A DNA stretch of 31,551 nucleotides from a virus (taxonomy: Duplodnaviria; Caudoviricetes), in IMG/VR virus record IMGVR_UViG_3300044956_000209, positions 1 to 31,551 of that record. One strand, 5' to 3'. Positions within the stretch are counted from its first letter, which is position 1, and the number at the start of each line of letters is the position of its first letter. Both the position numbers and the translations under genes were made by a program. The notes below the pieces were generated by a model. It saw only the letters and a program-made list of their open reading frames with translations, searched no databases and was not told where the DNA came from. Positions 1-31,551 of the stretch are shown here, in pieces.

Positions 1-208
1 GCCGGAGAGTGTTGGGAGAATCTTTTAAGGGCGGTGCGGCATGAAGTGTAATTCGATACACATTTGGAGTGATGCGAGGTGTTGTCGTCAGCGTGGACAT
101 GACGGATATTGTTGGTCACGGTCCAAGGCCGACAGGTTTGGCGTGATGGTTCGTGCTGTGTGGTGGAGTGAGAACGGAAAGTTCAAGTCGCACCACGCAT
201 ACGAGTAT
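1..208. repeat. Left copy of 208-bp terminal direct repeat (circular/terminally redundant genome)
   Basis: 1-208 matches 31344-31551 base for base, except G128 vs A31471. Confidence 0.97.
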
Positions 209-247
209 GGCCGCATATCAAAACTCACCGCGAAGGAGGTGGGGTGA
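41..247 (+). CDS. Hypothetical phage protein (68 aa, Cys/His/Trp-rich)
   Basis: ATG preceded by a purine-rich stretch; the stop overlaps the next gene's start (GTGATG) and the gene's 3' end carries the AGGAGG SD for it. Confidence 0.6.
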   Translation: MKCNSIHIWSDARCCRQRGHDGYCWSRSKADRFGVMVRAVWWSENGKFKSHHAYEYGRISKLTAKEVG

Positions 248-561
248 TGGGTTTAGTTGACCAAACCAAACTGTGCTGCGGACCTTTCTGCGCCGAGTGT
301 CACCTTGCGATGGAGAAGCAGGACAGTCGTCTTGCCGCCCTCGAATCCCAACTCTCCGCCCGCGACGCGGAGATTGCGAGGTTGAGGGCCGTGGAAGATG
401 CGGCAGCCGAGTACGTCGCCCAATACAACAGCGGCAACTGCACCGATGACGAGTTGGCGGAATACATGCGGACGCTCATTGATTCATTTATTCCCAAGGA
501 GCCCCACGACGATGCCTCAAAGATACCCGTTCGCACGCCGTTGAAGAAGGAGGCGACATGA
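244..561 (+). CDS. Hypothetical protein with CC..CxxC N-terminus and coiled coil
   Basis: AGGAGG SD; heptad-like LAALESQLSARDAEIARLRAV; ATGA-coupled to the next ORF. Confidence 0.7.
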   Translation: MMGLVDQTKLCCGPFCAECHLAMEKQDSRLAALESQLSARDAEIARLRAVEDAAAEYVAQYNSGNCTDDELAEYMRTLIDSFIPKEPHDDASKIPVRTPLKKEAT

Positions 562-641
562 GCGACGCGAAGCCGCTGGAGTGGGCAGCCAAGAAGCGGT
601 GCGAGGAGCATCGGGCATCACTAGCGAAAGGCGGACAATGA
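558..641 (+). CDS. Small ORF, 27 aa (MSDAKPLEWAAKKRCEEHRASLAKGGQ); not in the ORF track
   Basis: AGGAGG SD upstream; ATGA overlaps with both the upstream stop (561) and the downstream start (638). Confidence 0.6.
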   Translation: MSDAKPLEWAAKKRCEEHRASLAKGGQ

Positions 642-1024
642 ACTCCCGCGCGAAAGGTAAACGCATTGAACTCAAAGCCGCGCACTTCCTCACGTCACAC
701 GGCATCCCCGCACAACGCGGAGCCCGCAACGGCGTGAAGGACGGGCAGGACTTGATACTTCCGCCCGAGTATGACATCCATATCGAGGTGAAGGGCGACA
801 AGTCGGTGAGGCCGGGTACGAAGGCGATGGAGGATGCGTTAGACCAAGCCGACGAAGGGGCGAAGCAGGCCGACAAGTTTCACCGATGCGTTCTGTGGCA
901 TGAGGACCGCAAGGGTTGGCGATTGACGGCGCGCGACGACAACAACCTACAGCAGTCTTTCTACCGTGAGGCAGACATTGTTCGCATGATCGAATGGACC
1001 AAGCCGGAACCCGCGTCATCGTGA
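638..1024 (+). CDS. Hjc-like PD-(D/E)xK Holliday junction resolvase
   Basis: MNSRAKGKRIELKAAHFL..G...R....GQDLI....IHIEVK matches the phage Hjc-type pattern (GxxxE, D, EVK); ATG at 638 preferred over the track start. Confidence 0.8.
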   Translation: MNSRAKGKRIELKAAHFLTSHGIPAQRGARNGVKDGQDLILPPEYDIHIEVKGDKSVRPGTKAMEDALDQADEGAKQADKFHRCVLWHEDRKGWRLTARDDNNLQQSFYREADIVRMIEWTKPEPASS

Positions 1025-1049
1025 CGATTGAGGGATAGACTCGGATGCC

Positions 1050-1154
1050 TTGGTGCTGGTGGACGGGTAGTAACCGTCGCCTTTCCAACGCCAGCACCGA
1101 CCGCCGCGTAGGTGAATCGCGGTAGGGAAAGATCGGGGAAACCCGGTCGGACCC
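1050..1154 (+). ncRNA. Candidate structured leader RNA upstream of the Mom-like gene
   Basis: Stems 1050-1061/1089-1100 (12 bp, 2 GU), 1062-1066/1074-1078, 1103-1108/1118-1123 and 1131-1137/1142-1148 (GAAA tetraloop); bulge CTTTCC 1081-1086 is complementary to GGAAAG 1126-1131. Confidence 0.45.
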
Positions 1155-1161
1155 ATTCAGA

Positions 1162-1749
1162 ATGAATACACACTGCAAAAATTCATGCGCCGATAATGTA
1201 AGAGAAAGCATGCCGCTCTTCCCGAGCGGAAGTGGCGGTTCAAATCCGACCTCGGCGCTTCAGCTGTTTATTAGCGAATGCGGAATGAGAAGGGCGCAAG
1301 AACTAAATACTACGTGGCATTCCGTATTGCCCAAAACACATCTTGGAAATCTTGTTGGAAACAAGCATAGAGTGGCATATATCGCAGAGTTTGGAACTGT
1401 CGCGTATGCGGTGGCTATATGGACAACACCAATTGCAGCAAATAGACTACGCAACGGATGGAATTTATTAGAATTACGGAGGTTTGCTATATGCAGCGAC
1501 GCGCCTCCGAACACCGCAAGTCGCATGCTTTCCGTTATGACAAGAATGATCAAAAAAAAGTTTCCTGAAATTGACGGGCTGATTTCGTATCAGGCGACAG
1601 ACCACCACCAAGGCACAATTTACAAAGCCGCAGGATGGAAACCGACAACAAGAAGCAAGTCTCAAGTATGGCATAAAGGCGAAAGCCGAAGTTCTATGCA
1701 AACGACGAGCGACAAGGTTCGATGGGAATTGCAGTGGAAGAATCACTAA
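1162..1749 (+). CDS. mom: Mom-like DNA adenine hypermodification enzyme (GNAT fold)
   Basis: Motifs LELRRFAI...APPNTASRMLS...LISY....HQGTIYKAAGW are typical of Mu Mom-family proteins. The region looks AT-richer than its flanks. Start uncertain (1162, 1210 or 1285). Confidence 0.8.
   Translation: MNTHCKNSCADNVRESMPLFPSGSGGSNPTSALQLFISECGMRRAQELNTTWHSVLPKTHLGNLVGNKHRVAYIAEFGTVAYAVAIWTTPIAANRLRNGWNLLELRRFAICSDAPPNTASRMLSVMTRMIKKKFPEIDGLISYQATDHHQGTIYKAAGWKPTTRSKSQVWHKGESRSSMQTTSDKVRWELQWKNH
1187..1262 (+). tRNA. tRNA-Gly(TCC)-like element embedded in the Mom-like ORF
   Basis: Acceptor GCGCCGA(1187-93)/TCGGCGC(1252-58); D stem ATGT/GCAT; anticodon stem CCGCT/AGCGG with loop CT-TCC-CG; T arm GGCGG-TTCAAAT-CCG(A)CC; discriminator T1259; 3' end TCA rather than CCA. 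Confidence 0.8.
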
Positions 1750-1807
1750 TAACGATTATGGATTGGTGTTGCATTTAGATTTGCACACCCCCAGGGGTTC
1801 TTTATCA

Positions 1808-2047
1808 ATGATGATCGGATCGTACCCATGTTGTGATGGCCCGCTCATGCTGAAGTACCCAGACAAGGTGCCGCAATACATGTGTTCCGACTGCCCTCAC
1901 TGTGGCGAGAAGTGTTGGCATTTCTTTAGCAACATTTGCCCACTTAGTTGGACGGATAGCCAATTTTTGGAAACTCACACGGTGGACGAGGAGACAAGAA
2001 TTGTCAGGCGCGTTGACGGAAAGTCCGAGTACGAATCTAACAACTAA
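1808..2047 (+). CDS. Small Cys-rich putative Zn-ribbon protein (79 aa)
   Basis: PCC...CSDCPHCGEKC; directly follows the Mom-like gene; ATG at 1808 chosen. Confidence 0.6.
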   Translation: MMIGSYPCCDGPLMLKYPDKVPQYMCSDCPHCGEKCWHFFSNICPLSWTDSQFLETHTVDEETRIVRRVDGKSEYESNN

Positions 2048-2051
2048 GCAC

Positions 2052-2094
2052 ACCCCCCGGGCCTCTGCCACGCACGCTCACTCGGGGGGTTTTT
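2052..2094 (+). terminator. Intrinsic terminator at the convergence of the two transcription arms
   Basis: ACCCCCCGGG/CTCGGGGGGT stem followed by a T run, just after stop 2047; overlaps the end of the convergent minus-strand gene. Confidence 0.65.
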
Positions 2095-2407
2095 CGTAGG
2101 CACGCTTCGCCCAATCCAGACACCCACACCCAGCCCACTTCCTGAGCGGTACGCGGTAGACGGCCCGCATGACCCAGCGAATCGGCATCGGCACGCCGCG
2201 CCACTTGACACCCAGCCAGCGAATCAACCCATCCTTCCACACCCCGCGCGGGCACGCCACGCGGCCCGTAATGGCCTTGCCGTCGATGGTGCAAGCCACC
2301 GCCCCATCACGCCACGCGGAAGGCCCATGCTCGGCATAGGGGCACAGGTGGCACATAGCGGCCACGGCTTGGCGAACGTCAACGGTGGCGGCACATCCAC
2401 AGGCCAT
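2078..2407 (-). CDS. Cys-rich small protein, last gene of the tail operon
   Basis: MACGC...CHLC...CGC (8 Cys); start abuts the stop of the upstream gene (2410). Confidence 0.7.
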   Translation of the reverse strand: MACGCAATVDVRQAVAAMCHLCPYAEHGPSAWRDGAVACTIDGKAITGRVACPRGVWKDGLIRWLGVKWRGVPMPIRWVMRAVYRVPLRKWAGCGCLDWAKRAYEKPPE

Positions 2408-2409
2408 AG

Positions 2410-3624
2410 TCACTCCGCAAGGGCCGCGAGCATGGCCGCCGTCGAAGGCAGGCCAGCGGTGTTGATTGGTGAGGGGCGTTCCGGGCCCGGCGGTGGGGCA
2501 TTCCACGCGGGCTGCGATTGGCAACCAGCCAGCGGGGTGAGTGTGATCCGGTCCACCCCCGAATCGTTCCACGCTTCATTTGGCGGGCAGGGCGGGAGGT
2601 AGTTGCCCTCACTCACATAGGTCTGATCCCATAGGAAACAATCGCGGTAGACGAGATTATCGAGGATGCCGTTCGCGCAGTTGGCTTGCTCGTGGAGTAC
2701 GGATCGCACGCCGCCCGGACAGGTGGTGGTCCGCTGGTAGCAATCCGGCGGGTCACTCACGAAAGTGTGGTTACCGCCGCAGAATGGATATGAACCGAAG
2801 GGCGGGTGAAGTCTTGCCAGCACGTTGGACGGGATGCCGAACGTAGTTGCATCCGCCGGCTGGTCTGGTCCGAACCCTTGGAACAATCCGCCGGGCACGA
2901 AGTAGAACGGGTGGCTGCCATTGATCGAGCCGCCGCCGGTGATGTCTTGAAACCCCGAGATTTCGATGGTGCCGGATACATTCGTACAGACAGGTGCCGT
3001 TTCCGCCCCGTTCTCTTGGCACGCGAAGTCGGCGTACCCGTCGATTTCCATGCTCATTTCTTCGCAGTACGCACCGTTGCAGTTATTGAAATCTGTCACT
3101 AGCCACGACCGCCAACGCCACGATGCCCGCCGGCGGACCCGGAACTTCTTGGGAAGGTTGCAGGTGATCGGTGCACCAATGTCGGTGCATCGGAATTGGT
3201 AGGGGAGCGAGCAACACCCCGGCTCGGTCGGCACACACTCAGGGTCCAAGCACGTCGCCTCCAGCGGCTTGCACTGCAATTCCTGCCACGTTACCACCGT
3301 CGCGCCGGGGTAGGGCGTGAGGTACTCAATCGGCCTGGCCCTCGGCCCTTGGCACTGGACGGTGCCGGGCCCCGATACCACCGTGTAGCAGTACCCCTGA
3401 TAGATGACCAGCCGACCGCCGCTGATGGGGCATCCGTCGCCGCACACAAACCCGGCGGGGAATGTGATGTATCGCGGCACGCCGGGCGGGGCATCCCCCT
3501 CGTTGCATAGGTCGGCGACGTTCCACGCTTGGGCGGCGCAGCAACGGGCGAAGCACCCGGCGATAGCAAGAGCCAAACGCCGCCCGCGTAGAACCAATCG
3601 GCGATTTGAGGCAAGCAATCTCAC
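2410..3624 (-). CDS. Cys-rich putative tail-tip/fibre protein (~404 aa)
   Basis: GTG at 3624 overlaps the upstream TGA (GTGA); about 26 Cys; distal position in the tail operon. Confidence 0.6.
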   Translation of the reverse strand: MRLLASNRRLVLRGRRLALAIAGCFARCCAAQAWNVADLCNEGDAPPGVPRYITFPAGFVCGDGCPISGGRLVIYQGYCYTVVSGPGTVQCQGPRARPIEYLTPYPGATVVTWQELQCKPLEATCLDPECVPTEPGCCSLPYQFRCTDIGAPITCNLPKKFRVRRRASWRWRSWLVTDFNNCNGAYCEEMSMEIDGYADFACQENGAETAPVCTNVSGTIEISGFQDITGGGSINGSHPFYFVPGGLFQGFGPDQPADATTFGIPSNVLARLHPPFGSYPFCGGNHTFVSDPPDCYQRTTTCPGGVRSVLHEQANCANGILDNLVYRDCFLWDQTYVSEGNYLPPCPPNEAWNDSGVDRITLTPLAGCQSQPAWNAPPPGPERPSPINTAGLPSTAAMLAALAE

Positions 3625-4475
3625 GGGATGGGCACGCCCCCGCCGCTGGTCGTCGCGGCCTGATACCCGCCAAGGATGTTTGTCACGTTCGATTGTGTGA
3701 GGGTTGCCCCGCCAACCGCAGGCGTAACCAGCGTAGCGGTATTCCACCACGTCAACGATGTGCCGCCGAATGTGGCATCGGCTTTCAGGCCGCCGGTATT
3801 GATCGTGCCCCTGAACACCGCCGTAGTGATATTGCCCTGCAGGTGATTCCACGTCGCGCCCGATCCAACGGTACAGGTGGTGATAGCCCCGCTGTCGTCA
3901 TAGGTGGTTGTGGACAAGCCATCGGCGGTGCCGGTGGTGATCTGCCGCTGCATGATGACCTTGCCGCTGCCAGTGCATTCGTAGGTGGTAATAGCCGTCG
4001 CGTTGTCTTCGACCGTCACGGTTCCGCCGCTGACGCGAAGAGTGGTAACGACGGTGCCCGAGCCAATAGTTACCACGCCCGCCGAAACTTGGACTTGCGT
4101 AAATGTACCGCCAACCAGCGTCGCGGTAGACTGGCCCGAGTGCTGGTAGAGGGCGATGGTGTTCGCCGACGATCCGCCGGTAGTGTCGTTGGCGGCTTGC
4201 AGGTACAGCGTGCCGCCGCTGGCCGCGTTCCACACGCGGGTACTCGCACCCATCTTCAACGGGCTAGCCGCCGATCCAATCGACCCCGAGAATAGTGGGC
4301 GAATATCCAGATAGGAAATCTGGCCGATGCCCGCTGTTGAGGCATCGAACCCGGTGACGGTCTGCCCGGTTTGGCTGCTCACGATAAGCGTGGCGGACAG
4401 GGCAAATCCGATGCCGTCTGACCATGAACCAGCGGCCATTGTCGTTGCGCCCGACGTGAGATATGAAAGAGCCAT
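3621..4475 (-). CDS. Putative virion protein with beta-solenoid character
   Basis: G/T/S/V-rich beta-strand repeats (TQVQVSAGVVTIGSGTVVTTLRVSGGTVTV); lies in the tail operon. Confidence 0.7.
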   Translation of the reverse strand: MALSYLTSGATTMAAGSWSDGIGFALSATLIVSSQTGQTVTGFDASTAGIGQISYLDIRPLFSGSIGSAASPLKMGASTRVWNAASGGTLYLQAANDTTGGSSANTIALYQHSGQSTATLVGGTFTQVQVSAGVVTIGSGTVVTTLRVSGGTVTVEDNATAITTYECTGSGKVIMQRQITTGTADGLSTTTYDDSGAITTCTVGSGATWNHLQGNITTAVFRGTINTGGLKADATFGGTSLTWWNTATLVTPAVGGATLTQSNVTNILGGYQAATTSGGGVPIP

Positions 4476-4481
4476 GATGAG

Positions 4482-4823
4482 TTACTCCTGAGCGTACAAG
4501 TTGACTTGGATGGATACCCCGGACTGTGTGGTGGTCTTACTCACGATGAGATACCGGAACGCGGACACATCCAACGCTGCGGATATGCCGGGTGCCGTGA
4601 TCGTGGTTACCGTTTCTAGCGCGTACACGCCGCTGCCCGGCATCACATTCGACCGATAGACGGTGAGGACCGCCGTACTCCATGCGGTCGCGCCGATGCT
4701 TTGCGCTTGCACTGTCGCCACGTTCAACCCGGCGCAATCCAGCACCATCGGGAGGCCGGTAGCCGATGCCGACCACCCGGAGGTAGATGCGTCCGCGACG
4801 AATTGCGCCTCATTGGTTCTCAT
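4482..4823 (-). CDS. Small beta-sandwich virion protein
   Basis: ATGA-coupled start at 4823; the FRYLIV motif near the C-terminus resembles small jelly-roll structural proteins. Confidence 0.65.
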   Translation of the reverse strand: MRTNEAQFVADASTSGWSASATGLPMVLDCAGLNVATVQAQSIGATAWSTAVLTVYRSNVMPGSGVYALETVTTITAPGISAALDVSAFRYLIVSKTTTQSGVSIQVNLYAQE

Positions 4824-5089
4824 GCGCACCCCGTGGTTGCAAAGCCCTCGATGATCTGGTATTGCATAACGCCGCCAACGTCGAACGCGGTGAACCACGT
4901 CCCGGGTGTCGCCGCAATGGTGTCGATGCTGTCGGGCTGGCGATAGTTGTGGGGGACGACACCAGCAAACGTCGCCACCGTACCCGATGGCAGGTTGATA
5001 GTCACGGTGTATGTGATGCCGCTAGCCGGGCCGGGATTGGTGCCCTGCACACTGACAATCACGCCGGGGCATGGTGTTGCGCTTGCCAT
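4820..5089 (-). CDS. Small tail protein (89 aa)
   Basis: TAATG overlap with the upstream stop; ATGA overlap downstream. Confidence 0.65.
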   Translation of the reverse strand: MASATPCPGVIVSVQGTNPGPASGITYTVTINLPSGTVATFAGVVPHNYRQPDSIDTIAATPGTWFTAFDVGGVMQYQIIEGFATTGCA

Positions 5090-5937
5090 TAGATTCGATC
5101 CAATCCGGGTAGGGATACCCAACCGTTGTGATCCGCGTAGTTTGTATACATCCACGAAATCTCGGGCTCCGGCGGCGTTCCCGTCCCCGTCTGTGGCGGT
5201 GGCGGAATTACTACCAGCGTTGTGTACGGCGCACGCCAATACACCACGCCGCCAACGGTCAATGGCGGCGGCACCACCATCTTCTTTGGACTTTGGAATG
5301 GGATGCTGGCGGGCTGCCGTGTGCCCGAATCCTTCTCCCACGTGTAAGTGATCTCATCCCGCTCGGTGTCGATGTTCCGCACCGCTGGCGGCATGAATGC
5401 GTAGTAGATGCCGCTGCCGATGGGTATCTCGTGTACCTTGCTGATTTGCGCGATGATCTGGCCCATATCGGCCAGCACGAGTTTGGGGACAACGACGGTT
5501 GCCCACAGCGTCGCGTTATTCTCGGCAACCCTGATTGTGTCCGGCTCCCACACCTTCAGCGTTGCCGCCGATGTTCCGCTTGTGACAATCTTCTCGGCCA
5601 GCGTGAACACGGGAATATCTGTGACGCGGCTGTTGATGCCAAATCCCCAACGCAGATAGTCGTCGGACTTGTCCTGATTGAAGTAAATCTTGCCGCTGCC
5701 GTTATTGGAATACAACACGGTGAGGTCTAGCGTTCCATCACTCTTTGGCTTGAAGTTGTGCCGATCTGCGAAAAGGTTCGGGTAGTTGGGATGGGGCGAG
5801 CCGATCTGTGGGCATCGTGGATCAGCAAGGGCAGATTCTTGTGTGAGGTACCCGGTGGTAAACTCGCGGACGAGTTGGGCCGATTGTGAATCGTACCGCG
5901 ATTCGCCGGACACGATGCGTTCGTCAAACTGTGGCAT
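5089..5937 (-). CDS. Putative distal tail/hub protein
   Basis: Immediately follows the tape measure (TGATG overlap); CPQIGSPHPNYP motif and beta-rich composition; function inferred from position. Confidence 0.55.
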   Translation of the reverse strand: MPQFDERIVSGESRYDSQSAQLVREFTTGYLTQESALADPRCPQIGSPHPNYPNLFADRHNFKPKSDGTLDLTVLYSNNGSGKIYFNQDKSDDYLRWGFGINSRVTDIPVFTLAEKIVTSGTSAATLKVWEPDTIRVAENNATLWATVVVPKLVLADMGQIIAQISKVHEIPIGSGIYYAFMPPAVRNIDTERDEITYTWEKDSGTRQPASIPFQSPKKMVVPPPLTVGGVVYWRAPYTTLVVIPPPPQTGTGTPPEPEISWMYTNYADHNGWVSLPGLDRI

Positions 5938-7232
5938 CAGCGCACCCCCCTCTGCCGTGCGAGCGTTTCAAGTGCTGACGCGATGCCGTCGAAGCGTTGG
6001 AGCAACGCGGTGGTGTCGAACATTTGCGCCATGCGTTGCTGGTTCTGTGTGACGACAGAGCCGATAGCGTCGTTGAAGGCCTGTGCTTCGCGTGAGAGCG
6101 CCTCTGAAAACGCCTTGGCAACTTGATCGGCCTTCTCTGCCTCTGCCCTTGCACGCTCTTCCAGTGCCGCCCTCTCCTTGGCTTGCTTATCTTGAAGTGC
6201 CGCGAGTTGCTTATCCGCCACGGTCTGCGCCGCCGCGAGTTGCCGATTCAACAGGTCGATGGTGTATTGGTCTGTGGTCTGCGATATTCGGCGTTCAATG
6301 TCCAGCCGCTTCTGGGCCAGTTGCTCGGCGATCTTCTGTTCTTCCGAAAGCCCCTCCATCCTCGCGGCGTTCTCAGCCGCCTCGGTTTCTTTCAGCACGT
6401 CCTGATATGCCTTGACTTCAGAATCTCTGTTTTTTTGCCTAGACGATTCTGATACTCTCTCATCGAATCTTGCCAACTCCTCGGCGTGTTTCTTCTTCAA
6501 TTCGGCGAGGCGAAGTTCAAGCCATACCGCATTACCGGATCGCGCTTTGGCATCTTCGATTTCTTTCTTGTGCGATTCTTCAAGTTCGGCCCGCTTCTTA
6601 TCCGTTTCATCTTCGATGACCTGTCCAAGTATCACCTTGCGGCGTTCGAGAAGTTCCTGCAAATCCTTCTCGGATTCGACGTGTTTCTTTGCCGCCTCGT
6701 TCGCTTTTTCCTGTAGATAGTTGATGGCAGACCACGCCGCGCTTATCAGCGCGAGGTATCCAGACACGCGAGAAATAACCCCAAGCGCGTTTTGCAGTGG
6801 CTGGGTAAACGCCTTGACCCTTTCGAAGAACGTGCCCGCACTTGCGGATGCAGCGTTCATGCTAGTTGTAATTCCTGCCGCCGCACCAGCCGCCTCACGC
6901 GCACTTGCGGATGCAGCGTTCATGCTAGTTGTAATTCCTGCCGCCGCACCAGCCGCCTCACGCAATGGCTTTGCGGGAGAGCCGCCTTTGCGATACGGAT
7001 CGTCAAACGTGTTGAAGTTTGCGCCGAACCCCGGGCCGCTGATCGACGTGTTGTATGCGTCGTTCAATCGACGCACAGATCCAGCCGCCTGCGCCTCCAT
7101 CATCTGAAGTTCTTGTGTGAGTTCTTTACCAGCGGTTTCGACCTCTTTGAGTTTGGCAACAGTGGCATCCGCGCCGGCGGCCTCAACACCAACGGATACC
7201 CGCCCAATCTCATTTGAACCCGCGCCTGCCAT
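5937..7232 (-). CDS. Short tape measure protein (431 aa)
   Basis: N-terminal EIGRVSVGVEA (TMP-like), Ala-rich segment, one hydrophobic helix and a long E/K/Q/A coiled coil; follows the tail tube gene. Confidence 0.75.
   Translation of the reverse strand: MAGAGSNEIGRVSVGVEAAGADATVAKLKEVETAGKELTQELQMMEAQAAGSVRRLNDAYNTSISGPGFGANFNTFDDPYRKGGSPAKPLREAAGAAAGITTSMNAASASAREAAGAAAGITTSMNAASASAGTFFERVKAFTQPLQNALGVISRVSGYLALISAAWSAINYLQEKANEAAKKHVESEKDLQELLERRKVILGQVIEDETDKKRAELEESHKKEIEDAKARSGNAVWLELRLAELKKKHAEELARFDERVSESSRQKNRDSEVKAYQDVLKETEAAENAARMEGLSEEQKIAEQLAQKRLDIERRISQTTDQYTIDLLNRQLAAAQTVADKQLAALQDKQAKERAALEERARAEAEKADQVAKAFSEALSREAQAFNDAIGSVVTQNQQRMAQMFDTTALLQRFDGIASALETLARQRGVR
6838..6963. 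repeat. Exact 63-bp tandem duplication in the tape measure gene
   Basis: 6838-6900 = 6901-6963; encodes REAAGAAAGITTSMNAASASA twice. Confidence 0.95.
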
Positions 7233-7243
7233 TCATCCCCCCG

Positions 7244-8110
7244 TTATGCGACTGTCAATGGACCCGCGCCTTGCAACGACACGCGAGCCGTAATCAGGCC
7301 CTCGACGGTGCATGAGATAGACACGCCGGACCAGAAACACGTTCCCGAGAACGTGCGCGAGCCGCCCGAGTTGTCAAACTTGCCAGCCAGCGTCACATCC
7401 GGCACACCGTCGTTGGTGGTATCCCATGATGGAGTTCCAATCGCACCAGCCGCGAAGATCGCCAGCAGGCCACCCGATCCGCTCGTTGCGGTGATCGCCG
7501 ACTTGGACCGGAACCCGTAGCGGTACATGGTCAACGCCGATGCCCCGATGGGTGCCGCGATTCCCAACTGATTAGCAAAGGCGGACATAGCGAAGTTGGG
7601 ATCGGTCGCCCCGTCCTCTGTGAGTTTCAGCGTGAGGGTCGGGAACGACGCTGAGTACGCATGGGGCAGACCAGCAGCCGTCGCCGAGTCCGCCATTGCC
7701 TCAAATGTGCCGCTGGCCTCTACCTTCGCCGACGGTCGAAACAGTTTCCACGTCTTATCTGATTGCGAGAAGTTGGAAATGTCATAGACCGGCGTGGTGA
7801 TGTCCAGCGTCCATGAGCGGATGCCGTATGAATACAACGTGTCGGACCACGTCACTAACCCGTTCACGCCAATCGTGGGCGCGGCTTTCGGGTACAGGCA
7901 GTCAATCGTTGCCCGCCAACTACGCAAGCCGGGGCGGTAGTTGCCGAACGTATCGCCCTGCGCCGTGATATCCAACACATCCTCATCCACATCAATCGTG
8001 ATGTTGTTGGGGACAAGCGAACCCGTCGATGGGTGCAGCATCGTCGCAAGATCGGTAGCCGCCGTGACGCTGGTAATCGTCGTCTGGATGCCTTCAAGTT
8101 GATAGCCCAT
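7244..8110 (-). CDS. Major tail tube protein (apparently double-domain)
   Basis: DVLDITAQGD..RPGLRSWRATI and the C-terminal FSGTCFWSGVSI...ITARVSLQGAGPLT are siphovirus tail-tube signatures; follows the tail terminator gene. Confidence 0.8.
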   Translation of the reverse strand: MGYQLEGIQTTITSVTAATDLATMLHPSTGSLVPNNITIDVDEDVLDITAQGDTFGNYRPGLRSWRATIDCLYPKAAPTIGVNGLVTWSDTLYSYGIRSWTLDITTPVYDISNFSQSDKTWKLFRPSAKVEASGTFEAMADSATAAGLPHAYSASFPTLTLKLTEDGATDPNFAMSAFANQLGIAAPIGASALTMYRYGFRSKSAITATSGSGGLLAIFAAGAIGTPSWDTTNDGVPDVTLAGKFDNSGGSRTFSGTCFWSGVSISCTVEGLITARVSLQGAGPLTVA

Positions 8111-8119
8111 GTGAATCTC

Positions 8120-8611
8120 CTATGCGTTGAGCGTCACCTGACAAGTGAATGTCATCGACGCGATAAACCAGTTATCGTCATCCTGCCCGGAATACTCGCA
8201 TTGGTTGCACACCATCACGCCAGCGTGCCAGCCGGGTGTGACTAATGCCCCGACCTGCCAGCGATGCAAGCCGTAGGACGGCGTGAAACTTGCCTGTGTG
8301 TTCCAATCGCCGTACACGCGGTTGATGATGGCTTGGCACAACGCCGGGCCGCCGTTGCCGGCGGTGCCCGTGCCGTTCATTGGTGCCTTGATGAGTACCT
8401 GAATCGTCGCTTGCCACACGTCGGCCCGTTGTGCGTGCTGCTGCTGATCGGCAACCCCGTAGACCATAAACAGGTATGGCTTTGTGCCCGGATCAGTGAC
8501 ACCCGATAGCGGGCCTTGGAAGTTCTTGATGCCGCCGGTTGCAACGGCTACCAGCGTTGGATCGGCCACCAGCCGGTCCCGGATCGCGTCTGCGAGTTCG
8601 TCAAACTTCAT
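8120..8611 (-). CDS. Tail terminator/completion protein (SPP1 gp17/DUF3168-like)
   Basis: LADAIRDRLVADPTLVAV...PYLF...ATIQVLI; canonical position. Confidence 0.7.
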   Translation of the reverse strand: MKFDELADAIRDRLVADPTLVAVATGGIKNFQGPLSGVTDPGTKPYLFMVYGVADQQQHAQRADVWQATIQVLIKAPMNGTGTAGNGGPALCQAIINRVYGDWNTQASFTPSYGLHRWQVGALVTPGWHAGVMVCNQCEYSGQDDDNWFIASMTFTCQVTLNA

Positions 8612-9198
8612 GCGACACCAAACACCTTCTGCGCGTTCGCCTCAAACGCGGCTTGCATGGCGGCAGTGGTGGCGAGGTTCTTTGTCTGGGGGAAGAAGTA
8701 CGGGCGCGGCGGGAGCGTTATGCTCGGCTTTAGAACGTAATAAACCTCGATCCCCTTCTTGCCCTTGCGCCGAACCAGCAGCCAGTTCCCCTTCTTGGAT
8801 TTGACCATGAATAGAAACGCAAACGAGCGTGGGCCGCGCCGCATTCTCGCGCGGGCCTTGGCTTTCGGATGCACGGGTATAGCAAGCAGTCGTCTGTTCT
8901 TTGCCGTAATCACCCCACCGAACTCTTGGATAGCAGCATACTTGATGGACTTCAGCACACCCACCCGCGCACCCTTGCCGTCGCGGTGCCAAGTAATACC
9001 ATCGTGCAACGAACTTGTCTGCCGCGAAGGTGGCGAGCCGACAGCCGAAGGTGTGCCCGCCGCCGTCTTTGTCAGCGATGCCCGCACGCGGCTTGCGAGT
9101 TCCTGCGCCGCCCCGTCCACGCCATGTGCGATGGCCTTGTCCAATTTCAAGGCAAGGTCGCCAACCTTCCATTCCTGCTTGATGCGGAGTTGGATCAT
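8608..9198 (-). CDS. HK97 gp10-like neck/tail completion protein
   Basis: PSAVGSPPSRQTSSLHDGI...KYAAIQEFG...PPRPYFFP; contains a basic insertion. Confidence 0.8.
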   Translation of the reverse strand: MIQLRIKQEWKVGDLALKLDKAIAHGVDGAAQELASRVRASLTKTAAGTPSAVGSPPSRQTSSLHDGITWHRDGKGARVGVLKSIKYAAIQEFGGVITAKNRRLLAIPVHPKAKARARMRRGPRSFAFLFMVKSKKGNWLLVRRKGKKGIEVYYVLKPSITLPPRPYFFPQTKNLATTAAMQAAFEANAQKVFGVA

Positions 9199-9551
9199 GC
9201 AATCCCCTCCGCTTGCGATAGATCAACAACGTAGATCACGCCATGCCCTGCCGAATTGTTCGCAGGCCCCTCGACGCGATACAGGCGGCCCGCCGTTGGA
9301 TACCCCGGACCAGTGACCGTGATAAGCGTGCCGGTGGTCAAATACCCGTCTTTCACATCGAACACGCCGGTAGAACGATGCTCGCCCGCGATGCGGCCCT
9401 CGCTCAACTGGCGAGATGATGATGGGTCTTCCACGCGGCATTTGCGGGTTGTTGTCCCGTTGCCAACGTTGATGTCCATGCCGTTGTCGTCGCCAACGGC
9501 TGGCGAGATGACGCTCGCGGTGTGGATGAATAGGTGGCGTGGTGCGTTCAT
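9195..9551 (-). CDS. Head-closure (stopper) protein
   Basis: ATGA-coupled start at 9551; about 118 aa, beta-rich, with GRLYRVEG; lies between the adaptor and gp10-like genes. Confidence 0.65.
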   Translation of the reverse strand: MNAPRHLFIHTASVISPAVGDDNGMDINVGNGTTTRKCRVEDPSSSRQLSEGRIAGEHRSTGVFDVKDGYLTTGTLITVTGPGYPTAGRLYRVEGPANNSAGHGVIYVVDLSQAEGIA

Positions 9552-10210
9552 GCTCGCCCCACCTCGCTGCCGAACAGATCGGCCATAATCATTTCCATCG
9601 ACACAGACCTGCCGTTGCGGTACCCCTTCGTGTACGAATACGCCATGATGCTTTCGGACTGGAGCATCGGGTTCGCGGCGCGATTGGTGAACAGCAGATC
9701 GACCGCCTGATACATGGCCCACTTCAGACTCGCGGGCATCGTTTGGCTGGTATACCCGCCGTTGTAAGTCACGCGGATATTGAACGATCCCTCGGGGAAT
9801 CTGGGTGACGGGCCAATACCCGCGCCCATACTGGTACTCTGCCAATCCGCCCCGTCGCCATACCATGAGTCGGCTGAGCCGGTGACCCGGCCCCATGCCG
9901 GGTTGTTGATCCAGATGATGCCGTTGGTGGTGTCCACCGAATACAGATCAGCATCGAAAGTCTGGAACGTCGTTCCGACACGGTACTCGACCGACGTGAG
10001 CGTATTGATCGGCCAAGATTTCACCTGCACCGATTCCTGCCCGATGTTCCCGTCTATGGTGTCTACATAGTTGCCAGCGTCGAACCTGCGGCCCGTAAAC
10101 TTCTCGGCCATATCTTGCGCGGCAGTAATAGCCAAGCCGATAAAGGTGTCATCGGTACTCCCGGAGATCCCGGCATATGTCTTGTATTCGGCGGTGGTGA
10201 TGATCGCCAT
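9548..10210 (-). CDS. Head-tail adaptor (HK97 gp6/SPP1 gp15-like)
   Basis: IITTAEYKTYAGI...DDTFI..AI.AA...AEKFTGRRF...IRVTYNGGY...MPASLKWA; GGAGG SD before ATG 10210. Confidence 0.85.
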   Translation of the reverse strand: MAIITTAEYKTYAGISGSTDDTFIGLAITAAQDMAEKFTGRRFDAGNYVDTIDGNIGQESVQVKSWPINTLTSVEYRVGTTFQTFDADLYSVDTTNGIIWINNPAWGRVTGSADSWYGDGADWQSTSMGAGIGPSPRFPEGSFNIRVTYNGGYTSQTMPASLKWAMYQAVDLLFTNRAANPMLQSESIMAYSYTKGYRNGRSVSMEMIMADLFGSEVGRA

Positions 10211-10221
10211 ACCGCCCTCCG

Positions 10222-10791
10222 TTAGTTCAACACAAGGGCCTCGATCACGCACGCCCCGCTGGTATTCGCAGCGGTGGCGCACAACACAAGGAAATGCGAA
10301 CAACCAAGCAAGTCGCCCGGCGCGCCCGTCGCCGGGCTGATGTATTCGTACCAAGGGCTGTAGAGATTCGGGGTGCCCGCCGAATCGCGCAGGTCGTTCG
10401 TCGCGTCCAGCGTGATCGTCAAGCCCGCGCCCGCTGCGTCGTTGTCAAGTCGCGTGGGCCGGATGGTGCCGTCGTCCGCAAACGCCGGAGACGAGGACGA
10501 CACGCCGGTAGCGGGGTCGGGTTGATGCACGCCGTACACCTGCACGACGGGCGAAGTAGTGACCGTGCCGGAATACTTGGCACGGAGCATGATTCGCGTC
10601 ACGCCCGGGCCAACCTTGGTCCACATGCAGTTACTTCCCGCGAACGACAGCGGGGTTTTCAGTTCGGTGGCAGTGGCAGCCGTGGCCTTCGCATTCGTCA
10701 CCGGCGTCACGATGTTGCCAAACGCTGAGGCAGTGGCAACGGTTTGGGCGAGGGCCGTGGTGGTGGTCTGGAGCGGTGCGGATAGTGCCAT
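10222..10791 (-). CDS. Hypothetical virion-associated protein (189 aa)
   Basis: T/A/G-rich beta protein between the decoration and adaptor genes. Confidence 0.65.
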   Translation of the reverse strand: MALSAPLQTTTTALAQTVATASAFGNIVTPVTNAKATAATATELKTPLSFAGSNCMWTKVGPGVTRIMLRAKYSGTVTTSPVVQVYGVHQPDPATGVSSSSPAFADDGTIRPTRLDNDAAGAGLTITLDATNDLRDSAGTPNLYSPWYEYISPATGAPGDLLGCSHFLVLCATAANTSGACVIEALVLN

Positions 10792-10852
10792 ATGCAGGCC
10801 CCTTATTTGAGAGCGTGGTGGGTGAAATCACGCGATTGGACGGACGGTCAAG

Positions 10853-10883
10853 CAAATACACCCCGGCCCGTTTCCGAGCCGGG
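10853..10883 (-). terminator. Hairpin/weak terminator after the capsid and decoration genes
   Basis: CCCGGCTCG-GAAA-CGGGCCGGG followed by GTGTATTT on the minus strand. Confidence 0.5.
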
Positions 10884-10891
10884 AGTGTGGG

Positions 10892-11329
10892 TTAGACGTT
10901 CTGATACTGAGCAACGCCGCGAAGTGTGGCGGTGGACGGGGCGATGCCGGTGGGCAACGCCATGAACACAGCCGAAACCAGCGTCGCGCCCGCGCCGCCG
11001 GTGATCTGGACACGGAAGTACCGCTGACGCGCCCCCATGTTGATGGTGGCGAAGAGCAGGGTGTTGTCGCTGCCGGCCGCCGTGGGATTGGTGAATGTAA
11101 CGACCGTTGCCACATCGGTAGAGAAGCCGCTATCGCTGGCCTCCTGCACAATGCAGGATGTCGCGTTGGCCGCGATGTTGCCGATGGAGATGAGAACACC
11201 GACAGTGCAGGACGGCCCGAGTCCGTTGGTGATCTGCGCCGTGTCAAACACCGTTGCCGTGGGCGTGGTGCCGTTAGCGTCAATGGGAGGAACCGAAAGA
11301 CCAAAGACAATGTTTTGCAGGGGAACCAT
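10892..11329 (-). CDS. Capsid decoration/cement protein
   Basis: 145-aa beta-sandwich directly after the capsid gene, with an IVQEASD...RQRYFRV pattern; AGGAG SD. Confidence 0.7.
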   Translation of the reverse strand: MVPLQNIVFGLSVPPIDANGTTPTATVFDTAQITNGLGPSCTVGVLISIGNIAANATSCIVQEASDSGFSTDVATVVTFTNPTAAGSDNTLLFATINMGARQRYFRVQITGGAGATLVSAVFMALPTGIAPSTATLRGVAQYQNV

Positions 11330-11359
11330 GAGGGATACTCCTTGTGTGTGCTGTGCGGA

Positions 11360-12718
11360 TTAGGTAGTGACCAGTTTGGCGATTGGGTCGTTGCCAGAAC
11401 GACCGCTGCCGTGGATGTTCACGCCGAAACGCGACGTGCCGAGGATGGCGAACTGATCCTGATCGAAATATCGCTCGGTGCTGGTCTTGATGCGAAGGTC
11501 GCGGCGGATGCCGATCATGGTGCTGGCTTGGAAGTCGCCGAAATACATCTGAGTCAATCCGCTGCCGCCCGTGGTGTCCATGACCTGAGCGAAGATCACG
11601 GGGAATCCAAGGAACATGGCATCGGTACGCAGTCCGTTGACGATTGCGCCGTTGGTGTATTCGATGGCCGTGGTGCCGCCAGCCGCAAGGCCGATGCGTG
11701 CCAGTGATCGCACGAACACCTGACGCGACATAACGAAAGCCCAGTTGGGATTCTGGCCCGCGTTGGCCGGAGTGCCCATGAGTTTGGTGATGTCAGCGGC
11801 GACAATCGCCTCTGCCGATGCGCCTGATGCCGTAACAGATGTCACGTTTGTGGAGTTGTTGAGGCCGATCATGTTGCCATACGCGGGCTGACCAGCCGCG
11901 TTGAAATAGCAGTTATCCATCGTGATGCTGTAGGTTTCTGCGAATGACCGGCTGTAGTCGTCGGCGATGTTGACAGCCGAATCTTCGAGCAACGAGTTCG
12001 ACAGGCGAGCGAGAACGCCGAACAACTTGGGGTTCAATGCCACATTGTCATAGGTGTTGTCGGTGGCGGTGAATGTGCCGTTCTCGTCGATGAACGCGCC
12101 CGCGCCAAGGGCGGTCTTGCGAGGCCAGTAGTTCACATCGGTGGGCAGCGTGACGACGTTCGCCAAGCGGCGGGACGCGCCGTAGTTCTCGGTGAGCCAA
12201 ATGAGTTGGGCATTGAACGCCTCGGGGACCAATGCGCCGCCGGTGCTGTTGACCGTGGTAGCACCGGCCTTGACAAGAATCTCGCGGTCGTTGGCCTTCT
12301 GGCTGTAATCCTTGCCGCCCATTGCGTTGAAGCGGATGAACGCGCCGAACTCTTCCGCCTCTTCCGGGGCCGAATAGATCGCGGTCTTTGCATTGATCTT
12401 CTTCTGGTAGAGTGCCCGATCCTTCTCGGCCTTGCTGCGAATCGCGGGGGCCTCGATGGTCTTGCCAGCGGCAAGCGATGCCGCCTTAGTCACTGCCTCG
12501 TCGTTGCGGGGCGTGGCCTCTTCCTTGGCCGATGGCAGCACAACGGCACGCTTCGCGGCGGGGGTGATCCACACCTGCGCAACGTCAACCGCCTTGCCTT
12601 GCTCGTCGCGGAGGTCAAGGTTCTCGTCGGCGATGAACTTCTGAATCTCGGGGAGTTCGTCGGCCCCCTTGTAGCCGTAGCCGTCACGAAGGACAGCCAT
12701 AAGGGTCTTGCGGTTCAT
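11360..12718 (-). CDS. HK97-fold major capsid protein
   Basis: GGALVPEAF, FIDENG, VALNPKLFGVLARLSNSLLEDSAVNI, FLGFPV, YFGDF, FDQDQ; start at MNRKT (12718) with an AGGAAG SD. Confidence 0.95.
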   Translation of the reverse strand: MNRKTLMAVLRDGYGYKGADELPEIQKFIADENLDLRDEQGKAVDVAQVWITPAAKRAVVLPSAKEEATPRNDEAVTKAASLAAGKTIEAPAIRSKAEKDRALYQKKINAKTAIYSAPEEAEEFGAFIRFNAMGGKDYSQKANDREILVKAGATTVNSTGGALVPEAFNAQLIWLTENYGASRRLANVVTLPTDVNYWPRKTALGAGAFIDENGTFTATDNTYDNVALNPKLFGVLARLSNSLLEDSAVNIADDYSRSFAETYSITMDNCYFNAAGQPAYGNMIGLNNSTNVTSVTASGASAEAIVAADITKLMGTPANAGQNPNWAFVMSRQVFVRSLARIGLAAGGTTAIEYTNGAIVNGLRTDAMFLGFPVIFAQVMDTTGGSGLTQMYFGDFQASTMIGIRRDLRIKTSTERYFDQDQFAILGTSRFGVNIHGSGRSGNDPIAKLVTT

Positions 12719-12808
12719 GGGAAACTTCCTGACAAAGTGACTTGCACTTCTCAGGGCATCCACGAAACCGCAACAGGTCGCCGAGTGCGGGGGCAGTAGC
12801 CGAGGGAG

Positions 12809-13552
12809 TTACCGAAGTATAACCACCGTTCTTGCCTTGGGCTTGTCAACCTGCTTTTTTTCTGGTTCGGATTCCGGCACAGGAACCACTACCGGCGCGG
12901 GTGGCCGCCAGAGTTGCTTGCACCCTACACGCTCAAGACACTTAGCCGTCGCCGAATACGCATCCTGATTCTCGGCTGGGTCGTCCATAGCCCAGCCCCG
13001 GCAGGACACGTTGCACGGGAATGGGGTGAGGGACAGTTCCAGCCACTGCCACTTGCGGATCACCGTCACGGCATTGGGCCAACGCTTCGTCTCGTCTGCG
13101 GACGGGGCACCCCAATCCAGGGCGCGGAAGCCGATTGACATGCCGATCCCGTCACGAGCCAAGCCCATGCAATCCCGCACTAGTTCTTGGTTGGCGGTCT
13201 TGCTCATGGCAATCCGCACCCGCCAGCCATAGGGCTGCCCATCAATACCGCGCACTAGTTGCAGCGAGTTCACCCGCAACTTGCCCACGCAATGATGCAC
13301 CGTGTAGTTGTGGTCCACGAAGATGGACTTGTTCTGGATGAAATACGTCACGTCGGCCCCTTCGGGCACCACAACCTCTCGCGACGAGTCTATATCGTTT
13401 GTGGTAGCGATGCCCTCAATGTCATAATCGCCGCCGTACTCCTTTGCCATGCCCTGCTTTCCGAACACGCCACGGATGCCAACATCATCGGAGCCAGTGC
13501 GCTGGCGTAGGTTCTTGATAGTGGCCTGTATGTCGATTGTCGGGACGATCAT
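12809..13552 (-). CDS. HK97-type prohead protease
   Basis: IEGIATTNDIDSSREVV, FVDHN, GMSIGF and LELSLTPFPCN (His/Ser/Glu catalytic motifs). Confidence 0.9.
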   Translation of the reverse strand: MIVPTIDIQATIKNLRQRTGSDDVGIRGVFGKQGMAKEYGGDYDIEGIATTNDIDSSREVVVPEGADVTYFIQNKSIFVDHNYTVHHCVGKLRVNSLQLVRGIDGQPYGWRVRIAMSKTANQELVRDCMGLARDGIGMSIGFRALDWGAPSADETKRWPNAVTVIRKWQWLELSLTPFPCNVSCRGWAMDDPAENQDAYSATAKCLERVGCKQLWRPPAPVVVPVPESEPEKKQVDKPKARTVVILR

Positions 13553-15627
13553 GGTGTACCTCCGTCATCTCTGATACCGGCTGTTCCGCACCGGCAATTC
13601 GGGTGCCCCTTGGCGGCGTACAGGTCGCGGGAAAGTTTGCCCGCACCGATAGCAAGCATATCGGACGACGTGAGATACGGCTGGTCAATCGGTACCTTGT
13701 TTGCGCCCCATTTGGTGATAATCGCGCCCACTATCTTCTCACACAACGGGCAAGGGCCGCCCGCCAAATCCCACGCCTTGTACGCAACGCCCGCCTCCGT
13801 CATGGCGGCCTGCTGCCCAAGGTCGAAAGCGTTGCCCGTCTCAGTACGGGCGATGAGTGCCGCCCGTTGCTCGGGGTAAGTCTCCGCCAGCGTTTGCGTT
13901 ATGGTGGCGACCGAATCACCATTGGCGATGCCGTCCGCTAGCGTGGTACGCAGGTCGTCAAGCGTGGTGCCAGACACCTCCTCCATCACCGTCGCGCGGT
14001 GTCTGGAAAGGGCTTGCACCACACGATCCGCCGGGAGTGCGAAGTCTGGTTCTTTGGCGATGCCGCCAGCGGTGAACGCCTGCAACGTGCCCTCGGACAC
14101 GATCTGATTCAGTTCATTGAGCCGCTGGCCCGTAATCGCAATCTGGCCCGAATCCTGCACCATCCGGGCACAGTCTGAAATAACGTTGTCGAACCACGCC
14201 TTCAACGCCGTCCGCATGGCGGCCTCGTACCCGCCCCGGTCGTCCTTCACCCACACCGGCATGGACTTGATGCGGAACGATTCATGCCAGCAACAATCCG
14301 CGTGCTTGGCCGCCTCGATCATGGCCGGGGTCTGGTTCAGCACCAACGCCGTGCCATTGATTCGCGGGACAGAACCCAGCCCATTCGGTAGCGGCTCCTT
14401 ACCCAACTCGGCCCGCACCTCGTCGATGGTCATAAACCCGGACCCGGCGAACGAAACCATCTCGGCGTTCTTGGCTGCCCGATCCTCTGGCACCACATCG
14501 TCATAGGCGAAGAACCAGCCATCTGTCCCTTGGAACTTGGGCAGCAATTTGTTTGTCAAGTCGTCCGCATCAAGGCACAGTCGGGGTGTGATCGCGTTCC
14601 GCATGTAACCCGGGTGACCTGCCGCCGCCGCCGCTAACGATCCCTCATTCGGGCGCAGCACGCTCTCGGGGATGCCCGCCGCCGCCCAGATCATCCGCTC
14701 GGTGCGCTCCATGCCCGCGACATATTCCATATCCTTGTTCGGCCACCCCATGTTTTTGATTTCGGAGAACTGCACCACAAGCGGGTTGCCGGTGTTGCGT
14801 ATTCCCCTCACCTGCCTGTTTATGTCATTGATCGCCTGCTTGCGTTGCTCGGCCCCCATCGTGTCGGGCAGTTTGATAATCATGGGTGGCCGCCCTTCGT
14901 TCTGCCAGCGTGAGGTTTCGGATACCGTCGCGTAGCGGAACAGATCGGCCTCGGCCAGAACCGCCGAAATCCATGAATCGCCGTAGTACGGGTCAACCAT
15001 CGACGGCTGATGCTTGAAATGCAGCGTCTCATCCTGCGGTATCTTCACCCGCTTAGCCGTGTCACGCCCGTACATCAGCCCGTCCACGAAGGTTTTGTCG
15101 CTGGCGATGACCGCCGCGAACTGCGGGTAGAGGAACGCCAGCCCGTTCGGTTCGCCGTTCTCGGGCGCGATGCACCAGAAGAACGCATTACCGCACAACT
15201 CTTTGCTCAGGAACCGCAAGCGTGCAAACTCATGGCCGCTCATCACGCTAGACGGGTTGCGGATCAGATCAATCACCGGATGGTCGATGACCTGCTCGAC
15301 CTGCTTGCCGTCAACCAGAGTCGCGGCCTTCATACCCACCCTCGCCGGATCGTTCAATCGCCGCATGTCCTTGCGGCTGGCGATGCCGCGCCCGGTTGTG
15401 GGCCGGTACAACCGGATTCGCGCCGATGCGCAGTTGCCCGCGTTGAGGTTGCAACAGATGTTTACCCATTGGGTGTAGCGTTCGACGTACCGCCCCATGT
15501 CCGAGTTGAACATGTATAGGTAGCGCGTCTCGTCCTGCGGTATGACCGTTGCCTCGACCCATCCGGCGAACTCGTTTGATGTCGATGGGGTTATAAACTT
15601 GCGAAGGTACGACAGGAGTTTCACCAC
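13549..15627 (-). CDS. Portal protein fused to a Mu gpF/SPP1 gp7-like head morphogenesis domain
   Basis: Portal motifs (HPVIDLIRNP, ELCGNAF, DPYYG, MTIDEVRAELGKEPL) followed in frame by RAALIARTETGNAF...CPLC...HPNCRC. Confidence 0.9.
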   Translation of the reverse strand: MVKLLSYLRKFITPSTSNEFAGWVEATVIPQDETRYLYMFNSDMGRYVERYTQWVNICCNLNAGNCASARIRLYRPTTGRGIASRKDMRRLNDPARVGMKAATLVDGKQVEQVIDHPVIDLIRNPSSVMSGHEFARLRFLSKELCGNAFFWCIAPENGEPNGLAFLYPQFAAVIASDKTFVDGLMYGRDTAKRVKIPQDETLHFKHQPSMVDPYYGDSWISAVLAEADLFRYATVSETSRWQNEGRPPMIIKLPDTMGAEQRKQAINDINRQVRGIRNTGNPLVVQFSEIKNMGWPNKDMEYVAGMERTERMIWAAAGIPESVLRPNEGSLAAAAAGHPGYMRNAITPRLCLDADDLTNKLLPKFQGTDGWFFAYDDVVPEDRAAKNAEMVSFAGSGFMTIDEVRAELGKEPLPNGLGSVPRINGTALVLNQTPAMIEAAKHADCCWHESFRIKSMPVWVKDDRGGYEAAMRTALKAWFDNVISDCARMVQDSGQIAITGQRLNELNQIVSEGTLQAFTAGGIAKEPDFALPADRVVQALSRHRATVMEEVSGTTLDDLRTTLADGIANGDSVATITQTLAETYPEQRAALIARTETGNAFDLGQQAAMTEAGVAYKAWDLAGGPCPLCEKIVGAIITKWGANKVPIDQPYLTSSDMLAIGAGKLSRDLYAAKGHPNCRCGTAGIRDDGGTP

Positions 15628-16898
15628 GCACCGCCTTCCACAGATAGCAGCCGCCGATCCAGTTCGATTTCAGTGCTATGCACAGGTTCGGCATCGTGGG
15701 CATCCGTGCCCTCGCGGTAGCCGCCTGCCACGCCGAAGTAGAAGCCGCCGCCGTGCTTGTTGTATTCGTGCTTCCGGCACGCCAGGGCGAGGGCACACAC
15801 GCCGTCATCATGCAACCCGCTCGGGGCCGAGTACGCCACACGACCGCCGCTGGTGTATTCGTACTCGAACGCCTCCAACTCAGCACGCAGGATCGGGTCC
15901 GCAAACCGCACCTCGCCGGATTGGATGCGGGCCGCCAGCCGCTCCATCATCTGCTGCTTACTAGTGCTGCTGAACTTCACGCCCTCCACGTTTGGCAGAT
16001 CGCGTTGCAACTCCTCTACGATTGGATCGCCTACGCCCGTCGAATCCATCGCCGTTGGCTTATCGCCAATGATGCGGGCCACGCGCCGCTTGGTTTCGAG
16101 CCACGGCGATTGCCAGCGTTCGGACACCACTACCTGTCCAGCCGCCGATAGGCCCACAACCCAAGTCCAGTCAGTCGATTTTGCCAAGTCAACCCCATAG
16201 CAGACGGGTTCACCAGCACAATCACCAAAGCACTTGGCGATGGCGTCCATCCCAAACGGATTACCGCCGTCATCCGCAGGGATGCCCTCGAACTCTTGAG
16301 CGTAAATCTGCGGTGGCATCTGGCGTTTCGCATCGGCCAATTCCTCGGGATCAATCGCCGGGTTAGAACTCGTCGGCGCACGAAACGCAGCCCAGCCATG
16401 TTCATTCTGGACACCGCGAAGATAGAAGCGGTGGAACTCGCGCCGCCCCTTTGGGGTGCCGAGCATCCATCCGTCCCCTCGCAAATCAGCAAGCGTCGGG
16501 CGGATCGCGCTATTCCAAATGTCCGCAAGGTTTCGCACGATGCCGCACTCATCCACCACCACGCGCTTGTATTTGCGGCCACGGGCGGGGTCGTCGCTAT
16601 CCATCGTCCAGTAGTCAAGCGAAGCACCGTTCACCAACTCGATCCGCTTCTCGGATTCGTTGCTCTTGGCGATAATCGGGCGGAGGATGCGGACATGCTC
16701 ACGCCACACCTCCATCAGATACTTGTACGTCGGCGCGAACCAGCCCACCGGATGGCCTGCTATGGACATTTCGGCGGCCAGCACCACGCCCATCGTGGTC
16801 TTGCCGAACCGCCGACCGCACTGGATCACATTGAACCGCTTGCGGTCCTTGATGATCGCCAGTTGCCCGGCGTGGTATTGTGGCAGTTCGATCCTCAT
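15621..16898 (-). CDS. terL: Terminase large subunit
   Basis: Walker A CGRRFGKTT, Walker B VVVDE, GTPKG coupling motif, nuclease GVDLAKSTDWT and HDDGVCALAL. Confidence 0.95.
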   Translation of the reverse strand: MRIELPQYHAGQLAIIKDRKRFNVIQCGRRFGKTTMGVVLAAEMSIAGHPVGWFAPTYKYLMEVWREHVRILRPIIAKSNESEKRIELVNGASLDYWTMDSDDPARGRKYKRVVVDECGIVRNLADIWNSAIRPTLADLRGDGWMLGTPKGRREFHRFYLRGVQNEHGWAAFRAPTSSNPAIDPEELADAKRQMPPQIYAQEFEGIPADDGGNPFGMDAIAKCFGDCAGEPVCYGVDLAKSTDWTWVVGLSAAGQVVVSERWQSPWLETKRRVARIIGDKPTAMDSTGVGDPIVEELQRDLPNVEGVKFSSTSKQQMMERLAARIQSGEVRFADPILRAELEAFEYEYTSGGRVAYSAPSGLHDDGVCALALACRKHEYNKHGGGFYFGVAGGYREGTDAHDAEPVHSTEIELDRRLLSVEGGAW

Positions 16899-17215
16899 TG
16901 TGTTTCCGGCATCCGGTTGACATACACCACTTCGATCTTCTGCGCCTCCGTTGGCGAGCCGCTATCGAGCCGCTCATTCTTATCCGCAAGGTGATCGTCC
17001 GATTGGTTCTGCGCCTCCGCCGCGATAAGCGCACGGGCCGCCGATGTTGCCTTATCAGGGTCCGGGCAGTCGCGTACAAACCCGGCCATGCGGTCCACGA
17101 TGGCCTGCCGCACCTCATCAGGAATCGGCCAGCGGCGTTTGATCGCCATAGCAATCATGCGAGAATCCGAACGCACCCGGTTCACATCCGATCCGATTGT
17201 GATTTCATCTGCCAC
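16895..17215 (-). CDS. Probable terminase small subunit
   Basis: About 106 aa, helical, with a C-terminal KIEVVYV strand; ATGA-coupled to terL; GTG start with a GGAGG SD. Confidence 0.6.
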   Translation of the reverse strand: MADEITIGSDVNRVRSDSRMIAMAIKRRWPIPDEVRQAIVDRMAGFVRDCPDPDKATSAARALIAAEAQNQSDDHLADKNERLDSGSPTEAQKIEVVYVNRMPETQ

Positions 17216-19139
17216 GCGACACCCTCCCCTCCCTTGATCCGCCGCGAGATGTCCACCCCGCCTGCGGGTATTGATACGCCCCGTAGTCACCAGCGTAATA
17301 GTTACCCGTCACACCACGCGTCGGCTTGTACGAAGGATTCAGGAACCGCCGCCGCAGCGTGCTGTTCGATGCCAACTGCGCGGATTCGCTGATCCGGTAA
17401 AACTGGGCCGCCATGTTCGATTCGACGAATAGCGGTGCTTGTGCGCCGGTGCCGGTTTCGACCTGTGCAATCCATTCGGCCTTTGTGTCAAGTGCCGCGT
17501 TTGATGAGTACCGGGCCAGCGTCGGCGAGAATCCGAGATAGGCGTTAGTGCGGAACTCGTGGGCCGACGCGCCAAGGGCGTTGTCCGAAACGCACAGGTA
17601 CGCCTGTGATACCGGCTTGCTTGTAAAGCCGATCACGCAACCATACACCCGATATGTGTAGTTGGCCTTTGCCTCGTAACTGATGAAATAGCAGTCGTTT
17701 GAGTTTGTGCCGGTGTCGATGAGCGTGCATCCAATGAACCCGGCACCGTCGCCCGCGTCGAATGTTCCGGTGAATGTGTGAATGTTATAGCCAAAGCCGC
17801 CGCTGCGGTCTGAGTTGAATCGAAATACGCAAGATGTGAACAGCGGCTTATGCGCGATGCCTGTGGCCTTGCTCAGCAACAACGCCCCGTTGTTTGATGC
17901 TCCCGCCGGGCCGCATCTCTGATAGTCGAAATTGCATCGGTCAAACCAAACCGAATCGAAAACAGTCGCTTGTACCCCATTGACACAGGCACACTCCCGG
18001 CAGATCACGTTGCGGCTGGCGGTGCTATCCCAGTTTCCCGCGTAGGAGGGAAGATTGCCGAATCCGAACGGGTTGCGGTTCGCGTCGTCCCCGTACATAT
18101 AGGCCGTGCAACGCTCGAACAAAAGCCCATTGACGAAGTTGTTGGCAAGCCCGCTGGTGTGGCAATAGAAGGCGGTCATGTTGGTGGCGGCTTGAATCGG
18201 GTTTCCATCCATCGCCAAATGAACCTGAACATGCGCCACGCAGTTGAGGAACCTTACCCCGTTCACTTCAGTAGACGCGCCGCCCGCGAACGCCACATAA
18301 TTGGTGCTTGATTTATAGAGCGAGCCAGAATCGAATCCCACAAATGTGTGATTGATATTCGAGCCGCTTCCGGCGCACCCCATGCCGTGATACCCAGTGT
18401 TCTCTGAATACCCGCCTGCGGTGTAGTTGCCGTTTCCGCCTTGGCAGATAATCGCGTACCCGTCTGCGTTGCTGTATGGATTGATAAGAAAGTAACTCGT
18501 CAGCGAGGCGTTGATAGAGCAGCCAGTGCATGATGTAAGGGAGTCGCCTTGGTATGGAGAAGACCCGGCGGATGCCGCGTAGGGGTTTGCGGCGTTGCGA
18601 CCCCGCACGATGCCGATGGTGACGGTGTTCGGGTCGGTGCCGTCGGTGACGATGCGAAGCACGCCCGTACCCGTGGTGTAGTTCCAATCCCATGCCGCCG
18701 ATGGGGAGGAGTTCCAGCGAAGTTGCCCTTTGCGGAATGTGCGGCCCGCGCTGCCGCTCACCGTCTCTGTGTCATAGTTCCACGTCACGCCGTCAATGTA
18801 GAGGCCGGTGTTGAGGGTTTTCTCCCAGATGTTGCCAGATACGTTTAGCCACGCGCCCGGCAAGGTGGCGGTATCGCCGCGAATGGTGCATGAGCCATAG
18901 TTGATGACCTGTACGCCAGACTTGCTTGTGAGCGTGAGGAGCCAGCCGGTATCGTGGAACGTTGCGGCCACGCCGTAGGTGGGGCGGAATGTGCCTTGGC
19001 GATAGATGATGTCGCCGGAGCCAGCGGACGACAGCCACGCCGCTGGTGCAACGCCGGTGTACGTCTTCCACGCGGTTGCCATTGTCAGCCCGTCGTTGGC
19101 GTCGTTGCCGTTCGTCCCATCCCAGTAGCGGCTAGCCAC
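17205..19139 (-). CDS. Pectin-lyase-like parallel beta-helix protein (tailspike/depolymerase candidate)
   Basis: N-terminal YWDGTNGNDANDGLTMATAWKT...GDIIY...GTF motif and repeated VRFLNC/LLFERC/WFDRC/LFTSC beta-helix rungs. Confidence 0.75.
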   Translation of the reverse strand: MASRYWDGTNGNDANDGLTMATAWKTYTGVAPAAWLSSAGSGDIIYRQGTFRPTYGVAATFHDTGWLLTLTSKSGVQVINYGSCTIRGDTATLPGAWLNVSGNIWEKTLNTGLYIDGVTWNYDTETVSGSAGRTFRKGQLRWNSSPSAAWDWNYTTGTGVLRIVTDGTDPNTVTIGIVRGRNAANPYAASAGSSPYQGDSLTSCTGCSINASLTSYFLINPYSNADGYAIICQGGNGNYTAGGYSENTGYHGMGCAGSGSNINHTFVGFDSGSLYKSSTNYVAFAGGASTEVNGVRFLNCVAHVQVHLAMDGNPIQAATNMTAFYCHTSGLANNFVNGLLFERCTAYMYGDDANRNPFGFGNLPSYAGNWDSTASRNVICRECACVNGVQATVFDSVWFDRCNFDYQRCGPAGASNNGALLLSKATGIAHKPLFTSCVFRFNSDRSGGFGYNIHTFTGTFDAGDGAGFIGCTLIDTGTNSNDCYFISYEAKANYTYRVYGCVIGFTSKPVSQAYLCVSDNALGASAHEFRTNAYLGFSPTLARYSSNAALDTKAEWIAQVETGTGAQAPLFVESNMAAQFYRISESAQLASNSTLRRRFLNPSYKPTRGVTGNYYAGDYGAYQYPQAGWTSRGGSREGRVSRGR

Positions 19140-19140
19140 T

Positions 19141-19581
19141 TCACTCGCCCCTTTCCCGTCTGATGAGTTCGCGTTCCTGCAAACGAATCAGCGTGTCATG
19201 GTCCTGATTCTGCCGTGCCTGTATTGCCTGCATGTCGCGTTCATGCAAACGAATCAGCGTGTCATGGTCCTGATTCTGCCGTGCCTGTATTGCCTGCATG
19301 TCGCGTTCATGTACCGTGTCCGCGTACCGCAGCGGTGTCACGGTCGAGGCAACAATCGCGCCGATGATGGTGGAGGCAAGGGCCGTTGCGCCTATTACCA
19401 CGCTCCAATTTGTGCGGCCCGAGTTGCCGAGTTTCTCAGTCAGAGCATTGATGCCAGCGGCAACCCTGCCAACGTCCTCTTTGACACCGGCCACTTCGCC
19501 GTGCAAGCCCTGCACGCTGGCCTCTAGGCGGCCTACGCGCGTATGCAAGTCGCCGTTGCTTTGGGGCTCGGTCACGTCCAC
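19141..19581 (-). CDS. Coiled-coil, single-TM membrane protein (holin/spanin candidate)
   Basis: N-terminal coiled coil, TM WSVVIGATALASTIIGAIV, C-terminal coiled coil. Confidence 0.6.
   Translation of the reverse strand: MDVTEPQSNGDLHTRVGRLEASVQGLHGEVAGVKEDVGRVAAGINALTEKLGNSGRTNWSVVIGATALASTIIGAIVASTVTPLRYADTVHERDMQAIQARQNQDHDTLIRLHERDMQAIQARQNQDHDTLIRLQERELIRRERGE
19178..19311. repeat. Exact 66-bp tandem duplication
   Basis: 19178-19243 = 19244-19309; encodes HERDMQAIQARQNQDHDTLIRL twice. Confidence 0.95.
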
Positions 19582-20192
19582 GCTCCTGCATAAGTTTCCG
19601 ATGCTTCACCCACGCGGCGGACGCGAAACCATGAACCCGCCTTCATCACGGCGGCGGCGGCTGTGCCCAGCGCAACGCTCGGGATGATCGTGCCCGCCGT
19701 CGATACCCGAAACATGCCCTGAGTGATCGACACCATGCCCGTGCCCGTCGCGCCGTTGACGATGTTTGTCTGTGTGGCCGATGCCACGCTTGCCGAGCCG
19801 GATCGGGCGAGCGTGGCGAGGGGCGAGTTATTGTCAAGCCCGGTTGAGTGATGACCCCAGCGGTCGGTGGTTGCCGTGCCCGCACCCACTACATCGAACG
19901 TGAGATTGTTCGATGCCGCACTACTCATATTCGTGAGGTACAGGAAAGCGTCAAACTCATACACGCCGGTTCCCACCGTGAGCGTGCCGTTGGCGGTGGT
20001 GTCAAACGCCTTCTGAGACGCGACCGTGCTGGTGAGGGTGTAGTCGGCGGCCAGCATGACCCACGATGTCACCGGCACGCGGATGTTGGCGAGTTGCGAT
20101 GATGCCCAGCCGATAGCGGTGCTGTCGTTGCCGATGGTGGCTGGCAACCTCAGTACGCGGCCACCGATAGATATGGAACTGGCGAACGTCAC
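19572..20192 (-). CDS. Fibre-head-like (C1q/TNF-type jelly-roll) virion protein
   Basis: GTGA-coupled start at 20192; TLTVGTGVYEFDAFLYL...GTIIPSV...GSWFRVRRV pattern. Confidence 0.55.
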   Translation of the reverse strand: MTFASSISIGGRVLRLPATIGNDSTAIGWASSQLANIRVPVTSWVMLAADYTLTSTVASQKAFDTTANGTLTVGTGVYEFDAFLYLTNMSSAASNNLTFDVVGAGTATTDRWGHHSTGLDNNSPLATLARSGSASVASATQTNIVNGATGTGMVSITQGMFRVSTAGTIIPSVALGTAAAAVMKAGSWFRVRRVGEASETYAGAWT

Positions 20193-21001
20193 GCCGCACC
20201 CCCGGCGTTGCTGTAGTCCACGCCCACGCAGAATCCGATCCCTTGCGAGCGGTTGAAGTCGATGACCGATTGGTGAACGCGGCCCGTCTCGTCGAACAGG
20301 ATCACACTTGCGCCCTGTGCCTTGATCACGTCCAGCGGTGTGTGGCCCGGGTCGCCGTAGTTCCCGCCGGTCGATTCCCACTTGGACAGGAAGCAGAAAT
20401 AGGTGAAGGGAAAGAGCACGCTGCCGCGTGTCGGGCGCGGTTCGCCCCACACCTCGATGCCCGCCGATGCCAGCCGGTTCGCCGCGAGAACGTCATTTGA
20501 TCCCGGCTTGCGGTCGCCAAGCGTGTCGATGCACACGAAGTCGGCGATGCCGCCCCAGTGCACCACGATGTTCTCGCATGTGTCAAGGGTGGAACTGCGC
20601 GTCATGTGCTGGGCGGTGCCGAGATAGAACCCCACCTTCTTGCCGGTGCGCTCTGTCAGAATCATGCAGGCATCGGCCCACACTTGATATGACCCGCACT
20701 CGGCCACACGGGGATCATGGTGCGTGGCCGCCCGCTCCACCATGTCAAAGCGAAGGTCTGCCGGGCCTTCCTGTCCGCCGGGGTACGCGATGATGATGTG
20801 GGTCGCATCAGCGCGAATCAGCGGGGCAAGCCAACGCACCCAGCCGATAGGCCCAAGTTCCAATACTTTGTCGGTGAACCCGCGCGGGCCGGTGTTTGAT
20901 GCCGGGGTAGCCCAGATCGCAAGGGGTGCAAGCGGGGCCGTAAGGCCCTCGGATGCCGTGGACTTTGCCTCGCCGGTGCTTGGGGGCCAAGGGATGGTCA
21001 C
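20189..21001 (-). CDS. Hypothetical alpha/beta protein, possibly a TIM-barrel glycoside hydrolase
   Basis: GTGA-coupled start at 21001; alternating strands HIIIAYPGG, KVGFYLG, DFVCID, IEVWGEP. Confidence 0.5.
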   Translation of the reverse strand: MTIPWPPSTGEAKSTASEGLTAPLAPLAIWATPASNTGPRGFTDKVLELGPIGWVRWLAPLIRADATHIIIAYPGGQEGPADLRFDMVERAATHHDPRVAECGSYQVWADACMILTERTGKKVGFYLGTAQHMTRSSTLDTCENIVVHWGGIADFVCIDTLGDRKPGSNDVLAANRLASAGIEVWGEPRPTRGSVLFPFTYFCFLSKWESTGGNYGDPGHTPLDVIKAQGASVILFDETGRVHQSVIDFNRSQGIGFCVGVDYSNAGGAA

Positions 21002-21726
21002 AACTTCACCCCCCACTCGCGGAGTTTGGCTGTGGCCTTGGCCCGTTCTTCCTTCGTCATCGAATCCAGACTGCCGAGCGTGGCAGCCACTTCGGCGCGG
21101 CGTTCGTTCACCCATTCGTTGCCAACCGCCAGCAACGCAGTCGCCTCTCGCGGCTTGCCCTCTGCTGCCAGTTGCTTGCCCTGCATAACGGCGATGCGGT
21201 TGCGCCACCAGACGACGACGACCCACACGATGCCGATGAGCGACAGCCCCAGCAGCACGATGCACGCCCAAGCCACAATGTCAGCGGCCAGCGTGCCGTA
21301 GGCAAGCAGCATGTATCGAGCGACCCACGTTACACCCGCCAACCCCACGCCGACGAGGGCGTGACGGGTGGGTATGGTGGCGACAAAGAACGAAAGCACG
21401 AAGAGGGCGACACTCGCCAGCGAGAACAGGCCAGCCAGCCAGCCCGTGCCCACCTTGACCGTGTGGCGGAAGTCGGATTGAGCGGCTGCCTTTGATTCCT
21501 TGTGTGACACCGTGCCGTCGCGGTTTGTGTCGGCGGGGTCAGACACCGGCACTTCGATCTTCAACCCATGCGGTGAGCGGGGTACATCATCACCGGGCGG
21601 GGGTGCAAACCCCTCCGGCCCGGCCACGGCTGGCGGCGTGTAACTGCACGCGGGCACGGCACCGATGCCCGCGATAGCAACGGCGGAGGCAACGATGACC
21701 GACAGCATTGAGTAGGCGCGGCTCAT
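20998..21726 (-). CDS. Membrane protein with lipoprotein-like signal, EF-hand-like loop and 3 TM helices
   Basis: Hydrophobic N-terminus ending in VPAC; Pro-rich linker; DTNRDGTVSHKE; three hydrophobic segments. Confidence 0.65.
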   Translation of the reverse strand: MSRAYSMLSVIVASAVAIAGIGAVPACSYTPPAVAGPEGFAPPPGDDVPRSPHGLKIEVPVSDPADTNRDGTVSHKESKAAAQSDFRHTVKVGTGWLAGLFSLASVALFVLSFFVATIPTRHALVGVGLAGVTWVARYMLLAYGTLAADIVAWACIVLLGLSLIGIVWVVVVWWRNRIAVMQGKQLAAEGKPREATALLAVGNEWVNERRAEVAATLGSLDSMTKEERAKATAKLREWGVKL

Positions 21727-21740
21727 GCCGCAAGTGTACC
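21727..21740 (-). promoter_or_regulatory. Candidate late promoter (-10 TACACT) giving a leaderless transcript
   Basis: GGTACACT-tgcggc-ATG; sits just downstream of a terminator at the head of the structural operon; no SD and no clear -35. Confidence 0.45.
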
Positions 21741-21783
21741 CTTATGGGTGGGGGTGTGTTTGTGATTGCCTACAACATTCGGG

Positions 21784-21807
21784 AAGAAAAACCCCCTTGC
21801 GGGGGTT
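21784..21807 (-). terminator. Intrinsic terminator
   Basis: AACCCCC-GCAA-GGGGGTT followed by TTTCTT, immediately after stop 21812. Confidence 0.85.
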
Positions 21808-21811
21808 GCGG

Positions 21812-21952
21812 TTACTTGGCCTGCTTGATCGCCTTTCTGATTCCCCGGCTTGCGTTGCCGCCGCCAATGGCCTTGGCCTTGGCGTGGGTTTCGGCATCGA
21901 GGTAGACAAGCACGCGGCGGCCTTCTTTCAGGATTCGCGGCCTGCCTTTCAT
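21812..21952 (-). CDS. Small ribbon-helix-helix-like DNA-binding protein (46 aa)
   Basis: MKGRP....RRVLVYLDAETHAKAKAIGGGNASRGIRKAI; ATGA-coupled start. Confidence 0.65.
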   Translation of the reverse strand: MKGRPRILKEGRRVLVYLDAETHAKAKAIGGGNASRGIRKAIKQAK

Positions 21953-22254
21953 TTGCCCTCCGCTTTGGCAATGGCGGCGCGAAGCACATATCGCAAGTGG
22001 CAAGCACTCGGGCTTGTGTCGTTGGCCGCCTCCGATTCTGCTAGCGCAACCTTGCACGCCTCCAGCATCTCCGGTGCGGCGGCGATGAGGCGGGCGTTTG
22101 ATTCGGATTCGTCGTTCGTGACGGCTGCCTCTCCAAGTCGATTGGCCTTCACGTCACAGACGGCTTTCCACGGGCCTTGTTGTGGATCGCTCTTGATCTC
22201 CCATGCGCCATCGGTAATACATTCTGCGTCCCACGGTCCCGGTGTGTGTGCCAT
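21949..22254 (-). CDS. Conserved phage hypothetical protein (HTPGPW...NARLIAAAPE family)
   Basis: Recognisable recurring phage motif; AAGGAG SD. Confidence 0.8.
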   Translation of the reverse strand: MAHTPGPWDAECITDGAWEIKSDPQQGPWKAVCDVKANRLGEAAVTNDESESNARLIAAAPEMLEACKVALAESEAANDTSPSACHLRYVLRAAIAKAEGK

Positions 22255-22397
22255 TTCAGTCTCCTTTCAATTCCCCACCTGCAATCCGGTGGGCCGATAG
22301 TTGAGTATATACATATCTTTCGTCGAATCGAGTGGTCGGTTTCATCTCTGGTATTGGTTGTTACACGGCGTTAGGGTTTACCTAACCATCGCCCGAT

Positions 22398-22431
22398 AAA
22401 CAAACCGCCCCAGCGAGTGACACCGGGGCGG
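22398..22431 (-). terminator. Intrinsic terminator ending the replication-arm transcript
   Basis: CCGCCCC...GGGGCGG stem followed by TTTGTTT on the minus strand. Confidence 0.7.
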
Positions 22432-22451
22432 CAAAGGAGGAGAGACAACGT

Positions 22452-22607
22452 TCAGGTGCCAGCGTACCACACGCCGATCACGATCAGGCAGGCCGCGAAG
22501 AATACCAGCCCGCCAACGGTTGCAACAGCCCAGAATGACCGGTCAGCGTTCTCGTCCGCCTTAGCCCGCCTGAGTGCCGCGTAGGTGTCGCGTTCGCGTT
22601 GCGTCAC
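22452..22607 (-). CDS. Small single-TM protein (51 aa)
   Basis: GTGA-coupled start; TM FWAVATVGGLVFFAACLIVIGVWY. Confidence 0.6.
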   Translation of the reverse strand: MTQRERDTYAALRRAKADENADRSFWAVATVGGLVFFAACLIVIGVWYAGT

Positions 22608-22801
22608 TTCACACCTCCCCACCAAACGAACCACACAAAGAAGGCGACGAACGCCGCCAGCCCTGCGAGGATGCCGATGCCTACGGGCCTGTGCCACTTG
22701 GGGCGGTCAGGCCCAGCCGTGAACGTCGCGTGCCCGACAAGGGCCATGACGACGAGTGTAACGAGAATGATGAACGATGCAAAGCCAGTTTCGATGGTCA
22801 T
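22604..22801 (-). CDS. Small two-TM membrane protein (65 aa)
   Basis: AGGAG SD; two hydrophobic helices. Confidence 0.7.
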   Translation of the reverse strand: MTIETGFASFIILVTLVVMALVGHATFTAGPDRPKWHRPVGIGILAGLAAFVAFFVWFVWWGGVK

Positions 22802-22908
22802 TGATGATTCTCCTGTCGGCCCCCGCCGCGCGTGCCGCGAGCAGCCGTACGATCCATTCCAGTGTGATGCACAGACGATCTTGCCCCTACCCCGTGTCTT
22901 TCAGATCG

Positions 22909-23409
22909 CTAGGGGTTGTGGATCGGCTTGCCCTTCACTACGGTCTTTACGGTTATACACGAACCCCTTGGTATCTTCGCTACGCCAGTCGGGAACGTGA
23001 CCGCGTAAAGGGTAGCGTCCCCGGCGGCGTTGGCGTACTCGAACCAATGCTTGCGGCAGTAGGGTACGGTAGCCGCCTCCTCGGTTTCCTGCACCTTGGC
23101 GTAGGGCGACGCTTGGCATATCTCGCACTCGTCCGGGTTTATGTCGCGCGTGATGATTGGGTGTGTGCCTTGACAGAAGGGTTGCGTAGCCACAAACCAC
23201 TTGGCGAGTTTGGCGTCAATGGCAATCATGCTGTCTCGGAGGCGGGCGAAGTCCGATTGTTCGCGCAGGATGCTGTCAGTTTTCATGCGCCGAGAATGGA
23301 GTACGTCCTCGAGGTGCAGGCGGAAAGTTTCGAGTTCCCCGATGAGATGCTCGGTGGCCTGGCGTATAGCCCGCAGGCGTTCGGATTCGGGCGGGCGCAG
23401 ACTAGTCAT
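22909..23409 (-). CDS. Hypothetical protein with coiled coil and CxxC...CxxH motif
   Basis: AGGAGG SD before ATG 23409; CEIC...YCRKH. Confidence 0.65.
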   Translation of the reverse strand: MTSLRPPESERLRAIRQATEHLIGELETFRLHLEDVLHSRRMKTDSILREQSDFARLRDSMIAIDAKLAKWFVATQPFCQGTHPIITRDINPDECEICQASPYAKVQETEEAATVPYCRKHWFEYANAAGDATLYAVTFPTGVAKIPRGSCITVKTVVKGKPIHNP

Positions 23410-23609
23410 TGGCGGCCTCCTTTCGATCACCCACAATCACCCCCATGCCTCGCTCTTGCCCCTTCATTTCGTTTCTGTTCTCCATAGTCCCTCCCTACTT
23501 TCAACGCCAAGGCCGTTTCCCGCCACCGTACGGCGTTCTTAGGGCCCGGCTGGTACCACCCTACCTTGCCGCACCTAGAACGCCTAGGCGGGGCTGTAAT
23601 GCGACGATG

Positions 23610-24209
23610 TTACAATCCGGGAACCGGGCCGGTACCCGCCTTGCGAACGGGCCTCGGGTACTCGCCCTGCGGGTCGTACTCAGGGCCGCCGCCGAGCCCG
23701 AGGCAGTGCGCCAGCACAATCCTCGCCGGTTGCAAGTCGGCCAACCGCTCGGGGGTCCATGTTTCGGCGTTGCCGAGTTTGGCCTTGGCGTAGTTCCACA
23801 TTCCCAAGCGTTCCGAATTGGCCCGCGCCAACACAAACCCATCCACGGCCGCCATATCCATGCACTCGACGGCGGCAAGCACGCGGTCCCGTAGTGCGGC
23901 ATTGGCCCATGCAACGAATCCCGCGTAGTGCTGGCCGCTGGCGTTGGCCTTGGCCGTTGCCGCGACCCGCTGGCGGTTTCCGGTATCGGCCCGAACCGCC
24001 GACACCCGCCGCGAAATATCGGGCGGGAACGGGGACCATGCGGCCTTCTCGCACTCCTGCTGGTGGGCGGTAAGCAACGCGGTGATCTGGTCCAGCGTCA
24101 GATTCGACCCGTTCAGGCGGTCGATGGTTGCCGCCAGCGTTTGCGTTGGCAATTTGCTCTTGGGCCACATCGCCACCATCGTGTTTTTGATCGCGTCTCT
24201 GCGGTTCAT
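23610..24209 (-). CDS. Putative helicase loader/inhibitor-like protein (G39P/lambda-P position)
   Basis: ATGA-coupled to the replication initiator; N-terminal AMWP...W.PFPPDI pattern resembles phage loader N-domains. Confidence 0.5.
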   Translation of the reverse strand: MNRRDAIKNTMVAMWPKSKLPTQTLAATIDRLNGSNLTLDQITALLTAHQQECEKAAWSPFPPDISRRVSAVRADTGNRQRVAATAKANASGQHYAGFVAWANAALRDRVLAAVECMDMAAVDGFVLARANSERLGMWNYAKAKLGNAETWTPERLADLQPARIVLAHCLGLGGGPEYDPQGEYPRPVRKAGTGPVPGL

Positions 24210-25141
24210 GCGTTCTCCCATGACTTAGAAACTTCCGGCTCCCGCTCGATCACAAGCCCCTTGCCGCCCTTCATCGGGTCGCCGGGCAAGCACCCATCGC
24301 GGCGGCAGCGGCGGCACACCGACTCGATCCAGTTGACCGCATGGCGGACGCTGGCGAACCGCTGGGCCTTGATCGCCTCGACCAGTTGCGGCGCGAAGTC
24401 AGCACACGTCCCCTCTCGCCACGAATCGGTCAGCAGGCGGGAGAGGCGTTCGCGGGCTTGGTACATCTCGCCAGCACCGACCAGTATTTCCCCTTGGGGG
24501 CCGATGAATCCGGCTTCGATAGCTTGGCACACAAGATCGACGGGGGCATTTTTTTCCGGCGGGGAGGATGCCCCACCGATCCGCTTCGTCTCGTCCCGAA
24601 CAGGGGCAGGGAAAGGGGCAGGGAAAGGGGCAGGGAAAGGGGCAGGGGCAGGGGCCGTACCGTCCATGCGCGCGCATGTTTTTTGCTTGGACTTTCCTTG
24701 GACCTTTTTTGGACCTTTGTTGGAACGGTCCTCCAATGGTGGGTAGTTGGCCCTCACTTGCTCCCGCTCGTCACTGCGCAAGTGGTTTATTGACGGGCGG
24801 TTACCGTTCGCAAAGTAGAGGCCGCGACGACCCAGCCAAGTATGCACTCCGTTGTCACAATGATCGTGCCAATCGTGTATATAAAGCCGGTCCTCACCCT
24901 CAATTTCGTCCAACAGTTTGACCTTTATCAGCGTTCCGACCAACCGATCAGCGTCCACCGCCGGCCACCCAACCATCGTCGCCATGACCCGATTAGATGC
25001 CCGCCCAACGTCGCCTCGCGGCTTGCTTTCGGCTGCCCACTCCCAGAGCAGGTTCATAATCCCGACAGCCGAATAGACGGGGATGTCTAACTCGCAGGCG
25101 AGTTCCAGAATCTTGTCATGCCGCCCGGTGCCGCGCTTCAT
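24206..25141 (-). CDS. Phage replication initiator (replisome organiser-like)
   Basis: HDKILELACEL...AVGIMNLLWEWA...LIKVKLLD....LYIHDW winged-helix N-domain, followed by a low-complexity repeat linker. Confidence 0.75.
   Translation of the reverse strand: MKRGTGRHDKILELACELDIPVYSAVGIMNLLWEWAAESKPRGDVGRASNRVMATMVGWPAVDADRLVGTLIKVKLLDEIEGEDRLYIHDWHDHCDNGVHTWLGRRGLYFANGNRPSINHLRSDEREQVRANYPPLEDRSNKGPKKVQGKSKQKTCARMDGTAPAPAPFPAPFPAPFPAPVRDETKRIGGASSPPEKNAPVDLVCQAIEAGFIGPQGEILVGAGEMYQARERLSRLLTDSWREGTCADFAPQLVEAIKAQRFASVRHAVNWIESVCRRCRRDGCLPGDPMKGGKGLVIEREPEVSKSWENA
24601..24730. repeat. Repeat cluster/putative replication origin inside the initiator gene
   Basis: 12-bp AGGGGCAGGGAA tandem (24601-24654), palindrome CATGCGCGCGCATG (24665-24678) and four 11-bp TTGGA(C/A) units (24687-24730). 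Confidence 0.7.
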
Positions 25142-25275
25142 GCACGCACCTCCCAACAAACAACCCCCCATCCCGCAACGGACTCACCCGCCATGATCAC
25201 ATGCCGGACGTTGCGAGACAGGGGGTTGTGTGTTGTAAAGGAACGCATGTGATGATTGAACGGGTGAGCACCGCA

Positions 25276-25286
25276 AGTATACCACA
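25276..25286 (-). promoter_or_regulatory. Extended -10 promoter candidate upstream of the replication initiator
   Basis: TGTGGTATACT in the intergenic gap. Confidence 0.5.
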
Positions 25287-25369
25287 AACCACCGCCGCCC
25301 ACAGCGAGACGCGGGCAACCGACAAACCCCACCGCACGGCACTCGCCGCACGGCAGGGGGAGAGAGAGA

Positions 25370-25741
25370 CTAGAGAATCACATCATCTTGCCCAATATCC
25401 GACAACTCCTGCAACGCCTTCGCCGGATTCGGCTGGCGGTAATCGTCACCGTTGTACCACTGGACCCCGCCACCGTTGCCAATGTGGGCCTTGGCCGCCG
25501 CCCGCACATTCATCAACACCCGCAACTTGGGCATCACGTCGCGCGGGTCGCCGCCAATCTCCGATTCGTGATTCATCTGAAGAACTTCGCCGTGCGGTGT
25601 CACGAAGTTGAGCCAGTAGAACCCCAGCGGCATCCGACGCGAGGCGATAAACCCCGTCGCGCGTTCATCGACAAAAAACGCTCCGTCGCTGCTGCCGTTT
25701 GTGCGCCGATATGTCCCGAGAACTGAGTCGCCGATCTTCAC
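25370..25741 (-). CDS. Hypothetical protein (123 aa)
   Basis: GTGA-coupled to the upstream gene. Confidence 0.6.
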   Translation of the reverse strand: MKIGDSVLGTYRRTNGSSDGAFFVDERATGFIASRRMPLGFYWLNFVTPHGEVLQMNHESEIGGDPRDVMPKLRVLMNVRAAAKAHIGNGGGVQWYNGDDYRQPNPAKALQELSDIGQDDVIL

Positions 25742-26025
25742 TTCTTCACCTTCCTCTTCCTGAAACGAAACCAGCCCTTGAATGATGGGTCAACCCGCAC
25801 AAGCAGCCGAGCGTACTTGCTGCGGTACACGTTGTTCAACTTGAACCTGCCCGCCAGTGAATCGTCGGTGTCGAATCGCATTTCCCAGCGGAGAATCTGC
25901 CAGACTTGCTCAGCCGATCCACGCTCGGGCTGAGACTTGCGGAGTTGGCTAGCCACATACCGGAACTTGGCAAAGACGTGTGGATTGCCACAGTGGAAGT
26001 CTGCGAATGAGCGGGGGCGTTTCAT
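25738..26025 (-). CDS. Conserved phage hypothetical protein
   Basis: FH..NPHVF..F...ILRWE...FKLNN.YRS.YARL pattern; ATGA-coupled start at 26025. Confidence 0.7.
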   Translation of the reverse strand: MKRPRSFADFHCGNPHVFAKFRYVASQLRKSQPERGSAEQVWQILRWEMRFDTDDSLAGRFKLNNVYRSKYARLLVRVDPSFKGWFRFRKRKVKK

Positions 26026-28346
26026 GCGGGCTCTCCGGTAAACAAAGTCACATCCTCTTCCGCACACTCTCGCGTTGCCCTTGTCAGGTTCTCAATCGCC
26101 TGAGTGACATACTCCCCCTTCAACTCCGCACACATCGCCTTGCGGCCCATCTTGATCGCAATGTACGGCTCGGACCCGATGCCACCGAAAGGCGAGTAAA
26201 CCAGATCGCCCGGGTTGCTCCACAACTCCACACACCTAGCGATCACGTCCAACTGCAACGGGCAGATGTGCTTGGTGTCATTCTCGCCCTTGGCACTGCG
26301 GTAGTTATTCAGCACGTTTGTTTGCCGAATATCCATCCATACCGGCGATGCGTACCGCTGCCAAATGTTGATCGAGTCAGTGCGAGCGTTGCCCTCCGAT
26401 TCCCAAGGCGATTCGCCAATGTATTTATTGAAGCGCGCATCAGGATCGCGTCGGACGGGATCGGGGAACTGGTCGATGCCATCCACCCACTTGCGAAACA
26501 CCACCACATAATCCGCCATGCCCTGCCGCGAGTTGCATGAGTCTTTGCACAGAATCTTGTGCAATAGGCCGTGATTCTTTGTCCGCTGCATTTCAATCAC
26601 TGGGTCTTTCCAGATCGTGATACGCGAGTGGTATTGCCAGCCGCAACGCTCGTGAGCGGCCACAATCTTGCCGGGAAAGTCTTTCAGGCCAGCGGCACCG
26701 TCACGCCCCTTGTACGCGGGCAGGTCTTTGCAGTGAACCGCCGTCAACCGCCCGGGAATCGTGACGCGGTACAGTTCCCTCAACAGGTATTCATAATGCC
26801 GAAAGAACTCTTCGGAGTTGGCGGAGTTTCCCATGTCCGCCATGCTTTCTGAGTATGTATAAAGATTTTCAAATGGCGGGGAATACACGCTCAATCCAAC
26901 AGAATCGGACGGCATCGCTCGCGTCACCTCAACACAGTCGCCGTGAGCGATAGTCCAATCGCCATCCTTGTGATAGACCGGAGCGGCCACGTCGTTGAGT
27001 TTCTTTCGACCAAACACCTCGTCCATTTGCGCCTCCCGCATGGCATCGACCATGCCAGACTTCATCAACTCATGGGCACGGGACTTGCCTTGCACGCTGC
27101 TGGCAATCGCCGTTTCGTGATCGGATTGGACAATGACACACCGGACCTTGCTTGTCTGTCCGAATCGGTAGCATCGGCGTACCGCCTGATAAAAACGCTC
27201 GAATGAATACGAGAGGCCGATGAAGGCCATATTGTGGCAGTGCTGAAGATTCACACCAAACCCGGCGATCTCTGGCTTCGTGACAAGCACGCGAGTCTTT
27301 CCAGACAGAAATCCGTCCATTCGAGATTCGCGTTCAAAGTCTTTCATGTCGCCACGAATCTCAACCGCATCGGGGATCAGCGGCATCAACTCATCGGCCT
27401 CGTAGTTGGAATCACACCACACGATCCACAACTCATCGCTCGCGTTCACAATCTCGGCAACCGCCTTGGCACGATTAGGAGCCGACTCGCGTTTCACTTG
27501 ATGGATAGATGTAGCGGACAACTCCACGTCTCCAAACAATGCGTCGTCCGCTTTCTTGTGGGGGGCATCGACAGTGACGTACTCGTAATCCAAACCCGGA
27601 AGGTTGTAGCCCTCGTCGCTTCCGCCAATGTCACTCGGCTTATCAATCGCCACCGCCCACGATGCCACCCACCGCCAGAAATCTTCAGCGGCGTGCGGCT
27701 TGAGATCGTACTTGCCCGCTTCCATGAGATCGTTCTGAAACCAGCGGGCGATCATCTCATAAGAATCCATCACGCCTAGGAATTGGGCATGGTTGCCGAG
27801 TTCAAGATTGTCATTGGGCGACGGCGTAGCGGTACATGCCAACCGGTACGGCGTTTCATTGAACGCTGCAATTAGTTGCTGTTTGGTTTTGCCCATGAAA
27901 GACTTGAGGATCGACGATTCATCCAGCACAACTCCACCAAAGACGGCGGTATCCAGTTTGTCAAGCCGCTCGTAGTTGCACACAGAGATACCAGTGCCCA
28001 CCTCGTCCGCCGACTTCACACCATGCACTTCGCAGTCGATGCTGAACTTGACGGCCTCTCGGCACGTTTGCGGGCCGACAGACAGTGGTGTAAGAATGAG
28101 TACCGGTTTGCCGGTTTTCTTGTGGACCCGCTCCGCCCACGCTAGTTGCATGGCAGTCTTTCCAAGCCCACACTCCGCAAAGATCGCGGCTGTTCCACGC
28201 TTCACACACCACCGTACAATCTCCTTCTGCCACGGAAACAGTGCAAGCGGGAGAGATTCGACTGGAATATCAAAGCCGCAATAGTCCGCCTTGACATGCT
28301 TCGCGTTGACGAACGACTTGTATTCGTGAATATCAATTTGATTCAT
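26022..28346 (-). CDS. SNF2-like helicase fused to an N4/N6 (beta-class) DNA methyltransferase
   Basis: ECGLGKT, DESS, TATP and QAVRRCYRFGQ, then HGDCVE, YSPPF and VYSPFGGIGSE; AGGAGG SD. Confidence 0.92.
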   Translation of the reverse strand: MNQIDIHEYKSFVNAKHVKADYCGFDIPVESLPLALFPWQKEIVRWCVKRGTAAIFAECGLGKTAMQLAWAERVHKKTGKPVLILTPLSVGPQTCREAVKFSIDCEVHGVKSADEVGTGISVCNYERLDKLDTAVFGGVVLDESSILKSFMGKTKQQLIAAFNETPYRLACTATPSPNDNLELGNHAQFLGVMDSYEMIARWFQNDLMEAGKYDLKPHAAEDFWRWVASWAVAIDKPSDIGGSDEGYNLPGLDYEYVTVDAPHKKADDALFGDVELSATSIHQVKRESAPNRAKAVAEIVNASDELWIVWCDSNYEADELMPLIPDAVEIRGDMKDFERESRMDGFLSGKTRVLVTKPEIAGFGVNLQHCHNMAFIGLSYSFERFYQAVRRCYRFGQTSKVRCVIVQSDHETAIASSVQGKSRAHELMKSGMVDAMREAQMDEVFGRKKLNDVAAPVYHKDGDWTIAHGDCVEVTRAMPSDSVGLSVYSPPFENLYTYSESMADMGNSANSEEFFRHYEYLLRELYRVTIPGRLTAVHCKDLPAYKGRDGAAGLKDFPGKIVAAHERCGWQYHSRITIWKDPVIEMQRTKNHGLLHKILCKDSCNSRQGMADYVVVFRKWVDGIDQFPDPVRRDPDARFNKYIGESPWESEGNARTDSINIWQRYASPVWMDIRQTNVLNNYRSAKGENDTKHICPLQLDVIARCVELWSNPGDLVYSPFGGIGSEPYIAIKMGRKAMCAELKGEYVTQAIENLTRATRECAEEDVTLFTGEPA

Positions 28347-28580
28347 CCTTCCTCCTAATCCCCCGCCCCGGCATCAACCGAACCGGTCCCCTACCGCCGC
28401 AAGCCAGCCCAACGCGGACTGGCTGCAACGACGGGGAAAAGTTGGAATCCCCCCGCCCGCTTCGAGGTCGGGCGGGGAGTGTGTCGCTCCGTGGTTCGCC
28501 CCCCGCGACGAGGGGGAAAGGGTCCGTCGGGAGACTGGGGTATCCCGACTCCGGCACTCACGGCTTGCCGGGCATGAGAA

Positions 28581-29006
28581 TCAGAAAGGGACATCAATCT
28601 CGCCCGGCCCCGGTGTCACGGGCTTACGCGGCGCGTCCTTGGCTGGCACAGACGCGGACGACGGAAGGAACTTGCCGACTTTGTTCTTATCGCCATACGC
28701 ATCGTCCTGCTGAATCTTCAACTCGACGCGAAGATTCATGCCGATGCAGTTGACGGGATCGAACAGGCCCGCCTCAAACTCGGCATCCTTGCCAACCGCC
28801 TTGGCAAGTTTCTTGACCTTCCACGCCATCTCGCCAGTCAGGTATTCGTAGACGATGATTTCGGTGTCGCCGTACACGCGCAACTTCACCACACACATCG
28901 GCTTGTTCGCCTTGGAGAACTTGTGTTCGGCGTGTTCAATCACCGCCTCATACTCGCCCTCTGGCAATACCGGCTTGTCCGCGTCCTTTGGGTTGTACCA
29001 ACTCAC
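28581..29006 (-). CDS. DUF669-like single-stranded DNA-binding protein
   Basis: LPEGEYEAVIEHAE...SKANKPM...; acidic EIDVPF C-terminus; follows the AAA ATPase. Confidence 0.8.
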   Translation of the reverse strand: MSWYNPKDADKPVLPEGEYEAVIEHAEHKFSKANKPMCVVKLRVYGDTEIIVYEYLTGEMAWKVKKLAKAVGKDAEFEAGLFDPVNCIGMNLRVELKIQQDDAYGDKNKVGKFLPSSASVPAKDAPRKPVTPGPGEIDVPF

Positions 29007-29848
29007 TTCGCACCTCCGACCTGTTGAAGCATGAACGCGATGCACTTGGCAGCGGCATCACTTGGCATCTCTGCAAACGAATCGGCCTTGGCCTTGTCCA
29101 GCCACTTGTCTACCGTCTCATCGGGCAGGCTGAGTAGCCGTGTGAGGCGTTCCATCTCGGCCACCTGCTCGGGTGTCGCCAGTGTTTCACCCACGCCAGC
29201 ACGCTCAATCACCGCCCGCCCGTACCTATCAGCGATTTCGCTGTAGGAGAACGGGAACACTTCCCCGTCGGCGAACCCTGATACACGGGTTTTCTTGACG
29301 ATGCCGACGCGATTCTGCCCGCGCTTGTCAATCTCGAAAACCAGATCGAACAGGTAATCGAGTTTCTTGTACCCGTCAAACGTGCGACCCTCAAACTTCA
29401 TGCCGTCGCCGTACACGTTCTTCGCGTGACACGTCACAATCACATTGGTATCAATCCTCAGCAGCAGATTGACAAGGTGCTTCATGTGCTTGTCGGCCTC
29501 TCCGTAGTGCCGACCAAACTCGTTGCCAACCTTCCGCTCGGCCTTCGCCAGCAGATCGTTGTAGACCACCGTGATTGGGTCGATAATCACGGTCTGAATA
29601 TCGCCGGGGTTCTTGACCAGATCAGTAATCGCCGCCAGCATTTCATTGAAGTCCGAGGTTTGCAGCACCACGCCACCGACCTTATTCAATTGATCCACAT
29701 ACGCATCATTGACCGCACCCTTTTCGGTGTCGATCAACGCCGGACGCGGGAACTGGATAGCCGCCGTGGTCTTACCCACGCCAGCAGGCCCGTAGAACAT
29801 GGCCTTCAGTCGCTTTTCTTCCTTGCTCGGCTTCACAAACTTTGACAT
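29003..29848 (-). CDS. AAA_24/Sak4-like P-loop ATPase (recombination)
   Basis: FYGPAGVGKTT, IDTEKG, VIIDPIT, VIVTCH; adjacent to an SSB gene. Confidence 0.85.
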   Translation of the reverse strand: MSKFVKPSKEEKRLKAMFYGPAGVGKTTAAIQFPRPALIDTEKGAVNDAYVDQLNKVGGVVLQTSDFNEMLAAITDLVKNPGDIQTVIIDPITVVYNDLLAKAERKVGNEFGRHYGEADKHMKHLVNLLLRIDTNVIVTCHAKNVYGDGMKFEGRTFDGYKKLDYLFDLVFEIDKRGQNRVGIVKKTRVSGFADGEVFPFSYSEIADRYGRAVIERAGVGETLATPEQVAEMERLTRLLSLPDETVDKWLDKAKADSFAEMPSDAAAKCIAFMLQQVGGAK

Positions 29849-29903
29849 ACCAAACACTCCGATGGTGCATATTCAATCGGGCGCACCGTTCCCGCTTTAC
29901 TTA

Positions 29904-30125
29904 TCAAATATCCGCCGCACACGCCTTGCACATAGTTTCCTTGCCGATCTTCACGAAATCGCCGCCATCGGTTTCTTGCTCGCAGTAGCCGCATTTGCGG
30001 CAGCCGCGTTCGCACTCGCCGTTATACGTTGTGCTGTCACACATCTCGCACCGGCCCTCGGCCACATCATCTTCATAGAGATCGGGACCGCGGTACCGTT
30101 CAGGACCAATCCAGTTGAAGCACAT
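29904..30125 (-). CDS. Small Cys-rich hypothetical protein (73 aa)
   Basis: AGGAG SD; four CxxC-like pairs. Confidence 0.65.
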   Translation of the reverse strand: MCFNWIGPERYRGPDLYEDDVAEGRCEMCDSTTYNGECERGCRKCGYCEQETDGGDFVKIGKETMCKACAADI

Positions 30126-30176
30126 AGTGAACTCCTTTCAAATACCCGCCCCACGCCACCGCGTAGGGCGAGTGAG

Positions 30177-30533
30177 TCAGCCCTGCCGGGTGGAGCCGGA
30201 GGGCGCGTCTTCCAATTTCGCCAGCGTCTCCGCCAGCCGCGCCTTATCACTCGACCGCAACTCATCGTCTGCAAACACCGCATTGATCGCGGCGATGATG
30301 CCGGACTGGAAGCCGATTCGGTGTGCCGCGTCAACGTGCTTCGTGACCCAGCCATATGGCCGCGTCTCAATCGACCCGTCGGCGTTGCCAACAACGGCGG
30401 TTGCCGTGTCGCCCTGCCCGAGAATCGCCAGCGGCACCTCGTCCGCCTCGGCGGGGTTGATCTTCGTCGGGTCGAACGCCCGCACGTCCGCGATGAGTTT
30501 GTCGGTGCCCTTGTTGTGGAGGTATTCGCTCAT
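30177..30533 (-). CDS. Hypothetical protein (118 aa)
   Basis: TAATG overlap with the upstream gene. Confidence 0.65.
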   Translation of the reverse strand: MSEYLHNKGTDKLIADVRAFDPTKINPAEADEVPLAILGQGDTATAVVGNADGSIETRPYGWVTKHVDAAHRIGFQSGIIAAINAVFADDELRSSDKARLAETLAKLEDAPSGSTRQG

Positions 30534-30730
30534 TACTTGATCTCCGCAAACGCGGCCTGAATCGTGGCGTTGGTCAAGCCGTTGACCATCGCTTCCGCCT
30601 CGGCCTTGCAGGTGGTGTTTCCGATCTGGCGAGCGTGATATCCGGGAGTGACCGCAAAAACCCCCCACTCTTCGCCCGTCTCTGTTTCCCGAACTTCGTA
30701 CCGTGTGCTGGTGTTCAATGCCTGCTTCAT
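30533..30730 (-). CDS. Hypothetical protein (65 aa), first gene of the leftward arm
   Basis: GAAAGGG SD before ATG 30730. Confidence 0.6.
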   Translation of the reverse strand: MKQALNTSTRYEVRETETGEEWGVFAVTPGYHARQIGNTTCKAEAEAMVNGLTNATIQAAFAEIK

Positions 30731-30882
30731 GTTTGCCCTTTCATGCGTACCCATATCGCCCCATGAGTCTAACAGTAATTCGGCAGAATCCAGCGGCAAA
30801 TGCAGGATTCCAGAAAGATTTTTCGTAAACCCATGCAAATACTAGACTTGCGAGAAATCTTTTTGCGGGGGCTAAAGTGGCC

Positions 30883-30910
30883 TTGACGGGCGTACCGATA
30901 TAGGTACACT
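30883..30910 (+). promoter_or_regulatory. Sigma70-type rightward promoter
   Basis: TTGACG-16 nt-TACACT, followed 7 nt later by an ATG (leaderless). Confidence 0.65.
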
Positions 30911-30917
30911 CATCGGC

Positions 30918-31079
30918 ATGAGATTCTTCACCACCGCAGACCTTGCCGCGCGGTTCCGCACGTCGCGCCCGGCAATCCTGAAACGTGCGAAGCGGCGCGA
31001 CATCAAGCCCGCAAAGACGACTGGGCGTACCCACTTGTGGTCAGCGAAGCAGGCCAAGCAACTGAAAGGACGAGCATGA
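30918..31079 (+). CDS. Xis/MerR-type winged HTH protein (53 aa); not in the ORF track
   Basis: Hand-translated as MRFFTTADLAARFRTSRPAILKRAKRRDIKPAKTTGRTHLWSAKQAKQLKGRA; ATGA-coupled to the next gene. Confidence 0.75.
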   Translation: MRFFTTADLAARFRTSRPAILKRAKRRDIKPAKTTGRTHLWSAKQAKQLKGRA

Positions 31080-31291
31080 TCCCGAACCCGTTTACTGTGA
31101 TTCCCGAGAAGAAAACCATCACCATCCCGCTGGGTGCGACGTTTGCGGGTGATGGTGATAAGTGGCTTGAGTGCGATTCGATTGGCGGTCTTCGCTTTTC
31201 ACAAAGCCGCCCAGGACGCACTTGCCGATGCTCCCAAGCCGGAGGGGGTGTGATGCGAGATGTACCCCACGAAGTGTTGGAGGCGGCATGA
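31076..31291 (+). CDS. Hypothetical protein (71 aa)
   Basis: AAAGGA SD; ATGA overlaps at both ends. Confidence 0.6.
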   Translation: MIPNPFTVIPEKKTITIPLGATFAGDGDKWLECDSIGGLRFSQSRPGRTCRCSQAGGGVMRDVPHEVLEAA

Positions 31292-31371
31292 CCGATCCCG
31301 TCACCATCATGATCGGCGACACCATTGAACAGATGGGCACGATGCCGGAGAGTGTTGGGAGAATCTTTTAA
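31288..31371 (+). pseudogene. 27-aa ORF resembling the truncated N-terminus of an N4/N6 DNA methyltransferase
   Basis: MTDPVTIMIGDTIEQMGTMPESVG aligns by eye with WTIAHGDCVEVTRAMPSDSVG of the in-genome MTase; GGAGG SD. Confidence 0.5.
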
Positions 31372-31551
31372 GGGCGGTGCGGCATGAAGTGTAATTCGAT
31401 ACACATTTGGAGTGATGCGAGGTGTTGTCGTCAGCGTGGACATGACGGATATTGTTGGTCACGGTCCAAGACCGACAGGTTTGGCGTGATGGTTCGTGCT
31501 GTGTGGTGGAGTGAGAACGGAAAGTTCAAGTCGCACCACGCATACGAGTAT
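31344..31551. repeat. Right copy of 208-bp terminal direct repeat
   Basis: Matches 1-208 with one mismatch. Confidence 0.97.

Follow-up and report, generated by a model that had tools for sequence, protein, structure and literature searches.

Within the first codons of a mom-family gene of a Caudoviricetes phage (IMG/VR record IMGVR_UViG_3300044956_000209) lies a complete glycine tRNA-like RNA that is also read in frame as protein, and comparison with related loci indicates that this element is real, widespread and dual-coding. We consider it likely that the candidate role of the RNA is that of a dedicated, ribosome-excluded glycyl donor for Mom. The stretch of DNA that was analysed, hereafter called the window, comprises 31,551 bases. 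It includes portal, capsid and terminase genes and has the appearance of a complete phage genome, either circular or terminally redundant. Its terminal repeat measures 208 bases (1-208 and 31344-31551, of which 207 are identical). The window also carries a second DNA-modifying gene (26022-28346, minus strand), which encodes a 774-aa fusion of an SNF2-type helicase with an N6/N4 DNA methyltransferase. The features of the mom locus are collected in Table 1.

Table 1. Features of the mom locus, in window coordinates.
Feature	Position	Strand	Basis and remarks
mom-family GNAT gene, 195 aa from first ATG	1162..1749	+	Pfam PF25680, PHROG 1384, structure model
tRNA-Gly(UCC)-like RNA, 76 nt	1187..1262	+	in frame over codons 9-34 of mom; ARAGORN, RF00005, fold, model R1, covariation
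acceptor stem, 5′ strand	1187..1193	+	pairs with 1252-1258; G1-C72, C2-G71, G3-C70 kept in 95, 94, 96 of 96
D arm: stem of 4 pairs, loop of 8 nt without GG	1196..1211	+	fold, stem parser
anticodon arm with UCC (1220-1222) as anticodon and C37	1213..1229	+	ARAGORN, RF00005
T arm; A1249 bulged, flanked by standard pairs 51-63 and 50-64	1234..1251	+	RF00005, fold; A in 96/96
codons 31-40: start of folded enzyme and first strand (36-40)	1252..1281	+	mean pLDDT 97; begins in acceptor 3′ strand of the RNA, before Met42
discriminator U73, then UCA	1259..1262	+	CCA encoded in 85/96 family sequences, not in the window

The initial annotation had described a full cloverleaf with anticodon TCC inside a Mom ORF as the only tRNA-like element of the genome, and searches covering positions 1150-1300 bear out this description. 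ARAGORN makes a single tRNA call in the entire window, a tRNA-Gly(TCC) at 1187-1259, and the Rfam tRNA model (RF00005) aligns to 1187-1258 at 28.9 bits (E = 8e-4). The gathering score of this model is 29, and no match is obtained anywhere in the window at that level. A scan with our family model R1 likewise returns one match only, at 1187-1262 with 70.4 bits. The cloverleaf is the minimum-energy fold of this segment (z = -2.99, with 0 of 200 shuffled sequences equally stable), and it survives when the flanking sequence is folded together with it. All six elements of the bacterial GlyRS identity set that had been noted for this RNA (U73, G1-C72, C2-G71, G3-C70, C35 and C36, tabulated in the part of PMC9976931 consulted) are present.

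The 3′ end of the window RNA reads U-UCA instead of U-CCA, that is, CCA is not encoded. Contigs of four other runs carry the same letter at position 1260, and therefore the UCA end is no assembly artefact. Canonical elongator tRNAs have an unbroken T stem of five pairs, a D-loop GG and a purine at position 37, and the window RNA fails on each of these features: its five T-stem pairs are interrupted by the bulged A, its D loop lacks GG and its position 37 is C. A sigma-70 promoter and terminator scan of the plus strand from 900 to 2200 found none flanking the RNA beyond chance. The non-coding sequence before the mom start (1025-1161) contains several hairpins, one of which (~1131-1151) has a GAAA loop. 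Between the convergent plus- and minus-strand operons, a GC-rich inverted repeat and the T run behind it (2049-2095) resemble a terminator by eye but are absent from the terminator scan.

That the protein is a Mom/GNAT homologue, as first proposed, is confirmed by profile and structure searches. The ORF matches the Pfam Mom family (PF25680) with an E value of 2e-12 and 47.4 bits, above the cut-off of 27.1, as well as PHROG 1384 (E = 5e-17). The top match of an AlphaFold model (mean pLDDT 86) is Mu Mom (8bv8) both by Foldseek (E = 1e-8, TM 0.66) and by VIA-align (Z 15.6, rmsd 2.6, 152 residues aligned; the runner-up has Z 14.3). An alternative in-frame ATG is located at 1210, within the RNA. 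Given that the first strand precedes Met42 and that the match to Mu Mom begins at window residue 32, translation must begin upstream of the RNA or within it.

The window protein keeps the Mu residues His58 (as His53), Arg111 (Arg107), Ser124 (Ser120) and Tyr159 (Tyr154), and these four columns are invariant in a 28-sequence alignment. Arg111 and Ser124 are the residues called essential in Mu Mom, and Asp149, Arg151 and Tyr59 are reported as important in the sections of PMC13219725 consulted; these last three are changed in the window protein to Ala145, Asp147 and Ser54, respectively. In alignment A6, Arg151 is confined to Mu and lacking in the remaining 27 rows, whereas an Asp149 equivalent is kept in most subfamilies and its loss marks the clade of the window. 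The motif could be read in 236 of 266 proteins, and of these a His lies three residues on in 48 of 76 without the Asp vs 0 of 160 with it. Mutation data for Asp149 under that numbering were not found in the consulted part of PMC7261163.

Homologous loci were fetched by enzyme-core patterns alone and confirmed with the core, and thus the RNA was not selected for. The 193 loci comprise the best 80 of 511 and the best 80 of 560 from two large collections, plus all 33 from genomes. With the window included, 175 loci were kept, in which the match starts no more than 10 residues from the core start and 110 upstream bases are present; the other 19 were excluded. The kept loci reduce to 132 distinct upstream sequences. 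Alignment-based scans did find relatives, whereas a single-protein scan of viral contigs found none.

A stem parser finds 20-21 of 21 pairs at the same place in 96 of these 132 sequences (window included), exactly 19 pairs in none, and 18 or fewer in the remaining 36. When applied to 60 control sites inside the core, the same parser reaches a maximum of 17 pairs. The family model recovered two more RNAs among the 36 failures (loci L159 and L175), and an RNA at the 5′ end is absent in 34 of the 132 core-selected sequences. In 24 viral contigs without a 5′ RNA, just one of which is near complete, there is no model match elsewhere.

Most of the family belongs to two subtypes, both of 76 nt. Subtype A, which includes the window RNA, combines an 8-nt D loop with a 7-nt anticodon loop (44 sequences), and subtype B a 7-nt D loop with an 8-nt anticodon loop (47 of 96). 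On ungapped alignments, 99.7% of stem cells are paired in subtype A and 98.8% in subtype B, and pairing falls to 33-50% in slid-partner controls. Two-sided changes are seen at 11 of 21 pairs in subtype A and 14 of 21 in subtype B, and all four stems covary; our shuffle control of this covariation ignores relatedness, and its value is no probability. The covarying cloverleaf spans genes whose proteins are 45-70% identical. The T-stem bulge is invariably A, and both pairs that flank it covary, whereas the discriminator is A73 instead of U73 in 18 of 96 RNAs. The conservation of cloverleaf and C35-C36 anticodon among homologues, on which the initial annotation had staked its case, is thus seen, with stem covariation, in 96 of 132 sequences. 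Anticodons ACC, GCC and CCC occur in family members at L175 (2808-2883), L183 (2724-2800) and L176 (63-138), and hence position 34 varies while the CC is fixed.

Between the 5′ end of the RNA and the core, the Mom frame is stop-free in 95 of 96 sequences, vs 1 and 5 for the other two frames, from which we conclude that the DNA encodes RNA and protein together. Start codons are found 4-25 nt ahead of the stem, and an ATG lies within ten codons upstream of the RNA in the Mom frame in 75 of 96 sequences (3 and 19 for the other frames). The RNAs are 76 nt long, or 79 nt, which is one whole codon more. There are two 77-nt copies: at L137 the ATG is shifted by one base and the frame is held, and L050 is the single frame exception. 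A free-standing RNA at L243 is 75 nt long; at this length bases 8-10 come to lie in frame, and they form a stop codon in 76 of 96 sequences. The two subtypes may therefore represent two ways of gaining one base to avoid this stop.

Several bases of the RNA are held constant, or held in pairs, at codon positions where their identity could drift, and because related sequences are not independent the counts that follow make the events look more numerous than they are: C2 and G71 both occupy third codon positions and are fixed in 94 of 96 sequences; pair 5-68 joins two third-codon positions and is formed in 95 of 96, by four Watson-Crick types; C35 falls on the silent third base of a Phe codon, which is TTC in 87 of 87 cases, compared with 88 of 269 in the cores of the same genes and 4 of 30 in cloverleaf-less homologues; C36 is C in 91 of 91 though its codon specifies five amino acids; and CCA, which falls on a silent position and is followed by a free base, is retained in 85 of 96, compared with CTC at 79 of 495 CTN codons in the cores. 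Taken together, the sequence comparisons show selection on the cloverleaf, on its bases of glycine identity and on the open frame. The same alignments indicate that ribosome-related features are relaxed while the GlyRS determinants, including the anticodon, are kept. The T loop has UUC in 45 of 96 and UGC in 29 of 96, the D-loop GG is present in 4 of 44 subtype A and 27 of 47 subtype B sequences, and positions 32 and 37 are variable, with a purine at 32 in 15 of 44 sequences. Cloverleaf-less homologues (L015, L017, L018, L025, L136, L152 and L059-L067) retain Leu-Phe and Ser-Pro-x-Gln-Leu with the silent positions freed. These homologues indicate that the peptide first encoded by the RNA has taken on a role in the protein.

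A pattern describing the bulged glycine RNA alone returned 120 loci of an estimated ~310. In 111 of these 120, the RNA lies in frame at the 5′ end of the Mom domain, and in another two it lies in frame at the 3′ end. At L258 the RNA is directly upstream of a separate mom ORF, and the free-standing L243 RNA has its own terminator and is convergent with a mom gene. The five of 120 without a Mom match comprise one chance match, one at a contig edge and three with 300-base flanks. In this sample the bulged RNA type is rarely found away from mom; the pattern was itself built from mom-linked copies, and the search therefore gives no share of mom genes with an RNA. The 5′ RNAs reach subfamilies far from that of the window, several of which keep the Mu His-Tyr, Arg111, Ser124 and Asp149. 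The diversity of placements (5′, 3′, adjacent and convergent) favours a product acting in trans. Model matches at L070 and at L321 (anticodon CCA, ~1 kb from mom) look like ordinary tRNAs, and L241 looks like a chance pattern match; none of the three was counted. Further model matches are present in W05, W11 and W15, and a search of sequencing runs gave no RNA holder among the matches listed.

Near-identical tRNA heads occur on divergent cores (L236/L246, L217/L265, L227/L238 and others). Of 65 pairs of loci whose RNAs differ by at most 3 bases, 30 have cores less than 45% identical, with a lowest value of 27%, which suggests that Mom cores are swapped behind a constant tRNA head. Two mom-like genes within a few kb of each other are found at L027, L032, L055, L065, L067, L119, L160 and L165, and six of these eight loci have exactly one model match and two have none. 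At L055 and L065 the RNA belongs to the neighbouring mom-like gene, not to the gene searched for.

No such RNA was found in phage Mu, and an adjacent glycine tRNA, neither bulged nor 5′, accompanies 2 of 19 cultured-phage mom loci. In phage StevieBAY, an unbulged glycine tRNA overlaps the 3′ end of mom. In Microbacterium phage Antuna, an annotated, canonical-looking tRNA-Gly(CCC) lies 33 bases after a mom-like gene on the opposite strand (L323, 1854-1928, minus strand) and is convergent with it. Marthavirus-type Arthrobacter phages (L325 1741-1814; L332-L335) have an unannotated 74-nt tRNA-Gly(UCC)-like cloverleaf without a bulge over the mom stop, which all 5 of the 5 inspected records contain; blastn matches 22 records. 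A blastn search of cultured phages with a family RNA gave no record covering 80% of it, and tblastn with the core gave 33 records, all distant. In a quick tree, RNA-less genes are scattered among RNA-bearing ones (14 changes, at least 4 of them forced by well-supported branches), and thus the RNA is either dispensable or often gained and lost; the outgroup rows were picked for having the RNA, and therefore the tree cannot show it as ancestral.

The interpretation offered by the initial annotation, an enzyme and its carrier RNA at one locus, is supported as the most likely reading, with charging and use of the RNA putative. Release of the RNA would be carried out by host RNase P and 3′ nucleases, its end would be completed by the CCA enzyme, and host GlyRS would charge it with glycine. 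The bulged A is predicted to weaken EF-Tu binding and thereby leave the charged RNA for Mom rather than for the ribosome. According to the sections of PMC7826273 consulted, the first three pairs of the T stem determine EF-Tu affinity, and EF-Tu can withhold Gly-tRNA from a transferase. We infer from these properties that the bulge blocks EF-Tu; our literature search found no paper testing the effect of the bulge on EF-Tu binding. Since the start codon is upstream of the RNA and the first enzyme strand begins inside it, each transcript would serve as a source of carrier RNA or as message for the enzyme but not as both, and this would favour a high number of carriers for each enzyme molecule. 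The window protein would modify adenine in the manner of Mu Mom.

The system had also been called self-provisioned, a term that calls for qualification: GlyRS and the enzymes of tRNA processing would still have to come from the host, and Mu Mom takes any host tRNA-Gly isoacceptor. Counting against a carrier are the use of all three E. coli tRNA-Gly isoacceptors by Mu Mom, the lack of the RNA in Mu, its absence from 34 of 132 sequences and from most cultured mom phages sampled, the lack of an encoded CCA in the window and the changed Asp149 and Arg151 equivalents. A more ambitious version of the proposal, to which we give somewhat less than even chances, is that one DNA stretch specifies both a DNA-modifying enzyme and a private, EF-Tu-proof carrier, that excision destroys the message and so sets the donor:enzyme ratio, and that the constant head is a cassette for swapped cores that probably differ in target sequence.

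Other explanations deserve consideration. The RNA might act only in cis, as a tRNA mimic in the mom mRNA through which Mom or GlyRS binding, or RNase P cleavage, throttles an enzyme that is lethal when over-expressed. We judge this rather unlikely. The cloverleaf does begin shortly after the start codon, persists with flanks folded and is at the 5′ end in the great majority of pattern matches, and over-expression of Mu mom is reported to be lethal and its regulation tight (consulted part of PMC7261163), but a purely cis function does not explain the 3′-overlapping, adjacent and free-standing convergent copies, or the retention of CCA at a silent position far more often than CTC is used in the cores. 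Some cis regulation may nevertheless be compatible with a carrier, as in the 5′ form processing itself would cut the mRNA. It is also unlikely, in our estimation, that the RNA is a near-ordinary translational tRNA-Gly with no preference for Mom, which refills a pool drained by Mom or replaces host tRNA cut by defence nucleases. The 7-nt anticodon loop, U33 and UCC are in place in subtype A, the Antuna tRNA is canonical-looking and the Marthavirus copies lack the bulge. However, every one of the 96 family RNAs has a bulge in the EF-Tu site, half of the family has an 8-nt anticodon loop, the D-loop GG, the T-loop UUC and the bases at 32 and 37 vary, and GGA is the least used Gly codon in 13 long ORFs of the window (62 of 510).

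A further alternative accepts a real glycyl carrier and proposes that the clade of the window makes a product other than 6-NcmdA, with another base or linkage. The Ala at Mu Asp149 and Ser at Tyr59 are in line with this suggestion, as is the His that accompanies loss of the Asp, which looks like a rebuilt site; yet the His58, Arg111, Ser124 and Tyr159 equivalents are kept, and the same RNA occurs on subfamilies retaining the Asp, and hence we hold this variant to be quite improbable. Phage attachment sites often contain tRNA pieces, and the Rfam score is a little below the tRNA cut-off, both of which might suggest a relic of a host tRNA gene caught at an integration site, or a chance fold. We give this almost no credence: four stems covary across genes of considerable protein divergence, the non-canonical features are ones that no host tRNA would have, and a Pfam scan revealed no integrase among 50 window ORFs. 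Conservation in 96 of 132 sequences, covariation, silent-site constraint and placement with mom together refute this idea.

The dedicated glycyl carrier that we favour would bear on a recent finding. That Mu Mom takes glycine from a charged tRNA has only lately been reported, and that work left open how competition with EF-Tu and translation is handled. Hundreds of uncultured phages appear to answer the EF-Tu competition with a rebuilt glycine tRNA carried together with the enzyme, whose use would likely serve the chemical disguise of phage DNA. The RNA is also an independent, evolutionary line of evidence for the use of glycine across the wider Mom family, and a predicted natural design for an EF-Tu-evading tRNA that is testable with few purified components. 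Moreover, the same bases are clearly under selection both for a full tRNA and for a protein, a situation that annotation pipelines miss or discard.

Precedents exist for both halves of the proposal, namely the Gly-tRNA chemistry of Mom and the non-proteogenic tRNA-Gly of staphylococci, and the surprising part is that the tRNA is encoded in frame within the gene of its would-be consumer. Our literature search, from which subscription journals were mostly absent, found no paper describing a tRNA within or next to mom. No phage-encoded tRNA is mentioned in the main text and one supplement of PMC13219725, nor is a tRNA-mom pairing mentioned in the consulted parts of its preprint, PMC7261163, PMC7824862 and preprint 10.64898/2026.09.22.753630.

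Mu Mom transfers glycine from Gly-tRNA-Gly to N6 of adenine in double-stranded DNA, forming 6-NcmdA, and accepts all three E. coli tRNA-Gly isoacceptors (consulted sections of PMC13219725). The window protein resembles it (8bv8, PF25680) in its GNAT fold, as its best structural match and in the His58, Arg111, Ser124 and Tyr159 equivalents, and the glycine identity of the window RNA fits the donor that Mu uses. However, the two proteins share ~17% identity in the structural alignment, and Asp149, Arg151 and Tyr59 are not kept. Mu encodes no tRNA and can draw on any of the host isoacceptors, whereas the RNA here is in the enzyme's own first codons. The comparison with ordinary phage tRNAs (RF00005) is similarly mixed. 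The four-stem cloverleaf is shared and recognised by ARAGORN, whereas the in-frame position in a protein gene, the fixed T-stem bulge, the Rfam score below cut-off and the association with one enzyme family are not.

In Staphylococcus, the non-proteogenic tRNA-Gly(UCC) species NP1-3 serve FmhB, FemA and FemB (PMC7826273, in the sections consulted). NP1-3 share with the present family the UCC anticodon and an altered T loop (UGC in 29 of 96 here). They are charged by ordinary GlyRS, and their weak EF-Tu binding sets them aside for a GNAT-fold transferase, an arrangement that we propose by analogy for the phage RNA. T-stem pairs 49-65, 50-64 and 51-63 are A-U, U-A and A-U in NP1-3, vs mostly G-C, G-C and C-G plus a bulged A here. 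The staphylococcal RNAs are separate chromosomal genes, whereas the present ones are viral and dual-coding, with DNA as the would-be acceptor. The likeness to NP1-3 is one of how the RNAs would work, and common descent is not implied.
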